In this document: positions 1 through 64,000 of the stretch, in pieces | How positions within the stretch are numbered: the stretch's first letter is position 1 | Layout of the letters: every line of letters starts with the position of its first letter | Assembly: GCA_027623675.1 (NCBI GenBank) | Contig: JAQBVF010000002.1 | Coordinates: forward strand, 32,001-96,000 | Source of the DNA: Chloroflexota bacterium | GTDB lineage: Bacteria > Chloroflexota > Dehalococcoidia > Lucifugimonadales > UBA3495 | Reading direction: 5' to 3' | Length of the DNA: 64,000 bases | Notes under the pieces: generated by a model | What the model was told of the DNA's origin: nothing | The model's database searches: none | The model's input: only the letters and a program-made list of their open reading frames with translations | Translations under genes and position numbers: made by a program

Positions 1-453
1 GTGGAGTGTGGCGATGGTGCCGCCGACGCCGTGTGCCCGGGCCGCCAAAAGCAGGTTCTGGGCGGACGGGATGATGCCGCCGGCGCCGCCTTTGTTGAGG
101 GCGCAGATCAGGACCATCAGGGGAGCGTCGCCAAACTCGTTGGCCAACCGCATGGCGGAGCGCTGGGAATTCTTGCCCGGGGGAATATCCTCCGGACCCA
201 TGATTCCCTGGTCCTTACGCTTGGCCCACCAGGCCTCGTGGTACAACTCGCCCAGCTGCTTGCGGGTGTCGGCGTCCTTCACCACGATGAAGTGCCACTG
301 CTGGGTGTTGCCGCCGTTGGGGGCGCGGATGGCCGCCTCCATGATGTCCCGCATGACGTCATCGGGTATCGGGTCGGGCTTGAGGCGGCGAATGGCGCGC
401 TGGGTGAACATCGCTTCGCCCAGCGACATGGTTAAGCGGTCGGCAGTAGTCAT
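1..453 (-). CDS. Nitroreductase family protein (runs off window at 3' end)
   Basis: Not in the ORF track. Manual translation MTTADRLTMSLGEAMFTQRAIRRLKPDPIP...AIRAPNGGNTQQWHFIVV...AQNLLLAARAHGVGG shows the RAIR, APNGGNxQ.W.F and QNLLLAA nitroreductase motifs. GGAGG SD upstream. Confidence 0.85.
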   Translation of the reverse strand, partial: MTTADRLTMSLGEAMFTQRAIRRLKPDPIPDDVMRDIMEAAIRAPNGGNTQQWHFIVVKDADTRKQLGELYHEAWWAKRKDQGIMGPEDIPPGKNSQRSAMRLANEFGDAPLMVLICALNKGGAGGIIPSAQNLLLAARAHGVGGTIATLH

Positions 454-483
454 ACTTTGCCCTCCAATATCTTGTGTTAAATC

Positions 484-1251
484 CTATGCAACACCGGCGG
501 CGTTCTTGCGCAGGTCCGCTCGGGGTTCGGCCAGCAGACGGCCATAACCGGCCAACGGCTCGGTCTCGCCGGCCTGGCTCAGGACGCGCCAGAGAGTGGC
601 GGTATGGGATGTCACCACGGGCTTCCCGGTCTCCTCCTCCAGCGCCTGGGCGGCCGCCATGCCGTCGAAGTTCATGCAACTGATGAACAGGCCATCGGCC
701 TGGTCAGCGTACTCCCGCCAGGCGTCCATGGAGAAATCGAAGATCTCCTGGGGCGGAACGGCGGCGAAATCCTCGGCGGTTTCCAGGCCCATTCCCCGCA
801 TGGTCAGCGCCTCGATGCCAGCCTCCTTCAGGTAGGCCCGCTCGGACACGTGATGGCTGTCGGGATAGGGGGTGGTCACCACTATCTTCTTCATGCCCAG
901 GTGTTGCAGCGCCTCGGCCACGGCCAGCATGGTCGACGTGATGGGCGTGCCCCATTCGGATTCCAGGTCCCGGCAGAACTCGCGGTCGGCTTCCATACCG
1001 CGCAGGGCGCCGCTGACGGTGCAGCAGTAGGCCACCGCGTCCACTTTGGCACTGGCCAATTCGCCCACCGCCCGGCCGGCGTTACCTTCCATCTCGATCA
1101 GCGCCTCGATGCTCTCGCCCGGGGCCAGCATCATCCGGCTGGTGAAGAAGCCAACCCCCGGAGGCGCGGCCCTGTTGTACCGCAACTCGGAAATGGTGGA
1201 CGCGCTTACCACGACAAGTCCGATCTTGGTCCGCAGTTCCAGCTGGTCCAT
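484..1251 (-). CDS. Maleate cis-trans isomerase / Asp-Glu racemase / arylmalonate decarboxylase family protein
   Basis: KIGLVVVSASTISE N-terminus, two catalytic Cys regions (YCCT, ISCMNF), TTPY and GKPVVTS motifs. Start moved to ATG 1251 after AGGAG. Confidence 0.85.
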   Translation of the reverse strand: MDQLELRTKIGLVVVSASTISELRYNRAAPPGVGFFTSRMMLAPGESIEALIEMEGNAGRAVGELASAKVDAVAYCCTVSGALRGMEADREFCRDLESEWGTPITSTMLAVAEALQHLGMKKIVVTTPYPDSHHVSERAYLKEAGIEALTMRGMGLETAEDFAAVPPQEIFDFSMDAWREYADQADGLFISCMNFDGMAAAQALEEETGKPVVTSHTATLWRVLSQAGETEPLAGYGRLLAEPRADLRKNAAGVA

Positions 1252-1488
1252 CCGCCGCGCTCCTATCGTGTGGTTCCTCATCAGATCGCCCTTGGTTTTG
1301 GTTGCAAAGTTTATCACAATGGCCGCCTGGAAACGGGTCAGGCGTCACCCCTTCCCGGTCATTCAATCATTCGGGATAACGGCGGATAACGATGATGGGG
1401 ACGCTCAAGGTGCATATCAATGACAAGGACGCTCATGGTGACGAAGTGTACACAATTTATCCGCTCCAGTTCACGCTGGAGAGGCCAT

Positions 1489-1563
1489 TGGTTCGTACAC
1501 GCTAAAGGCGGCGGCAGTCTCCTATTCTGGGTGCTTCGGGTTCGAATCCTGTTAGGCCAGCCA
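1489..1563 (+). pseudogene. Degenerate tRNA-like remnant (Gln-like 3' end)
   Basis: TCGGG-TTCGAAT-CCTGT-TAGGCCA-G-CCA has exact T-arm/acceptor/discriminator/CCA spacing. TGG lies 75 nt from the CCA end. D and anticodon arms do not fold. Confidence 0.35.
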
Positions 1564-1953
1564 GCCCCAGGCAGCCGGGACGCTAATCGAACCGTTTCTG
1601 GCAGCAACCCATCTGACAAGTTATGGTTTCAGGTTCTGGGAAACACGTATTGAGAGGCGAGCGGTGCTCATTCCTAAACCAGGCCGATGGCAGTGTCGGT
1701 AATGCCAGCACCACCCCTTTATGCTCAGGGTTAGGAGCGACTTGAGGATTTCCATGGCTGCATCCACGGACAGAAGAAAACGGCCCACGCGAACCGGTAT
1801 CGGTTCCCCTGTGGGCCGCTGTTGGAAATCCACGGTCGCTAGAGATCGGCCCGATTCCGTGGCTTGTACGGTTGGGCCCACAACCTCGAATTGTCAGACT
1901 CCTGCTCCAAGATATGGCTTCTAGGTTCCCTCAGATGGCCGGCAGTAAGTACT

Positions 1954-2556
1954 TCAGGTCAAATGCCGCACCAAGACGCTGGTTACCACGTTTGAGCTCG
2001 GAATCATGATCTCGCGGTCTTCTATTCCCAGAACGATGTGCATCAAAGTAATATTCGTCACCCTCCCAGAATTGCCCCCAATAGTCACATTGTCCCCGAT
2101 TCGGATTGGGCGGGAAAGAGTCAGGAACATACCAGCTACGGCGTTACCCATGACCGATTGTGTGGCAAGACCTGCCACCAATCCCGCAAAACTCCCAGCA
2201 GTTAATGCGGCTGCCACGTTGGAGGTCAGAAGAGAAACGACCGCAGAAAGAATGACCGCATACGCCACGATTCGAGCGATGACGCGAAGAGGCACAGCAA
2301 CATCGACGGATGTGCGCGATAAAGCAACGTAATATGCCCACCGAGCGCCGAACTCGGTCGCCAGGGATCCGAAGACAACGACCTCGATGGCGTGGACGTA
2401 CTGTTGGTAACTCTCTAGGAACTCCAACGGCCCCCCATCGGCTACAAGCCTCGCCGTGAAGGCCAGTACGGTCATAAGCAGCCCTACAGCTAACACTGTA
2501 AGCAGCGCGAACTGTATTATTTTCCCCGTGCTTTTATGTGGAGACGTAACCGACAT
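1954..2556 (-). CDS. MscS family small mechanosensitive channel (short form)
   Basis: Hydrophobic N-terminal helices, GLVAGLATQSVMGNAVAGMFL, RPIRIGDNVTIGGNSGRVTNI and IMIPSS motifs. Confidence 0.85.
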   Translation of the reverse strand: MSVTSPHKSTGKIIQFALLTVLAVGLLMTVLAFTARLVADGGPLEFLESYQQYVHAIEVVVFGSLATEFGARWAYYVALSRTSVDVAVPLRVIARIVAYAVILSAVVSLLTSNVAAALTAGSFAGLVAGLATQSVMGNAVAGMFLTLSRPIRIGDNVTIGGNSGRVTNITLMHIVLGIEDREIMIPSSNVVTSVLVRHLT

Positions 2557-2866
2557 CTTTTCCCTTAGAACGCCAGCGATCCCATTTTCATTACCCGGAA
2601 TTCAACGCTTGCACAATCGCCCGCATTGTTCTGCGCAGTGGAAAAACGCGCTGTAAAATTCACCAAAGTGCGGGCTTCGGGTATTATACACATTGTCCCA
2701 TCTGCACAGACCCCAATTTGATAGCCAGACTGGTAAATGAGCATTGGTGCGTGGGACTGATAGGCGTTACTATCGGGTCGATGGGATTGGCCGTGTCTTC
2801 CGCCGTGTCTTCCTTTGTAATAGCTACTTCGACACGCGCCGGAATCATCGTCGGGACCTTCTGCTG

Positions 2867-3137
2867 CATGGTGAGCCCGTCGAACCACTGGTTTGGGTCA
2901 AGCGGGGTTCTTGCGGGCAGCAACTTGACTGATGCGCGCCCTTCGAGAGCCTCGGGACGAACGGGACCACCTCACAATCCTAGTCACCGGGTTGCGATTC
3001 GAGTCACCATAGTCGCTATCGTAGTCACCCAATTCTCGCTTGCTGTTGATATACAAGCTTGTCGAACCACCGCCGAGGGCGCACCCAGTTTTCTTAACCG
3101 GGAACTTAATTGGTGCGCGCCCCTCGATACCCACAAG
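2867..3137. repeat. Two degenerate REP-like inverted doublets in tandem (~181 bp period)
   Basis: CATGGTGAGCCCGTCGAACCAC (2867-2888) with GCGCGCCCTTCGAGAGCCTCGGGACGAACGGG (2934-2965). Second copy AAGCTTGTCGAACCAC (3055-3070) with GCGCGCCCCTCGA (3115-3127). Both share AACTTrAyTGrTGCGCGCCC. Confidence 0.55.
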
Positions 3138-3245
3138 ACCGGCGGCCAGATCGACTTTGCAGCGAAACGATTTTGGCAAAACCCCTGTGACCCATTCCTG
3201 CCGAGTACCAGCTGAATACCAGCCCAACCCGAGCAATGTGCTAAT

Positions 3246-3254
3246 TGATATAAT
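3246..3254 (+). promoter_or_regulatory. Extended -10 promoter element (TGnTATAAT)
   Basis: TGATATAAT ~45 nt upstream of the ATG at 3300. Confidence 0.55.
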
Positions 3255-3299
3255 GTGCCTCATCTTTCCCGTAGCTGGCGGTACGCGCCAGGAGGCGTA

Positions 3300-4436
3300 A
3301 TGGCTATCGATTTGTCCAGCGCTGCGCAAGCATACCAACGTCTTGGCGTGAAACCGGTGATTAACGCCACCGGTTCAGTCACCAAGTACGGTGGCACCAG
3401 GACCCGGCCCGAGGTCATGGAAGTGATGGCGGGGGCAGCCCGCATCATGGTCAATGTGGATGAACTCAACCGGAAGGCCGGGGAAGAGATCGCCCGGATC
3501 ACCGGCGCGGAAGCCGGATTCGTTTGCAGCGGCGCCGCCGGTGGGCTGGTGCTGCAAGCCGCGGCCTGCATCGCCGGCAAGGACCCGGTCAAGATGCGCC
3601 GATTGCCCGACACCACCGGCATGAAGCGCGAGATAATCATCCAGAACATGCACCGCTTTCCCTACGAGCAGGCTTACCGGGCGGGCGGCGCCAAGCTGGT
3701 GGAGATCGGCGACTCCCGGTACTCCCACCCCTGGGAGTTGGAAGGCGCCATCGGCGAGAACACGGCGGCCGTGGCGTTCCTCTGCGCCCCGTTGACCAAC
3801 CGGCGGGCGATACCGCTGCCCCAGGTCTGCGAGATCGCCCACAGCCGTGGCGTGCCGGTGATCGTCGACGCCGCCTCCATGCTGCCGCCCAGAGAGAACC
3901 TCAAGAGATACCTGGCCGACGGCGCGGATATGGTGGCTTTCAGCGGCGGCAAGGGTATCCGCGGCCCTCAGGGGACGGGTATCCTCTGCGGGCGGGCCGA
4001 CCTCATTGAGGCGGCCGCCGCCCATGCCAACCCGGCACAGTTCTTGGGACGCCCCATGAAGGTGGCCAAGGAAGAGATCGTAGGTCTGATCACCGCCTTG
4101 AACATGTTCGTGGAGGAAGACGAGGACGCCGAGATGCGGGCCTACGCCGCAATGGCCCAACAGGTGGTGGACGCGTTGAGCGAGGTCCCAGGTCTGGACG
4201 TCACGCTGATGCATGACAAACACGATTACCTGATTCCCCACGCGCTGCTGCGGTTCAGCGAGGACTGGCGCGGACCCAGCAAGAACGAGATCACCAAGGC
4301 GATGGAAGAGGGCGAGTTGCCCATCTACCTGCACCAACTGGGCCAACCCGAGGAGTTGGCGGTGGACCCGTTGAACCTGACCCAAGAAGAAACCACCATC
4401 GTGATCCAGCGGCTGCGTGAAGAACTGACCCGCTAG
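3300..4436 (+). CDS. SelA-like / DgaE-like PLP-dependent enzyme
   Basis: LGVKPVINATG, VIVDAA, FSGGKGIRGPQGTG (PLP lysine), GRPMKVAKEEI. GGAGG SD before ATG 3300. Confidence 0.85.
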   Translation: MAIDLSSAAQAYQRLGVKPVINATGSVTKYGGTRTRPEVMEVMAGAARIMVNVDELNRKAGEEIARITGAEAGFVCSGAAGGLVLQAAACIAGKDPVKMRRLPDTTGMKREIIIQNMHRFPYEQAYRAGGAKLVEIGDSRYSHPWELEGAIGENTAAVAFLCAPLTNRRAIPLPQVCEIAHSRGVPVIVDAASMLPPRENLKRYLADGADMVAFSGGKGIRGPQGTGILCGRADLIEAAAAHANPAQFLGRPMKVAKEEIVGLITALNMFVEEDEDAEMRAYAAMAQQVVDALSEVPGLDVTLMHDKHDYLIPHALLRFSEDWRGPSKNEITKAMEEGELPIYLHQLGQPEELAVDPLNLTQEETTIVIQRLREELTR

Positions 4437-4499
4437 ACACGTCAACCCTCGTAGAATCGTCAGCGACCGATAGATAACCACCACGCTAAGGAGAGACAG

Positions 4500-5546
4500 A
4501 TGGCCATCAAGATCGACCTGAGGGTGCCCCCGTGCAAGCCCGTCCCCGAGATCACCGCATTCGTCAAGGAATGCGAGGACGCTGGGTTCGACGGCGTGGG
4601 CATGTTGGACTCACAGATGCTGGAGCGCGACGTGTTCGTTTCCATGGCCCACGCGCTGATGAACACCTCCAGGATCAACGTGGCGTCGGCGGTCACCAAC
4701 CCCGTGACCCGGCATCCGTCGGTGCTGGCCTCCGCCGCCCAGACCGTTTCCGAAGTCGCTCCCGGCCGGGCCCAGATCTGGATCGGACGGGGCTACAGCT
4801 CGGCCAACGTGGTCGGCATCCCTCCGGCCACCGTGCGCCAGATGCGGGACGCGGTCTCCATGATGAAAGAACTCATGGCCGGGAACCAGGTCGATTTCGG
4901 CGGCGTCTCCAGCCGCATGCGTCACGGCGGCGGCGGGGCCACGCCGGTCTACATCGCGGCCACCGGCCCCAGGGTGATGAAGGTGGCCGGCGAGGTGGCC
5001 GACGGAGCGGTGTTGATGACCGGCATCCACCCCCAGGCGGTGGCGGAAGCCCGGGAGTTGATCGCCGATGGGGCCAGGAGCGCGGGCCGGAACCCCGACG
5101 AACTGGAGACGATCTTCACCTGCACAACCATCATCAGGGACGACCTGAAAGAGGCCCGCGAGATTGCCCGGCCCCTGGCGGTGCAGCGGTTGATGGAAAA
5201 GACCTATGTCCGCTGGTTGAAGGCGGCCGGCATGGATTTCTCGGACCTAGAAGTGCCCCGGGGCCTCTGGGACCTCTACCCCGACGTACCCCACGCCGAG
5301 GACTGGGAGAAGGCCAAGGAATTGTGCGCCTTCCTGCCGGACGATGCCCTGGCCCAACTCTGTGACACCATGGGGCTGATCGGTTCGCCCGAGTATGTCG
5401 CCGAACGCATTCAGGCGGCGGAAAAAGCCGGCCTGGAGCATATCTATCTGATGACCGACCAGACCTACGAGTTCGCCACCGGCGAGCTTGCCGCCTTCCG
5501 GAACAAGATATTCCCGGCGCTGGGCCGGGCCATGCAGCCGGCATAA
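4500..5546 (+). CDS. LLM-class (Mer-like, possibly F420-dependent) oxidoreductase
   Basis: EDAGFDGVGMLDSQ, VTNPVTRHPSVLAS, PVYIAATGPRVMKVAGEVADG. AAGGAG SD. Confidence 0.85.
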   Translation: MAIKIDLRVPPCKPVPEITAFVKECEDAGFDGVGMLDSQMLERDVFVSMAHALMNTSRINVASAVTNPVTRHPSVLASAAQTVSEVAPGRAQIWIGRGYSSANVVGIPPATVRQMRDAVSMMKELMAGNQVDFGGVSSRMRHGGGGATPVYIAATGPRVMKVAGEVADGAVLMTGIHPQAVAEARELIADGARSAGRNPDELETIFTCTTIIRDDLKEAREIARPLAVQRLMEKTYVRWLKAAGMDFSDLEVPRGLWDLYPDVPHAEDWEKAKELCAFLPDDALAQLCDTMGLIGSPEYVAERIQAAEKAGLEHIYLMTDQTYEFATGELAAFRNKIFPALGRAMQPA

Positions 5547-5596
5547 CGGCAGACATATCGGGCATCTATCGGTCTGTGGAAGAATGCCGAATATCC

Positions 5597-5629
5597 AGGG
5601 GCAGGCTTGAAACCTGCCCCTTTTCGTTT
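5597..5629 (+). terminator. Intrinsic terminator / GTAG-type REP-like hairpin
   Basis: AGGGGCAGG-CTTGAAA-CCTGCCCCT followed by a T-rich tract, just after the LLM gene. Confidence 0.6.
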
Positions 5630-5863
5630 GTCTTTAGGGGGTGACCATCGTAACCGGCAGTTCGCCGGGTCGATACTCCCGATTCGCAGCGGTACTGAAC
5701 GATCTGGGCGCGGCTGAGGGATGACTCGGCGTCCCCACGTCTTCGGGCCGCGCCTACGTTGCCGAAAAAATGGCAGCGATAGCATCACGCCGTGGCGCCG
5801 CAAAACGACTCATCTGGATCCCCCAGCAGATTGAAGCATCATACTATTTACAGGAGTTAATTG

Positions 5864-7165
5864 ATGCAAAACATTCGAATTCTTGGACTGATCTCCGGGG
5901 CCGTCGCCCTCGCCGCCGTGGCCTGTGGCAGCGGTCCGGCTGCCATCCCGGCCGCGGCTTCACCCTCTCCAGCCGGCTCTTCGGCTGCAACCGCCACCCC
6001 AAGTTCCGCCACGCCGACGCCTGGGGCCGAGTCCAAAAGCGTGAAGGGAACTTTCGTGGAAATCGACCCGACCGGACTGGTTGAGCAAGACCTCGATTTT
6101 GAAGATGGCCTCCGTTCCGCCAGGTTCAGCCTGGGCGGTTGGAAGACCGATTTCAGTTACCATACCGTGCCCTATGACGAGTTTCTCTCGGGCGGGCCGC
6201 CCAGGGACGGCATACCCCCGCTGGATAACCCTCGATTCGATTCCATCGACCAGGCCGACGGCTGGCTGGCCGGCATGGAGCCGGTGATCTCCTTTGAGAT
6301 AAACGGAGACCAGCGGGCCTATCCGCTGCAGGTGCTGATCTGGCACGAGATCGTGAATGACGTGGTGGGCGGGGTGCCGGTCGCGGTTACGTTCTGCCCA
6401 CTCTGCAACAGCGCCATCGTTTTCGAGCGCACGGTGGGCGGCCGGGTCCTGGACTTCGGCACCACAGGCAATCTGCGGAACAGCGACCTGGTCATGTGGG
6501 ACCGTCAGACCGAGTCTTGGTGGCAGCAATTCACGGGCGAAGCCATCGTCGGCGTCATGGCGGGGACCAGATTGACCTTCCTGCCGGCGCCCATCGTGTC
6601 TTGGCAGGACTTCATGACCTATCAGCCCGACGGCAAAGTCCTGAGCAAGGACACCGGGTTCGACCGCCGGTACGGGCAGAACCCCTACGTTGGCTATGAC
6701 CGCGTCGACGAGCCGCCGTTCCTTCTACTGGGGGACTCCGACGGCCGCCTGCAGCCCAAAGAACGGGTTGCCGCCGTCACCGTGGATGGGGTGAACGCGG
6801 CGTTCCCCTTCGCCGTTCTCGCCGAGGAAGGCGCCGTGAATTATCGAGTTAACGGCGTTGATCTGGCCGTGTTGTTCAAGTCCGGCACCAACTCGGCCCT
6901 GGACGGCGCCCGGATCGAGTCGTCCAAAGACATTGGCTCAACCGGGGTTTTCAAATCGGAACTCAACGGCCAAAAGTTGACATTCACCGCCACCGACGGC
7001 AGTTTCACCGACGCCGAGACGGGTTCCACTTGGAACATCCTGGGCGAGGCCACTAACGGCCCTTTGACCGGGGAGCGGCTGACTAAGATGGTCCACGCCG
7101 AGCACTTCTGGTTCGCCTGGGGCGCGTTCAAACCGGACACTCTGATCTACCACGGCGTGGGCTGA
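5864..7165 (+). CDS. DUF3179-domain lipoprotein
   Basis: Lipobox-like LAAVAC, Ala/Ser/Pro/Thr linker, SGGPPRDGIPPLDNP, RAYPLQVLIWHEIVND, TFCPLCNS, DRQTESWWQQ, FWFAW. Confidence 0.85.
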   Translation: MQNIRILGLISGAVALAAVACGSGPAAIPAAASPSPAGSSAATATPSSATPTPGAESKSVKGTFVEIDPTGLVEQDLDFEDGLRSARFSLGGWKTDFSYHTVPYDEFLSGGPPRDGIPPLDNPRFDSIDQADGWLAGMEPVISFEINGDQRAYPLQVLIWHEIVNDVVGGVPVAVTFCPLCNSAIVFERTVGGRVLDFGTTGNLRNSDLVMWDRQTESWWQQFTGEAIVGVMAGTRLTFLPAPIVSWQDFMTYQPDGKVLSKDTGFDRRYGQNPYVGYDRVDEPPFLLLGDSDGRLQPKERVAAVTVDGVNAAFPFAVLAEEGAVNYRVNGVDLAVLFKSGTNSALDGARIESSKDIGSTGVFKSELNGQKLTFTATDGSFTDAETGSTWNILGEATNGPLTGERLTKMVHAEHFWFAWGAFKPDTLIYHGVG

Positions 7166-7373
7166 TGCGGCGCTGACGCCCCGCTCGATATATTGCTCCA
7201 TATGTTGATCGGAACCGGTGATTTAGGCCGGGATGAACCAAGCAAAAACCGGACCAACGCCTTGCAGGCGGTCTCTAGGACGCATACACTTGATTGCAAG
7301 CCGACTTATCAATAGTCACCCGCTAAATAAATCACTTTCAGATAGCCTCTCTGGCACTCCCCAGGAGACCCCG

Positions 7374-7961
7374 ATGTCGAGTCAAGAAGAGACCACGGCG
7401 GCAGACCTGGAGCGCGCATTCACCGAGATTGTTGAGCAATATTCCGACCTGGCCTACAGCGTCGCCATCCGCATGCTCCGGAACGCTGAAGACGCTGAGG
7501 ACGCCGTGCAGGAAGCATACATCTCGGCCTTCAAGGCCCTGCCCAAGTTCAAGGGCCAGTCCAAGCTTTCCACCTGGCTCTACCGCATCGTCGTCAACGC
7601 CTGCTTGATGAAGATCCGCAAGGACAAGTCCCGGGCCAAGTACATCTCCGAGAAGAACTTCGACGACGCCATCGTCTACGATTGGAAGAATGACCCGGAA
7701 GATGCGGCGGTAAACAGCGAGCTACGCTCGAATCTGGAGGAGGGCCTGGACCGGCTTCCACCCGACCTCCGCGCTGCCTTGGTGTTGAGAGACATCCAGG
7801 GGCTTTCAACCGAGGAAGCCGCCGAAGCCCTGAATATCTCCATCGCCTCCATGAAATCGCGCCTGCACCGTGCCAGGGTCCAACTTCGGAAACGGCTGGA
7901 TGAGTACGCCGCCCTCTCCCGATCGACCGCCCCGGAAGCAGAGGTCGACGCCGGCGGCTAA
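7374..7961 (+). CDS. ECF (sigma-70 group 4) RNA polymerase sigma factor
   Basis: DAEDAVQEAY, STWLYRIVVN (region 2), LRDIQGLSTEEAAEALNISIASMKSRLHRAR (region 4.2). AGGAG SD before ATG 7374. Confidence 0.92.
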   Translation: MSSQEETTAADLERAFTEIVEQYSDLAYSVAIRMLRNAEDAEDAVQEAYISAFKALPKFKGQSKLSTWLYRIVVNACLMKIRKDKSRAKYISEKNFDDAIVYDWKNDPEDAAVNSELRSNLEEGLDRLPPDLRAALVLRDIQGLSTEEAAEALNISIASMKSRLHRARVQLRKRLDEYAALSRSTAPEAEVDAGG

Positions 7962-8010
7962 CCCGTCGGTCGCCAGGGTGGAAATGCACCGTCTCCCGGC
8001 CCGATTGGTA

Positions 8011-8039
8011 GTGACAACCTGTCCCCGGTTCGCTACCAT
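8011..8039 (+). promoter_or_regulatory. Putative sigma-70 promoter of the tkt cluster
   Basis: GTGACA-N17-TACCAT. Confidence 0.4.
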
Positions 8040-8158
8040 ATCCTGGGGATTTAGATTCCCTATAGACTCGATCAAAGATTCGATTCGTGTGTCGAGATTC
8101 CGGGTTCAGCCAGTCGATGAATCTCGGTGAAGGCTCGCAGACTTTAGGGGGTTCCACC

Positions 8159-10171
8159 TTGGCTGACCAGGCTCTTGACCAACTCTGTATCAACACCATC
8201 CGATTCCTGGCCGTGGACTCTGTCCAAAAGGCCAAGTCCGGACACCCCGGCGCACCCATGGGACAGGCGCCCATGGCCTACGCATTGTGGGACCGTTTCC
8301 TAGAGCACAACCCCGCCGACCCGACGTGGCCCAACCGCGACCGCTTGATACTTTCCTCCGGCCACGCGTCGGCCCTGTTGTATTCCCTGCTCCATCTCAC
8401 GGGCTACGACCTGTCTCTGGACGATCTGAAACAATTTCGTCAGTGGGGCAGCCGCACCCCAGGCCACCCAGAGTACGGCATTACACCAGGAGTTGAGGCC
8501 ACCACCGGCCCCTTGGGGCAGGGTTTCGGCAACGCCGTGGGCATGGCACTGGCCGAGAGGTGGCTGGCGGGGCGTTTCAACCGGCCGGGCCACGAGATCA
8601 TCGATCATCATACCTACGCCATAGTTTCTGACGGCGACCTGCAAGAGGGCATCGCGTCGGAGGCCGCGTCCATGGCCGGCACCCTGGGTTTGGGCAAGCT
8701 CATCACGCTCTATGACGACAACGAAGTGTCCATCGAGGGCAGCACCGACATCACTTTCAAAGAGACTGTGTCCCAGCGGTTCGAGGCCTACGGCTGGCAC
8801 GTGATCGGACCCATCGACGGCATGGACGTGGAGCAGGTCACTGCAGCTTTGACCGCGGCCAAGGCCGAAACCGGCAGGCCCAGCATCATCGTCTGCACCA
8901 CGGTGATCGGCTACGGAAGCCCCAACAAGGCAGGCAAAGCCTCAGCCCACGGCGACCCCCTGGGCGATGAAGAGGTTAGCCTGGCAAAACAAGCGTTGGG
9001 ATTTGGATTCGATGAAGCATTTTCCATCCCCGCCGAGGCCGGCGCCCACCTGGGTCTGGCCGGCGAGCGGGGCAAGTCGCGACAGGCGGCCTGGGATGCG
9101 GCTTTCAGTGAGTACCGGGAAGCTTACCCCAAGGAAGCGCAACAGCTGGACGACGCACTCCACGCACGGCTTCCCGACGGCTGGGATGCCGGGCTAGACG
9201 GCCTGTTCGACGAACCCAAGCCCATCGCGACACGGGAGGCATCCGGTCGGGTGATGAACGCCATCTCCAACGGCGTGCCGGCGTTCCTGGGCGGGTCGGC
9301 CGACCTGGCCCCATCCACCAAGACGATATTGAACGACCGGGGGCACATCGCGTCCGGAGATTATTCCGGTCACAACATACATTTCGGCGTGCGCGAGCAC
9401 GCCATGGGCGCGGTGGCCAACGGTCTGGCCCTCCACGGCGGCGCTATCCCCTATACGGCCACGTTCCTGGTCTTCTCCGACTACATGCGCGGGTCCATCC
9501 GGCTGGGGGCGCTCATGGGCAAGCAGGTGGCCTACATCTTCACCCACGATTCCATCGGAGTTGGCGAAGACGGCCCAACCCATCAGCCCATCGAACACCT
9601 TATGGCGCTGCGCGAGATACCAGGCCTGGTGGTCAGCCGGCCGGCCGACGCCACCGAGACGGTGGAGGTCTGGCGCGCCGCCATGACCCGGCAAGAAGGC
9701 CCCACCGCCATGGCATTTACCCGCCAGAACCTGCCGGTGTTGGACCGGACCAAGCTGAGCCCGGCGTCCGGCGTGCTGAAAGGCGCCTACATCCTTCGTG
9801 AGAGCAGCGGCCCGCCCCAGTTGATCATCATCGCCACCGGGTCCGAGGTCCACATCGCACTGGAAGCCGCTGAGATTCTGGAGACCGAGGGGATCGCCGC
9901 CAGGGTGGTCTCCATGCCGTCTTGGGAGCTGTTCGACAATCAGCCCAAGGAATACCGGGACCAAGTTCTGCCCCCCTCGCTGCGAGCCCGGGTTTCCGTT
10001 GAAGCCGGATCCACCAAAGGGTGGGAGCGGTACGTAGGTCTGGACGGCGCCTGCGTCGGCATGAACGGCTACGGCGCATCGGCCCCAGCCGGGGTGCTCT
10101 ACGAGAAATTCGGCATCACCGCCGAGCGCGTCGCCGATGAGTCCCGGAAGTTGATCAACGGGGCCGGTTAG
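8159..10171 (+). CDS. tkt: Transketolase
   Basis: [38 protein letters not shown] (TPP), [16 protein letters not shown]. Probable TTG start after AGGGGG. Confidence 0.97.
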
Positions 10172-10333
10172 CTTTCCCGCTGCCAACGAGCCTCGGAGGC
10201 GCATCCTTCTGCCGGTGATTGCATCTCAACTGAAGTGCGGCCTGCTCGCGAACGGGCCCTTCCGCGAATCGGCCTTTCTGACAACGGGGAAAATACGGGC
10301 GGGGGTCCAACCGCCACCTGATCTGGGGATGTG

Positions 10334-11701
10334 ATGCGGAAGTTTGACATCATTGTGATTGGCTCCGGCTCCGGCCTGGAAGTCTCCTCCGACCTCTCGG
10401 ATGAAGGCTGGTCGGTCGCGGTGATCGAAGAGGGCCCCTTCGGCGGCACCTGCCTCAACCGCGGTTGCATCCCCTCAAAGTTGCTCATCCACTGCGCCGA
10501 CGTCATGCAAACCGTCCAGAACGCCGCCAGATTCGGTATCCACGCTAAGGTCGAGCGCATCGACTGGCCTTTCATCGTCAACCGCGCCTTTGAAGAGGTG
10601 GACGCTGACGCGGCGATGATCGAGCGGGGCAACCGCCAAAGCGAGAATATTGAGGTCTTCAAGGGCCGTGGCCGCTTCACCGGCCCAAAGACCCTTGAAG
10701 TGAACGGCGAACAACTGACCGCCGAAACGGTCCTGATCGCCGCCGGCGCCCGGCCATGGGTGCCCGAGATTCCCGGCCTGACGCAGACTCCGTACGTCAC
10801 GTCCGACGAAGCACTGCGCCTGCCCGAGCAGCCAAAACGGCTCACAGTGGTGGGGGGCGGGTACATCGCGGCGGAGTTGGCCCATTTCTTTGGGGCTTTG
10901 GGCACGGAGGTGACCATCATCCACCGCCGGAGAACCATGCTCCGGGAGGAAGACGACGAAATCGCCCGCCGGTTCACCGAGGTCTATCAACGGCGCTTCA
11001 ACATGGTGCTGGACTCCCAAGTATCCGGTGTCTCGTCCAAAGACGGGGAGATAACGGTTGCGGTCACGACTCCGGACGGGCCTAAGACGATTACCTCGGA
11101 CACCCTGCTGATGGCCACCGGCCGCGTCCCCAACACCGACATACTGGACGTGGGCAAGACCGGGGTGGCGGTCAACCAACGGGGCTACGTTAAGACCGAC
11201 GAATTCTTGCAGACCAACGTGCCCGGCATTTGGGCCTTGGGCGACATCGTGGGCCGGTATCTGCTGAAGCACAGCGCTAACCTGGAGGCGGCCTACGCAA
11301 CCAACAACATCCTCAACCCAGACAACCCGGCGGCGGTGGACTACCACGCCATGCCCCATGCCGTGTTCGCCTCACCCCAGGTGGCGTCGGTGGGCATGAC
11401 CGAAGAAGAAGCCGAGGGCCGGGGCGCATCCTACGTCACCGCCAGCTATAACTACTCGGACACCGCCTACGGGGCGTCCATCGAGGACAAAGACGGCTTC
11501 GTCAAGGTGCTGGCCGACCCTGGGTCCGGCGATATCCTGGGCTGCCACATCATCGGGACCGACGCGGCAACCCTGATTCAGGAAGCCGCCAACGCGATGC
11601 GGCTGCGGTTGGGCGTGGACGCAATCACCCAGTCGATCTACGTGCATCCCGCGCTGCCCGAGGTGGTGCAAAGGGCCTTCGGCCAACTACCGCTCGAATA
11701 A
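10334..11701 (+). CDS. Flavin disulfide reductase, mycothione-reductase-like (class I pyridine nucleotide-disulfide oxidoreductase)
   Basis: GSGSG, FGGTCLNRGCIPSK, GGGYIAAE...IIHRRR, LKHSANLEA, YVHPALPEVV. Confidence 0.85.
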   Translation: MRKFDIIVIGSGSGLEVSSDLSDEGWSVAVIEEGPFGGTCLNRGCIPSKLLIHCADVMQTVQNAARFGIHAKVERIDWPFIVNRAFEEVDADAAMIERGNRQSENIEVFKGRGRFTGPKTLEVNGEQLTAETVLIAAGARPWVPEIPGLTQTPYVTSDEALRLPEQPKRLTVVGGGYIAAELAHFFGALGTEVTIIHRRRTMLREEDDEIARRFTEVYQRRFNMVLDSQVSGVSSKDGEITVAVTTPDGPKTITSDTLLMATGRVPNTDILDVGKTGVAVNQRGYVKTDEFLQTNVPGIWALGDIVGRYLLKHSANLEAAYATNNILNPDNPAAVDYHAMPHAVFASPQVASVGMTEEEAEGRGASYVTASYNYSDTAYGASIEDKDGFVKVLADPGSGDILGCHIIGTDAATLIQEAANAMRLRLGVDAITQSIYVHPALPEVVQRAFGQLPLE

Positions 11702-11772
11702 ACGCCGAGCCGGCAGTGAGGTTTCGGCGACCCGGGTTAGACAGCCCGGTTTAGATATAAAGGAGTTCACCT

Positions 11773-12720
11773 GTGGAATTGGGAATGATTGGCCTGGGAA
11801 GGATGGGCGGCAACATGGCCCAGCGGCTTTTGGTGGGGGGCCACCGGGTGGTCACCTATGACCGCGACCCGATGGCCATCGCCGGACTTCAGGTACTGGG
11901 CGGGGAGGGGGCTTCTTCCCTGGCTAACGTGGTCTCCCGGCTCTCCACTCCCCGCGCATTGTGGATCATGGTGCCGGCCGGGCAGCCGACCGAGGACACA
12001 ATCGACGAGCTGGCCCCGCTGCTCAGTCCGGGTGACGCCATATTGGACGGCGGCAATGCCAACTATAAGGACAGCATGCGCCGGGCCGCCAAGTTGGACG
12101 AGCATGGCATAAAATTCATCGACGTCGGCACCAGCGGCGGCATCTGGGGCCTGGCCGAGGGCTATTGTCTGATGGTCGGCGGCGAAGAAGCGACGGTTAC
12201 CCGTTTGGAACCCATCTTCCGCACGCTGGCCCCCAGCCCAACCCAGGGCTACAGCCGGGTCGGGCCCAGCGGCGCCGGTCATTTCACCAAGATGGTGCAC
12301 AACGGCGTGGAGTACGGCCTGATGCAGGCGTACGCCGAGGGCTTCGAGTTGCTGGAGGCCAAAGAGGAGTTCGGCCTGGACCTTCAGTCCATCGCCGAGA
12401 CCTGGCGTTACGGCAGCGTGGTGCGGTCCTGGCTTTTGGACCTGGCCGCCGCTGCCCTGGCAGAAGACCCCGGACTGGCAACCCTTGATTCGTACGTTGA
12501 CGACTCCGGCGAAGGCCGCTGGACGGTGGACGAATCGGTGGAGTTGGCCGTGCCCATCCCGGTAATCACCATGGCCCTGCAAGCCCGGTTCCGGTCGCGG
12601 CAGGAACGGCCATTCGGAGGCCGCATGCTGGCCGCGCTGCGGAACCAGTTCGGCGGTCATGCCGTTCGAAAATCCGGTCAAAGCCCCAGTACACCTCCCG
12701 GCCAAAGCTCCGGTCAATGA
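11773..12720 (+). CDS. gnd: 6-phosphogluconate dehydrogenase, decarboxylating (short GntZ/YqeC type)
   Basis: GLGRMGGNMA, WIMVPAG, DGGNANYKD, GHFTKMVHNGVEYG, LRNQFGGH. AAGGAG SD. Confidence 0.95.
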   Translation: MELGMIGLGRMGGNMAQRLLVGGHRVVTYDRDPMAIAGLQVLGGEGASSLANVVSRLSTPRALWIMVPAGQPTEDTIDELAPLLSPGDAILDGGNANYKDSMRRAAKLDEHGIKFIDVGTSGGIWGLAEGYCLMVGGEEATVTRLEPIFRTLAPSPTQGYSRVGPSGAGHFTKMVHNGVEYGLMQAYAEGFELLEAKEEFGLDLQSIAETWRYGSVVRSWLLDLAAAALAEDPGLATLDSYVDDSGEGRWTVDESVELAVPIPVITMALQARFRSRQERPFGGRMLAALRNQFGGHAVRKSGQSPSTPPGQSSGQ

Positions 12721-14207
12721 CGTCTGATTCCGGGGACCAGGTCCCGGCGCAAACAACCACGATCGTGATTATGGGCGCCTCGGGAGACCTGGCGCGCCGC
12801 AAACTGATCCCGTCGCTGTGCAGCCTGTTCTGCAAGGGCAGGTTGGGGCCGGAGGTGCGGATCGTGGGGATGGCCCGTACCCGCCAGACGGAACAGCAGT
12901 TTCGCGAGTCGCTGGCTGAGGGGATGGAGGAGTTCGCCCACTTCAGCCCCGGCTCTGACGCCTGGGATGAGTTCATCTCCCGCGTCGGCTATTGCTATGG
13001 CGACGTCACTTCCCAAGACGACCTGGAAAACCTGGATGAAACCCTGCGGGGGATCGAATCGCCCGGCCAACCGGCCAACCGTTTGTACTACTTGGCATTG
13101 GCGCCTTCCCTGTACGGACCGGCGGTGTTGAACCTGGGCGCCACTGGAATGGCCCGCGAGACCGGCTGCTGGCGGCGGGTGGTCATCGAGAAACCCTTCG
13201 GTTCCGACCTGGCCACGGCCCAAGAACTGAACCAGGTGGTCCACTCGGTCTTTTCCGAAAGCCAGGTATTCCGCATCGACCACTACCTGGGCAAGGAGAC
13301 GGTCCAGAACCTCTTGGTTTTCCGGTTCGCCAACACCATATTTGAGCCGATCTGGTCCCGGAGCTACATCGATAACATTCAGATCACCGTCTCAGAAACC
13401 GTGCCGGTCTCCGAGCGCGCCGGTTACTATGATCAGGCTGGGGTGCTCCGGGATATGTTCCAGAACCATCTGCTTCAACTGCTGACCGTGGTTGCGATGG
13501 AGCCGCCCTCCAATTTCCAGGCTGACCTGCTCCGCAATGAAAAGGTTAAGGTGCTGAACGCCGTGCGCCGGCCCACTTTGATCGAACACGGTGGAACCAG
13601 GGGAAACCACGAAACCAGCAGGATCGCTGTCACCGGCCAGTATGGCGGCTATCTTGACGAGCCGGGCGTGCCCAGCGGCTCGCGGACTCCCACCTACGCG
13701 GCGGTCCGTTTGGACATCGACAACTGGCGTTGGCAGGGGGTGCCGTTCTACCTCCGCTCCGGAAAGGCGCTGGAGGACAAACGCACCGAGATCATCATTC
13801 AATTCCGCAAGCCGCCCCACATGATGTTCGCCCACGAAATCACCGCCAACATATTGGCCATCCAGGTGCAACCGCACGAGGGATTGCACATCGAGTTCCA
13901 GGCCAAAACCCCGGACGAAAAGATGGAGATGCGACCCGTGGACCTAGAGTTTCATTACGAGGACTCGTTCGGCGGAATGGACCTGCCCGACGCCTACGAA
14001 CGCCTGCTCCTGGATGCAATGAATGGCGACGCCTCGCTGTTCACCCGGAGCGACGAGATTGAGGAAGCCTGGGAGATAATTGACCCAATCATCCAGTCGC
14101 TGCCGGCCCCGGACCACTATAACGTGGGCAGCCGGGGGCCGGAAGCAGCCGATGACCTCCTGGCCAAAGACGGTCGAAGGTGGCTGGATCCCCACTCCAG
14201 GTTCTAA
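12717..14207 (+). CDS. zwf: Glucose-6-phosphate 1-dehydrogenase
   Basis: GASGDLARRKL, EKPFG, RIDHYLGKETVQN, WQGVPFYLRSGK. ATGA overlap with gnd. Confidence 0.97.
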   Translation: MTSDSGDQVPAQTTTIVIMGASGDLARRKLIPSLCSLFCKGRLGPEVRIVGMARTRQTEQQFRESLAEGMEEFAHFSPGSDAWDEFISRVGYCYGDVTSQDDLENLDETLRGIESPGQPANRLYYLALAPSLYGPAVLNLGATGMARETGCWRRVVIEKPFGSDLATAQELNQVVHSVFSESQVFRIDHYLGKETVQNLLVFRFANTIFEPIWSRSYIDNIQITVSETVPVSERAGYYDQAGVLRDMFQNHLLQLLTVVAMEPPSNFQADLLRNEKVKVLNAVRRPTLIEHGGTRGNHETSRIAVTGQYGGYLDEPGVPSGSRTPTYAAVRLDIDNWRWQGVPFYLRSGKALEDKRTEIIIQFRKPPHMMFAHEITANILAIQVQPHEGLHIEFQAKTPDEKMEMRPVDLEFHYEDSFGGMDLPDAYERLLLDAMNGDASLFTRSDEIEEAWEIIDPIIQSLPAPDHYNVGSRGPEAADDLLAKDGRRWLDPHSRF

Positions 14208-14312
14208 GGCCGGGCGCCGGGCGGTTCTTTTCCCGGTGTTTGATTCAAGCAGATCCGTGGGGGATGATTAACACGGATGATTATCGATGATTATTAACGT
14301 AGGAATCTTTCT

Positions 14313-16187
14313 TTGACCTATAAGCAGATACACGAATACGGTCTCATCGGCGACATGCACGGCTCGGCCCTGGTTGCGTCCGACGGCTCCATCGACTGGT
14401 GCTGCATCCCCAGGTTCGACTCGCCGGCGCTTTTCAGCAAGATATTGGACGACCACAACGGCGGGTTCTTCAAGTTAACGCCCAGCAATATCCACAGTGT
14501 CACGCGCCGTTACCGTCCTGACACCAACGTCTTGGAGACCAGTTTCAACACCTCCAGCGGCTCTGGGATCCTCTACGACTTCATGCCGGTCCACCATCAC
14601 TCGGTCATGCCGCGGGCGCCGCGGGAAGTGACCGAGACTCAGCGGGTTGTGCGCATCCTCCACTGTACTCAAGGCCGCCTGGATTTCGAGATGGAATGCT
14701 GTCCCAAGTTCGACTACGGGACCATCGTGCCCCACGCAGCGCTGAGCACTCCCCATACCGGCATCGCCCACGGGGGCTCCGATGCGGTGTCGGTCTTCTG
14801 CTCGGCCCCACTAACCCTGGTCAACGACGGGTTCCGGGCCAGGGGAGCCATCTTTGAGCAGGAAAAGCTTTACGCCACGGTCTCCAACCAGTCATCGTTC
14901 TCCCACCATACCGAGCCTCTAACCCCGGAAAAACTGGACCAGGAATTGGACGACACCACGGCCTTCTGGGAGGGTTGGGCGGCCCAATGCACATTCCGTG
15001 GTGAACACCGCGACGCGGTTGTCCGCAGTGCGCTGACCCTCAAAGCTCTAACCTACGCACCATCCGGCGGTCTGGTCGCCGCGCCCACCACGTCCCTGCC
15101 TGAAACCATCGGCGGCGTGCGTAACTGGGACTACCGGTACACCTGGATCAGGGACGCCACGTTCGCCCTGTACGCCCTTTCCATCATCGGCTTCACCGGG
15201 GAAGCCAGGGCGTTCAAGGACTGGCTGGAATGGAGCACATCGGGCCGGGCGCGCGACCTGCAGGTGATGTACGGTCTGGGAGGAGAACGGCGGCTCACGG
15301 AGATCGAGATTCCGGAGCTGGACGGCTACGAACGCTCCAGACCGGTGCGCATCGGGAACGGGGCCTATAACCAGTTCCAGTTGGACATCTACGGCGAGAT
15401 CATGGACTCGGCCCATATCTTCCGGAAATTCGGCGGCTCAGTGGACGCCGAATACTGGGAGTATCTACGCCGGGTGGTCAATTTCGTGATCGACCACTGG
15501 CAGGAGCCAGACGATGGCATCTGGGAAACCAGAGGCGGGCGCCAACACTTTGTGTTCTCCAAGGTGATGTGCTGGGTGGCCATGGACCGGGCCATCAAGG
15601 CCGTCGACACAATGGGGCTGCCCGGCGACGTTAAAGTCTGGAGGACGGTCCGAGACCAGATCCGGGACGAGGTGATGGACAAGGGTTACTCGGAGAGCCG
15701 TCAGGCGTTCGTCCAGTCCTACGGCAGCAAGAACCTGGACGCCGCCAACCTGATGCTGCCTCTGGTGGGGTTCATCCCGGTCACCGACCCTAAGATGCGC
15801 TCAACCATCCGGGCGATCCAATCGGAACTGACCAACTCCAACGGATTTGTGTACCGCTACCGGGATTTCGACGATGGTCTGGGCGGATCGGAAGGCACGT
15901 TCACCATCTGCACGTTCTGGTTGGCCGACAACCTGATACAGATCGGAGAGCTGAAAGAGGCCCGGCATCTTTTTGAGACGGCAATGAGCTGCGCCAACGA
16001 CCTGGGCCTCCTCAGCGAGGAATATGACGACGCGACCAACACCATGCTGGGCAATTTCCCTCAGGCGTTCTCCCATATGGCGATGATCAACACGGCGGTC
16101 CATCTGCAGGTGGCGGAGGAAGGTACTGAATCGCCTCTGGCGCGCTTGTCACTCGTTCGAGGCGCAAGTATCATTCCCCCAAAGTGA
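14313..16187 (+). CDS. Glycoside hydrolase family 15 (trehalase/glucoamylase-like)
   Basis: YGLIGD, GSIDWCCIPRFDSP, AAPTTSLPE, RNWDYRYTWIRD, QLDIYGE, LLSEE, GNFPQAFSH. Confidence 0.93.
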   Translation: MTYKQIHEYGLIGDMHGSALVASDGSIDWCCIPRFDSPALFSKILDDHNGGFFKLTPSNIHSVTRRYRPDTNVLETSFNTSSGSGILYDFMPVHHHSVMPRAPREVTETQRVVRILHCTQGRLDFEMECCPKFDYGTIVPHAALSTPHTGIAHGGSDAVSVFCSAPLTLVNDGFRARGAIFEQEKLYATVSNQSSFSHHTEPLTPEKLDQELDDTTAFWEGWAAQCTFRGEHRDAVVRSALTLKALTYAPSGGLVAAPTTSLPETIGGVRNWDYRYTWIRDATFALYALSIIGFTGEARAFKDWLEWSTSGRARDLQVMYGLGGERRLTEIEIPELDGYERSRPVRIGNGAYNQFQLDIYGEIMDSAHIFRKFGGSVDAEYWEYLRRVVNFVIDHWQEPDDGIWETRGGRQHFVFSKVMCWVAMDRAIKAVDTMGLPGDVKVWRTVRDQIRDEVMDKGYSESRQAFVQSYGSKNLDAANLMLPLVGFIPVTDPKMRSTIRAIQSELTNSNGFVYRYRDFDDGLGGSEGTFTICTFWLADNLIQIGELKEARHLFETAMSCANDLGLLSEEYDDATNTMLGNFPQAFSHMAMINTAVHLQVAEEGTESPLARLSLVRGASIIPPK

Positions 16188-16218
16188 TTTCCCATTACCC
16201 CATCGGAGAGCGTCCAGG

Positions 16219-18318
16219 ATGCAGAGATTCCGGATTGGCGTGGACATCGGCGGCACGTTCACTGATATCGTCTTTCTGGGCGATGACGGCCAGGTGCTGG
16301 CCCGCAAGGTCGCTAGCACGCCCGGCGACTACAGCCGGGCGGTCCTGAACGGCATCAGCAGCGGCATAGAAGAACTGGGACTGACCGCCGACATGGTGTC
16401 CGAGGTCAGCCACGGCTTCACCGTCGCCACCAACGCCATCATCGAGCAGAAGGGCGCCAAGACCGCCCTGATCACCACCGAGGGCTTCCGGGACGTTCTG
16501 GAGTTCCGGCGCAACCGCATCCCCCGCCTCTACGACCTGCATTACGAGAAGCCGCCGCCCTTGGTCAAGCGGCAATTCCGGCTGGAGGTCGGCGAGCGGC
16601 TGAACTTTCAGGGCGAGGTGCTGAGGCCGCTGAACAAGGCCGACGTGGACCGCGCCGTTAGATACGTGCTGGACAACCGCATCGAGTCGGTGGCCATCTG
16701 CCTGCTGCATTCCTACGCCAACCCGGCACACGAGCAGTACATCGCCCAGGTGTTGACCGAGAAAGCGCCGGGCGTGAACCTCACCATATCCTCGGACCTG
16801 CTTCCTGAGATGAAGGAGTACGAACGCACCAGCACCACGGTGATCAACGGCTACGTCCGTCCGGTGGTCGAGAATTACCTGACACTGCTGACCGGCGGCC
16901 TCACCGAGATGGGCGTCACAGTCCCTCTGACCGTGATGCAGTCCAACGGCGGCCTGGCCACTGCCGACATCGCCAAGGAACGCCCGGTCTACTGCATCGA
17001 ATCCGGCCCGGCCGCCGGAGTGGTGGGGGCCTATCACCTGGGCAAGCGTTTGAACATCGCCAACCTGATGACCCTGGACATGGGCGGGACCACGGCCAAG
17101 GCATCGATCATTGAAGACGGCGAGATGCTGCAGGCCCCCGAGTACGAGGTCGGCGGCGAGATCAGCGTGGGCCACCGGCTGCTGCGCGGCTCGGGCCACA
17201 TCCTGCGGGTGCCGGCCATCGACCTGGCTGAGGTCGGCGCGGGCGGCGGCAGCATCGCCGCCGTTGACCGCAGCGGATCCCTCCGGGTGGGCCCTCAAAG
17301 CTCCGGCGCCGACCCCGGGCCGGCCTGCTACCGGCTGGGCGGACAGGACGCCACCGTGACCGACGCCAATGTGCTACTGGGCTTCTTGCATCCAAAGCAC
17401 CTGCTGGGCGGTGATTTCCAGATCGACTCGGAACTGGCCCGTAAAGCCATCACCGACAATGTGGCGCGGCCCCTTGGCATGTCCGACGTCGAGGCTGCCT
17501 ACGGCATCCACACGTTGGTCAACTCAAACATGGGCCGGGCGCTGCGGGCCGTTTCCAGCGAGCGGGGTCGGGACCCTCGAAGATTTGATCTCATCACCTT
17601 CGGCGGCAGCGGGCCGGTGCACGCCGTGGGCCTAGCCGAGATGCTGGACATCTCTCGGGTGGTGGTGCCGCCATTCCCCGGCGTGTTCAGCTCCTTCGGC
17701 CTGTTGGTGGCCGATGTGGAGCACCATTTCGTGCAGACTTACTTCAAGACCTTTGCTGAACTTGACATAACTGCTTTGGCGGGCTTGCTGGATAGCCTCT
17801 GGGAGCAGGGCCGGAGCCAGCTGCGCCTTGAGGGTTTCGACGACTCCCGCCATGAGGTGGTGACCCAGATAGACATGAAATACGAAGGCCAGGTATCGGA
17901 CCTGACCGTGCCCTTCCCCACCGGCCCCGTCAACCGGCAGACCATCCAGGCAGTGATCGGCGCCTTCGAGGAAGAACACGAGAAGAGCTTCGGGTACAGC
18001 AGCCCCGACTCGGGGTACCAACTGGTCAACGTGCGGGTCATCGCGCGTGGGTTGCCAGAGGTCGCCCGCATGCCGGAGCGGCTGGAACTTCCAAAATCAT
18101 CCAATGGCGCCGGCGATTCCCTAAGGAATGTCTACTTCGGACCCAACAAGGGCTGGTCCAGCGCCCCAGTGGTCGACCGCCAGGCCCTGGCCGGAAACAC
18201 CACCCAAGGACCGCTGATCGTCCAGGAATACGACTCGACCACCGTGGTGCCCCCCGGCTGGAACGCCACCACCGACCGGTGGAGCAACATCGTGCTAGAG
18301 AAAACTCCGGCGGCCTAG
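16219..18318 (+). CDS. Hydantoinase/oxoprolinase subunit A (HyuA-like, ATP-binding)
   Basis: GVDIGGTFTD, ESGPAAG, DMGGTT, GAGGGS, GADPGPACY. Confidence 0.93.
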   Translation: MQRFRIGVDIGGTFTDIVFLGDDGQVLARKVASTPGDYSRAVLNGISSGIEELGLTADMVSEVSHGFTVATNAIIEQKGAKTALITTEGFRDVLEFRRNRIPRLYDLHYEKPPPLVKRQFRLEVGERLNFQGEVLRPLNKADVDRAVRYVLDNRIESVAICLLHSYANPAHEQYIAQVLTEKAPGVNLTISSDLLPEMKEYERTSTTVINGYVRPVVENYLTLLTGGLTEMGVTVPLTVMQSNGGLATADIAKERPVYCIESGPAAGVVGAYHLGKRLNIANLMTLDMGGTTAKASIIEDGEMLQAPEYEVGGEISVGHRLLRGSGHILRVPAIDLAEVGAGGGSIAAVDRSGSLRVGPQSSGADPGPACYRLGGQDATVTDANVLLGFLHPKHLLGGDFQIDSELARKAITDNVARPLGMSDVEAAYGIHTLVNSNMGRALRAVSSERGRDPRRFDLITFGGSGPVHAVGLAEMLDISRVVVPPFPGVFSSFGLLVADVEHHFVQTYFKTFAELDITALAGLLDSLWEQGRSQLRLEGFDDSRHEVVTQIDMKYEGQVSDLTVPFPTGPVNRQTIQAVIGAFEEEHEKSFGYSSPDSGYQLVNVRVIARGLPEVARMPERLELPKSSNGAGDSLRNVYFGPNKGWSSAPVVDRQALAGNTTQGPLIVQEYDSTTVVPPGWNATTDRWSNIVLEKTPAA

Positions 18319-18371
18319 ATTTGCTAGCACGGACCAGTAAACCCGTACCCGCAATCCCGAAAGGAGCCCCC

Positions 18372-20108
18372 ATGCAACAGGTCACCGATCCGGTCACGAG
18401 AGAAGTAATCAAGAATGCCCTGATGAGCACCGCCGACACCATGGCGTTGACGGTGGTGCGCACGGCCCGGTCCGCGGTGATCAAGCACGGCATGGACTTC
18501 TCCACCTCACTGTTCAACGCCGAGGGACAGCAGGTGGCCCAGGGGCTAACCCTGCCGCCCCATCTGGGCTCCATGGCGCCGGCGCTGGAAGGGGTGATGA
18601 ACGCCTTTGGCGACGACGTGCTGCCGGGTGACATCTTCGCCAACAACGACCCCTATGAAGGAGCCAGCCACCTGCCCGACATCTTCCTGTTCAAGCCCAT
18701 ATTCAAGAATGACGTATTGGTCGGCTGGAGCTGCTGCATCGGCCATCAGACGGACATCGGCGGCCGCGTGGCCGGAGGCAACGCCTGCGACAACACCGAG
18801 ATATACCAGGAGGGACTGATCCTGCCGCCCCTCAAGCTCTACGAAAAGGGCGAATTGAACAAGGCGGTCTGGCGCATCCTGGAGAAGAACGTGCGGGTGC
18901 CCGACAAGGTGTTGGGCGACGTTCAAGCCCTGCTGGCCGCGGTACGGTTCGGCGAGCGCGACCTGCTGCGGCTGGTGGACGACTACGGCCTGGAAGAGCT
19001 GAAAAGCTATATGACCGACATCCTGGACACCACGGAGCGCCTGACCAGGGCCGAGATAGAGCTATTGCCCCAGGGCGAGTGGGAGTTCACCGACTACATC
19101 GACAACGACGGCATCGACCTCCATCCCATCGCGATACACGCCAAAGTGAAGATCGAGGGCGGCGAATTCTTTGTGGACTTTGACGGCACATCGCCCCAGG
19201 CCAAGGGCTCGATCAACCTCAACTTCGCCTACACCAAGTCCAACGTCTACGCCGTGATGAAATGCCTCATCGACCCGGCCATCCAGTCCAACAGCGGTTT
19301 TTTCCGGCCCTTCAACATCACCGCTCCCGAGGGCTGCTTCGTTAACCCGCAGCATCCGGCGCCGGTGGCCGCGCGGGGGCTGGCCGGGTTCCGCATCTGC
19401 CAGACCATCTTCGGGGCGATGGCCCAGGCCCTGCCCGGCAAGGTCCCGGCGGCCTGGGGCGGTGGCGAGATCGGCGTTAGCTGGGGCGGTTATTATCCCA
19501 ACCGCAAAGCCTGGGTTTACCTGGAGTTCGCCAACGATGGCCCCCGAGGCGGCGGGCCACAACTGGACGGCGCCGACGGACTGGCCGCGCCCATCTTGAA
19601 CATGGCCAACACGCCCATCGAGAGCATCGAGTCGGAGCAGCCGCTGATGGTGGAACGCTACGGTTTCGTGCCCGACACCGGCGGCGCGGGCAAGTACCGG
19701 GGCGGCCTGGGCATCGAGCGGGAGTTCCGTCTGCTGGCCGAGGACGCCACGTTCCAGTTGCGTTCCGACCGGACGGACTTCACCCCCTGGGGGGTCCTGG
19801 GCGGCAAGCCGGGCACCCCCACCGAGAACTACCTGAACCCCGGCACCGACTGCGAGGAGAAGCTGCCCGGCAAGACCCTGCGCCAACTCAAGAAGGGCGA
19901 CCTCTACCGGGTGGTGCAGGCCGGCGCGGGCGGCTACGGCAACCCGCTGGAGCGGGACATGCACGCGGTGGCCGACGACGTGGAACAGGAGAAGCTATCT
20001 GCGGAATACGTCCGCCGGGAGTACGGCGTGGTGGTGGACCCCAAGACCTTTGCTTTGGATGTGTCAGCCACCGAGAAGCTGCGCGCGGAGATGGCGGCCG
20101 GGGATTGA
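18372..20108 (+). CDS. Hydantoinase B/oxoprolinase subunit (HyuB-like)
   Basis: NDPYEGASHLPD, HQTDIGG, IYQEG, NTPIE, GGAGKYRGG, GAGGYGNPLER. AAGGAG SD before ATG 18372. Confidence 0.93.
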   Translation: MQQVTDPVTREVIKNALMSTADTMALTVVRTARSAVIKHGMDFSTSLFNAEGQQVAQGLTLPPHLGSMAPALEGVMNAFGDDVLPGDIFANNDPYEGASHLPDIFLFKPIFKNDVLVGWSCCIGHQTDIGGRVAGGNACDNTEIYQEGLILPPLKLYEKGELNKAVWRILEKNVRVPDKVLGDVQALLAAVRFGERDLLRLVDDYGLEELKSYMTDILDTTERLTRAEIELLPQGEWEFTDYIDNDGIDLHPIAIHAKVKIEGGEFFVDFDGTSPQAKGSINLNFAYTKSNVYAVMKCLIDPAIQSNSGFFRPFNITAPEGCFVNPQHPAPVAARGLAGFRICQTIFGAMAQALPGKVPAAWGGGEIGVSWGGYYPNRKAWVYLEFANDGPRGGGPQLDGADGLAAPILNMANTPIESIESEQPLMVERYGFVPDTGGAGKYRGGLGIEREFRLLAEDATFQLRSDRTDFTPWGVLGGKPGTPTENYLNPGTDCEEKLPGKTLRQLKKGDLYRVVQAGAGGYGNPLERDMHAVADDVEQEKLSAEYVRREYGVVVDPKTFALDVSATEKLRAEMAAGD

Positions 20109-20163
20109 TCTTACGGGGAACATTCGGCGGGGAACATTCGGCGCCAAAGCACGCAAGATAGAT

Positions 20164-20194
20164 AAAAAGCTCCCGGCTTGCGCCAGGAGCTTTT
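20164..20194. terminator. Bidirectional intrinsic terminator
   Basis: AAAAAGCTCCCGGC-TTGC-GCCAGGAGCTTTT between convergent genes. Confidence 0.7.
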
Positions 20195-20240
20195 CTGCCC
20201 CCTAAGAGTAATTTCGCTTAGGGATTCTGATGGTCCTTGG

Positions 20241-20819
20241 TCAGCGGCCCATGACCTTCATGGAGCCATCCACGGGGTTGTACTGAAAACGCGTCACCCG
20301 ATCTAACTTCTGGGATTCCAGGCGAACGACCAGCGTGCGGTCGTCTTCCACGTTCAGGGTGTCGTGAATCTCGCCGGGCATGAAGTAGGCCACCGAGCCG
20401 TCTTCCTGCACGAACCGGCCATGCTCCACGATCTGGGCCTTCTCCACACCCTCACCGGGGAACGCCCAACGCCATTTCCGCTGCTGGATGGCGCCTTTGT
20501 AGACGCCGTAGACCACCCAGGTAACTCCGTGGTCATGGGGCAGGTTGTCTTGGCCTGGCTTTTGGACCGAGGCCATGAGCCACCAGCCGTTGCCGGGGTG
20601 CCCGGTCTCCTCGTCCAGATGCAGGGAGAACCGGCCGTAGCCGCCCTCTTCCGGAAGTTCCAGCTTCTCTTCCAACCAACCGGGGACCGCGAGCAACCGC
20701 TTCAATAACCCAGCCACGGTCTTCGCCTGAACATGGGGGTCGGATTCATTCCTAAAGATGTCTCTAACATCTTCTACGAAGGCTTCCATGGTGTAATTGG
20801 TCGTCTGCGTCTGTGCCAT
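20241..20819 (-). CDS. Cupin-fold, cysteine-dioxygenase-like metalloprotein
   Basis: PHDHG.TWVVYGVYKG and PGEIH motifs supply three His ligands. GGAGGA SD. Confidence 0.7.
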   Translation of the reverse strand: MAQTQTTNYTMEAFVEDVRDIFRNESDPHVQAKTVAGLLKRLLAVPGWLEEKLELPEEGGYGRFSLHLDEETGHPGNGWWLMASVQKPGQDNLPHDHGVTWVVYGVYKGAIQQRKWRWAFPGEGVEKAQIVEHGRFVQEDGSVAYFMPGEIHDTLNVEDDRTLVVRLESQKLDRVTRFQYNPVDGSMKVMGR

Positions 20820-20870
20820 CACGATCCTCCAATCAGTCCAATCTTGGGTCTCGGCGATTGTAAGTATTTC

Positions 20871-20899
20871 ATTCTGATGGGATGACGCCGCGGTGTCAA
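20871..20899 (-). promoter_or_regulatory. Putative sigma-70 promoter of the cupin gene
   Basis: Minus strand TTGACA-N17-CAGAAT. Confidence 0.55.
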
Positions 20900-21165
20900 C
20901 GTGACATCCGTGATATTACAGCCTGGGGATAATCGCCGATCTGTTAATGGTAACTGGTCGCGGACCTCGTTATCCGGCGCTCAAGTCGTCAACCGATCGA
21001 TCTCGGCCTTCCCCGTGAAGCAAGCGATTGAGCACCCGGGGATGCACCCTAAGAACCAACCGGTAGATGATCGCTGGCGTTTTTAGCTGGCCGGGGCTAT
21101 CATATGCGCACCATTTTCCCGGCATCCGGTACTCAATCTGACCCTGGAATATAGGAGGTTACCCG

Positions 21166-22152
21166 ATGGCTAACGACTTTACGATCCTGGTAGGCACAGT
21201 CGGTCAAGGGATGAACGTAAGCGGCGACAGCGGCGAGACCTGGACAAAGATCCGGCAGCCGATCCCCACGGAGTGCAGCATTCGGGCGCTCCGCACCTAC
21301 CCCAACGACCCTCACCGGATACTGGCCGGTTCCGACGGACATGGCCTGTTCCGCAGCGACGACAACGGCATCAGTTGGGAGAGTGTTGACTCGCCCATCG
21401 GCGACCTGCAGATCTGGTCGGTGGCCGTTGACCCATCCAACCCTGAGACCATCTTTGCGGGCACCCGCCCCGAGGGCTTCCGCTCCCGCGACGGCGGCAA
21501 GAGTTGGGACAAGCTGTCCATGGGCGTTAACAAGGAGTGCCCCATCGGCACGCCCCGCACGACCAATGTCATCGTTGACCCCCGCGACAGCAACACCATC
21601 TGGGCCGGCATCGAGGTCGATGGCGTCTACAAGAGCATGGACGGCGGCGACAATTGGGTGCACATGCCCAACCTGGGTCCCGACCCGTTCCACGGCGACA
21701 TCCACGGTATGGCAGTGAAGCCCGGCGCCAACTCGGCCGTCTATTGCACCAGCCCCTTCGGTTTCGCCACCAGCCTGGACGAGGGCGAGAGCTGGGACTA
21801 TCACTACTTCCCCAAGTTCAACCCCGAAGACGCCCGCTCGTACTGCCGCGGCATGATCATCAAGCCCGACAACCCCGATGTCATGTACGTGGGCAACGGC
21901 GACTTCATCCCCGGCGTCATCGGCACGGTCCAGATGACCAAGGACGCTGGCAAGACCTGGGCCCCGGCCAACCTGCCCGTGGAGCCCAACTCGGTGGTCT
22001 ACTGGCTGGCCAACAACCCTGAGATTCCCAACGTTGTCGCCGCGGCTACCCTCTTCGGCTACGTCTACGTGAGCGAAGACGGCGGTGACACCTGGAGTAA
22101 GCTCCGCAAAGAGTTCGGTGAGATCCGGTCTCTGGCCGTCACCCCCAACTAA
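21166..22152 (+). CDS. BNR/Asp-box repeat beta-propeller protein (no signal peptide)
   Basis: Repeated Asp boxes SGDSGETW, SDDNGISW, SRDGGKSW, SMDGGDNW, SLDEGESW, TKDAGKTW, SEDGGDTW. AGGAGG SD. Confidence 0.85.
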   Translation: MANDFTILVGTVGQGMNVSGDSGETWTKIRQPIPTECSIRALRTYPNDPHRILAGSDGHGLFRSDDNGISWESVDSPIGDLQIWSVAVDPSNPETIFAGTRPEGFRSRDGGKSWDKLSMGVNKECPIGTPRTTNVIVDPRDSNTIWAGIEVDGVYKSMDGGDNWVHMPNLGPDPFHGDIHGMAVKPGANSAVYCTSPFGFATSLDEGESWDYHYFPKFNPEDARSYCRGMIIKPDNPDVMYVGNGDFIPGVIGTVQMTKDAGKTWAPANLPVEPNSVVYWLANNPEIPNVVAAATLFGYVYVSEDGGDTWSKLRKEFGEIRSLAVTPN

Positions 22153-22183
22153 GAACCCAAGCGGACCCAGATCAAGGCAGATC

Positions 22184-22221
22184 AAGAGGGGCGTCCCGGT
22201 GTGTCGGGACGCCCCTCTTTT
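22184..22221. terminator. Intrinsic terminator
   Basis: AAGAGGGGCGTCCCG-GTGTGT-CGGGACGCCCCTCTTTT between convergent genes. Confidence 0.8.
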
Positions 22222-22257
22222 CGTCGTTCATCCGCTGGACTTAGCCCGCCGGCCCGA

Positions 22258-23670
22258 TCAACTCTCCGGTCTGCCCCGGCTGAGACCCAAACTGGCGAAG
22301 ATGGCGATGGCCGCGGCGCCTAGGGATAGGATGAACACCAGTCCCAAGCCGCCCACATCGGACTTATCCGCGCCCAAAATCGCCGCGATCACGGCCGAGC
22401 CGATGATGCTGCCAAGATATCTGCTCGTCGAATAGAGTCCGGCCGCCGAACCCGAGTCCTTGCGGCTAACCGCCTCCACCGCCGACGTCTGCAGTCCGGG
22501 GGTGGACAGACCCAAGCCAAGGCCCACCAGTGACAGTCCCGCCAAGAGTTGGGATAGCGACACATCCTGACCGGCCAAAGCGATTGGCACCACGCCAACA
22601 GTCAACAGCACCATCCCGGCGGTGGTTGGCAGACGCCGCCCAAGACGGTCGATCATGCGGCCTCCGGCGAAAGACGAGACCACCATCCCGGCCGACATCG
22701 CCGTCAGGATCAGTCCGATACGCAATGAAGAATCGTCCCTGGCCGATAGGAGCAACGGTATCGCGATCAGCAGGGAATACATCGACAGATTGGCGAATCC
22801 TATCCCGGCGGCAGCGGCGCTGAATGACCTATTCAGGAAGAAATTAAGCTGGACTATCGGGTCGGGTTGACGCCTTTCGTACCAACCGAAGGCGATGGCG
22901 CCCACTGCCACGATCGGTATTCCGACGGCGATCAGCAACACCTCCGCGCCCTTGGAGAAGGAGATCAATATCCAAGCGGCGGCCACCAGAACGACGGGCA
23001 AGGCCATCGCGCCGAAGATATCGAAGCCGGGCTTGGCGGGAGTGGCCGCGATGGAAGGAAGCGCCTTGAAGCCGATCAATAAAGCAGGGGCGACGAATAT
23101 TAAGTTGACATAAAATATGGACCGCCACCCTGCCAGTTCCACCAGCAGCCCGCCCAGGGGCGGCCCGCCCGCCGCCGCCACCGCTATGCCAGCCCCAAGC
23201 AGACCGAACCCAGCCCCACGGCGGTGCGCCGGCAGTATCTCCCTTAGCAAGGCTGAACTGTTGGGCACGATCAGCGCCGCGCAGACGGCCTGCAACACCC
23301 GGAAGGCCAGCAGCAATGACAGTGATGGGGACAGCGCCGCTCCGATGGAAACGAACCCGAAGACCGATAGGCCGCTGAGCACCATGTTGCGGTGGCCGAA
23401 ACGGTCGCCCAATTTGCCCGCCAGAGGCTGCAGTGACGCCATGGAGATCAGATACGCGGTGATGAGCCAGCCGGCGCTGGTGATGGCCACATCGAAGTCC
23501 GTCATGATATCGGGAAGGGCCACCGCGATCATGGTGGAATTCAGCGGGGCCAGAACGATGCCAAGCATGACCGTCAGTAAGATGAGGCGCTCGCCCCTGA
23601 CGGTCATGCCGGCCGGTTCCGTGCCTGCCCCCGTATCCGCGGGTTTGGTGGGCTCAGCCTCTGGAGTCAA
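22258..23670 (-). CDS. MFS transporter (DHA2/EmrB-like); start uncertain
   Basis: LNSTMIAVALPDI, GKLGDRFG, FRVLQA, GPPLGGLL, WRSIFYVN. Many hydrophobic helices. Confidence 0.9.
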   Translation of the reverse strand: MTPEAEPTKPADTGAGTEPAGMTVRGERLILLTVMLGIVLAPLNSTMIAVALPDIMTDFDVAITSAGWLITAYLISMASLQPLAGKLGDRFGHRNMVLSGLSVFGFVSIGAALSPSLSLLLAFRVLQAVCAALIVPNSSALLREILPAHRRGAGFGLLGAGIAVAAAGGPPLGGLLVELAGWRSIFYVNLIFVAPALLIGFKALPSIAATPAKPGFDIFGAMALPVVLVAAAWILISFSKGAEVLLIAVGIPIVAVGAIAFGWYERRQPDPIVQLNFFLNRSFSAAAAGIGFANLSMYSLLIAIPLLLSARDDSSLRIGLILTAMSAGMVVSSFAGGRMIDRLGRRLPTTAGMVLLTVGVVPIALAGQDVSLSQLLAGLSLVGLGLGLSTPGLQTSAVEAVSRKDSGSAAGLYSTSRYLGSIIGSAVIAAILGADKSDVGGLGLVFILSLGAAAIAIFASLGLSRGRPES

Positions 23671-25288
23671 TCCTCACGATTCCCTTGGCCCCGTCGACTG
23701 TCAGGGTCATACCGTCGGTGATGACTGCCGTGCCCACTACCGTGCCGACCACGCAGGGCATCTTGTACTCCCGGGATACGATGGCGCAGTGGCTGAGCGG
23801 ACCGCCGGTGTCGGCGACCACCGCCCCCGCGATGGAGAAAAGAGGAGTCCAGGGGGGCATGGTCATCTCGCAAACCATGATGTCGCCCTGCTCAAGCTTG
23901 CTGGCCTCGGCCAGGGTGCGCACCACCTTCGCGGTCCCCTGAATGGTCCCCGGAGAAGCGCCCAATCCCTGGATGATATCCGGGTCTCGGCTTGGTTCCG
24001 GAGGCACGCCGAAGAACTTGGCGAATCCGTTGCCCAGTGGGTCACCTTCGCCTTCGTGTGCGGGCGGCTCTCCGATCACCGGCATGGGCACGATCTTCGA
24101 CCATCTGTCAATCTCGCCCATCCGCTCTGCGACCAACGCTCTCTGGTCCGTGCCGGAAAACGCCGACTTGATCTCTTCAAAGGTCAGATGGAAGACATCG
24201 TTCTGCTCCTTGATCGCGCCCTTTTCAGCAAGACGGCGGCCCATCTCCAAGATGGGAAGACGCATCACCGAGTTCCCCCGCTGGTCGATGTAGTAGTTGT
24301 GATTCTCGGTGATCGTCGCAAAGGGCTCGGCCAGGTGGTAGAGATTATTGAATTTCTCGAGTTGTTCGGGCTGACTCGAAAGGGTTTCCCTGGCCGTTGC
24401 CAGCAATTCTTCCCGCCTTTTTACCGCCTGCTGATACTTAACATCCGGGTCGTGGGTGTCGTCCAGGCGCATGTATCCCTGGATGGCGTTCAGGGGCACC
24501 TTGGGGTCTTCTCTCCAGGTGGGGTCGGCCAGTTCGAATGCGTCCGACCGCCAGCCAAACTCATCCAGATATTCTCGGAACGCCGCCAGGAATCCGCGGC
24601 CCTCCTCGGTGGCTTCCATCTCGAGCAGCAACTGGTCAGGTTGATGTTGCTCAAATAGTTGCCTCAGCGCGGTGCTTCGATTGACCCTGCGGCCCAGAGC
24701 CCACATGGCGCGCCCGGCATCGAGAGAGAGCGTGGGGTAACCCTGAAGCGCCTCGTAGGCCTCGGTGGGGTCTTCAGGGTCCATGAACTCGTTGTAGAAA
24801 TCCACGAACATGCCGGCGCTGGCGATGACAAAATTGATCTTCCCGTGGACCACATACCGGGCGATAAACTCCTGCTGCATCTGTTCCAGCGTCTGGATCA
24901 GTTCCTGGTCGCTGAGGGCGGTGTAGTCCCGGTCCATCGAGGATTTCAAACCGGGCAGGATCGAGGGCAACCATTCTTCCTCCCATAGCTTTCCCATGTT
25001 CGGCAGTACGGTCCCCAGGTTTTCTTTGTAACGGCCCACACGCTGCTCGATGGTTTCTTCGCCTAGGTCCTGGGGGACCAACGCGATGTAGGCATAGGTA
25101 TTGATGTTCCGGTAGACCACGCCCGCCGGGCAGGCGAATTCGTTCATGCCGCCGGTGAACCCAGCGGAGATAGCCGAGTTGAACAGGTCCTGGGTTAGGG
25201 TCGTCTGGGGCCTGGGGCAATGCATCTTGTCCCATTGCCAGAATCCTTCCATGTCCGAGGGGATCGGAAGATCAGTTTGGGCCGTCAT
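23654..25288 (-). CDS. PEP-utilising phosphohistidine subunit, phenylphosphate synthase subunit A-like
   Basis: C-terminal swivel domain GLGASPG...TMPPWTPLF...TGGPLSHCAIVSREYKMPCVVG. N-terminal FWQWDKMHCPRP and GVVYRNINTYAYIALVP resemble PpsA. GGAG SD before ATG 25288. Confidence 0.8.
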   Translation of the reverse strand: MTAQTDLPIPSDMEGFWQWDKMHCPRPQTTLTQDLFNSAISAGFTGGMNEFACPAGVVYRNINTYAYIALVPQDLGEETIEQRVGRYKENLGTVLPNMGKLWEEEWLPSILPGLKSSMDRDYTALSDQELIQTLEQMQQEFIARYVVHGKINFVIASAGMFVDFYNEFMDPEDPTEAYEALQGYPTLSLDAGRAMWALGRRVNRSTALRQLFEQHQPDQLLLEMEATEEGRGFLAAFREYLDEFGWRSDAFELADPTWREDPKVPLNAIQGYMRLDDTHDPDVKYQQAVKRREELLATARETLSSQPEQLEKFNNLYHLAEPFATITENHNYYIDQRGNSVMRLPILEMGRRLAEKGAIKEQNDVFHLTFEEIKSAFSGTDQRALVAERMGEIDRWSKIVPMPVIGEPPAHEGEGDPLGNGFAKFFGVPPEPSRDPDIIQGLGASPGTIQGTAKVVRTLAEASKLEQGDIMVCEMTMPPWTPLFSIAGAVVADTGGPLSHCAIVSREYKMPCVVGTVVGTAVITDGMTLTVDGAKGIVRIDSRG

Positions 25289-25366
25289 TTGACACTCCAT
25301 TTCGATGTTGAATATTTGCCGTTGGTTTTGCCGGGGCGCTAAACCCATAAAATGCGAAAGGAAACG

Positions 25367-26239
25367 CTAAAGCGTGGTGATTGGTCTGCATTGAAGGAGA
25401 TAGAGCTCGTTGGCGTGATAAGCGAACTCCAGGTCCACCGGCCAACCCATCTCCCGTTCCAGGTCTATGGCTAATTGAGCGATCTCCGCGGTCTGTACGG
25501 CGTCCAACGTTGCAGACTCGCGTCGAGCGCGTGGCACTCTCACTTCTTCGGTGCCGCCTTCGGCCAAAACCGTCATTACGCCCTTTTCACCGATGTAACT
25601 AGCTTTAACCTTGAGGTCTTTCTTCTGCACCACCAAGGTGTCCGGAGTCACCTTGCCCGACACCACGCTCTCGCCCAACCCCCAGGTGGCGTTGATCATG
25701 ACCTCGTCCCGATCGCCGCTGATGGGGTTGGCGCTGAAAACCACCCCCGAGATCTCCGCCGGAACCAACTGCTGCACCAGAACGGCCACCCCCAGGCTTT
25801 CCGCGGGCAGGCCATGCTCCTCCCGATAGCTGGCCATCCTTTCGCCTCCTGCCGAGTCCCAGCATTTGACGATGGCCTCCGAAACGGCTTTCGAACCCCG
25901 GACGTTCAGGTAGGTGTCATATTGCCCGGCGAAAGACGAGGTGAGTCCATCTTCGTCCAGGGCCGAGGACCTGACAGCCACCGCCGGTTCTTCGAGGCCG
26001 CACCTGGATGCCATCACCTGGTACTCCCGCAAGACGGCATCATGGAGTTCCACGGGCATCGTCCGCTGCGGCGACGCCGCTTCTTGAACTCCGGCGAACC
26101 ACCGGTTGTACAGCTCCGGCGTCAGGCAGAACCCAGCCGGCACCCTGAATCCGGCAGCCAAGCGGCTCAGGTTGGCCGCTTTGCCACCGACCCGTCCGGT
26201 CTCATGGCAGTCTCCGTCGCCAAGCCACAGGATAGTCAT
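25367..26239 (-). CDS. Stand-alone PEP/pyruvate-binding ATP-grasp subunit (PPDK_N; PpsB-like)
   Basis: VGGKAANL, VAVRSSA.DED, SFAGQYDT, WGLGESVVSG, DLEFA, LLQCRPIT, then stop. Confidence 0.88.
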   Translation of the reverse strand: MTILWLGDGDCHETGRVGGKAANLSRLAAGFRVPAGFCLTPELYNRWFAGVQEAASPQRTMPVELHDAVLREYQVMASRCGLEEPAVAVRSSALDEDGLTSSFAGQYDTYLNVRGSKAVSEAIVKCWDSAGGERMASYREEHGLPAESLGVAVLVQQLVPAEISGVVFSANPISGDRDEVMINATWGLGESVVSGKVTPDTLVVQKKDLKVKASYIGEKGVMTVLAEGGTEEVRVPRARRESATLDAVQTAEIAQLAIDLEREMGWPVDLEFAYHANELYLLQCRPITTL

Positions 26240-26377
26240 GCGCACCTCGATCGGTGTTGAGTAGTTAGTTGATCAGGTAGTTTAGCAGGTAGTTGACTCC
26301 GCAACTGTTGCATTGTAACCGAAAATGGAGCGATAAGCTATCGGGTAATTGTTTCTTTTGGACCGGAGTTAACCGGT

Positions 26378-26767
26378 CTATAGAGCAGCCAGGCCCACGC
26401 GGGCACAGTCTTCGTCCTGCTGAGAGGTCCCGCCGCTGCCGCCGATGGCCCCGATGACCACGCCGTCTTGGATGATGGCCAGAGCGCCCTGTGCCGGGAT
26501 GATGCGTCCGTTCTGGGTGGCCATGATGGCCTGTACCACCGGCGAATCGGCGGGAATGGCGCTGCTATCCCGCCCGAATCCCACGGCGCCAACCGCCTTG
26601 CCCTGCGCCGCCACCGCGCTGATGAATATGGCCCCCTCCATCCGGTTGAAGGCCAACAGATGCCCGCCGGCGTCGCAGACGGACACGCTCAGTTTGATGT
26701 TCATCCGCTCCGCCTCGGCGATGGCCGCCGCTACCATCCTATTGGCGTCGCTCAAAGTCAGTGCCAT
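26378..26767 (-). CDS. GlcG/HbpS-family heme-binding protein
   Basis: VSVCDAGGHLLAFNRMEGA, GKA, GAIGGSGGTSQQDEDCA. Confidence 0.85.
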   Translation of the reverse strand: MALTLSDANRMVAAAIAEAERMNIKLSVSVCDAGGHLLAFNRMEGAIFISAVAAQGKAVGAVGFGRDSSAIPADSPVVQAIMATQNGRIIPAQGALAIIQDGVVIGAIGGSGGTSQQDEDCARVGLAAL

Positions 26768-26913
26768 ATTGATTTCCTCCCAATGATAATCACCGGTGCT
26801 ACTGAAAAATCACGCCCCAATATTACCCCCAGACTCCATCCCCCACAACATGACCCTCAGCGTGCACTCAGCAGCGCCCAAAGCACGGCCAGCAACCGGG
26901 CGATGATAAAAGG

Positions 26914-26942
26914 TTGCCACTATAATTCCCAATGACTATAAT
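26914..26942 (+). promoter_or_regulatory. Near-consensus sigma-70 promoter of the LLM gene
   Basis: TTGCCA-N17-TATAAT, with a second TATAAT at 26921. Confidence 0.6.
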
Positions 26943-27159
26943 CCCCGTAATCAACGCGGGGCCGGGGTTTAAATCTCTGGCGGAACCCGGCGTCTTTCCT
27001 GGGGTACCCTTCGTTTCTTACGGCCCCTGACCCCGGAAACCGCAAAGCCGGAGAGAAGAACCCGGAAACCGGCAGCCACATCGCCCCGGTTCGTCTGAGA
27101 GAGCGTCTTATCGCTGATATCAAGGCCGACCTGCCGGGAGCAGGAGGAGATGTAAGCAA

Positions 27160-28359
27160 ATGGTTGACCAACTAAAACGACCCAAGGACCATCCCGAGAT
27201 CTATTGGTTCTCGGAGCAGCCATACGGGCATGTTGGCGAAGAAGACCTGAAGAAGTTCGACTCGGGCCGTCTTGGCTTCCCCAACTCCTACTTCGACCCG
27301 GAAAAGGCGTCCGTCCTCTACAACAATTACCACGAACAGTACCAGCTTGCCGACGAAGTGGGCTTTGACGGCATCATGAGCAACGAGCACCACGCCTCAT
27401 ACTGGTGCATGAAGCCGGCAGTGAACCTGGACGCCGCCGTCATCTCCAAGCTGACCAAGAACGTCAAGATCGCCATCTTGGGCAACGTCATCTCGGTGGG
27501 AGACCCCATCCGCATGGCCGAAGAGATCGCCATGCTGGACTGCTACTCCGGCGGCCGGATCATATCCGGGTTCGTCCGCGGCACCGCCGTCGAGACGCTT
27601 TTGTCGGGACAAGACCCGACGGAAAACTTCGCCCGGTTCCAGGAGGCCCACGACCTGATTATCAGGTGCTGGACCGAGGACGGCCCCTTCCGACATGAAG
27701 GCCAATATTTCAAGTACCGGGTCGTGAATCCGTGGGTCAAGCCCATGCAGAACCCCCGCCCCGACATCTGGTTCCCCGGCACCGGCAGCCCCGAGAGCGT
27801 GGTGTGGGCGGCCCAGCACGGCCACCCCTACATGAACTTGGGCGCTCTGGTGGACACCACCGAATGGCTGAAACAGATCTACATCGACACCGCCAAAGAG
27901 TCCGGATACAAGGCCGGCCCCGAGCATTTCGGCTACCTGCTTCGGTGCTTGGTGGCGGATACCGATGAGAAGGCCATCGAGATTGGCCGTGAGTTCATGT
28001 GGACCGCCGACCACCGTCAGAAGGGTCCCAGAGAGCACAACGACCCTCCCGGCTACCAGTCCCGCCGCGCCGTGGAAGTGAAGCGGGCGCGGCCAGCCCT
28101 GGGCACGGGCGCTTCCGAGTTCGGAAACCCGACAACCTACGACGAACTGCAAGCGGTGAACAACATCATCGTGGGCAGTCCCGAGACGGTAACCCGGAAG
28201 TTCACGGAGATCATCAACCGCCTGAGCCCCGGATACGTCCACATCTACGGCAACGAGGGCGCCATGAAGCACGAGGACACCATGCGGTCCATCGAGCTTT
28301 TGGGCAAGGAAGTTATCCCGGCCCTTCACGAGCTGCAACTCAGGCCCTACGACGACTAG
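27160..28359 (+). CDS. LLM-class flavin-dependent oxidoreductase (luciferase-like monooxygenase)
   Basis: ADEVGFDGIMSNEHH, PIRMAEEIAMLD, SGGR, IVGSPETV, SIELLGKEVIP. Confidence 0.9.
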   Translation: MVDQLKRPKDHPEIYWFSEQPYGHVGEEDLKKFDSGRLGFPNSYFDPEKASVLYNNYHEQYQLADEVGFDGIMSNEHHASYWCMKPAVNLDAAVISKLTKNVKIAILGNVISVGDPIRMAEEIAMLDCYSGGRIISGFVRGTAVETLLSGQDPTENFARFQEAHDLIIRCWTEDGPFRHEGQYFKYRVVNPWVKPMQNPRPDIWFPGTGSPESVVWAAQHGHPYMNLGALVDTTEWLKQIYIDTAKESGYKAGPEHFGYLLRCLVADTDEKAIEIGREFMWTADHRQKGPREHNDPPGYQSRRAVEVKRARPALGTGASEFGNPTTYDELQAVNNIIVGSPETVTRKFTEIINRLSPGYVHIYGNEGAMKHEDTMRSIELLGKEVIPALHELQLRPYDD

Positions 28360-28381
28360 CCGCCGACTTTCAGCTGTCAGC

Positions 28382-28420
28382 GAAAAGGCCCCCTCCGACG
28401 TGGTGGGGGCCTTTTCTTTT
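28382..28420. terminator. Bidirectional intrinsic terminator
   Basis: GAAAAGGCCCCC...GGGGGCCTTTTCTTTT between convergent genes. Confidence 0.75.
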
Positions 28421-28451
28421 CTGATCAGCCTGCCTCGCGTGTTACTGCGGT

Positions 28452-29054
28452 TTAGCTCAGTGCGGCGATCGTCTCGTCGGTGTTCCTGACCCGGACCAGC
28501 AGGGGCAGCACGTGATTGATGGTCATCTCGTGAACGTCGACCTCGCCGGCGGTGCAGCAGTCGCTGACCACCACGCACTGGATGTCCCGGTTCTTGGCGT
28601 CGCGGGCCGTGCCCTCAACGCTGCGCTGCGTGGAGATTCCGCCCACCAGGATGGTCTCGGTACCCAGGTGACGCAATATCTGGTCCAGGTTGGTGCCGTA
28701 GAAGGCGCTGAACCGGGGTTTCACCAGCAGGAAGTCTTCAGGCCGCATGGCCAACTCGTCGATGACGTCGACCGCCGGAGTGCCCGGCAGCATGGGGTTC
28801 CCGCCGCCACCGCCGATGTCGGACACGGTCTTGGGGCCGTCGGCGTTGTCTTCCCTGCGGTGGGTGGTGATGTATATGAGCGGCGTGCCGACCTTACGGC
28901 AGTGGGCGATCATCTTCTCGAAGCTTCCCACTATGGCCTTGCGGTTATCCGGCAGGCTGTAGGTGGGGCCGGGGCCTCCCTTGGCGATGGCGTTCACCAT
29001 GTCGATGATGATGAAGGCGGTTTTCTTGGGGTCCAGCTTTATTGCATCGGGCAT
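28452..29054 (-). CDS. Isochorismatase-family hydrolase (nucleophile Cys replaced by Ser)
   Basis: TAFIIIDMVN, KPRFSAFYGTNLD, GISTQRSVEGTARDA, VVSDCC. Confidence 0.88.
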   Translation of the reverse strand: MPDAIKLDPKKTAFIIIDMVNAIAKGGPGPTYSLPDNRKAIVGSFEKMIAHCRKVGTPLIYITTHRREDNADGPKTVSDIGGGGGNPMLPGTPAVDVIDELAMRPEDFLLVKPRFSAFYGTNLDQILRHLGTETILVGGISTQRSVEGTARDAKNRDIQCVVVSDCCTAGEVDVHEMTINHVLPLLVRVRNTDETIAALS

Positions 29055-29158
29055 GACATCCTCCTTTTTTGACTTAATGGCTGCTTGATGGCTCTTTGCC
29101 CTGATCGTTCTCTGGCCGGATCGTCGGTCAGGCTTGTTTCGTGCGGTCGGTCAGATGC

Positions 29159-29196
29159 GAGTAAAGGCGTCCCGATCCACCGGGACGCCTTTACTC
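29159..29196. terminator. Terminator-like hairpin
   Basis: GAGTAAAGGCGTCCCG-ATCCAC-CGGGACGCCTTTACTC, downstream of the YHS gene on the minus strand. Confidence 0.65.
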
Positions 29197-29261
29197 ATTT
29201 GTGTCATTCATGACAGTCTTAGACCGGTTCCCATCTAGCCTCAGACGCCGTTACGGACCCC

Positions 29262-29459
29262 TTAGCTGAGGTAGGTAGCGGGACTGGCCAGGAACTTGGT
29301 CCGGCAGTCCAGACCGCAGAAGTAAATCCACTGGCCGTCGTGGAAGATACGGGTGCCTTGGGCCGGGTCCACCTCCGACGCCCCATGGGCGGTCTGCGAG
29401 GTCTGCGCCCGTGCTTGCTCCTCGTCTATCTCGTTGCCACAAACCGGATCTTTGGCCAT
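29262..29459 (-). CDS. YHS/TRASH-domain small metal-binding protein
   Basis: MAKDPVCG...HDGQWIYFCGLDCRTKFLASPATY. GGGAG SD. Confidence 0.85.
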   Translation of the reverse strand: MAKDPVCGNEIDEEQARAQTSQTAHGASEVDPAQGTRIFHDGQWIYFCGLDCRTKFLASPATYLS

Positions 29460-29551
29460 TGGTGCTCTCCCTTTACCGCAGCCGTGGTCCTGGCTGCTTC
29501 ATATATCTGATATCCAACGATGTATCCCCTGGGCTTCGCGCCGGAGTCGCT

Positions 29552-30727
29552 TTAGGCCCCGGTGGGCAGGGGCATCCCCAGGCGGACCTCGCCGGGAACG
29601 TCCAGCAGCGCCGCGGCGATCCTCGCCCGGTGGTCGTAGGTCGTCCCCAGACGCATGGTCCAGGCGGTGACGCGGCGGAACCACAGGTGGAGGTCGAATT
29701 CCATCATAAAACCGATTCCGCCGTGGACCACCTGCGAGTGGCGGACCACCGATTCGCATTTCTCGTTGCAGAATGCTTTGGCCTGGGAGACCTCAACCGA
29801 AGCGGGCATTCCCTCGTCCATCTTCCACAGCGCCTCATAGGTCAACATCTGGCCGCCGTCGACATGCAGAATCATGTCTGCCAGCAGGTGCTGCACCGAC
29901 TGGAAAGACCCGATGGGCCGCCCAAAGGCCACCCGGTTCTTGGCATACTCGATGGCCATCTCAGCGTCTTTACGGGTCGCGCCGACCATCTGGCAGCAAA
30001 GCAGGGCAGTGGCACGGTCCAGCATGCTCTGGATGATGGGCCAACCCTCGTCAACTTCGCCCACCAAAGCGGCCCGGTCGACCCGAACGTTGTTCAGGTC
30101 AACCCGGCTCTGCTTGTCTTTGGCCAGGGTGACCAGCGAAGTCTGGTTCACGCCGGTGCCGTTGGGGTCGATTATGAACAGGGAGATGCCCTCGTTGGCC
30201 TCCGAAGCGGGGGAGGTGCGGCAGGCCACCAGACACCGCTGGGCCACGACAAAGTTATCGACGAACATCTTGGTGCCGTTCAGCACCCAGCCGTCTCCGT
30301 CGGCCACGGCCTGCAGCTGCATGGCGCTGGGTATCAAACGGGGGTCGCGCTCATATACAGCCCAGGTCAGAATCATGTTGCCGTCGGCGACCGCCGGGAG
30401 TATGTCCTGTTTCTGCTGGCTGGTCCCTTCGTTGGCGATGGTCAAAGCCGCCACCATGGTACTGTGCAGGGGCACCGGCGCCATGACCCGGCCGATCTCT
30501 TCATGCACCAGGCCCAGGTAGGTCAGGGGCAGCCCTTGTCCGCCGTATTCCTCGGGTAGGGCCAGGCCCAGCCAGCCCAGGTCGGCCATCTGTTTCCAGA
30601 GCGCCGGGGGGTAACCCAGCCCGTCGATCTCCATCTCGCGGACCATGGCCGTGGAGACTTCCGCTTCCAGGAACTCCCTGGCCACGTTCTTAAGCATCTG
30701 TTCTTCTTCGGAAGGCAGTATATCCAT
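29552..30727 (-). CDS. Acyl-CoA dehydrogenase (probable partner subunit of a heteromeric ACAD)
   Basis: ADLGWLGL, LNGTKMFV, YAKNRVAFGRPIGSFQSVQH, HGGIGF. The FAD-binding segment is degenerate (TWAVYE). Confidence 0.88.
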   Translation of the reverse strand: MDILPSEEEQMLKNVAREFLEAEVSTAMVREMEIDGLGYPPALWKQMADLGWLGLALPEEYGGQGLPLTYLGLVHEEIGRVMAPVPLHSTMVAALTIANEGTSQQKQDILPAVADGNMILTWAVYERDPRLIPSAMQLQAVADGDGWVLNGTKMFVDNFVVAQRCLVACRTSPASEANEGISLFIIDPNGTGVNQTSLVTLAKDKQSRVDLNNVRVDRAALVGEVDEGWPIIQSMLDRATALLCCQMVGATRKDAEMAIEYAKNRVAFGRPIGSFQSVQHLLADMILHVDGGQMLTYEALWKMDEGMPASVEVSQAKAFCNEKCESVVRHSQVVHGGIGFMMEFDLHLWFRRVTAWTMRLGTTYDHRARIAAALLDVPGEVRLGMPLPTGA

Positions 30728-30832
30728 TGTTTTCCTTACAGGCGCTTTCGGCTCTGGGTTAGTTGCCAGGCCGCGGCGCAGACATGAACTCGATTTGCCA
30801 ACTTGATCTGCCGCCTAGATTATACGGACGAG

Positions 30833-32035
30833 CTAACCCCGGGGCATGCCCAGGCCACGGCGGGCCATCTGGTCGCGCATGATCTGCACGCTGCCGTGGT
30901 TGATGCCCGACTGGAACGAACCCATCAGGTTGTGAGCGTACAAGCCGCCCTCGATGGCCTCTTCAGAGCTGCTAAGCAATTGGGCGTAGGGCCCCAATAT
31001 CTGTGATATCGCCTCGGTGGTGTGGACTCCGTGCTCGGGCGCCCATACTTTCTCAGCCGAACCTTCGTAGGTGAAGTTGCCGCCGCGTTCCACCAGCGAC
31101 ATGCTGCGCATGGTCATCAGACGGCAGACCTGGGCCTCGGTCCAAAGCTCGGCCAACTTGTCGCGCACGGCCGGGTCGTCGGCCGGGGAATGGCCGCCAA
31201 AGTCGTTCTGTTTGACCCAGTTGACGATGTCCTCGTCGCGGCGGACGGAGATCAGGTATCGGCTGGCGCCGACACGGTCCAGGTTCAGGCCCATGGCTCC
31301 CACGTACCAGCCCTGGTTCTCCTCGCCCAACAGGCACGACGCCGGGATGCGCACATTCTCGAAGAAGGTCTCATTGGTTCGGGCCATGCCGTAGGTTGTG
31401 CCCAGGGGGGCGGGCGGGTCGCTCTGGATCGTCCACAGCGGCCTCACGGTGATTCCAGGAGTGTCCATCGGTATCAGGAAGATGGAGATGCCCCGGTGCC
31501 TTGGGGCGTCAGGGTCGGTCCGGCACATCATATAGATGTGGGTGGCGTAGTGAGCGGCGGAGGTGTACATCTTCTGTCCGTTGATGACGTACTCGTCACC
31601 GTCGCGCACCGCCCGGGTCTGCAGTCCGGCCAGGTCGGCCCCCGCCTGAGGCTCGGTGAACCCCAGGGCGAATATAATCTCGCCGCGAATCATACCGGGA
31701 ATGAAATACTCTTTCTGTTCCTCGGTCCCGGCGGCTAGGATGGCCGGAGCGCCGCTGCCTGCGCCGCCAATCCCGATGCCCAGCCTCATGAACTCTTCTT
31801 CGACGATGTACTGGTCCATGCGGCTGCCGCTCTGGCCGCCGTATTCCTTGGGCCAACTGATGCCGATCCAGCCCTTCTCGGCGACCTTCTGCACCAGGGC
31901 GCGGTACTCGGGGCCTCGGCCGCCTTCTTCACCGCTGTCCATCTCGTCGATGAGACCCTGGCTGACGTTTTCAGCGATGAACGCCCGAACTTGCTGGCGA
32001 AGGTCTTCTTGTTGCTGTGTATAACCGAAATCCAT
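30833..32035 (-). CDS. Acyl-CoA dehydrogenase (probable catalytic subunit)
   Basis: GWIGISWPKEYGG, LGFTEPQAGADLAGLQT, INGQKMYTS, GEENQGW, LNLDRV. Start at ATG 32035 after GAGGAG. Confidence 0.9.
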   Translation of the reverse strand: MDFGYTQQQEDLRQQVRAFIAENVSQGLIDEMDSGEEGGRGPEYRALVQKVAEKGWIGISWPKEYGGQSGSRMDQYIVEEEFMRLGIGIGGAGSGAPAILAAGTEEQKEYFIPGMIRGEIIFALGFTEPQAGADLAGLQTRAVRDGDEYVINGQKMYTSAAHYATHIYMMCRTDPDAPRHRGISIFLIPMDTPGITVRPLWTIQSDPPAPLGTTYGMARTNETFFENVRIPASCLLGEENQGWYVGAMGLNLDRVGASRYLISVRRDEDIVNWVKQNDFGGHSPADDPAVRDKLAELWTEAQVCRLMTMRSMSLVERGGNFTYEGSAEKVWAPEHGVHTTEAISQILGPYAQLLSSSEEAIEGGLYAHNLMGSFQSGINHGSVQIMRDQMARRGLGMPRG

Positions 32036-32208
32036 TTTGAGACTCTCCTCTCTTTGGATAGAGCAGGCCTGGGGTAAAACAGGCCCAGGGATAAAACAGG
32101 CCTGGCTCAGGCAAGCCAGCCGGGCCACGGCCCCGTGGTTCACGCGTTGTCATTTTCCAGTGCCACCGAATCGGTGTCAAGTTGACCCGGACGCGATCGT
32201 CCGGACGC

Positions 32209-34065
32209 CTATTCCTCGTTCAGCCCCAGCAGTATCGGCCGCAACTGCTCGACCAAGGGCGGCAGGTACTCCTCCCACGTGCCCACGATACCGAAGTCTG
32301 ACGAACGAAACATAACCGCCCGGCGGTTCTGGTTCAGGGCGATGATCACCCCGGCCCGTTGCAGTCCCACGGTGTGATTGAAGGCCCCGCGAATAGCCAC
32401 CGCCAGGTACACCTTGGGGGCGATGGTGCGCCCGCTGATGCCTACCATGGCCTGCTGGGGCAGCCACCCCTCGTGGACCACGTCGCGGGTGGTGGCGATG
32501 GTGGCGCCGATGGACCGGGCCAACTCCCGTATCTTGGTCAGGCTCTCCGTGCCGCCGATCCCCATGCCCACGCCCAGTACCACCCGGGCTTTGGCCAGCA
32601 TCAGGCCGGCCAGGTCTTCCTGGAACTCCTCACTCAGCAGACGGACGTCCGGGCCGTCAAAGGGTGCGGCAGCAAGTTCTTCCACGGTTGGGGCAACGCC
32701 CGGCTCCGGGACGGCGGGAGTGAGCAGCCCCGGCCGCAGCGTCACCAGGTTGGGCAGAGTCTTGGAGAGGATGGGCGCGATCACGTTGCCGCCCAGGGCT
32801 GGTTTCAGCTGGACCAGCCGGCCTTCCCCGTCGATCTCCAGGTCGATGGCGTCACCCGTAAGGCCCAATTCCAGCCTGGCCGCCAGCCGGGAAGCCAGGT
32901 CGCGTCCGTCGGCGGTGGCGGCGAACAGAACGGCGTAGGGCCGTTCTCTCGCGACGGCGCCGGCGAACGCCTGGCCCACGGCGCGCCCGCAGACCGGCCC
33001 GATAGGCGAGTTATCCAAGACCAACACCCGGTCGGCCCCCTGAGAACCCAGTTCTGCGATGGTGTCTTCCCGCCGGGGCGCGATGACCACAGCCACGACT
33101 TCGCTCCGGGTGGTCTGGGTCAACTCGCGGGCCTTTCCCAGCATTTCCATGGTGACATGCGCCAGGCCTTCATTGGTGTTTTCGGCCACCACCCAGATGC
33201 TCCGTTCCTTCCTGCCGGGATAGCGAGGCAGGGCAACGGGAGCGTCAACATAGGCATCAGCTTGGGACTCCGCCGCCAACTCCGCGAGACGCAGACGCAG
33301 GAAATCGGCCACCTGCTTGGCGGCCTCTTCGGGAGTGAGGTCCTGCAGCAGGACACCCAGCCGATTGGGTTCCACCAGGCGGATCTCATCCACCCAAGTA
33401 GGCGAGCCGGCAGACCCGATGGTGGAGAGGTCTATGGACAGGTCGGCGCAGGTCAGCACCTCAGTGGGAATCCCCGCCGCCCGGTCCATCTGTTCCTGAT
33501 CAGGAAAGAGTTCGGGGGCCACGCCTTCGGTCACGCAGACGAGTGCGGGGAGGTCGCATTCAAGGATCTGAAACCCCTCGTCTGTCATGCGCTCCACGAT
33601 CACCGCTTTCCCGTCGTCCCGCATCTCCAGTTTGCGGACATTGCTGATATGGGGTAGGCCCATCAGTTCGGCAATCTCGGGGCCGACCTGGCCCGTTTCG
33701 CCGTCGCTGCTGTTCCGGCCGCAGATGATCAGGTCAGGCTTCTCCCGGGCCAGCGCCCGCGACAGCGCCCGCGAGGTTGCCAGCGTGTCAGACCCGGCCA
33801 ATGCCCGGTCGGATAGCAGCACGGCCCGGTCCGCGCCCAGGGCCACGCAGTTGGTCAGCCCTTCGGTGGCGTTGGGCGGCCCCATTGAGATTACAACCAC
33901 CTCGTCACCGGGTGACTGCTTTAATTCGACAGCCCGGACCAAGGCCAGAAGGTCGAAGGGGTTAACCTCGGAGGGGACTCCTTCGCGGATGATGGTCTTG
34001 GCTTCGTAGTCGAATCTGATACGCGCGATGACTGGCACGTACTTCATGCATACGGCGGTTTTCAT
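32209..34065 (-). CDS. Fused electron-transfer flavoprotein beta-alpha (EtfBA)
   Basis: N-half EtfB motifs (KYVP, NPFD, GADRAVLLSDRALAGSDT, CGRNSSDGETGQVG). C-half EtfA motifs (IWVVAE, GRDLASRLAARL, VGISGRTIAPKVYLAVAIRGAFNH). Confidence 0.88.
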   Translation of the reverse strand: MKTAVCMKYVPVIARIRFDYEAKTIIREGVPSEVNPFDLLALVRAVELKQSPGDEVVVISMGPPNATEGLTNCVALGADRAVLLSDRALAGSDTLATSRALSRALAREKPDLIICGRNSSDGETGQVGPEIAELMGLPHISNVRKLEMRDDGKAVIVERMTDEGFQILECDLPALVCVTEGVAPELFPDQEQMDRAAGIPTEVLTCADLSIDLSTIGSAGSPTWVDEIRLVEPNRLGVLLQDLTPEEAAKQVADFLRLRLAELAAESQADAYVDAPVALPRYPGRKERSIWVVAENTNEGLAHVTMEMLGKARELTQTTRSEVVAVVIAPRREDTIAELGSQGADRVLVLDNSPIGPVCGRAVGQAFAGAVARERPYAVLFAATADGRDLASRLAARLELGLTGDAIDLEIDGEGRLVQLKPALGGNVIAPILSKTLPNLVTLRPGLLTPAVPEPGVAPTVEELAAAPFDGPDVRLLSEEFQEDLAGLMLAKARVVLGVGMGIGGTESLTKIRELARSIGATIATTRDVVHEGWLPQQAMVGISGRTIAPKVYLAVAIRGAFNHTVGLQRAGVIIALNQNRRAVMFRSSDFGIVGTWEEYLPPLVEQLRPILLGLNEE

Positions 34066-34154
34066 TGATCGGTGCGCCTCGAGATTAGAATGGCAGGGGA
34101 GGGGTATTTCCCCATTTATTGCGTATTGCGGTCGATTGCGATCGACTGATGTGT

Positions 34155-35540
34155 CTAGTCGCTGTCCGAAACGTTGACGCCCATCGCCTCTTCCCGGACC
34201 GCCGATGTCAGTCGCTCCAGGCGTCCGCTGATGCCAACGGGGTAGCGGGGTGGGTTGCTCAGGGCTTTGAAGCGGTCGTCCAAAAGGCCGAAGTCCTCTT
34301 GGAACCGGCGTCTGACCTCTTCTAGGGTGGCGGCCGGCCCGACCCTCCGCCCGTCCTTCATGACCTCTTCCAGGACCGGCAGCCCACCCGGCAGTTCTTC
34401 TTCGGCCATGGCGATGATATCTTTGGCGAACATGCCGCCTGCGCCCTTGGTGCGGTAGACCTGCTTGGCGCCGGGCAGAGAAACCTTGTCTGTGCTGAGT
34501 TTCATCACCGGCCGGCCATCATAAGAGACCAACTTGTAGGCCATGTCGGTCCAGGGCGCGTCGGCCGAGACGCCCGCTTTGGTGCCCACGCCGAACATGT
34601 CGATGGGAGCGCCCGCTTTGACCAGCTTCTCCAGTTCGTATTCATCGAGGCCGCCGCTGGCCAGTATCTTGACGTGATCCAAACCCGATTCGTCCAGTAT
34701 CCGGCGCACCTGACGGCTCAGTTCATCGAAATCTCCCGAGTCCAGCCGAACCGCCGTCAACTTTTGCCCCTTGGCTTCCATCTCCTTGCCCACCGTCACC
34801 GCGTTCCAGGTCCCGGCGACGGTGTCGTAGGTGTCCACAAGGAGCACGGTGCGGTCGGGGAAAGATTCGGCGTAGGCCCGGAAGGCGTTTAGCTCGGAAT
34901 CAAAGCTGGAGATGAATGAGTGGGCCATGGTGCCGGTAGGCGGCATCCCGTAAAGGTTGGCGGCGAGGACGTTACTGGTGGAATTGAACCCGGCGATGTA
35001 GCTGGCCCGGGCCATCTTGAGGGCCGCGTCGGTGCCCTGGGTGCGCCGCGAGGCGAAGTCGGCGACGCCTCGCCCCTGTGCCGCCCAGACGCAACGGGAG
35101 GCTTTGGTGGCCAGCATGCTTTGGAGGTTCACCTGGTTGATGATGAAGGTCTCAGCGATCTGGGCTTGGATCAGAGGCGCCGTTACCTCCACCGCCGGTT
35201 CGCCGGCGAAATATAGCCTGCCTTCGGGGATGGCGCGGACACTGCCAGTGAACCGGAAGCCAAGCAGGTAATCTAGAAAGTCATCGTTGAATATGCCGGT
35301 GGCCCGCAGGTAATCGACGGAGCGGTCGCTGAAATTCAGGTTGGAAAGATAGTCCAACACGTCTTCCAGACCGGCGGACACGAAGTAGGCGCGGTTAACT
35401 GGATAGGTGCGGGTGAACAGGCTGAAGGTTGCCTCGGCTGACATCCCCTGGCGTAGGAACGCCTGGGACATGGTTAGCTCATAAAGGTCGGTGAAAAGGC
35501 CCAGGTCTTCTCCGGGCAGTGGGAGTTTTGGCTCGGTCAT
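34155..35540 (-). CDS. pncB: Nicotinate phosphoribosyltransferase
   Basis: LFTDLYELTM, DFASRR, GTMAHSF, LVDTYD, RLDSGD, ASGGLDE, FGVGT. Confidence 0.93.
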   Translation of the reverse strand: MTEPKLPLPGEDLGLFTDLYELTMSQAFLRQGMSAEATFSLFTRTYPVNRAYFVSAGLEDVLDYLSNLNFSDRSVDYLRATGIFNDDFLDYLLGFRFTGSVRAIPEGRLYFAGEPAVEVTAPLIQAQIAETFIINQVNLQSMLATKASRCVWAAQGRGVADFASRRTQGTDAALKMARASYIAGFNSTSNVLAANLYGMPPTGTMAHSFISSFDSELNAFRAYAESFPDRTVLLVDTYDTVAGTWNAVTVGKEMEAKGQKLTAVRLDSGDFDELSRQVRRILDESGLDHVKILASGGLDEYELEKLVKAGAPIDMFGVGTKAGVSADAPWTDMAYKLVSYDGRPVMKLSTDKVSLPGAKQVYRTKGAGGMFAKDIIAMAEEELPGGLPVLEEVMKDGRRVGPAATLEEVRRRFQEDFGLLDDRFKALSNPPRYPVGISGRLERLTSAVREEAMGVNVSDSD

Positions 35541-35584
35541 CTATTCCGCAATGGGGCTGTGTGGTTTCCGTTAGGTTAGGGCGT

Positions 35585-35614
35585 ATTATGTTGGCGTTCC
35601 GAAGGCGATGTCAA
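35585..35614 (-). promoter_or_regulatory. Putative promoter of pncB
   Basis: Minus strand TTGACA-N18-CATAAT. Confidence 0.5.
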
Positions 35615-35671
35615 CCGAGTCTGGGCGTGGTCCACGCCTGAGCGCCGTACAGCCAAGCGGCCACCCTCTTC

Positions 35672-35700
35672 TTGACACGATGACTGCCCCTTAGTAACAT
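35672..35700 (+). promoter_or_regulatory. Sigma-70 promoter of the SAM-riboswitch operon
   Basis: TTGACA-N17-TAACAT. Confidence 0.65.
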
Positions 35701-35782
35701 TTAGGCGACCCTCGGTGTGTTTACCAAGCCACCTGCGGTTGGTTTTACTGATTGTCTTAAAAACAGAAAAGTAACTCAGAAA

Positions 35783-35916
35783 CCCTTATCCAGAACGGCA
35801 GAGGGGACGGCCCGATGAAGCCTAGCAACCGGTCCTAGTCCGCCACGGCAGGCGACGATACGGTGCTAATTCCGGCGCCAGACGCTGCGCCAGCAGCGCC
35901 AGGCGAAAGATGAGGG
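35783..35916 (+). ncRNA. SAM-I riboswitch (S-box)
   Basis: CTTATCCAGA...GGCAGAGGGGACGGCCCGATGAAGCC..GCAACC...GGTGCTAATTCC...GAAAGATGAG; P1 CCCTTATC/GATGAGGG. Lies upstream of SAM-cycle genes. Confidence 0.93.
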
Positions 35917-35935
35917 GAGGCTCAGAGTACCTGTG

Positions 35936-35960
35936 AGCTTCTCTCTCGAGAAGCTTTTTT
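35936..35960 (+). terminator. Riboswitch expression-platform terminator
   Basis: AGCTTCTC-TCTC-GAGAAGCT-TTTTT right after the aptamer. Confidence 0.8.
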
Positions 35961-36053
35961 AATGTCTGAGACCAATCATATCCCCCGGTTCCACGGCGAT
36001 GGCGCTAGGCCATCGCCCAAGGATGCGGCCTAGAAACCCCTGGAGTATTTCCG

Positions 36054-37097
36054 GTGAGCGAGATTCGACCTATAGAGTGGGCCAACGGCACACTCAGACT
36101 GCTTGACCAGACCCTGCTTCCATCTCAAGAAGTGATCGTGGAAGCTCATGGGTATCTGGAAGCCGTCGACGCCATCAAGACGATGCGCGTGCGGGGAGCT
36201 CCAGCTATCGGCGTCACCGCCGCTTACGCCGTCGCCATGGCCGCCAGAGAGCTGGATTCTCCCGACCGGGACCGATTCTTACAGCGGTTGGCAGAGGCCG
36301 GCGCCGTGATCAAGGCTGCCCGCCCCACCGCCGTTAACCTGATGTGGGCCGTGGACCGGATGGTTGCCCTGGCCAACACTCAAAGCGGTATAGCGGACAT
36401 CCGCGAACGCTTGATGTCGGAAGCCATCACGATCGAGAAAGAAGATGAAGCGATCAACCGCAAGATGGGCAGCCACGGCAAAGAACTGATGCCCGACGGC
36501 GGGTCGGTGCTGACACACTGCAACGCCGGCGCTCTGGCGACAGCCGCCTTTGGCACGGCGGTTGGGGTCATTCGGGCTGGCTGGGAAGACGGCAAGCGCT
36601 TCAAGGTGTTCAACACCGAGACCAGGCCGTTCCTGCAGGGCGCGCGGTTGACGGCTTGGGAGTTCAAGCAGCTTGGCATACCTTCCACCCTGATAGTGGA
36701 CTCCGCGGCCGGCATGCTCATGCGCCGGGGCGAGATCGGCTGCGTCATCACTGGGGCCGACCGCATCGCCGCCAACGGAGACACGGCAAACAAGATCGGC
36801 ACCTACACGCTGGCGGTGCTGGCCAAAGAGAATGGGATACCCTTCTACGTCGCCGCTCCCATCAGCACGGTGGACCTGAGCCTTAGCAACGGAGACGAGA
36901 TCGAGATAGAACAACGTTCCCAGACCGAGGTCACTGAATTCAGGGGAGTGCGTATCGCGCCCGACGGAGTAGAAGCCCTTAATCCTGGGTTCGACGTGAC
37001 ACCCGCCAGATACGTGAGCGCCATCATCACCGAAGCTGGGGTTGCCCGCCCGCCCTATACCGACAGCCTTGCCCTGGCGGCTAAGGCGGCCCGATGA
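36054..37097 (+). CDS. mtnA: S-methyl-5-thioribose-1-phosphate isomerase
   Basis: LLDQTLLP, VRGAPAIG, ARPTAVNL, LTHCNAGALAT, ETRPFLQGARLT, GADRIAANGDTANKIGT. Confidence 0.95.
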   Translation: MSEIRPIEWANGTLRLLDQTLLPSQEVIVEAHGYLEAVDAIKTMRVRGAPAIGVTAAYAVAMAARELDSPDRDRFLQRLAEAGAVIKAARPTAVNLMWAVDRMVALANTQSGIADIRERLMSEAITIEKEDEAINRKMGSHGKELMPDGGSVLTHCNAGALATAAFGTAVGVIRAGWEDGKRFKVFNTETRPFLQGARLTAWEFKQLGIPSTLIVDSAAGMLMRRGEIGCVITGADRIAANGDTANKIGTYTLAVLAKENGIPFYVAAPISTVDLSLSNGDEIEIEQRSQTEVTEFRGVRIAPDGVEALNPGFDVTPARYVSAIITEAGVARPPYTDSLALAAKAAR

Positions 37098-37966
37098 GAA
37101 CGGCGCAGGGAGCCACGGTGGCGGTGATCGGAGGCAGCGGCCTCTATGACATGGACGGTTTGACCGGCGTCGAATTCGTGAATGTGGACACGCCTTTCGG
37201 GAAACCCAGCGACGCCATAGTGCTGGGAGAGTTGGAAGGGGTGCGAGTCGCCTTCCTGCCGCGTCATGGCCGGGGGCACCGGTTCAACCCGACCCACATT
37301 CCGGCCCGCGCCAACATCTACGCGCTCAAGTCGTTGGGCGTGGAACGCATAATCTCAGTGAGCGCGGTTGGCAGCCTTAAAGAGGAGTTCGCTCCGCTGG
37401 ACCTGGTGATACCCAATCAGTTGATCGACCGCACCAGACTGCGCGAAAGCACCTTCTTCGACACCGACATGGTGGTGCACGTGGCCATGGCCGACCCGTT
37501 CTGCGCGGCAACCAGCCAGGCGGTGCACCAGGCGGCCCAGCAGTTGGACATCACGGTGCATCCCGGCGGGACCATGGTGGTGATGGAAGGACCGGCCTTT
37601 TCAACCAGGGCCGAATCGTTCATGTACCGCTCCTGGGGAGCAGACATAATCGGCATGACGGCGCTCCCGGAGGCCAAGCTGGCCCGGGAAGCCGAGATGT
37701 GCTACGCCACCATGGCCTGGATCACCGACTACGATTGTTGGCACCAAAGCTCGGAGTCGGTCACGGTGGACATGGTGATCGCCAATCTATTGAAGAACGT
37801 GGCGACCTCAAAAGCACTGCTGCGGCAGGTGATTCCGGCGCTGAAAGGCGAGCGCAATTGTCCCTGCGAGTCGGCGCTTAAAGATGCGATAATCACCCGG
37901 AAAGAAGAGATTCCGGAAGATTTGAAACGAAAACTAGCCCCGGTAACAGGAAGATATTTAAGTTAG
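37094..37966 (+). CDS. mtnP: S-methyl-5'-thioadenosine phosphorylase
   Basis: IGGSGLY, TPFGKPS, FLPRHG, EGPAFSTRAES, GMTALPEAKLAREAE, TDYDCW. Confidence 0.95.
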   Translation: MRTAQGATVAVIGGSGLYDMDGLTGVEFVNVDTPFGKPSDAIVLGELEGVRVAFLPRHGRGHRFNPTHIPARANIYALKSLGVERIISVSAVGSLKEEFAPLDLVIPNQLIDRTRLRESTFFDTDMVVHVAMADPFCAATSQAVHQAAQQLDITVHPGGTMVVMEGPAFSTRAESFMYRSWGADIIGMTALPEAKLAREAEMCYATMAWITDYDCWHQSSESVTVDMVIANLLKNVATSKALLRQVIPALKGERNCPCESALKDAIITRKEEIPEDLKRKLAPVTGRYLS

Positions 37967-38005
37967 GGACCGGTAACGTCCCGGCTAAGATCGAGGAGGA
38001 CCGAA

Positions 38006-38350
38006 ATGCCTAGACAAGACCCAGGGGAGCCATATTTCAGGGTGAATTCCGCCGAAGGCCAGGCGATGCGTGAAGCGGACCCTGATGGCATTGTGGTGAT
38101 AGATGTCCGGCGCGACGATGAGTGGGTCACCGGCCACGTCGCTGGCGCCATCCACGTTCCGGTTGACGACCTGACGGACAGGATCGACCAGATCCCCACC
38201 GACAAGAAAGTATTGTTCATCTGCGCCGCCGGCGTAAGGAGCGGCTTGGCCTGCGAGATGGCCGCGGCCCTGGGCTACGAAGCAGAGAACCTGTACAACA
38301 TCGAAGACGGGACACCCGCCTGGATCGCCGGCGGCCATCCCACTTCTTAC

Positions 38351-38362
<12 letters not shown>
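38006..38362 (+). CDS. Single-domain rhodanese-like sulfurtransferase
   Basis: VIDVR..EW..GHVAGA, active-site loop CAAGVRS, GTPAW. GAGGAGG SD. Confidence 0.88.
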
Positions 38363-39773
<1,411 letters not shown>

Positions 39774-39858
39774 GCCACCAGACATAACGCATACACCGGC
39801 AAATTCAACACGAGGGGCAGACCGGCCCCAGGTTGCAACAGGAGAGAGAAGAACTACC

Positions 39859-41067
39859 ATGCCAATGCTATTCCACGAATCGCCCAAATACCTGCTGACT
39901 TCAGAGTCGGTAACCGAAGGACACCCCGACAAGCTATGCGACCAGATCTCCGACGGAGTACTGGACGCCGTACTGACCAACGACCCCATGGGCCGCGTCG
40001 CCTGTGAGACCGCCGTCACCAACGGACTGGTCATGGTCATGGGTGAGATCACCACCAACTCGTATGTGGACGTGCCCAAGATCGTCCGCGAGACCCTGGC
40101 CAGGGCCGGGTACACCAACTCCGACTACGGTATCGACGCCATGAGCTGCGGAGTGGCTGTCTCCATCCAGGAGCAGTCCAGCGATATCAGCGCCGGCGTT
40201 ACCACCGCCCTGGAACAGCGCGGCTCGGCCGCGGAAGAAGCCTTGATGCAGACCGGCGCCGGCGACCAGGGAATGATGGTCGGGTTCGCCTGCAATGAGA
40301 CTCCCGAACTGATGCCCCTCACGGTGAGCCTGTCCCAGCGGTTGGTTGAGCGACTGGCCCTGGTCCGGAAGGAGGGCATCCTGCCCTACCTGCGGCCCGA
40401 CGGCAAGTCCCAGGTGACCGTTGAGTATCGCCACGGGGTCGCCCACCGCGTTGACACCGTGGTCATCAGCGCCCAGCACAACCCCGAAGTCACCAACGAG
40501 CAGATCGAGAAGGACATCACCGAGCAGGTCATCAAGAAGATCGTCCCCGCCAATCTGATGGACGCCGACACCAAGATCTTCGTCAACCCCAGCGGCCGGT
40601 TCGTGATTGGCGGACCCGCCGGGGATAGCGGCCTGACCGGCCGGAAGATTCTGGTCGACACCTACGGCGGCATCGCTCGTCACGGCGGCGGCGCTTTCTC
40701 GGGCAAGGACCCGACCAAGGTTGACCGTTCGGCGGCCTACGCTGCCCGCTACGTGGCCAAGAACCTGGTGGCGGCCGGCCTGGCCGACCGCGCCGAAGTT
40801 CTAGTCTCCTACGCCATCGGCGTGGCCACCCCCATATCGGTGGCGGTCGAGACCTTCGACACCAACAAGGTCGACAGCGACACCATCCACGCACTGGTGG
40901 CCAAGCACTTCGACCTGCGTCCCGCGGCAATCATCCGCGACCTGGACCTGCGCCGGCCGATCTACCAGGCCACGGCCGCCTACGGGCACTTTGGGCGGGA
41001 ATCGCTCAACCTGTCCTGGGAGAGGACCGATAAAGCCGAAGCCTTGAGGAAAGACGCTGGCCTCTAG
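39859..41067 (+). CDS. metK: Methionine adenosyltransferase
   Basis: [50 protein letters not shown]. Confidence 0.97.
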
Positions 41068-41125
41068 CCTTCCGGTCTAAGCTGTTTATCAACTCTCTAG
41101 GGGGCAGTTGATAGCAGGCAGATCC

Positions 41126-41161
41126 TGGGGTCCTTGGCAGATTGCCAAGGACCCCATTTTT
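41126..41161 (+). terminator. Intrinsic terminator after metK
   Basis: TGGGGTCCTTGGCA-GAT-TGCCAAGGACCCCA-TTTTT. Confidence 0.8.
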
Positions 41162-41265
41162 ATTGCCCTTAACGGATTCTGGTAACATGCGTTTTACCGT
41201 ATCGATGGCCGGAGCGGCGAAAACATGCCAACCGGCATCGAAATCCAACTCACCGAGGCGTTGAA

Positions 41266-42699
41266 TTGGCCGACCTGACAGACATAAGATTCGGGACCGA
41301 CGGCTGGCGGGCGTTGATCGCCAACGAGTATACGTTCGAGAACGTGGCCCGTTGCGCTGAGGGCCTGTGTGTTCATCTGAAAGCGGCCGGAACGGCCGGC
41401 AAGGGTTTGGTCGTTGGCTACGACACCCGGTTCCTGTCGCCCGAGTTCGCAGATACCGTTGCCGCTGTGTGCGCCGCCCAAGGAGTCAAAGTTTACCTGG
41501 CTGATAAACAAGCCCCTACCCCGGTCCTCAGCTACAACGTATTGCACCATCAGGCAGGCGGCGCCGCCATCATCACCGCCAGCCACAACCCCGCCCAGTG
41601 GAACGGGTTCAAGTTCAAGCCCGAATACGCCGGCAGCGCCACTCAGGAGATCACGGACCGTCTGGAGGCGGCCATCGCCCAGGTCCCGGTTAAGCCAGTC
41701 CCCAGCATGGCGGCGGGGCGGGAGAGCGGAATGATTGTGGACATTGACCCCGCGCCTCCCTACCTCGAGCGCATCGCCTCTCAGGTGAACCTGGACGCCA
41801 TCAAGAGCGCCGGCCTCCAGGTTGTCGTGGATGCCATGTACGGGGCCGGATTGGGCTACCTGCCGGCGCTCTTAGCCGGCGGCAAAACCACCGTCAGGGA
41901 GCTCCACGGCCACCGTAACCCGGCATTTCCCGGTATGCAGCAGCCTGAGCCCATCGCCCACAATCTGACGGAGATTTCGGCTCTCATCGCCAAGGAGGGC
42001 GCTCACGGGGGAAAGTCGGTGGGTATCGCCCTGGATGGCGACGCCGACCGTGTGGGAATCATCGACGAGCAGGGCCGCTTCGTCACCACATTGGACACTT
42101 TTTCCATGCTGGCCCAGTACCTTTTGGAGCAGAAGCAGCAGCGCGGAGCACTGGTCAAGGGCGTCACCTCATCCATCGCCCTCAACCACTTGGGCGCGGC
42201 CTACGGGGTGGATGTCCACGAGATGCGGGTTGGCTTCAAAAACATCGGCCCCAAAATGACTGAGGTGGACGCCTTGATGGGCGGGGAGGAGAGCGGCGGG
42301 TTCGCCTTCCGGGGCCATATCCCCGAACGCGACGGCATCCTGAGCGGGCTGTATATCCTGGAATACATGGCCGTAACCGGCGAAAGTCCAACCCAGTTGT
42401 TGCAGCGGTTGATCGACAAGGTCGGCCCCCACTCGTACCACCGGCGTGACATCGGCTTCCAAGCCAGCGACCGGGAACGGATCCTAGAAGCGGTGAACGA
42501 CCCGGCTTTTACCGAGGTCGCCGGAATCCCGATTCTCGGCTCCGACACAATCGATGGCCGCAGGTTCCGGGTGGATGACGGCTGGCTGGCGGTGCGGTTC
42601 TCCGGCACCGAGCCCCTGCTCCGCATCTACGCCGAAGCCGCCACGCCCGAGTTGGTGGAGAAGCTACTTGATGGGGCCATGACCTACCTCAAGGTCTAG
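41266..42699 (+). CDS. Phosphoglucomutase/phosphomannomutase family protein
   Basis: FGTDGWR, ITASHNP, DGDADR, GGEESGG, RFSGTEPLLRIYAE. Confidence 0.93.
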   Translation: MADLTDIRFGTDGWRALIANEYTFENVARCAEGLCVHLKAAGTAGKGLVVGYDTRFLSPEFADTVAAVCAAQGVKVYLADKQAPTPVLSYNVLHHQAGGAAIITASHNPAQWNGFKFKPEYAGSATQEITDRLEAAIAQVPVKPVPSMAAGRESGMIVDIDPAPPYLERIASQVNLDAIKSAGLQVVVDAMYGAGLGYLPALLAGGKTTVRELHGHRNPAFPGMQQPEPIAHNLTEISALIAKEGAHGGKSVGIALDGDADRVGIIDEQGRFVTTLDTFSMLAQYLLEQKQQRGALVKGVTSSIALNHLGAAYGVDVHEMRVGFKNIGPKMTEVDALMGGEESGGFAFRGHIPERDGILSGLYILEYMAVTGESPTQLLQRLIDKVGPHSYHRRDIGFQASDRERILEAVNDPAFTEVAGIPILGSDTIDGRRFRVDDGWLAVRFSGTEPLLRIYAEAATPELVEKLLDGAMTYLKV

Positions 42700-42822
42700 C
42701 CAGCAGGTGACCGTGCCGGTCAACACGAATCAAGCGAAGCGTCCGGACGCCGGGGTTGAGCCAGAGTTCACCAAGCAACGAGGGTCTTTCCCGAATCGTC
42801 GGCCTCAAGTAATCAGGCCGCT

Positions 42823-42856
42823 CCCGTTGGTCCTGAGCTCCGTCGAAGGGCGTGCA
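42823..42856 (-). repeat. REP-like element, same family as 2933-2965
   Basis: Reverse complement TGCACGCCCTTCGACGGAGCTCAGGACCAACGGG aligns with TGCGCGCCCTTCGAGAGCCTCGGGACGAACGGG. Confidence 0.55.
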
Positions 42857-43033
42857 TAAGTCTCGTTGGGGGATAACGCTAAATGCGGTGGGTTCCAGGT
42901 CTTAATCCCGAAGGATGCCACGAACGGGACGCCGGGAATCCGGCCTGTCGGGTGCAACCGGCTACAATCACCAAAGGAATGAGACCGTTGGCCCATCTCC
43001 AGAAGGGCTCGGAATGACGGCTTTCGTTGAATG

Positions 43034-43063
43034 AAAAAGGCCCCGGAATTATCCGGGGCCTTT
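43034..43063 (-). terminator. Intrinsic terminator after rpsI (likely bidirectional)
   Basis: AAAAAGGCCCCGGA-ATTA-TCCGGGGCCTTT. Confidence 0.8.
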
Positions 43064-43087
43064 CGGTTTCCAGTTGTTGCTGGGTCT

Positions 43088-43498
43088 CTACCGCTTGGTG
43101 TACTGCGGCGCCCGGCGGGCCCGCTTGAGGCCGTACTTCTTGCTCTCTTTGATGCGGGCGTCGCGGGTGATGAGACCGGCCCGGCGCAAACTGGGCTTGA
43201 GGGTGGCGTCGTAGACCACCAGCGCCCGGGCGATGCCGTGACGGATGGCCTCGGATTGCGCGTTCACACCTCCGCCGGCGACCTTGACCACCACCCGGAA
43301 CTTGTTGACGGTATCGCTGATACGGAACGCTTCGTTGATCGTCTTCTGCCAGGGGGCCCAGTTGAAGAACTCGTCCATGGGCTTCCCGTTGACCAGGATG
43401 GGGCCGCCGTCGTCCAGGTAAAGGCGCACCCGGGCGATGGCCGTCTTACGCTTGCCCGTTCCGTAGAAATAAGTCTGGTTGGCTTCAGCTTGTACCAA
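43088..43498 (-). CDS. rpsI: 30S ribosomal protein S9
   Basis: YGTGKRKTAIARV, GGG, KKYGLKRARRAPQYTKR. Confidence 0.97.
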   Translation of the reverse strand: MVQAEANQTYFYGTGKRKTAIARVRLYLDDGGPILVNGKPMDEFFNWAPWQKTINEAFRISDTVNKFRVVVKVAGGGVNAQSEAIRHGIARALVVYDATLKPSLRRAGLITRDARIKESKKYGLKRARRAPQYTKR

Positions 43499-43554
43499 GG
43501 TTGGTCTTTCCTTTTATTTGACTATGCGCTACTCGGCTAGGGGTTAGGCGAGCG

Positions 43555-44013
43555 CTAGGCGTCCGTTGTCGGGGGTTCGGCTACCGGATGTCCGGTCACC
43601 TGGGCCTCGTGCGGATGGTCCGGGCCGCTGTACACCTTGAGGCGGCGCAACATCTGCCGTCCCATATGGTTCTTGGGGAGCATGCCCTTAACGGCCAGTT
43701 CCAGCACCCGATCGGGCTTGGAGTCCATCAGATCCCTCAGACGGAAAGTCCTCAGGTTTCCCACGTACCCACTGTGCCGGTAGTACATCTTCTGGTCCAA
43801 CTTCTTGCCGGTGACCTTAAGGTCGGCGGCGTTGGTCACCACCACGAAGTCACCCGTGAGGGTGTGGGGCGTGTAGCTGGTTTTGTCTTTGCCTTGCAGG
43901 GCAATGGCGATGTTTCTTGCTATCCGACCCAGGGTTTGGCCCTGAGCGTCGATCACTCGCCACCGTTCGGCGGTGTCGCCAGGCTTGGCAAAATATGTGC
44001 TGGTTCGTTTCAT
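43555..44013 (-). CDS. rplM: 50S ribosomal protein L13
   Basis: WRVIDA, LGR, YTPH..GDFVVV, YYRHSGY, AVKGMLPK, HPHEAQ. Confidence 0.97.
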   Translation of the reverse strand: MKRTSTYFAKPGDTAERWRVIDAQGQTLGRIARNIAIALQGKDKTSYTPHTLTGDFVVVTNAADLKVTGKKLDQKMYYRHSGYVGNLRTFRLRDLMDSKPDRVLELAVKGMLPKNHMGRQMLRRLKVYSGPDHPHEAQVTGHPVAEPPTTDA

Positions 44014-44075
44014 TTCTTTCAATTCCGTTCTAGTTATTCCAGTGGCCAGTCCGGTCGTCCCAATATCAGCGGCGC

Positions 44076-44813
44076 TTATTGGACTTCAAACCTGACGGAA
44101 CCTGGATATCTTACACTAATTAGGCAAAGTCCGTGTGCGGGCAACAAGGGCGATCCGTCTACGGCGCCGTCCAGCGCCTGAGTGATTCGCTCCACCGGAT
44201 ATTTCCCTCTTCCGATCTCTGTTAAAATTCCGTTCGCTTTCCTTATCTGTTGTTTCAAGAAGCCGTTGGCTTCACACTCGATAACGATGTTGTCGCCGGT
44301 CTGTTCAATGTCCCACCGCTTCACTTCCCGAACTGAGCCGCGGTCTTCGGGATGCCCCACGGCCAGCGCCCGAAAGTCGTGGATCCCCACCAGGAGCTGG
44401 GCTGCCTCGGCCATCTTCCCGGTGTCCAGGCACTCCCTGATCCAGAGGTGGCTGTGCCTGCGCAATGGCGAAGGCGAGGGCCGGTTCAATATGCTGTACT
44501 GGTAGGTCCTGCCCAGTGCGCTCCGCCGGGAGTTGAAATCCTCGTCCACCCGGTAGGCCTCGAGGACTTTGATGTCCTCGGGGAGATGATAGTTCATGGC
44601 GGGAGCGAATCTTTCCAGCGGGTGCCGGGTGCCGGTCAGGAAGTCTACCATCTGACCCTTGGCGTGGGCCCCGGAATCGGTGCGGCTGGCGCCCCGGATC
44701 CTGGTTTCCTGCCCGGTAAACTTGGCCAGAGCCTTCTCCAGTTCACCTTGAATGGTCGGAGGACCTGCCTGGAGTTGGAAGCCGGCGTAATTGGTGCCTT
44801 GATATTCAACCAA
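44076..44813 (-). CDS. truA: tRNA pseudouridine(38-40) synthase; true start unclear
   Basis: EYQGTNYAGFQ, GASRTDSGAHA, GIHDF, GFLKQQIR, PAHGLCL. Position after rplQ. Confidence 0.92.
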   Translation of the reverse strand: MVEYQGTNYAGFQLQAGPPTIQGELEKALAKFTGQETRIRGASRTDSGAHAKGQMVDFLTGTRHPLERFAPAMNYHLPEDIKVLEAYRVDEDFNSRRSALGRTYQYSILNRPSPSPLRRHSHLWIRECLDTGKMAEAAQLLVGIHDFRALAVGHPEDRGSVREVKRWDIEQTGDNIVIECEANGFLKQQIRKANGILTEIGRGKYPVERITQALDGAVDGSPLLPAHGLCLISVRYPGSVRFEVQ

Positions 44814-44918
44814 CAGGGCGGCCCGCCAAAGGTGCTCGCCCGTTTCTTTCTCTAAACCGCTGGCTGATTCGTTAACTGAGTTTTGGACTCTGCCGTCTTT
44901 TATCTAGATCTTGCTCCG

Positions 44919-45272
44919 TTAGACCAACTCGATGATCGCCATCAGGGCGGAGTCACCGGTGCGCGGTCCCAATTTCATGATCCTGGTATAGCCGCCGGGC
45001 CGTTCGGCGTAGCGGACCGCCACGTCGTCAAACACTTTCTTTACCACTTTGGAGTTGGGCACCTGGGCCATGGCCAACCGGCGATGGTTCAGGTTGCCCT
45101 TTTTGCCGTGGGTGATCAGTTTCTCGGCCATCACCCTGGTCTCTTTGGCCTTGGCCAGGGTGGTGGTGATGCGTTCGTGGGTTATCAGTTCCACAACCAA
45201 ACCCCGCAGCAATGCGGTGCGTTGGTCGCGGTACCGGCTGAGTTTTCTACCGGCAATTCTGTGGGAGGCCAT
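44919..45272 (-). CDS. rplQ: 50S ribosomal protein L17
   Basis: [26 protein letters not shown]. Confidence 0.97.
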
Positions 45273-45274
45273 GG

Positions 45275-46432
45275 CTACTCGTCATCCTCGTCTTCGATAT
45301 CGTCCAGGTCGTCTTCGTCGGGCCCGTCGTCCAAGTCGCCGGTCTCTTCAATTGACATTCCGGGAGCGTCGGCTGGCGAGTCGGGTGGGGCGTCGCCCAT
45401 CAGTTCGCCCAAGTCCTCGGTGGAAAGGTCAGGCACCCTGCCGGCGGGCCGGTCGGCAAAGTCGGTAACACCGTTCTCATACAGCTTTTCTTTCAACTCA
45501 ACCAGCGATTTCTCGCCGAAGTTGCGTATCTTAAGCAGTTCGTCGTCGGACATCTCCAGGACTTCGCCGACCTTGGAGATGTGAGAGCGCTTCAGGCAGT
45601 TCAGGGTGCGCGGAGACAGTTCCAGCTTCTCTATAGGCGTCTGGTAGATCTCCGGGGACACCACCAACGGCACTCGTTCGTTCCCTTCCTCGGCAACCCG
45701 GTTCAAGTTGCTGAATAGGAAGAAGTGATTAACGAGATTCTCGGCGGCTTGCTGAATGGCCTCGACAGCCTTGATCGTGCCGTCGGTCCAAACTTCCATC
45801 ACCAAGCGCTCGTAATCGGTAACTTGACCGACCCTGGTGCGCTCGACGTTGTAATTGACCTTGCGAACGGGGCTGAACACGGCGTCCACGGGCAGAACAC
45901 CCACTGGCGGGTTGTTGGTCCCGTCGTGCTGTGCCGCTGCCTGGTAGCCAACGCCCTGTTCGACGTTGAATTCCATGGACAGGTGGGAGTCATCGGAGTC
46001 CAGGGTCGCCAGGTGCAACTCTGGATTCACAATCTCGAAGTCGCTCGACGTTGCGATGTCACCCGCGCAAACCCGGCCTTCGCCTTTGACGTCCAGGCGC
46101 ATCTTGCCCGCCCGGTCCGATTGGGAGCGGATCCGGATGCGCTTGACGTTTAGGAGGAGTTCCATAACTTCCTCTTTGACGCCAGGCACGGCGGCATACT
46201 CGTGGACCACGTCGTCAATCTTGACCCACGTGACCGCGCAGCCTTTGGTGGAGCTGAGCAATATCCTCCGAAGAGGGTTGCCGATGGTCAGACCGAAACC
46301 ACGGGGCAGCGGCTCGACGGCCACCTTCCCATAAGTATCCTCTGATTCCAACACCCGAATCTCGGGCTTTATGATTTCTGTACCGGTCTCCGGCGAACCC
46401 GGAGTCAGGATTAAGGTGTCCAACATGGACAA
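45275..46432 (-). CDS. rpoA: RNA polymerase subunit alpha (long acidic C-terminal tail)
   Basis: [49 protein letters not shown]. Start may be TTG 46432 or ATG 46426. Confidence 0.97.
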
Positions 46433-46433
46433 A

Positions 46434-47060
46434 CTACCTCGAGTAAAACTCTACTATCAGCCTTGAATCTACTATTGCTTGCAGGTCCTCATCGGCGGGG
46501 AGCGACACCACTGTGCCAGTCATCTCGCTTTGGTCCAGACTCAGCCAAGCGGGGATGGGCCGTTTGGGGATCCCGTCGATCCGGCCGGCGTAGAAGTCGG
46601 TGGTCTTGATGGACTCCTTCCAGGAAATCACATCGCCGGGTCTTACCTGGTATGAGGGCACATCGGTCTTGTTACCGTTGACCCGGAAGTGGCCGTGGAG
46701 CACGGTCTGGCGGCCCTGTTTCCTGGAGTCGGAGAAACCAAGCTGGAATACCACATTGTCCAAACGACGCTCCAGAGACCGGAGCAGGTTCATGCCGGTC
46801 ACTCCGGGCGTGTTGAACGCGTTGGTCATGTAGCGCCTGAATTGGCCTTCCATGACGCCGTAGATGTATTTGGCCTTTTGCTTCTCCCGCAGGTGAACGG
46901 CGTAGTCGGTAGGCCTTCGGCGGCGGCGGGAGATGTCGCCGGGGGGATTGCGGCGCTTCTCGAAAGCGCAGCGGGGCGTGAAGCACTTATCGCCCTTTAA
47001 AAATAGCTTTTCGCCGGACCGCCGGCAGAGGCGGCAGGAGGGTCCTGTATATCTTCCCAT
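46434..47060 (-). CDS. rpsD: 30S ribosomal protein S4 (Zn-binding type)
   Basis: MGRYTGPSCRLCRR..KLFLKG.KC...C, LERRLDNVV, IVEFYSR. Confidence 0.97.
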   Translation of the reverse strand: MGRYTGPSCRLCRRSGEKLFLKGDKCFTPRCAFEKRRNPPGDISRRRRRPTDYAVHLREKQKAKYIYGVMEGQFRRYMTNAFNTPGVTGMNLLRSLERRLDNVVFQLGFSDSRKQGRQTVLHGHFRVNGNKTDVPSYQVRPGDVISWKESIKTTDFYAGRIDGIPKRPIPAWLSLDQSEMTGTVVSLPADEDLQAIVDSRLIVEFYSR

Positions 47061-47068
47061 GGACGGAG

Positions 47069-47452
47069 TTACACTCTCCTTCGTTTTGGCGGGCGGCACC
47101 CATTGTGAGGGATGGGCGTCACGTCCCGGATGCTGGTCACGAAAAGTCCTGCTCCCTGGAGGGAACGGATGGCGGCTTCCCGTCCCGCGCCAGGTCCCTT
47201 GATGAGGACGTCGATCTGGCGGAGTCCGGAATCCATACCCTTGCGGGCGGCCTGCTCGGCGGCGCGCTGGGCGGCGAAAGCGGTGCCCTTCCGGGAGCCT
47301 TTGAAGCCCACGGTGCCGGCGCTGGCAGTGGCGATAACGTTGCCCTGGGGGTCTGTAAGACTCACCAGGGTGTTGTTGAATGTCGAATAGATATAGGCCC
47401 GTCCTTGAGGCACCGAACGGCGCTCACGACGCCTTGTCCTTGGTCTAGGCAT
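47069..47452 (-). CDS. rpsK: 30S ribosomal protein S11
   Basis: [33 protein letters not shown]. Confidence 0.97.
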
Positions 47453-47490
47453 AAATAAATCTCTCTCGTACTAGCTGGTCTAGCTCGTGG

Positions 47491-47880
47491 CTACTTGCCG
47501 CCGGTGCGCCTGCCGCGGCCTGCGACGGTGCGGCGGGGTCCTTTGCGGGTTCGGGCATTGGTCTTGGTGCGTTGCCCGGCGACGGGCAGGTTCCGGCGGT
47601 GGCGCAGACCCCGGTAGGTGCCGATCTCGATGAGACGGCGAATGTTCTGGTTAACTTCCCGGCGCAGATCGCCTTCGTTGATGTAGTCCCGGTCGACCAA
47701 TTCCCTGATCCGGTCAACCTGTGCCTCGGTCAGTTCAATCATCCGCGGGGGAATGACCGGGTCAAGTTCGGCTTTGATCAGGATCTCTTCAGCAATCTTC
47801 GGGCCGATGCCATAGATGCTGCGAAGGGCTACATGCGCCCTCTTTCGGTCGGGAACGTCTACTCCGGCGATACGGACCAC
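47491..47880 (-). CDS. rpsM: 30S ribosomal protein S13
   Basis: [36 protein letters not shown]. Confidence 0.97.
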
Positions 47881-47968
47881 TCCGGGCCTCCTTAAATTAA
47901 CCCCATCTAATCCAATGGGTGACGGTCATCAAGACGACCGTCATTAAATTACCGTATATTGCTCTTGC

Positions 47969-48082
47969 TTAACCCTGCCGCTGGGAGTGCCTGGGGTTGG
48001 AACAGATTATCCTGACCACACCCTTGCGCTTGATCACATGGCAGTTGCTGCACCTGGGCTTAACCGATGCTGATACTTTCAA
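47969..48082 (-). CDS. rpmJ: 50S ribosomal protein L36 (Zn-ribbon type)
   Basis: Below ORF-track cutoff. Manual translation [40 protein letters not shown] start. Confidence 0.95.
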
Positions 48083-48141
48083 AACTAATGCCTTATAGCT
48101 GATTGACCGGTGAAATCGGGGAACGAGTCACTAGGACCGAA

Positions 48142-48360
48142 CTACTTGAACCGGTAGGTTATCCGGCCCCGGGTCAGATCGTATGGAGACAACTCCACCA
48201 GCACCCGGTCGCCGGGCAACACCCGGATAAAGTGCATCCTGATCTTTCCGGAAACGTGGGCCAAGACCTCATGATCGTTGGGAAGCTCCACCCGGAACAT
48301 GCCATTGGGAAGAGCCTCTTTGACGCTGGCCTCAACCTCGATCGCTTGTTTCTTCGCCAT
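48142..48360 (-). CDS. infA: Translation initiation factor IF-1
   Basis: [32 protein letters not shown]. Confidence 0.97.
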
Positions 48361-48456
48361 AATGCCTCGTTAAGTAATCCCGTAAGATAATTCCAAATCG
48401 CGCCCTCCCCGGTCCCACCGGTGGGAGAACGCTGCGGACCGCTGGCCGGCCCGGTG

Positions 48457-49263
48457 TTAGCCGTGGACCGTTAGAATCTCCGGTCCATCTTCAGTGATGG
48501 CTATAGAATGCTCGAAATGGGCCGAGAGTTCGCCGTCGGCGGTTATCACGGTCCATTCGTCATCCAGAATCTTCGTGTGCCAGTCCCCCATGTTGAACAT
48601 CGGCTCGATGGCGATGCACATCCCAACGCGAAGCAGCGGGCCCATGCCCGCCTGCCCGTAGTTGGGCACCTGGGGGTCTTCGTGCAGGAACCGGCCAACG
48701 CCGTGTCCCACAAACTCCCGCACCACGCCGTAGCCGAGGCTCTCACCGTAGGCCTGCACCGCAGCGCCAATATCGCCGACCCGCCCGCCGGGCTGGGCCG
48801 CTTTGATACCCATTTCCAAGCTGATACGAGTGGCGTCCATCAAAGCCACGGCTTCCGGCGTTACTTCGCCAACGGCCATTGATACCGCTGCGTCGCCAAT
48901 CATGCCCTCGATGGTGGCTCCCACGTCAACCTTCACGATATCGCCCTCTTTAAGCACCCGTTTGCCGGGTATCCCGTGGACGATCTCTTCATTGACCGAA
49001 GTACAGATACTGGCAGGGAATCCCCGGTAACCCATGAATGTGGGTTTGGCTCCCTGACGAGTAATCTCTTTGTAAGCGATCTTGTCCAAATCTTTGGTGG
49101 TCATTCCAGGTTCCACCGCAGCTTTCAACAGATCGATCACCGCGCCTACGATGCCTCCCGCACGACGCATAGAGTCCAGCTCCTGGGGCGATTTAATCGT
49201 AATCCCCCCCGAGTAGGTGGACGCCGAGTTTGAGGCGGTCTCATTTTTACGGCCGCGATTCAC
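48457..49263 (-). CDS. map: Type I methionine aminopeptidase
   Basis: CTSVNEEIVHGIP, DVGA...GDAA, GHGVG..LHEDP, AIEPM, SAHFEHS. Confidence 0.96.
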   Translation of the reverse strand: MNRGRKNETASNSASTYSGGITIKSPQELDSMRRAGGIVGAVIDLLKAAVEPGMTTKDLDKIAYKEITRQGAKPTFMGYRGFPASICTSVNEEIVHGIPGKRVLKEGDIVKVDVGATIEGMIGDAAVSMAVGEVTPEAVALMDATRISLEMGIKAAQPGGRVGDIGAAVQAYGESLGYGVVREFVGHGVGRFLHEDPQVPNYGQAGMGPLLRVGMCIAIEPMFNMGDWHTKILDDEWTVITADGELSAHFEHSIAITEDGPEILTVHG

Positions 49264-49368
49264 TTTGTATATTCTACTCCCGATTGATGGCCTTGGGAAC
49301 CCAGGGGGTTATCACTATCGTTAGGTTCCGGTAAACCCGCTAGCAAGCCGCCTGGCCGAAATGGACGT

Positions 49369-50022
49369 TTAGGCGTCCAGCGCCGCCAGGACTTGTTGGT
49401 TAACATCGTCAACGGTCTGGTCTCCGGAGATGTCCACCACGACATCGCGGTCGCGGTAGAAACCCAGCACGGGCGTGGTCTCGTCGTTGTAAACCTGGAT
49501 CCGCTTCTTGACCGCCTTGGGCTGGTCGTCGTCACGCTGGTACAGTTCACCGCCGCATTGGCTGCAAACCTTGGATGCGTCCTCGCCCTCGCCGATGGAA
49601 TGCGGCGCCTGGCAATCACGGCAGACGAACCGCCCGCCCAGTCGGCGGAGCAACACCGGCTCCGGGACCTCTATGTGGACCACTTTGTCCAAGCCGCGAA
49701 CGGCGCCCGACAGGGCTTTCTCCAACTCTTCGGCCTGGTGGGGGTTCCTGGGGAACCCATCCAAGATGAACCCTTCCTCGTTGGGAACGGACAACACCTT
49801 GTCCAGAATGATGTCGATGGTAACTTCGTCGGGGACCAACTCCCCTTTGTTCATATATTCCTTGGCCCGCAGACCCAAGGCTGTGCCCTGTCCCAGATGG
49901 TATCGGAAAAGGTCGCCAGAGCTGATGTGCGTGACCTTGAGCCGGTCTCGCAGCAGTTGGGCTTGGGTGCCCTTTCCGGCGCCGGGAGGGCCGAACAGCA
50001 CGAGTCTAAGTCCCTGGGCCAT
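49369..50022 (-). CDS. adk: Adenylate kinase (Zn-binding LID)
   Basis: GPPGAGKGTQA, GELVPD, LDGFPR, CRDC...CSQC, QRDDD. Confidence 0.97.
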   Translation of the reverse strand: MAQGLRLVLFGPPGAGKGTQAQLLRDRLKVTHISSGDLFRYHLGQGTALGLRAKEYMNKGELVPDEVTIDIILDKVLSVPNEEGFILDGFPRNPHQAEELEKALSGAVRGLDKVVHIEVPEPVLLRRLGGRFVCRDCQAPHSIGEGEDASKVCSQCGGELYQRDDDQPKAVKKRIQVYNDETTPVLGFYRDRDVVVDISGDQTVDDVNQQVLAALDA

Positions 50023-51350
50023 TATCTAAGGAAACCCTCGTAGTTGCGCATCATAAGCTGCGCCTCTAGCTGACGCAGGGTATCTAGACCCACACCCACC
50101 ATGATCAACAGGCTGGTGCTGCTCAGCGATATCGCTTGAACGCCGGTTATCAGCGACGCGATATAAGGCATGATGGCGATGGTGCCCAAGAACAGGGCGC
50201 CGCCCAACGTGATGCGCACGATCACACGGTTCAGGTAGTCCTGGGTGGGTTTGCCAGGCCGGATACCCAAAACAAACCCTCCGTTCTTCTGAAGATTCTC
50301 GGCCAGTTGCTGCTGATTGAACACAACCAGCGTGTAGAAGAAGGTGAACATCACAACCAGCACGAACACCATCACCCAATATAGGGGGGATGAAGGGATC
50401 AGCAGGTCCGAGGCGAAGTTGGCCACGTCACCGATCCAAGAGGTATTGGTGGCGAAGTAGGTGGCGATGGTCCCGGGCAGAATCACGATGGAAAAGGCAA
50501 AGATCAAGGGAATCATGCCCGCCGAGTTTATGCGCAGCGGTAGATAGGTCGCGCCACTCTGCCGGTACATCCTGCCGCCCCTGAAGATGCTGCGGCCGTA
50601 TTGCACCGGGATGCGACGGTGGGCCTCGTTGAACATGACGATGGCCGCGATGATCAGAACGCCGATTATGGCGAAGAAGCCGATGCCAAGCACGTTGTCC
50701 CGGTCCAAGAAACCCCGGGTGATTAGGTTGGGGAAACCGGCGACGATTCCCGCGAAGATTATCAGGGAGATGCCGTTGCCGATGCCGCGCTCGGTAATCA
50801 TCTCACCCAACCAGACCAAGAACATGGTGCCGGCGGCGATGGAGAACAGGGCGGCGATGGTCGGCAGGAGTGCGTCGCCCGAGAATCCCACATCGGCTAT
50901 GACGTTGCTCTGCTCCAGAAGAACGAGCTGTCCGTACCCTTGGGCAAAGGCGATGGGGATGGTGATCCAGTGGGTCAGCCGGTTCATCTTGGCTCGGCCG
51001 GCTTCGCCCTCGCGGGCCATGTCTTGGAGCGTTGGAATGACCGGAGTCAGCAACTGGATGATGATTGACGAAGTTATATAGGGGAAAACGCCCAGCGCTA
51101 CGATGCTCATACGGCTGAGGGCCCCGCCACTGAAGAGGTCCAAGAAGCCAAGTAGTTCGTTGTTCCGGAAGAGGTTATCCAGCTGTACCTGGTCGATACC
51201 CGGAAGAGGAATATGGGCGACGAACCGGTAGAGGGCCAATATGGCCAGGGTGAAAAGAATCTTGGCCCGCAAGTCGGGGAGGCTGAAGGCGTCGATCGCC
51301 GCCTGAATCAGCTTAGGGAATTTACCAGCCTGGGCCTCGGCGTTCATCAT
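50022..51350 (-). CDS. secY: Preprotein translocase subunit SecY
   Basis: ALGVFPYITSSII, WLGEMITERGIGNGISL, AGMIPLIFA, GIRPG, TSLLIMVGV. Confidence 0.97.
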   Translation of the reverse strand: MMNAEAQAGKFPKLIQAAIDAFSLPDLRAKILFTLAILALYRFVAHIPLPGIDQVQLDNLFRNNELLGFLDLFSGGALSRMSIVALGVFPYITSSIIIQLLTPVIPTLQDMAREGEAGRAKMNRLTHWITIPIAFAQGYGQLVLLEQSNVIADVGFSGDALLPTIAALFSIAAGTMFLVWLGEMITERGIGNGISLIIFAGIVAGFPNLITRGFLDRDNVLGIGFFAIIGVLIIAAIVMFNEAHRRIPVQYGRSIFRGGRMYRQSGATYLPLRINSAGMIPLIFAFSIVILPGTIATYFATNTSWIGDVANFASDLLIPSSPLYWVMVFVLVVMFTFFYTLVVFNQQQLAENLQKNGGFVLGIRPGKPTQDYLNRVIVRITLGGALFLGTIAIMPYIASLITGVQAISLSSTSLLIMVGVGLDTLRQLEAQLMMRNYEGFLR

Positions 51351-51799
51351 TACGCCGAGGTCTCCTCCGCTGTTCCTTTGGCCGCTTCGATCTTCGCTTT
51401 GGCGGAGCGGGTGAATCTGGCGGCCACCACGGTCACAGCCTTGCTGATCTCACCGTCGCCCACGATCTTCACCGGCAGGTTCAAGTTCCGCAGGAAACCC
51501 TTCTCCAAAAGGAGTTCGGGGGTGATGCGCTCTCCGGCGTCAAATAGGTCCAGCGTGGTCAGTTTGATCAGGGAGTAATAGGTCTTGAACGGGTTGTGGA
51601 AGCCCCGTTTCATGGGCAGTCCCTTGATCAAAGGCAACTGACCGCCTTCAAACCATATGGGCGGTCCGCCGCCGGAGCGGGACTTCTGGCCCTTCATGCC
51701 ACGGCCGGCAGTGCTGCCTTGTCCTGCCGCGTCACCGCGGCCGATCCGTTTTCTGCTTTTCCTGGCTCCCTTGGAAGGGGCCAGCTGATGTTCCATCAT
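51350..51799 (-). CDS. rplO: 50S ribosomal protein L15
   Basis: RIGRG, GRGMKGQKSRSG, FEGGQLPL. Confidence 0.97.
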   Translation of the reverse strand: MMEHQLAPSKGARKSRKRIGRGDAAGQGSTAGRGMKGQKSRSGGGPPIWFEGGQLPLIKGLPMKRGFHNPFKTYYSLIKLTTLDLFDAGERITPELLLEKGFLRNLNLPVKIVGDGEISKAVTVVAARFTRSAKAKIEAAKGTAEETSA

Positions 51800-51960
51800 A
51801 AGAGGGGCCTCATTAAGATGTGACGTAACCTGTTAGAGGAGCGCCTACGCCATGTATCTGATTCTAACTGCCTTGTGGCCGTGGTTAAACGATTTGATCG
51901 CCAGCGAAACCCCAGTTTACCGCCGCTGAGGGTTCACAAACGTCCTAAAGGGCAGAGTAG

Positions 51961-52140
51961 CTAGGCTATTTCGACCTTTACCATGTGGCTGACCTTGTTA
52001 ACCATGCCGCGGATGGTCGGTGAGTCCTGGTGGACCACCGTATGGTGCAGGCGCCGCAGACCCAGCGACTCGATGATTCGGCGCTGGATTCCGGGGCGGC
52101 CGATACCGCTCCTGGTCAAAGTGATCTTTATTTCCGCCAT
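51961..52140 (-). CDS. rpmD: 50S ribosomal protein L30
   Basis: Below ORF-track cutoff. Manual translation [59 protein letters not shown]. Confidence 0.95.
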
Positions 52141-52194
52141 ATCGTCTCGTCCAGTGTTTTCGGGTTGGGTCTTTCCGGTTTTAATGATGCGAAG

Positions 52195-52767
52195 TTACGC
52201 TTCGACCGGCACTTCTTTCGCGGGTTGTTCCTTGGACGGGACCGGCCGGCCGAGGCGGCGCGCGATCTCAACCTCAGGGTCCTTCAATTGGCGCAGGGCT
52301 TCCATCGTCGCGTATACGATATTGATCGGGTTCCTGGATCCAAGGGATTTTCCGACCACGTCTTTCACGCCGCCCAGTTCCAAGATGGCGCGCATGGCGC
52401 CGGCCGCGATCACCCCGGTCCCTTCGCGGGCGGGCTTAATCATGACGATGGTCGCGCCCTTCTTGACCGTGATCTTCTGGGGAATGGTGCTTCCAATCAG
52501 CGGAATGGTGACCGTCTCGCGCCTGGCTACCGCATTGCCTTTTCTGACGGCGTCGGGAATCACGAGGGCCTTGCCCAAGCCAGCGCCTACCTGCCCTTGA
52601 CCGTCACCAACGACGACCAGGGCGTTGAACCGGAGCCGACGGCCTCCCTTTACAACTTTGGAGATACGGCGGGTAAAGACGACCCTCTCGGTGAATCCAC
52701 CGGTGTCTTCATCCCGGCCTCGTCCTCGGTCTCGATCAGAGAAGAACCTATTTGGGGCTTGGACCAT
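52195..52767 (-). CDS. rpsE: 30S ribosomal protein S5
   Basis: RISKVVKGGRRLRFNALVVVGD, GTGVIA, KSLGS.NPIN. Confidence 0.97.
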   Translation of the reverse strand: MVQAPNRFFSDRDRGRGRDEDTGGFTERVVFTRRISKVVKGGRRLRFNALVVVGDGQGQVGAGLGKALVIPDAVRKGNAVARRETVTIPLIGSTIPQKITVKKGATIVMIKPAREGTGVIAAGAMRAILELGGVKDVVGKSLGSRNPINIVYATMEALRQLKDPEVEIARRLGRPVPSKEQPAKEVPVEA

Positions 52768-52830
52768 TAGCGAGCTAGACCTCCCAGTCTCCGCGGAAAA
52801 TCGCGTGGGTTATTCAGGTTGATTAATATA

Positions 52831-53199
52831 TTAGAACTTCAGACCGGCTTCCCGGGTAGCTTCGGCGAGGGCTTTGACCCGGCCATGGTATTTGCATCCG
52901 CCCCGGTCAAACACGACCTGTGTGACGCCTGCGGCCTGGGCCCTTTCTGCCACCAGCTTCCCCACCGCGGCTGATGCCGCGATCTTGGGGGTGATGGGAC
53001 CGCCGGCTTCCTTGATGGCGTCGGCGCTGGATGCCGCCACCAGAGTGGTCCCTGTGGTGTCGTCGATCACCTGAGCGTAGATGTGCTGCAGGCTGCGGAA
53101 TACGGCCAGCCTGGGCCGTTCCGGCGTGCCGGACACTTTGTTGCGAAGCCTGACGTGGCGTATCTTCCGGAGACTTTTCGCGTTCTTATCTTTAGGCAT
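52831..53199 (-). CDS. rplR: 50S ribosomal protein L18
   Basis: [28 protein letters not shown]. Confidence 0.97.
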
Positions 53200-53236
53200 G
53201 TTTGTTTCTTTATCAGCGCGGCGCCGTATTCAGGCC

Positions 53237-53809
53237 TTAGGCCTTTCTGGCGGCCGCCTTTCCTGGCTTAAAGTGTAGGGTTTCGTCGGAGTACCTGATG
53301 CCCTTTTCCTTATACGTGTTGGGCGGGCGGACCCTCCGCACGTTGGCCGCAAGTTGGCCTACTTTTTGCTTGTCGATACCCCGAACGTGTATTCGTGTTG
53401 GTCCTTCCACCTCCAGAGTTACACCCTCTTCAGGATGCATCTCCACAGGGTGGCTGTAGCCCACATTCAAGATGATTCCGTTGCCGGCGGCGGCGACCCT
53501 ATATCCGACGCCCATGATCTCAAGCGTCCTAGTGAAGCCTTCCGAAACCCCGATCACGGCATTGGATATCAGGCTGCGGGTTAGGCCGTGCAACGAATGG
53601 TGGAATTTGTTGTCCGAGTGACGCTCCACCAGGATCTCGCCGTCCCCAACCTTAACCACCACTTCGGGGTGGTACTTCTGCTCGATCGTCCCCCTAGGAC
53701 CGGTGACTTTGACCCCGCCGTACTGGACTTCTACCTGAACGCCGTCGGGCACAGGTATGGCCTTCCGGCCGATGCGGGAGAGTGTTTTCTCTTGTTTCTT
53801 TTCGTTCAT
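53237..53809 (-). CDS. rplF: 50S ribosomal protein L6
   Basis: SRIGRKAI, GVGYR, GYSHP, YKEKGIRY. Short N-terminal extension. Confidence 0.97.
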   Translation of the reverse strand: MNEKKQEKTLSRIGRKAIPVPDGVQVEVQYGGVKVTGPRGTIEQKYHPEVVVKVGDGEILVERHSDNKFHHSLHGLTRSLISNAVIGVSEGFTRTLEIMGVGYRVAAAGNGIILNVGYSHPVEMHPEEGVTLEVEGPTRIHVRGIDKQKVGQLAANVRRVRPPNTYKEKGIRYSDETLHFKPGKAAARKA

Positions 53810-53859
53810 AACCGGTTTACCAGACTAAACAGAGTAGTTAAAGACATTCTTAGATCCGT

Positions 53860-54258
53860 CTACCAGACGTAGCAGAGCAGTTCCCCGCCAACGCCTTGAC
53901 GCCAGGCGTTTCTCCCGGCCATTACGCCTTTGGAGGTGGAGACGATGGCCAGTCCGATGCCGCCGTAGACCCGGGGTATCTCACCCTTGCCCACATAGAC
54001 CCTCAGTCCCGGTTTGCTCACGCGTTTCAGACCCGAGATGGCCGGCTGCCGTCCTTCGCGGTAGGTCAGGTGCAGGCGGATGGTCGGATGGGCCTGGGCC
54101 CGGGGTATGTCGAAGTCTCGGATAAAACCCTCATCTTTGAGAATCTTGGCCAAGGCCAACTTCATCTTGGAATGCGGGAGACTAACGGAATCGTGACGCA
54201 CCTGTATGGCGTTACGGATCCGCGTAAGCATGTCTGCAATTGGGTCGGTTACCGGCAT
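53860..54258 (-). CDS. rpsH: 30S ribosomal protein S8
   Basis: [35 protein letters not shown]. Confidence 0.97.
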
Positions 54259-54322
54259 TTTAGGTCTTTCTCCCCTTTCCGCCTGAAGTTATCTAGTTCG
54301 TGCATCAGTGACATCCGGGTGG

Positions 54323-54508
54323 CTACAAGCTGGCCTTGCGCACGCCGGGCAATTCTCCGTTCAGAGCCATTCCCCGGAAACAGATGCGGCACAGCCCGGT
54401 GTACCTGTTATAGGCACGCGGCCTCGCGCATTTGTGGCACCGGTTGTAACCCCGGACTTTGAATTTAGGCTCCCTGAGCCATTTTTGGACCATTGATGTT
54501 TTTGCCAA
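54323..54508 (-). CDS. rpsN: 30S ribosomal protein S14, Zn-binding (type Z)
   Basis: TTG start after GGAGG. MAKTSM...RCHKCARPR...LCRICFR...[11 protein letters not shown]. Confidence 0.96.
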
Positions 54509-54551
54509 CGACGCCTCCGTTAGGCTCTTCCGTGTTAATAGACCGGTTTGC

Positions 54552-55292
54552 TTAGGCCTCGACCGTGTCTTTGATAAAGGGCATACCGTAGAGTTCCAGC
54601 AAGCGGATCGCCTCGGCGTCATTCTTGGCCGTGGTGGCGATGGTCACCTGCAGTCCGCGTATCTTGTCTATCTGGTTGTAATCAATCTCCGGGAAGATGA
54701 TCTGCTCCCGGATCCCGATCGTGTAATTTCCCCGACCGTCCAGGCCGCGCCTTTGCAGGCCCCTGAAGTCCCGGATACGTGGAAGGGCCGTGTTTATCAG
54801 GCGGTCCAAGAAGTGGTACATACGGGCGCCCCTAAGAGTAACCGCAGTGCCGATGGCGTTGCCCTGCCTGATCTTGAATCCGGCGATGGACTTTTTCGCC
54901 CGCGTAATCACCGGTTTCTGACCGCTGATGATGGTCAGGTCGTTGCTGGCGGCCTCCATGGCCCGTCCGTTGGTCAGCGCCTCGCCCACGCCGATGTTCA
55001 GAACAATCTTCTGCAGGCGGGGCACCTCCATGGTGTTGTCGTAATTGAATTCCTGCACCATGGCGGGAATGATCGTCGTCTTGAATTGTTCATAGAGACG
55101 CGGCGGAGGCGGTGGCTCCGTTGGCGGTCCTAGTTCGGCAGGGGCATTCCGGCCGCCACCCGTGCGTTCCCGCCTGGAACGGCGAGGGGCTTCCTGCGTC
55201 ACGGCCTCGGCAGCTTCCGAACTCTCAAGTTCGGCTACCGTTTCTTGAGATTCTTCCGCGCCCTCTGGTTGTTGTCTCTCGTCATCGAGCAT
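54552..55292 (-). CDS. rplE: 50S ribosomal protein L5 (with N-terminal extension)
   Basis: [41 protein letters not shown]. Confidence 0.96.
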
Positions 55293-55602
55293 CGTCGATT
55301 ACTTCCTGGCATTTGGTGCAACTGCGAACCCTGGAGCCCGTGTCCAAGAAAACGGTCTTGGGCTTGGTGGGCGCGTTGCATTTATTACAGATCAGAACCA
55401 CGTTTGAGGCATGGATCGACGCCTCTTTCTGGATGCGCCCGCCCTGGCTCACACCGGGCCTGGGCTTCATGTGGCGTGTCACCAAGTTTACACCCTCGAC
55501 AACCACACGTTCATTTTCACGGTCCTGGCGTTCAACCCGGCCGGTCTTGCCCTTCTCTTTCCCGGCGATCACCAGCACATTGTCTCCGGTGCGGACTCGC
55601 AT
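55282..55602 (-). CDS. rplX: 50S ribosomal protein L24
   Basis: [28 protein letters not shown]. Confidence 0.96.
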
Positions 55603-55970
55603 CAGACCACCTCCGGCGCAAGGGACACGATCCGCATGAACCCCTTGTCTCTCAGTTCACGGGCGACCGGGCCAAAGATGCGGGTGCCCCTGGGCAGTTG
55701 GTCGTCGGCGATCAATACCGCCGCGTTGTCGTCAAACTTGATGTAGGTCCCATCGGGCCGGCGGCGGGGTTGGGCTTGGCGAATGACCACGGCCTTGACC
55801 ACCTCTCCCTTCCGGACCGGCGAGTTGGGGGCGGCTTCCCTCACGTTGCACACGATGATATCGCCCACGTGAGCGTACCTGCGCCTGCTGCTCCCGGGTA
55901 TGTTAATAAGGCGTATAACCTTGGCCCCACTATTGTCGGCCACCTTCAGCCGGGTATAGGTCTGAATCAT
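55602..55970 (-). CDS. rplN: 50S ribosomal protein L14
   Basis: [38 protein letters not shown]. Confidence 0.97.
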
Positions 55971-56509
55971 TCCTTTTCTTCCTGTTCACCTTCGTCACCG
56001 CTCTCGGAATCATCAGCTTCAGCGTCTTCTTCAGCTTCGACTGGTTCCTCTTCGGCGACAAGCTCTTCATCAGAGGCGTCGTCAGCCTCTGGTTCTTCTA
56101 CTTCCAATTCTTCAACGGCAGACGCTTCCATTGCATTGTCCGCGGTATCACCACTGGAGTCGTCTTCGGCTGCCCTGGCCTCCGCAGCCGCGATGCGGGG
56201 CTGGGTAATTTCTTGGCTGACATCGGTCTCCACATCTATGGGGCGGACCTCAGCAATCTGCTTGCGTTCCAGTATCGCCATGAGTCGCCAGTGCTTGCTC
56301 TTGGAGATACGCCTGGTCTCTTCGATACGAACGGTATCGCCCAGGACACACTTGTTCTCCGGGTCGTGCACGTAGAAACGCGCTACCCGGCGCACCTGCT
56401 TCCGGTAGAGCCGGTGACGCTGTTTCCAAACCATCTCAACGATGGCGGTCTTGTCTTGAGAGTTCCGCACGACTGCGCCGACGCGGACTTTGCGCATGGA
56501 CCTTGCCAC
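55967..56509 (-). CDS. rpsQ: 30S ribosomal protein S17 (with long acidic C-terminal extension)
   Basis: [38 protein letters not shown]. Confidence 0.94.
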
Positions 56510-56709
56510 TAGCCAGCCTCCTGGATCTGCCGTTCTTTAATCACCGTCCGGAGCCTGGCAATGGTCTTTTTAACCGTGTTGGGCTCGTTGGAATCGGGCA
56601 ACTGGTTGGTCGCGGCGCGGAAACGAAGATTCATCAATTCCCGGCCGGCTTTCTCCAGCTCCTCGTACAACTGATCGTTGCTTAGTTCTCTGATTTCGTG
56701 GGCACGCAT
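56509..56709 (-). CDS. rpmC: 50S ribosomal protein L29
   Basis: EIRELS, ELMNLRF, KKTIARLRT. Confidence 0.95.
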   Translation of the reverse strand: MRAHEIRELSNDQLYEELEKAGRELMNLRFRAATNQLPDSNEPNTVKKTIARLRTVIKERQIQEAG

Positions 56710-56712
56710 GGG

Positions 56713-57153
56713 TTAAACCAAGCCGTTGGCCACGGCGGCGGCCAAACGGTCTCTTACGACTGTCTTCGTGGGGATCGGCAACTTTTGCGAGGCCAGGCGA
56801 AGTGCCTGGACCGCCTCTTCGTGGGGCACTCCGGCCACCTCAAAGAGCACCTTGCCCGGTTTTACCACTGCCACCCAGTATTCATTGGCGGCTTTTCCGC
56901 CGCCCATGCGGGTTTCAGCGGCTTTCTTGCTGACGGCCTTGTCAGGGAAAACCCTGACCCAGACCTGTCCACCGCGCTTTAAGTGCCGGGTTACGGCGAC
57001 GCGGGCGGCTTCGATCTGCCTGGCGGTGATCCATGAGGCCTCCATGGCCTTAAGACCGATCTCGCCGAAGGAAACCGAACTTCCGGTGATCGCGGTTCCC
57101 CGCATCTTGCCACGGAAGTGCTTCCTAAATTTTGAGCGTTTGGGTTGCAGCAT
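56713..57153 (-). CDS. rplP: 50S ribosomal protein L16
   Basis: MLQPKR.KFRK, QIEAAR, RVFPDK, RMGGGK. Confidence 0.97.
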
Positions 57154-57174
57154 GGGTTGCTCCTAGTCCGGTCC

Positions 57175-57918
57175 CTATTCGGGGTTTTCCAGTTCGACGG
57201 CCCCGAGGGCTTCTTCGATGTCCTCTGCCTGTACCGTTACTTCGATGTTATCCAGTTCTTCGACTTCTTCAGCCCGGGGCGGCAGCACCTCGCCGTGGTA
57301 GACCCAGGTCTTGACGCCAACCTGTCCCATCGCGGTGTGCGCCTCAGCCAAGGAGTAGTCAATGTCGGCCCGAAGGGTGTGCAGGGGCACTCGGCCGATC
57401 ATCAGTTTCTCGACGCGGGCAATCTCCGACCCGGTGATGCGTCCCTTGATGATGATCTTTATGCCTTCGGCGCCCGCCTGCATGCACCTTTGCGCCGCCT
57501 GCCGCATCGCCCGGCGGTAGGCAACCCTACGCTCCAACTGCTCGGCCACGTTCCGGCCCACCAGATAGGCGTTGGTCTCAGGGTGCTCGATCTCGACGAT
57601 ATTGAGCTGTATCCGGCTTTCGGTGATGGCTTCGAGCTTGGCACGCAGGTTCTTGACCCGTTCGCCGTCCCGTCCGATCAGTATCCCAGGACGGGCCGAG
57701 TGGATATTGATGACGCTGTCTTGGGCGCCGCGGTCAATCTCAACCTTGGCGATACCGGCATCGGAGAACGCCTTGTACTCGTTCTTGATGCTATCGCGAA
57801 GCCGCAGGTCCTGGGTCACCAAGTCACGATAGGAACTGCTGTTGCCAGCGTACCAATGGGCCTTCCAGTCCTTGATGATACCCAGGCGGAAACCGTATGG
57901 GTGGGTCTTATGCCCCAT
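57175..57918 (-). CDS. rpsC: 30S ribosomal protein S3 (acidic C-terminal tail)
   Basis: MGHKTHPYGFRLG, ARPGILIGR, GRVPLHTLRADIDY. Confidence 0.97.
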   Translation of the reverse strand: MGHKTHPYGFRLGIIKDWKAHWYAGNSSSYRDLVTQDLRLRDSIKNEYKAFSDAGIAKVEIDRGAQDSVINIHSARPGILIGRDGERVKNLRAKLEAITESRIQLNIVEIEHPETNAYLVGRNVAEQLERRVAYRRAMRQAAQRCMQAGAEGIKIIIKGRITGSEIARVEKLMIGRVPLHTLRADIDYSLAEAHTAMGQVGVKTWVYHGEVLPPRAEEVEELDNIEVTVQAEDIEEALGAVELENPE

Positions 57919-57920
57919 TC

Positions 57921-58268
57921 CTAGCTCCTATTCTCGTCTTCGTCCACAACCACCATTACGTGGCTGGAGCGCTTGATTATCCGCCCGATTCGGCCTCTGG
58001 CCCGGGGCCGAAAGCGCTTAATCGACTTGGCGTTGTCTGCCGATATGTGGACGATCCGTAGATTGTCCCGGTCCATCAGCATGTTGTTCTCGGCGTTGGC
58101 CGCCGCCGACGCCACTACCTTAGCCACCGACTTCGCCCAAGGCGAGGGCAACAGATTAAGGCTATTCAGGGCGTCGTCCACCCGCTGGCCTCTTACGAGG
58201 TCCAAGATGGGCTTGAGCCTCTTTTGGGAGGTCCCCAGTGATTTGGCTAATGCTTTTACGGGTGGCAT
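57921..58268 (-). CDS. rplV: 50S ribosomal protein L22
   Basis: SAAANAENN, KRFRPRARGR, KRSSH. Confidence 0.96.
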   Translation of the reverse strand: MPPVKALAKSLGTSQKRLKPILDLVRGQRVDDALNSLNLLPSPWAKSVAKVVASAAANAENNMLMDRDNLRIVHISADNAKSIKRFRPRARGRIGRIIKRSSHVMVVVDEDENRS

Positions 58269-58272
58269 TGGT

Positions 58273-58557
58273 TTACCTCACCCGGCTGGTGCGTTCGGAC
58301 CGTGATATATGACCGCGAAAGGTCCTGGTGGGAGAGAACTCTCCCAGCCGGTGACCGACCATGTTTTCAGTGATGAACACCGGCACGTGCCGGCGGCCGT
58401 CATGGACCCCAATCGTCAACCCAACCATCTCTGGCATGATCATGGAGGCGCGGGCCCAAGTCCGAATGACCGTGTTGGCCCCGGAGCGCTGCACCGCTTC
58501 CACGTGTTTCATCAATTTGGGATGGACGTAAGGTCCCTTTTTAATCGAACGGGACAT
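58273..58557 (-). CDS. rpsS: 30S ribosomal protein S19
   Basis: [33 protein letters not shown]. Start trimmed from the longer ORF. Confidence 0.97.
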
Positions 58558-58558
58558 C

Positions 58559-59392
58559 TTAGCGTCTCCTGGTTCTGCGCATGATAAATTTGCTCGACGC
58601 CTTCTTCTTGCGGCGCGTCTTGTAACCCAAGGTGGGTTTGCCCCAGGGCGACTTGGGCCCCGGCATGCCGATGGGGGAGCGGCCCTCACCACCACCATGG
58701 GGGTGGTCCACTGGGTTCTTGGCCACACCGCGGACCTGCGGGCGGCGGCCCTTGTGGCGGGTTGCCCCAGCCTTGCCCAGGCTTTCATTCTTATGGTCGG
58801 GGTTGGAGAGTTGTCCCACACTGGCGCGGCAACGCAGCAACACCCGCCGCATCTCGCCAGAGGGCAGACGCACCAACACGTATTCGCCTTCCCGTGACAG
58901 CAGCTGGGCGCCGGTGCCGGCGCCCCGGACGATCTGTCCGCCCCTACCCGGAGTCAATTCCATATTGTGGACCACGGTTCCGGTAGGTATGTTCGCCAAC
59001 GGCAGGCAGTTGCCCAGGCTGATCTCGGCATCCGGCCCGGACTGGACCAGGGAGCCTACCTCCAGCCCGTGGGGGGCTAGGATGTAGCTCTTCTCGCCGT
59101 CCACGTAGTAGATCAAAGCGATGCGGGTGGTCCGGTTCGGGTCGTACTCGATGGACTTTACGCGGCCAGGGACCCCGTCCTTGATCCGCTTGAAGTCAAC
59201 CTTGCGGTACATGCGCCGCGATCCGCCGCCGCGGCTCCGGGTGGTGATCCGTCCCCGGTTGTTGCGCCCGGCATGGTTCTGCTTGGCTTCGACGAGGGAC
59301 TTTTCCGGCTTGGTGGCGGTGAGCTCTTCGAAAGAAGGGCGTACCGCGTTCCGGGTTCCCGGTGTTCTCGGTTTTAGATTCTTAAGCGGCAT
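58559..59392 (-). CDS. rplB: 50S ribosomal protein L2
   Basis: [35 protein letters not shown]. Confidence 0.98.
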
Positions 59393-59401
59393 GCGAGGTT
59401 T

Positions 59402-59686
59402 TTACAGCCCCTCGATCAGGTTGATGCGGTCGCCTTGCTTCAAGGTGACAACCGCTTTCTTCGTGTCGGGCCGCTGGGTGATGCGGGCGCCGTAGCGCTT
59501 CTTCTTACCCCGCAGCTTGGTGATATTCACATCCAGCACGGTTACGCTGAAGTTCTTCTCGACGGCCTCTTTGACCTCCACCTTGTTCGCCTGGGGTGCG
59601 ATGTGGAAGGTGTACTTGCCGGACTCTTGCAGGAGCGTGCTTTTCTCCGTGATGGTGGGCTTGAGGAGCACGTGTTGGATATCCAT
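59402..59686 (-). CDS. rplW: 50S ribosomal protein L23
   Basis: PTITEKS, ANKVEVKEAVE, KKAVVTL. Confidence 0.96.
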   Translation of the reverse strand: MDIQHVLLKPTITEKSTLLQESGKYTFHIAPQANKVEVKEAVEKNFSVTVLDVNITKLRGKKKRYGARITQRPDTKKAVVTLKQGDRINLIEGL

Positions 59687-60631
59687 CTACGCCTGTTCCT
59701 CCGAAGAATCCCCAGTTGGAGCGTCCTGGGACGCCGTCTCAGGGGCTGCTTCTTCACCCGCGGCGGCGGTGGCGCGGCGGCGCCTGGTCCGCGGCTTGGG
59801 AGCCTCTTCTTCCGCCGGCGCCTCTGTCGGGTCAGCCGTACCTGCGGCGGCAGCAGGCGTGGCGCTGCGGCGGCGAGGCCTGGGCTTCGTTTCTTCCTCG
59901 GCAACAGCGGTCGCGGTATCTTCCGTTACGGAAACAGCCTCGTCGTCGGCTGCCTCAGGCTCGGCCGTTCCGCCGCTGGCCCATCTGGCGCCGCGGCGTC
60001 CGTGGGGCTCAACCGCAAGCGTTTCTTCCGCCCAGCGGGCCGCTTCCACGGTCATGATTACCGTGTCCCGGGCCAACAGTTCCTGAGCGTTCAGTTGGTT
60101 GACTGGAATCGTCCAGATCTTTTTCAGGTTATGGGCCGATTGGACCACCTCTGTAACGGTCCCCATGGTGACGACCAGAGCCGATCCGCCAACTGCGAGA
60201 TTCTCCAGCAATTGGGCCATGGACTTGGTCTTGCCGTCGATGGTGCTCGTGGAATCGAGACAGAACAGACGGCTTTGGCGCGCCTTATCCGATAGCACGC
60301 AACGCAGGGCTTGCCGCTTCATGCGCTTGGGAAGGGCGGCCCGGTAGCTGCGGGGATGCGGTCCGAAGACCACGCCGCCGTGACGCCACTGGGGGGCGCG
60401 GGTGCTGCCCTGCCGGGCCCGGCCGGTGTGTTTCTGCAGCCACGGTTTGCGGCCGCCGCCGGAAACCTGCGCCCTGGTCTTCGTGTCATGGGTTCCCTGG
60501 CGCTTGTTGCCCTGGTAGATGACCATGGCTTGGTGCACCAAGGATTGGTTCATCGGCACGTTGAAGACGGCATCGTTAAGTTCGATGTTATCTAGTGTGT
60601 CGCCGCTCTGGTTTTTTACTGCAACTTGCAT
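59687..60631 (-). CDS. rplD: 50S ribosomal protein L4 (with ~105-aa C-terminal extension)
   Basis: RQGTHDTKTRAQVSGGGRKPWLQKHTGRARQG, GGVVFGP.PR. Confidence 0.96.
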   Translation of the reverse strand: MQVAVKNQSGDTLDNIELNDAVFNVPMNQSLVHQAMVIYQGNKRQGTHDTKTRAQVSGGGRKPWLQKHTGRARQGSTRAPQWRHGGVVFGPHPRSYRAALPKRMKRQALRCVLSDKARQSRLFCLDSTSTIDGKTKSMAQLLENLAVGGSALVVTMGTVTEVVQSAHNLKKIWTIPVNQLNAQELLARDTVIMTVEAARWAEETLAVEPHGRRGARWASGGTAEPEAADDEAVSVTEDTATAVAEEETKPRPRRRSATPAAAAGTADPTEAPAEEEAPKPRTRRRRATAAAGEEAAPETASQDAPTGDSSEEQA

Positions 60632-60658
60632 TTGGAGATCTTATAGTCGCCGGCGCCC

Positions 60659-61276
60659 TTAGGCGCCGATCCTTCTAATCTGGACCAGGCTGTTGGTAGC
60701 CCCAGGAATGCCGCCCTTGACCAAGAGCAGATTCCGTTCGGCATCCACTTCAATGATTTCCAGGCCTTTAACGGTGATCCGGCGGTTGCCCATGTGTCCG
60801 GCCATCTTCAGGCCTTTGTAGACCTTGCCGGGAGTGGTGCCGCCGCCGATGGAACCCGGCGCCCGGGAGCGGTCCGACTGACCATGGGTCCGGGGGCCGC
60901 CACCGAATCCCCAGCGTTTCATCACGCCGGCGAATCCACGGCCCTTGGATGTTCCAATCACGTCTACTTTCTCGCCGGCTGCGAAGATATCGACACCGAC
61001 GGATTGACCCACCTGGAATTCGGTGGGGTCGTCTGCTGTCACTTCCCTAAGGAAGCGGCTGAGACGGCTGTCTTTCAGATGGCCGCTTTCAGGCTTGTTT
61101 CGCCGTTTCACATCGCCGAAACCCAGCTGGACCGCTTCGTAGCCGTCGGTCTCCTTGGTTTTGACCTGGGTTACGACACACGGGCCGGCTTGGATGACGG
61201 TAACGGGGACCACTCTACCGTCTTCACGGTAGATCTGGGTCATCCCTATTTTCTTTCCCAGGTATCCCTGGAGCAT
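60659..61276 (-). CDS. rplC: 50S ribosomal protein L3
   Basis: [36 protein letters not shown]. Confidence 0.97.
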
Positions 61277-61310
61277 CGTTATTCGCCTTTGTTGATCTGA
61301 ATGGTTGAGT

Positions 61311-61622
61311 CTAGAGTTTGATCGAGATATCGACGCCCGCCGGCAGGTTCAACCTGGTCAGCGAGTCTATAGTCTTCGAGGTTGGCTCCAGGATGTCGAT
61401 CAAACGTTTGTGTGTGCGTATCTCAAAATGTTCGCGAGAGTCTTTGTCCACGTGGGGGCCACGGATGACGCAGAAGCGGCGAATGTGGGTGGGCAGCGGC
61501 ACCGGTCCGGCGACGCGCGCTCCGGTCCGTTCGGCCGTCTCCACGATCTGTCCGGTGGAAAGGTCCAACATCTTGTGGTCGAAGGCTTTCAAGATGATCC
61601 GTACTTTTTGCCGAGTTACCAT
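61311..61622 (-). CDS. rpsJ: 30S ribosomal protein S10
   Basis: [32 protein letters not shown]. Confidence 0.97.
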
Positions 61623-61709
61623 AAGCCTGCTTTCTGTTCGTCCTTCTTATTGGATACCGGGATTGGATACCGGGTTATGAGACGCCACGGCCCTGGCCTA
61701 GGTTGAGAC

Positions 61710-63791
61710 CTAGGCTGGGACCAAAGTCCTTACGATGTGGTCCGGGACCGGCTCGTAATACTTGAATTCCATGCTATACGAAGCCCGGCCCTGGCTGATG
61801 GAACGTAACGCAGTCGTGTACGCGAACGTCTCGCCCAGAGGCAGAAGCGCCCGCACGTACTGCAGGTTGTCCTGGCCCTCGATGCTCTGAATCTGAGCCC
61901 GGCGGGTCCCCAGGTCACCGATCACTTCACCGAGGTATTCCTCGGGGGTCACCACTTCCAAATCAGCTATCGGCTCAAGCAGTACAGGGGCGCACTTGGG
62001 CGCGCCCTCTCTGATGGCCAGCATCCCGGCGCTCCGGAAAGCCATTTCGGAAGAGTCCACTTGGTGGAAGCTTCCGTCCACCAGAGACACTTTTAGGTCA
62101 ACCAGAGGATACCCGGCTAGAGGGCCGTTGTCTAGGGCGTCCCTCACGCCTTTTTCGACCGCAGGGATGAACTCCCTGGGGATCGCGCCCCTGGTGATGT
62201 TGTTCTCGAAGATTATGCCTTCGCCCCGCTCCAGCGGGATCAGGTCCAGTATCACGTGTCCGAACTGACCGTGTCCGCCGGTCTGACGCACGAAGCGGCC
62301 TTCAACCTGTCGCTGACTGGTCAATGTCTCGCGGTAGGAGACACGGGGCATGCCGACCTGGGCGGCGACGTTGAATTCACGGCGCATCCGGTCGACCAAT
62401 ACTTCAAGATGTAGTTCACCCATACCGGAGATGATCGTCTGGCCGGTCTCGTCGTTGACCGAGACTACGAAGGTCGGGTCCTCGTCGGCAAGTTTCCGCA
62501 GGGAGTCGGTCAAGCGGTCCTGATCGGCCTTGGTCGTCGGCTCGATGGCCACCGACACAACCGGCTTGGGGAACTTGGGCGGCTCTAGAATCACCGGGCG
62601 GTCTTGGGTGCCAATGGTATCGCCGGTGAAGGTGTCCTTCAGTCCGATGGCGGCGCAGATGTTCCCCGCGGTTACCTCATCCAGTTCTTCCCTGGAGTTG
62701 GCGTGCATGCGGAGCAGACGCCCCATGCGCTCGCGGCTGTTCTTGGTAACGTTGTTCACCACGGCGCCGGCCTTGACCGTGCCGGAATAGACCCGCAGGA
62801 ACACCAGACGGCCCACATAGGGGTCGGTGGCGACCTTGAAAGCCAGCGCCGACAACGGTTCGTCGGCATCCGGATGGCGGAGTTCAATCTCATTGGTGCG
62901 TGGGTTGATTCCTTCCACTGGGGGGGCGTCCGCAGGGGAAGGCAGGTAATCTATGATGGCGTCCAGCAGATTGTGGATTCCCTTGGCGAACATGGCGCTG
63001 CCCAGCAGCACGGGCACTATCTTCCGATCACAGGTGGCCTGCCGGAGCGCCGCCTTCAGTTCATCTTCGGAGATCTCCTCGCCTTCCAGATATTTGACCA
63101 GCAGAACTTCATCGGTCTCGGCAACCTTCTCGATAAGTTCCTGCCGGTATTGTTCGAACTGCTCGGCGAACTCGGGCGGCGTGTCCACTTCTTTCGGCCG
63201 GTCGACGTTGCCTTCATTGACCCTTCCCACCGGGTATATGGTGGCCTTGCCGGTGATCAGATCGATCATCCCGGCGAAGGAATCTTCTGAGCCGATGGGC
63301 AGTTGGATAGCAACAGGGTTGCCGTTCAAGCGGCGGCGGATGGACTCGATCGTGCGCTCATAGCTGGCGCCGGCCCGGTCCATTTTATTGACGAAACAGA
63401 TGCGGGGGACCTTGTAGGTGTCGGCCTGCCGCCAAACGGTCTCCGACTGTGACTGGACACCGGCAACGGCGTCGAGCACGACGATGCCGCCATCCAAAAC
63501 ACGGAGGCTGCGTTCCACTTCGGCGGTGAAATCGACGTGGCCGGGCGTGTCGATCACGTTGACGCGGAATTCTTTCCAGTAGGTGGTGGTTGCCGCGGCG
63601 GTGATGGTGATGCCCCTTTCTTTTTCCTGGGGCATCCAGTCCATCGCCGTATTGCCCTCGTCCACGCCACCCGCACGGTGAATACGGCCTGTGGCGAACA
63701 GGACCTGCTCAGTTACCGTGGTTTTTCCGGCGTCGATATGGGCGATAAACCCGATATTGCGGATCTTTTCGATCGGAAAGTTGTCTGCCAT
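61710..63791 (-). CDS. fusA: Elongation factor G
   Basis: AHIDAGKTT, RGITI, DTPGHVDF, NKMD, GMGELHL, RQTGGHGQF, DSSEMAF. Confidence 0.97.
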   Translation of the reverse strand: MADNFPIEKIRNIGFIAHIDAGKTTVTEQVLFATGRIHRAGGVDEGNTAMDWMPQEKERGITITAAATTTYWKEFRVNVIDTPGHVDFTAEVERSLRVLDGGIVVLDAVAGVQSQSETVWRQADTYKVPRICFVNKMDRAGASYERTIESIRRRLNGNPVAIQLPIGSEDSFAGMIDLITGKATIYPVGRVNEGNVDRPKEVDTPPEFAEQFEQYRQELIEKVAETDEVLLVKYLEGEEISEDELKAALRQATCDRKIVPVLLGSAMFAKGIHNLLDAIIDYLPSPADAPPVEGINPRTNEIELRHPDADEPLSALAFKVATDPYVGRLVFLRVYSGTVKAGAVVNNVTKNSRERMGRLLRMHANSREELDEVTAGNICAAIGLKDTFTGDTIGTQDRPVILEPPKFPKPVVSVAIEPTTKADQDRLTDSLRKLADEDPTFVVSVNDETGQTIISGMGELHLEVLVDRMRREFNVAAQVGMPRVSYRETLTSQRQVEGRFVRQTGGHGQFGHVILDLIPLERGEGIIFENNITRGAIPREFIPAVEKGVRDALDNGPLAGYPLVDLKVSLVDGSFHQVDSSEMAFRSAGMLAIREGAPKCAPVLLEPIADLEVVTPEEYLGEVIGDLGTRRAQIQSIEGQDNLQYVRALLPLGETFAYTTALRSISQGRASYSMEFKYYEPVPDHIVRTLVPA

Positions 63792-63864
63792 TTAGATTTG
63801 GCACTGGATACTTACTATGAAGACTGGGCGCTGGGGCCTACGGGGGAATCAACTGAAAAGTAAA

Positions 63865-64000
63865 TTACCGACGGTAGTGCACAAAGGCCCGGTTGGCTTC
63901 CGCCATCCGGTGCAACTCCTCCCTTCTACGGACGGCCGAACCCTCGCCACGGGAGGCATCCATTAATTCTTGTGCCAGTCCACGCATCATGGGCATACCG
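63865..64000 (-). CDS. rpsG: 30S ribosomal protein S7, C-terminal part (gene starts outside window)
   Basis: Manual translation ...[44 protein letters not shown]. Confidence 0.93.

Follow-up and report, generated by a model that had tools for sequence, protein, structure and literature searches.

A putative split dikinase of the RPH family encoded together with a DHA2-like transporter in a Chloroflexota genome

The window, a 64,000-nucleotide stretch of DNA from a Chloroflexota bacterium, contains four neighboring genes that all lie on the minus strand, as first stated. The original prediction gave their order as glcG, an ATP-grasp subunit, a substrate-binding and phospho-His subunit, and an MFS transporter, and the same order was obtained when the open reading frames were found again on this strand and their domains matched. 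We refer to the ATP-grasp protein as subunit I and to the phospho-His protein as subunit H. The features are as follows.

22184..22219, no strand: 15-bp perfect hairpin between convergent genes (z -4.6)
22258..23670, minus strand: DHA2-like MFS, 470 aa, PF07690
23654..25288, minus strand: subunit H, RPH-type substrate domain and C-terminal swivel, 544 aa, PF00391 at 466-536
25367..26245, minus strand: subunit I, PEP-synthase-type ATP-grasp, 292 aa, PF01326 only
26378..26767, minus strand: GlcG/HbpS-like heme-binding protein, 129 aa, PF03928
27160..28359, plus strand: divergent luciferase-like monooxygenase (LLM), PF00296

By ORF and domain analysis, the separate ATP-grasp gene, the 544-aa His subunit and the overlapping MFS gene are real, as had been claimed. 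The original prediction had also considered that reads or relatives might reveal a single fused gene. Contigs from two runs, from either of which this DNA could have come, spanned the I/H junction with 0 differences, and the split does not arise from misassembly. A stop codon is present after I, close orthologues are unfused, and a fused ORF was found in 1 of 110 related loci; it belongs to the Acidobacteriota and shares 36% identity with H. For subunit I, the ATG at 26239 (290 aa) appears the likelier start over the longer 292-aa frame, and the GAGGT-type site that precedes it is conserved at all 7 of the 7 loci aligned. The MFS gene overlaps H by 17 nt and starts with TTG, with an alternative ATG at codon 22. 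The core of the hairpin is common to 7 places in the genome, and since its U-tract is better on the plus strand, the hairpin probably also ends the convergent gene, and would probably act as a two-way intrinsic terminator.

Subunit I matched PF01326 with an E-value of 2e-81, its PDB matches were the grasp domains of PEP synthase and RPH, and it is 34-40% identical to PpsB, HpeI, CreI and RPH-type references. Its Lys22, Arg92 and Thr111 align with Lys22, Arg117 and Thr136 of RPH-Lm, the grasp residues used for this comparison being those given in PMC4844700. Subunit H carries the catalytic His500 (codon 23789-23791) within GGPLSHCAIVSRE, a T-E-N-H motif at 327-330, an RPH-like substrate domain, and a swivel domain with GGxxxH, in which the T/S that the published motif has three residues ahead of GG is Ala. 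The AlphaFold model of H had a pLDDT of 89.9, its best Foldseek match was RPH-Lm (TM 0.69-0.70 by query, 20% identity), and an Atlas search with H(1-410) returned matches limited to PF27448 (Rph_4th) or unnamed clusters. The assignment of I and H as a putative split RPH-family small-molecule dikinase, not a PEP synthase, is supported by these comparisons. In such an enzyme, I would bind ATP, meet H transiently and pass the beta-phosphate to His500, with conversion of ATP to AMP and Pi, and the swivel domain would then ferry the phosphate from His500 to the substrate pocket of H. Judging from homology, phosphotransfer between I and H by way of His500 and the swivel is very probable. A complex prediction run with ATP on an orphan H orthologue from another genome, G129 (59% identical to the window's H), and the only, unlinked I of G129 scored 0.00, with no folded controls, and was left out of the evidence.

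Domain, profile and structure searches matched no pyruvate-binding barrel in I or H, in agreement with the original prediction that the pair is not PEP synthase. Subunit I is the one PEP-synthase-type ATP-grasp found in the genome, as might be expected of a split PEP synthase of central metabolism, but the lack of a barrel, the presence of a PPDK-like gene (966-aa frame) at C10, and the finding of an orthologue in just 2 of 19 further genomes from its genus render that explanation extremely improbable.

The likeness of H to RPH (PDB 5FBS/5FBT/5FBU/5HV1) extends from the shared fold to the catalytic His, the grasp residues and RPH Glu667, which is kept as H Glu328. However, RPH is one fused chain with an R-E-x-x-K motif, whereas the window encodes two genes with T-E-N-H-N, at about 20% identity; where RPH has Arg666 and Lys670, H has Thr and Asn. 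Comparison with RPH and PigC, which the original prediction had proposed as a check, showed that both profile cut-offs were missed, and that H has an E-[ND]-H motif instead of R-E-x-x-K. The RPH profile score was 137 against a cut-off of 999, and the two halves, with 154 bits for H and 214 bits for I, fell far below the PigC/RedH NCBIfam cut-off of 1300. A kinase for resistance to rifamycin-type antibiotics, acting together with an efflux pump, was considered in view of the structural match to RPH, the best obtained, and the likeness of the MFS to drug exporters, but H is only 20-23% identical to RPH, compared with >42% within the RPH clade (A-C), and given this distance, the two substitutions and the low profile score, we regard it as very unlikely. 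Another member of the RPH family, YvkC of B. subtilis, is a fused single chain, unlike I and H, and its operon presumably contains an MFS gene, yvkA. In two reports, YvkC is described as a flavonoid/phenolic phosphate synthetase that phosphorylates phenolic OH (PMC13099321, PMC11124408).

A closer parallel in gene design is offered by the two-component phenolic dikinases, which are the phenylphosphate synthase PpsAB of Thauera, CreHI of Corynebacterium, HpeHI of Rhodococcus and AcvAB of Sphingobium. In this split-dikinase subfamily, which has already been described, the ATP-grasp subunit is likewise apart from the substrate/swivel-His subunit (PMC12167813). The original prediction, which cited PpsAB alone, is supported in proposing a split small-molecule dikinase, but the split design is not undescribed. 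H shares D-x-x-H-x-P (within an N-terminal FW..D..H.P), His148 and E-[ND]-H with PpsA-, CreH- and HpeH-type proteins and, like the two-component dikinases, it is without the regulatory Thr two residues ahead of His, having Leu498 there. The parallels to the PpsA N-terminus that had been noted in the original prediction were recovered by alignment with a ppc-linked PpsA-type protein (26% identity overall), in which FWQWDKMHCPRP of H aligns with FWFYDGLHYPEP, and GVVYRNINTYAYIALVP with GVDHRIINGYVYISPVP.

These likenesses do not place H among the phenol kinases. The identity of H to plasmid-borne PpsA-, CreH- and HpeH-type proteins, which were assigned by gene context and are not the type proteins themselves, is 24-27%, compared with 44-46% among those proteins. 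With clade membership taken as about 40-45% identity together with one clade that includes characterized members, H lies outside the phenol-kinase clade of PpsA/CreH/HpeH/AcvA, the two forming separate clades, each with support of 100 in quick trees with long reference branches. In a mixture-model quick tree of 27 rows, the H clade grouped with the PpsA/CreH/HpeH types (SH-aLRT 95), and RPH and the fused forms fell apart from this group. Both subunits are also shorter than their phenolic dikinase counterparts (544 compared with about 610 aa for H, and 290 compared with 354-380 aa for I). Accordingly, the description "phenylphosphate-synthase-like" holds for the mechanism and the E-[ND]-H motif, but not for the clade.

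The gene partners differ as well. A carboxylase or P450 is encoded in the reference loci of the PpsA, Cre and Hpe types, joined in the Cre and Hpe loci by a phosphatase-type gene, whereas the window's operon is without a PpsC, carboxylase, P450 or phosphatase partner and has a dedicated MFS instead. A search for ppc genes, as originally proposed, was extended to Hpe and Cre genes, and no homologues of PpsC, PpcD, PpcG, HpeA, HpeC, HpeD or CreD were found in the genome (91% complete), which contains, unlinked to the operon, one UbiD (31% identical to PpcB), one biotin carboxylase and one P450. The H branch and its transporter pairing are outside the characterized dikinases, although the architecture itself is known from phenol-degrading bacteria. 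Few two-component dikinases have been characterized, all from the one phenol-kinase clade, and the H branch, with a transporter and not a carboxylase as its partner, is common in uncultured Chloroflexota and Acidimicrobiia.

Among close orthologues, the order of I before H was found at 16 of 16 loci, and the MFS comes after H at 15 of 15, so that the linkage to the MFS, on which the original prediction depended, is conserved; L268 and L269 (2 of 19 loci) were dropped from these counts because the swivel domain was their sole match. Across a wider range, 19 of the best 50 matches to this MFS subfamily have I or H no more than 250 bp away, in 7 families and several orientations. At L152 and L153, I (48-54%) and the MFS (51-54%) are alike, while H is no more than 36-38% identical. 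In some relatives the orthologue carries a stop or frameshifts. The glcG gene, although present as predicted, precedes I at 1 of the 6 orthologous loci that were informative; it was rejected as a core part of the set and is accessory. The LLM is loosely linked, a sister paralogue (72%) being near the operon in some relatives (L245/L252, L264). The hydantoinase/oxoprolinase pair, the BNR-repeat gene, the 193-aa gene and the isochorismatase gene nearby were left out, since two same-genus loci contain no homologues of them.

The best PDB match of the MFS was QacA (E 1e-29). QacA and EmrB, both exporters, were its best PDB sequence matches, its structural neighbors include DHA2-named clusters, and it contains GPPLGG, which conforms to the antiporter motif C, GPxxGG. 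Unlike these DHA2 antiporters, it scored below the TIGR00711 cut-off (198.7 compared with 230.2 bits), and Asn44, in TM1, aligns with QacA Asp34, with Asn present in 28 of 28 subfamily members checked. It is therefore possible that the MFS works as a facilitator or importer. DHA2 antiporters have 14 transmembrane segments, of which a hydropathy scan, crude in kind, picked out 10 in the MFS, and a plasmid search using the MFS gave no match. A DHA2-like MFS subfamily that has Asn in place of QacA Asp34 and is tied to I/H is a new observation.

The best reading of the locus, which we put forward tentatively, is that I and H phosphorylate an aromatic-type hydroxyl compound and the MFS exports it. 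The shared E-[ND]-H motif and oxygenase-rich neighborhoods suggest a phenolic or heteroaromatic substrate, and it is rather likely that the phosphate is accepted by a hydroxyl of aromatic or heteroaromatic type, or by another acidic OH, probably arising from the organism's many oxygenases or demethylases. Given phosphotransfer, the chances that the co-translated MFS exports the phosphate ester seem to us about even. If it does, the three genes would therefore constitute a phospho-conjugation cassette for detoxification or disposal, and would not serve to open a carboxylation pathway, with H as the exchangeable specificity module. Consistent with export are the fold and catalytic residues, which match RPH and HpeHI, the motifs shared with the PpsA, CreH and HpeH types and the grouping with them in the mixture-model quick tree, the conserved core of I, H and MFS alone, the lack of Ppc, Hpe and Cre homologues in the genome search, the closeness of the MFS to the exporters QacA and EmrB, the recurrent proximity of the MFS to I or H, and the conservation of I and MFS where H differs. 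There is also a precedent, in that phosphorylated rifampicin was mostly in the B. subtilis supernatant according to PMC13099321. Against export are the unusual TM1 residue and DHA2 score; the roughly ten best MFS matches, which mostly do not adjoin I or H; the 10 of 44 genomes with the MFS that contain no H match; the quick nature of the supporting tree; and the loss of phosphate at a cost of two high-energy bonds, which would be expensive.

Further evidence against export comes from the neighbors of H relatives, which often include ABC-importer, LLM, Rieske, HpaB oxygenase and MBL-fold hydrolase genes, as well as HAD, His- or Tyr-phosphatase genes. The MBL hydrolases are weak GntH matches and may hint at a parallel with the guanitoxin kinase. 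The oxygenases, importers and phosphatases fit with catabolism, and raise a close rival, possible though somewhat unlikely, in which the MFS would admit a dilute aromatic or hydroxylated compound that I and H phosphorylate, retain and prime for oxidation by neighboring or unlinked enzymes such as the LLM or a Rieske enzyme, as in the Cre and Hpe systems. In every characterized two-component case, catabolism begins with the dikinase, and a scavenging role has been proposed for HpeHI (PMC12167813); the change of Asp to Asn in TM1 and the presence of the LLM paralogue near the operon in relatives, its sister being the window's neighbor, also favor uptake. However, the conserved core is without a phosphatase, carboxylase or regulator, the MFS is of exporter type with an antiporter motif, and the sparse distribution in the genus and the disrupted copies argue against uptake as well.

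The neighbors also suggest a role for the phosphate as a leaving group or activated intermediate, in a MetE-like Zn-thiolate thioether reaction or a PigC-like condensation, with the MFS exporting the final product. Of 80 GTDB loci, 13 have a MetE-like gene (PF01717, with the H-x-C and C zinc motif kept) directly adjoining H, and 2 more have one of a second type; in B. thuringiensis, an NRPS cluster contains a split pair of the H superclade. The window's operon has no adjoining MetE-like or biosynthetic gene, the genome's two MetE-like genes being on other contigs, and this, together with the PigC score and the absence from H of the R-E-x-x-K-type motif of RPH and the fused forms, makes such activation improbable.

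The three-gene unit is small, self-contained and easily expressed, and thus provides a direct route to the kinase substrates and to the question of whether bacteria conjugate and export aromatic compounds. A broader arrangement is suggested by the 74 H-positive Dehalococcoidia genomes, which contain 186 stand-alone H and 51 stand-alone I, with the H genes scattered such that 27 of the 186 are within 3 kb of a stand-alone I. Closed genomes such as G254, G358, G370, G372 and G418 have a single I alongside 3-4 H paralogues. It is conceivable, but on balance doubtful, that these belong to a class-wide phospho-conjugation network with a general ATP-grasp donor, up to 11 scattered H and the MFS subfamily lacking the TM1 Asp. 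Subunit I would then be a housekeeping phosphoryl donor, like PTS enzyme I but ATP-driven, and the MFS would transport the phosphate esters, or else their precursors; in this way a wide range of hydroxylated organics would be tagged and then exported or trapped. If one I serves many H, the H paralogues would be a catalogue of the organics met by SAR202-type bacteria, and might also supply regioselective kinases. In the window there is one I for one H, which would represent the compact form of this network.

The four minus-strand genes glcG, I (the stand-alone ATP-grasp subunit), H (the substrate-binding and swivel, or phospho-His, subunit) and MFS were found as the original prediction described, and are listed here with the hairpin and the genes beyond it.

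26378-26767, minus: glcG/HbpS-like gene
25367-26245, minus: I, stand-alone ATP-grasp gene, likely start 26239
23654-25288, minus: H, substrate-binding and swivel gene, 544 aa
22258-23670, minus: MFS gene, overlapping H by 17 nt
22184-22219: 15-bp hairpin after the MFS gene
21166-22152, plus: BNR-repeat protein gene, after the 193-aa gene
20241-20822, minus: 193-aa gene without a Pfam match, after the hydantoinase/oxoprolinase pair
16219-20108, plus: hydantoinase/oxoprolinase A and B pair

Contigs from two sequencing runs, X1 and X2, both of which may be the source of this very DNA, carried no differences at the I/H junction. Domain searches of both subunits gave no match to a pyruvate-binding barrel, as had been claimed, and that the pair makes PEP is hardly credible, even though no PEP-synthase-type grasp other than I was found in the host genome. 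One palindromic core is common to seven terminator-like hairpins in this genome, located in the window at 22184-22219 and about 29159-29196, and on contigs C5, C10, C13 and C43.

The structure predicted for H (AlphaFold, pLDDT 89.9) matched rifampin phosphotransferase (RPH) best, at a TM of 0.69-0.70 and 20% identity, and Lys22, Arg92 and Thr111 of I correspond to Lys22, Arg117 and Thr136 of RPH-Lm, residues taken from PMC4844700. However, at the site where RPH has Arg666-Glu667-x-x-Lys670, H has E328-N-H330, which is a phenol-kinase signature, as are D20-x-x-H23 and His148, also present; a resistance kinase acting on a rifamycin-type antibiotic is very improbable. Among 96 non-reference rows, His23 was retained in 85, His148 in 89, Glu328 in 95, His330 in 82 and His500 in all 96. 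Split dikinases are an already described subfamily (HpeHI, CreHI and PpsAB), for which PMC12167813 gives a pairwise identity of about 45% among HpeH, CreH and PpsA and reports no stable H:I complex; AcvAB is a further case (bioRxiv 10.1101/2022.04.28.489975). The two-component design is thus known, and what survives of the "undescribed system" is a two-component dikinase clade that is uncharacterised and has a transporter of its own. A literature search that covered few subscription papers, and none of the first reports on PpsAB, CreHI and YvkC, returned nothing relevant on this clade or on MFS-linked or shared-donor dikinases.

As stand-ins for the phenol-kinase references we used plasmid-borne proteins chosen by ppc, cre-type and hpe-type gene context; between types, these PpsA-, CreH- and HpeH-type proteins shared 44-46% identity, as against only 24-27% with the window's H. 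They formed their own long-branched clade (support 100 in both trees), while H belonged to another clade, made up of Chloroflexota and Acidimicrobiia proteins (45 of 109 rows, support 100), and was also apart in the second tree. A mixture-model tree, obtained by quick search alone, grouped the phenol kinases and the clade of H together (27 of 47 rows, SH-aLRT 95), with RPH-type rows apart. Because signatures and tree grouping are shared despite the separate clade, the sequences indicate that the system works like PpsAB or HpeHI yet lies outside their clade, so that "phenylphosphate-synthase-like" fits the signature residues but not the clade or the degree of identity. A Bacillus thuringiensis plasmid (L084:5968-8572) carries a split I and H with an E-D-H motif within an NRPS cluster that also has an ABC gene and one of thioesterase type, and a biosynthetic use of this superclade is possible. 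A small plasmid of Deinococcus radiodurans (L170) has a row of MFS, cytochrome P450, H and I genes, with a distant H, and offers a culturable case of an MFS-linked split dikinase.

Nineteen loci with at least 70% identity were collected as orthologues, of which 2 matching the swivel domain only were dropped and 17 kept, some of them probably from the same strain. I lay directly upstream of H in all 16 loci with upstream sequence, and MFS directly downstream in all 15 with downstream sequence, and the proposed linkage is therefore conserved; glcG preceded I in only 1 of the 6 loci long enough to tell, which argues against its place in the unit. Two separate genes are likewise the rule, with a fused I-H frame in a single one of 110 related loci (L150, 36% identical to H), and the best 120 of 849 protein matches were at most 565 aa long in a search covering lengths up to 952 aa. 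The orthologue is patchy, 2 of 19 further genomes from the genus having it, and the interruption of H or I by a stop or by frameshifts in some close orthologues (L090/L245/L252, L093 and L264) reflects decay or assembly error. In the two same-genus loci, neither the hydantoinase/oxoprolinase pair nor the 193-aa or BNR-repeat gene was seen beside the operon. In L245/L252 and L264 a luciferase-like monooxygenase (LLM) lies close to the operon; it is 92% identical to a host paralogue on contig C20 and 72% to the window's LLM, and one LLM subfamily thus recurs beside the operon.

Within the window's clade, recurrent neighbours of H are LLM, Rieske and HpaB oxygenases, MBL-fold hydrolases, ABC-importer genes and a MetE-like zinc enzyme, and now and then a phosphatase. 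Phenolic hydroxyls are a frequent product of such oxygenases and demethylases, so the neighbourhoods fit the motif evidence and indicate no particular compound. The MetE-like enzyme, single-barrel (PF01717) and under all NCBIfam cut-offs, directly adjoins H in 13 of 80 loci (L092, L108, L112, L114, L116, L123, L141, L147, L155, L156, L164, L165 and L167; also L260 and L261). The H subunits beside it, in Chloroflexota and Acidimicrobiia, are orphans, and the two make a candidate pair of kinase and thiol-alkyltransferase.

The host genome (3.07 Mb, 91% complete) has genus relatives titled Dehalococcoidia or Chloroflexota, and its 63 tblastn matches to the window's LLM fit SAR202, of which many LLM copies are presumably a trait. 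Its only PF00391 matches were H and a PPDK-like gene on contig C10. A search of this 91% complete genome for ppc genes, as originally suggested, and for their hpe and cre counterparts found no homologue of PpsC, PpcD, PpcG, HpeA, HpeC, HpeD or CreD; other contigs hold one unlinked UbiD (31% identical to PpcB), one biotin carboxylase and one P450. Phosphorylation as activation for a later step is improbable.

MFS linkage was also evaluated with the 50 best MFS matches (E 6e-54 or better) in a sample of 399 Dehalococcoidia genomes. Nineteen of the 50, in 7 families and co-directional, divergent or convergent, had H or I no more than 250 bp away; neither gene adjoined most of the ten best (family f58). 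Forty-four genomes carry one of these MFS matches, and 34 of them have H, versus 72 of 399 overall; kin among the genomes are not independent, and we attach no weight to the p-value. The remaining 10 yielded no H, the search having scored just 3 candidates per genome. This MFS goes with H proteins of several distinct clades, and since L152 and L153 combine an I and an MFS that are 48-54% identical to those of the window with an H at just 36-38%, the comparison suggests a kinase and MFS cassette with an exchangeable H. The window's MFS is nearest to QacA and EmrB and has motif C; all 28 members checked, linked to H or I or not, have Asn at the position of QacA Asp34, a protonation site. With gene structure, fold, catalytic residues, split and MFS linkage established and no known downstream partner found, the best reading, held tentatively, is phosphorylation followed by ester export: ATP would be converted to AMP and Pi via phospho-His500, as in established family chemistry, the acceptor would be an aromatic-type hydroxyl, and the MFS may export the resulting phosphate ester. 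We favor export because the core is a minimal kinase plus exporter, the MFS is of exporter type, and there is a precedent in rifampicin-phosphate, which ends up in the Bacillus subtilis supernatant (PMC13099321). That the compound is instead taken up, phosphorylated and held is only somewhat less likely, with all characterised relatives, an MFS without the TM1 Asp and catabolic genes near H in its favor.

Subunits were counted in 74 genomes chosen for having H (72 from the class sample and 2 from the genus), leaving out swivel-only and fused matches, counting two G372 fragments as one H and dropping a second I fragment in G012; no conclusion drawn in this analysis relies on the unpublished genome G284. 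There were 186 stand-alone H versus 51 stand-alone PEP-synthase-type I, although most genomes are incomplete and certain long open frames could represent fusions of another kind; 27 of the 186 H lay within 3 kb of an I. Among 29 genomes with at least three H, 21 had exactly one I, 1 had two and 7 had none, a class that can be miscalled, since the I query overlooked a PPDK-type grasp gene in G096. The same excess was seen in genomes of 1-2 contigs (G254, G358, G370, G372 and G418), with 3-4 H and one unlinked I, and the lone I sits in a housekeeping context, e.g., fabF-I-prepilin peptidase-thyX in G372 and G336. These counts indicate that acceptor subunits are in excess over donors across the class. 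In the 1.0-Mb genome G144, 9 of 11 H matches were compared and were 32-67% identical to one another, and the swivel His was kept in all 8 proteins with the motif examined. In G096, a 725-aa PPDK-type ATP-grasp and His-domain gene (L181:6254-8431) directly follows H and might serve H subunits of the R-E-x-x-K type as another donor. The small genomes (0.8-1.0 Mb) G144 (L224-L232) and G179 have 11 and 7 stand-alone H with one stand-alone ATP-grasp, and several H genes of G144 stand next to members of a distinct family of 550-580-aa proteins that gives no match to the H profile.

Follow-up and report, generated by a model that had tools for sequence, protein, structure and literature searches.

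Long acidic and mixed-charge tails on ribosomal proteins and RNA polymerase in a lineage of the Chloroflexota

The window that we have analyzed is a stretch of 64,000 nucleotides of a Chloroflexota genome (class Dehalococcoidia, contig JAQBVF010000002.1) that includes a ribosomal protein operon and rpoA, with several of the genes extended at one end (Table 1). The complete Pfam core domain is present in uS17, uL4, uL5, uS3 and RpoA, the extensions lie outside the cores, and S17 is a single match in the genome. A preliminary description of this DNA had given about 95 extra residues at the C-terminus of S17, with D or E at 34 of the last 67 positions, about 105 at that of L4, an acidic tail in S3 and up to 63 residues at the N-terminus of L5 with no canonical start near the core. 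The measurements agree, and the last point is confirmed by the absence of any in-frame ATG, GTG or TTG within 12 codons. The RpoA tail is present and acidic as described, but longer than the 55 or so residues reported. The short additions to L6 and S5 are also present, although neither is acidic; that of uS5 spans 17–53 aa across the genus. In the case of uL6 a miscalled start was ruled out: at the position of the ancestral start, 16/16 genus genomes have CTN, and the extra residues are therefore real. As to the label “acidic”, it fits S17, S3 and RpoA, whereas L4 and L5 carry mixed blocks of acidic residues and arginine that do not amount to an acidic coat.

Table 1. Extended genes and their extensions (positions within the window).
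Feature	Position	Strand	Length	Net charge	Remarks
rpsQ (uS17)	55967..56509	-	180 aa		Pfam core = residues 1-82; stop and L14 start overlap by 4 nt
uS17 C-terminal tail	55970..56263	-	98 aa	-35	
rplD (uL4)	59687..60631	-	314 aa		stop adjoins L23 start
uL4 C-terminal tail	59690..60016	-	109 aa	-9	
rplE (uL5)	54552..55292	-	246 aa		ATG within rplX 3' end
uL5 N-terminal extension	55104..55292	-	63 aa	-8	
rpsC (uS3)	57175..57918	-	247 aa		
uS3 tail	57178..57282	-	35 aa	-12	
rpoA	45275..46432	-	385 aa		L17 start 2 nt beyond rpoA stop
RpoA tail	45278..45469	-	64 aa	-24	C-terminal of alpha-CTD
uL6 N-terminal addition	53780..53809	-	10 aa		not acidic
uS5 C-terminal addition	52198..52251	-	18 aa	0	

The extended frames had been taken as genuine because they adjoin or overlap the next gene, a view that the gene ends and the codon-level selection bear out. 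The stretch is covered by contigs from two runs that may be the source of the genome; these differ from it by a single substitution, with no indel, and the extensions are therefore not an assembly artefact. The S17 tail frame is free of stops in 33/33 genomes; the two shifted frames contain stops in 30 and 33 of them. If read in shifted frames, the tail DNA would encode 20–38% K/R, and these frames are not used. The pN/pS ratio (11–16 genus genomes per gene) was 0.16–0.44 in the tails vs. 0.07–0.13 in the cores, with pS near saturation and pN biased down by the low-complexity alignments. In frame-blind DNA alignments of the tails the mismatch was 0.56–0.62 at third positions vs. 0.25–0.38 at first and second positions, and 483/496, 357/379, 365/376 and 96/96 of the pairwise gaps had a length that was a multiple of three. 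One genome with ambiguous bases (G012) was left out of the pN/pS, frame-stop and DNA-gap analyses and of the helix-45 pairing analysis given below. The tails are coding and under codon-level purifying selection, and their composition is conserved within the genus, as the preliminary description had expected of close relatives, while their length shifts by in-frame indels and tandem repeats.

The uS17 tail has three zones. The proximal one, of some 33 residues, is conserved, the E/A/P/D stretch that follows is hypervariable, and the end is again conserved and doubles as the purine-rich leader of rplN. The fraction of D/E is 0.40 in S17 tails and 0.23 in L4 tails, and that of A 0.19 and 0.23, respectively. 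The uL4 tail of this genome (23 D/E vs. 14 K/R) has a basic proximal motif, EPHGRRG, followed by two Glu-then-Arg blocks of the PKPRxRRR type; its net charge does not reach -0.15 per residue in any of 13 genus genomes. The uL5 extension, composed of an acidic block, an Arg/Gly block and a Pro-rich linker, reaches that value in 0/11 of the order-level genomes that carry one, and its ATG precedes the L24 stop by 8 nt in 15/15 scorable genus genomes.

Similar tails were found outside the operon stretch in S2, S6, S16, L10, L19, L25, RpoC, trigger factor, deformylase and GyrA. L21 is tailed too and, like L4 and L5, has arginine clusters in its tail. In total, this genome has tails on eleven ribosomal proteins and on two subunits of RNA polymerase. 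The ribosomal tails, C-terminal in 10/11 cases (that of L5 is N-terminal), add up to 785 residues and -172 charges. Only 26 of 2538 script-called genes encode acid-ended proteins, and 14 of the 26 belong to translation, transcription or gyrase (7 of these 14 being ribosomal), in agreement with the concentration on ribosome and RNA polymerase that had been proposed; the odds ratio for ribosomal proteins is about 28 if some 40 of them are assumed to qualify. Proteins of the ribosome, transcription and gyrase are costly to lengthen, and yet they bear the tails. Codon bias was too weak to rank genes for a comparison of high expression with tail placement. A gene with an acidic start beside rplT was considered as delta-subunit-like and rejected, having no Pfam match.

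A survey of tail length and charge in the Dehalococcoidia, from which genes cut by contig ends or less than half covered and four genomes with no S17 match (G004, G011, G029, G038) were dropped, found the S17, L4, L5, S3 and RpoA tails in every scorable genome of the genus, with no loss. The S17 tail is 63–161 aa long in the genus and up to 245 aa, as tandem repeats, in the order. The carrier differs by lineage (S3, S5, L17, L29, L15, S6, L19 or L21 instead), and lineages with small genomes are without most tails. Many further families of the class have long tails on S17 or RpoA; outside the phylum, 0/52 loci had a long S17 tail. The solved bacterial-ribosome S17 chains among those listed have 76–135 aa, and none matches past profile position 100. 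The extensions had been described as lineage-specific, which stands for the choice of proteins (S17, L4, L5) but not for tails as such, general in bacteria according to the accessible parts of two surveys (PMC6821194; PMC9534751). The term “coordinated” fared worse, since the tail load of the operon hardly co-varies with that of S2, S6, S16 and L19 (rho 0.24, p 0.23, n = 27).

Disorder, also proposed previously, is borne out as a prediction. For S3 and RpoA the predicted structures give a low pLDDT in the tails (43–50 and 44–67, respectively), while for S17, L4 and L5 predicted disorder was judged by composition; the output of a TOP-IDP terminal scan was too noisy for use. Neither of the two models has the S3 or RpoA tail folding back onto the core, AlphaFold being prone to miss fuzzy contacts. 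The reading that we favor, tentatively and at somewhat less than an even chance, is that the tails act as repulsive bristles. Low-complexity extensions, held in frame by selection and predicted to be disordered, would project, at ends exposed to solvent, from the ribosome, from RNA polymerase and from the partners of both, where their negative charge would reduce non-specific sticking to RNA, DNA and neighboring particles. We infer that the tails are translated into protein, lie at the surface and repel. A smaller specific layer would consist of short motifs, probably binding protein or RNA partners, in the S3 tail, the proximal S17 segment, the hydrophobic motifs of RpoA and the Arg blocks of L4, L5 and L21. 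Against this reading, the rRNA of a ribosome already carries some 4,500 negative charges, so the bulk charge of the particle would be little changed by the tails. As precedents, an acidic disordered tail keeps down the non-specific binding of nucleic acids in Hfq (PMC5606850) and HMGB1 (PMC10250230), positively charged proteins are trapped by ribosomes (PMC5726854), and the ribosomal extensions of Mycoplasma are exposed to solvent, with a loss of fitness when they are disrupted (PMC9534751), as far as the accessible parts of these papers go. On the other hand, the L4, L5 and L21 tails, with their arginine clusters, are net positive in many relatives and would attract RNA, and the small-genome lineages, which do without most tails, also count against bristles.

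Part of the evidence could fit a nearly neutral accretion under a filter, an explanation that we consider somewhat unlikely. Slippage would lengthen purine-rich ends that overlap the ribosome-binding site of the next gene, and selection would remove only harmful versions (sticky, basic or frameshifted). The tail ends do overlap or adjoin the next start, for which they supply the purine-rich leader. Tandem repeats occur, tail length changes several-fold, tails swap between proteins, and codon use within them is relaxed. In addition, tail load goes up with GC and with the size of the genome, being low where genomes are small (rho 0.76 with genome size, n = 27, three genomes with missing genes, G025, G039 and G149, being outside these statistics, the co-variation figure given above and the codon-use analysis; contrasts r 0.54, with the same sign in just 13/26). 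This trend weighs against repulsive bristles because a tolerated excess would track genome size likewise. Accretion does not account, however, for the strong concentration of tails on gene-expression machines instead of on any free end, for the N-terminal position of the L5 extension with its conserved new start, or for the retention of the tails throughout the genus.

Alternatively, the tails might be tethers that display short motifs to specific partners, e.g., S3 and RpoA in transcription-translation coupling or Arg blocks on rRNA, with the acidic stretches as spacers; we regard this as unlikely for the tails as a whole. The uS3 tail has a fixed length in the genus (35–36 aa), 84% identity, a pN/pS of 0.16 and an IEVTV-type motif kept across most of the order and present in the consensus of 65 aligned sequences. 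The RpoA tail has two short hydrophobic motifs conserved in the genus, EDLGELM and APGMSI, and amphipathic motifs recur in RpoA tails of several families, while the Arg blocks of L4 are repeated two or three times in 12/12 aligned genus tails. The conserved motifs of S3 and RpoA possibly dock partners. Nevertheless, each family has motifs of its own, the distal part of the S17 tail has none, and the carriers are spread over both ribosomal subunits. The extensions of Mycoplasma S2, S3, S5 and S6 lie near the mRNA entry site (PMC9534751, accessible part), in line with tethers.

In the 23S rRNA of the family we observed a structured insertion of 70–140 nt in helix 45. In this genome it has about 111 nt, and 14/42 pairs show compensatory change among seven genus sequences. 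The 23S genes of the genus and two sister genera are 3,480–3,560 nt long. The idea that so large a 23S reflects a series of expansion segments that match the tails was considered and rejected; a group I intron past position 1923 explains 355–436 nt of the excess, so only the helix-45 insertion remains. The family might have built a eukaryote-like outer layer of the ribosome, with a retained, branched helix-45 expansion of 100–140 nt, placed where eukaryotes have ES15L and held by basic motifs of the uL4 (and bL21) extension, and with the acidic tails of S17, S3, S2, S6 and RpoA as a docking and spacing coat for transcription-translation coupling. Such a bacterial replay of ribosomal accretion, as it would be if true, appears quite improbable. 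The link between insertion and L4 tail length is weak (rho 0.71 for n = 25 genus means, but r 0.35 with p 0.035 in contrasts; the rho values still use 160 aa for the L4 tail of G263, since reset to 66 aa because it runs into L23). The L4 tail is shorter than 40 aa in 8/22 genera with the insertion, long L4 tails without it occur outside the family, and the insertion may be excised as an intervening sequence.

Among the roles suggested in the preliminary description were those of RNA mimic and built-in chaperone; in such a role, the tail of a protein would keep the basic core of that protein covered until assembly. The cores of S17, L4, L5, S3 and L19 are indeed basic, with charges of +7 to +14, and their tails acidic or mixed, and Hfq and the D/E repeats give a precedent (PMC5606850; PMC10250230, accessible parts). 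This idea is weakened, to the point that we give it little credence, because tail presence does not follow core basicity: the most basic proteins are tail-free (L2, +35; L16, S4 and S11, +17; S9, +16) while acidic cores are tailed (RpoA, -14; RpoC, -52; trigger factor, -44; L25, -8). We consider it very improbable that the tails serve life at deep-sea pressure, in the cold or with high internal salt. The genome, with 88 luciferase-like matches, looks like SAR202 group III, and the host is probably a SAR202 bacterium; members of IIIa live mostly below 200 m (PMC6946804) and halophiles are marked by acidic low-complexity regions (PMC6821194), both in the accessible parts of the sources. However, the remaining proteome does not resemble that of a halophile (D 6.0%, E 6.5%, median pI 5.2), with no proteome-wide D/E excess beyond the few acidic ends, the tails extend to many other families of the class, and short contigs that are nearly identical, some of them from the L4 tail, are present in a run labeled groundwater (a weak point, given the low depth). 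Finally, an assembly or gene-calling artefact has practically no probability and is refuted at the DNA level by the tails of all scorable genus genomes and of at least 120 database relatives of 148–227 aa among the matches listed, together with the run contigs and the codon-level selection.

Acidic autoinhibitory segments are also known in the GyrA tail, region 1.1 of sigma-70 and the Firmicute delta subunit, and GyrA and sigma-70 of this genome have acidic segments too. The closest known case is that of Ntountoumi et al. (2019, PMC6821194), whose accessible text describes A/E-rich C-terminal low-complexity regions of bacterial ribosomal proteins with function unexplained. Their carriers S2, S16, L25, S3, S6, L10, L19 and L21 are all tailed here, and the terminal position, the dominance of Ala and Glu and the few hydrophobic residues are shared (for S17 and L4 by residue fractions, not by the entropy cut-off of that study), as is the D/E enrichment of RNA polymerase regions, here in RpoA and RpoC. 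In contrast, S17, L4 and L5 are not among its frequent carriers, and here eleven proteins are tailed at once; the searched part of its supplement has one Lys/Ala-rich S17 tail and names no L4, L5 or Chloroflexota. Eleven ribosomal proteins are also extended in Mycoplasma pneumoniae, mostly with predicted disorder and elusive function (Xue et al., 2022, PMC9534751), but in a reduced genome and a different protein set, and some of those extensions fold (S6, L22, L29), whereas the tails here are predicted to be disordered. The accessible text of that study reports extensions as common across bacteria and frequent in L4, and its searchable supplement does not mention one in S17; neither study, in these parts, singles out S17, L5 or this Dehalococcoidia lineage. 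We found no literature on ribosomal-protein tails or the helix-45 insertion in SAR202 or Dehalococcoidia, subscription papers being thinly covered.

The Hfq C-terminal domain (PMC5606850) and D/E repeats (PMC10250230) likewise place an acidic disordered segment on a nucleic-acid-binding protein, but they act by autoinhibition, whereas several carriers here have acidic cores. The C-terminal extension of eukaryotic uL4, some 100 aa long, sits on ES15L (helix 45) as well as ES7L (Pillet et al., 2015, PMC4598080), reminiscent of the long uL4 tail and helix-45 insertion of this lineage; the tail here is low-complexity and mostly acidic, no homology is expected, and 8/22 insertion genera have short L4 tails. 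The terminal extensions of IF2, disordered and with stress-dependent effects (bioRxiv 10.64898/2026.02.08.704698), resemble these tails in being disordered on a translation protein, although IF2 of this genome has only 611 aa. All these comparisons rest on the accessible parts of the works cited. By itself the finding reveals no new mechanism. Among bacterial ribosomal proteins, acidic low-complexity tails are common and costly, and they have yet to be explained. The Dehalococcoidia provide a natural gradient, with hardly any tails at one end and more than 900 extra residues on eleven surveyed proteins at the other, on carriers (S17, L5, L4) that are seldom tailed elsewhere. This abundant marine clade has cultured members (PMC10444878, accessible part), and the question is therefore open to experiment. 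Compared with the known systems, the tails described here are an extreme case of a known, still unexplained feature and not a new system.

The tailed genes of the window lie in its S10-spc-alpha operon, on the minus strand, and in the extended genes the Pfam cores stop well short of the stop codons. Counting from the last conserved residues of each protein, S17 carries a C-terminal extension of 98 aa (net -35, with 34 D/E in the last 67), S3 an acidic tail of 35 aa (net -12) and RpoA one of 64 aa (net -24), much as the preliminary description had it. The long additions that it reported at the C-terminus of L4 (109 aa) and the N-terminus of L5 (63 aa) are also present, but they do not belong to an acidic coat, with net charges of only -9 and of -8 and with arginine blocks; likewise, the short addition to L6 is genuine (ten residues) but not acidic. 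The extended ORFs do abut or overlap the next gene (S17/L14 -4, L4/L23 0, RpoA/L17 +2), the L5 ATG precedes the L24 stop by 8 nt in all 15 scorable genomes of the genus, and contigs of two sequencing runs (possibly the source runs) match the window without indels. In most order-level genomes (locus extracts L044, L051, L055, L056 and others) the S3 tail and the beginning of L16 share 14-53 nt, so that the tail end is dual-coding. One relative has a fusion of uL30, through a linker, with an RNA polymerase alpha-CTD-like domain (PF00327 and PF03118), and in another L4 reads in frame into L23, either a real fusion or a sequence error.

Three kinds of segment build the tails: hypervariable E/A/P/D spacers, short conserved motifs (35-36 aa with 84% identity and an IEVTV-type motif in S3, about 33 proximal residues in S17, two hydrophobic motifs in RpoA), and blocks of arginine in L4, L5 and L21, which in many relatives have a net positive charge. 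The sequence of a tail end doubles as the purine-rich leader of the next gene, which accounts for the conserved Glu-rich last residues of the tails. AlphaFold predicts disorder for the tails of S3 (pLDDT 43-50, one weak helix) and RpoA (pLDDT 44-67, no structure), as had been proposed. Over 11-16 genus genomes, tail pN/pS was 0.29 in S17, 0.43 in L4, 0.44 in L5, 0.37 in RpoA and 0.16 in S3, against 0.07-0.13 in the cores, rough values because pS is near saturation. In frame-blind DNA alignments of the tails, mismatches still concentrate at third positions and gap lengths are mostly multiples of three (pairwise counts, not events); the shifted frames, rich in stops, would read as basic. Frame and composition are thus kept among close relatives while length varies freely, in S17 from 63 to 161 aa within the genus and up to 245 aa, by tandem repeats, within the order.

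The nearest named records, which a tree built from 16 ribosomal proteins places next to the genus, are Dehalococcoidia, and the source genome has 88 matches to the luciferase-like family, the hallmark of SAR202 group III according to the accessible part of PMC6946804; from both we infer that it belongs to SAR202. Operon regions were sampled from 17/19 genomes of the genus, 5/5 of the family, 18 of the order, 36/115 of the class and 20/90 of the phylum (the last two picked for long contigs), plus 77 loci of other phyla, taken as the best hits to L6, among which Mycobacterium and Oscillospiraceae are prominent and which are not a random sample. Through these six levels, tails of at least 40 aa occur on S17 in 17/17 (source genome included), 4/5, 13/17, 12/36, 1/20 and 0/52; on L4 in 13/13, 2/5, 5/17, 7/36, 2/20 and 1/39; on L5 in 15/15, 3/5, 11/16, 3/34, 2/20 and 2/68; and on RpoA in 12/12, 4/5, 4/14, 23/36, 1/17 and 1/37. 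S3 tails of at least 30 aa are common at all levels (29/45 in other phyla), acidic ones being mainly confined to the order. Small low-GC genomes within the order lack the S17 tail, as does one small-genome clade, probably Dehalococcoidales; in other lineages long tails sit on S3, S5, L17, L29 or L15.

In a script-made set of 2,775 genes, 26 of the 2,538 proteins of at least 90 aa had an acidic end (D/E making up at least 30% of the terminal 40 aa, which also hold few hydrophobic residues). The fourteen that were annotated are S17, RpoA, S2, S6, S16, L10, L19, L25, RpoC, sigma-70, trigger factor, deformylase, GyrA and, borderline, HisRS. L21 and NusA are tailed as well, the latter with 205 aa, acidic and then RGG repeats; no tail was found on EF-G, EF-Tu, L7/L12 or IF2 of this genome. 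IF2 is short (611 aa), without a long N-terminal region. Convergent with rplT-rpmI-infC lies a gene of 161 aa whose product has an acidic N-terminus and had no match in a Pfam search. Eleven ribosomal tails, their borders set by eye, sum to 785 aa and -172 charges. Across the 27 of 30 genomes in which every gene was present, a larger genome goes with a higher total tail load (rho 0.76), a trend driven by a few reduced lineages, since contrasts give r 0.54 with only 13/26 of one sign. Tail load inside the operon hardly follows that outside it (rho 0.24), which speaks against the coordination originally claimed.

We tentatively favor, as the most likely reading, that the disordered tails would form a layer of repulsive bristles on exposed termini, where short motifs in S3 and RpoA may do specific jobs; these functional steps are by analogy with what the accessible parts of PMC5606850, PMC10250230 and PMC5726854 describe. 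Against this reading stand the arginine blocks and the fact that the tails add little charge compared with the rRNA. The main rival, near-neutral accretion under a compositional filter, seems unlikely to us but deserves weight; pure drift is opposed by the targeting of gene-expression machines.

The 23S genes measure 3,480-3,560 nt in the genus and two sister genera versus 2,920-3,140 nt in most others; 16S genes were normal in the five genomes checked. A group I intron of 355-436 nt, located after position 1923, accounts for most of this surplus (nine genomes by alignment; RF00028 matched in 6/6 tested, four above gathering score); the exon ends in U, the intron in G, and the longest open frame has 73-121 aa. 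The intron is apparently fixed in the genus, the source contig ending before the site. The remaining excess, present in the source genome, is a helix-45 insertion with compensatory changes at 14/42 predicted pairs (seven genus sequences); 34/37 family genomes scored have 57-139 extra nt there. In other Dehalococcoidia the 23S carries inserts of 85-116 nt around E. coli positions 500-550, 650-700 and 1700-1750, which we take to be helices 25, 31 and 63, where eukaryotes have expansion segments. In 5/5 genomes checked (G000, the source, and the compared G002, G021, G024 and G082) 16S and 23S are far apart or on different contigs, hence unlinked.

Locations of rRNA features and neighboring genes (G000, source genome; L numbers, locus extracts)
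Feature	Genome	Locus	Positions	Strand
Group I intron	G002	L347	3633-4038	
Group I intron	G001	L384		
Group I intron	G005	L385		
Group I intron	G012	L386		
Group I intron	G013	L387		
Group I intron	G016	L390		
Group I intron	G021	L346		
Group I intron	G022	L388		
Group I intron	G028	L389		
Helix-45 insertion, branched, 111 nt	G000 (contig C48)	L348	660-800	-
23S insertion, 85-116 nt	G059	L366		
23S insertion, 85-116 nt	G025	L374		
23S insertion, 85-116 nt	G035	L376		
23S insertion, 85-116 nt	G056	L377		
16S gene	G000 (contig C15)	L351		
23S gene	G000 (contig C48)	L348		
uL30/alpha-CTD-like fusion	G023	L044	8649-9110	-
L4/L23 in-frame reading	G263	L485		
NusA	G000 (contig C28)	L156	7173-8825	-
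IF2	G000 (contig C28)	L156	4835-6670	-
161-aa gene	G000 (contig C10)	L148	687-1169	+

The helix-45 insertion of the family occupies the site of yeast ES15L, which accommodates the initial portion of the uL4 extension (PMC4598080, in its accessible part). A eukaryote-like outer layer, in which basic motifs of uL4 (and bL21) would hold this expansion and the acidic coat would serve docking or spacing, nevertheless appears improbable, because the insertion predates the long tails, is weakly linked to how long the L4 tail is (r 0.35 in contrasts), and may be an excised intervening sequence instead of a retained expansion. A single docking site for the tails is argued against by their interchangeable position and free length. 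As for the built-in chaperone suggested earlier, a general self-chaperone for basic cores fits poorly, tail presence being unrelated to core charge: the most strongly basic proteins have no tail and several acidic cores have one.

The tails are real and under selection; they take a known, unexplained feature to an extreme in this lineage. Our literature search found no paper on the tails of this lineage, although supplements seen in part could bear on that. Ribosomal protein extensions are common across bacteria, with function unknown (PMC9534751), and 822 low-complexity regions, mostly A/E-rich and C-terminal, have been described in bacterial ribosomal proteins (PMC6821194), as far as the accessible parts of both go. 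Lineage specificity, as first claimed, therefore narrows to the choice of carriers: those of the A/E-rich regions in that accessible part match the tailed proteins of the source genome except for S17, L4 and L5.
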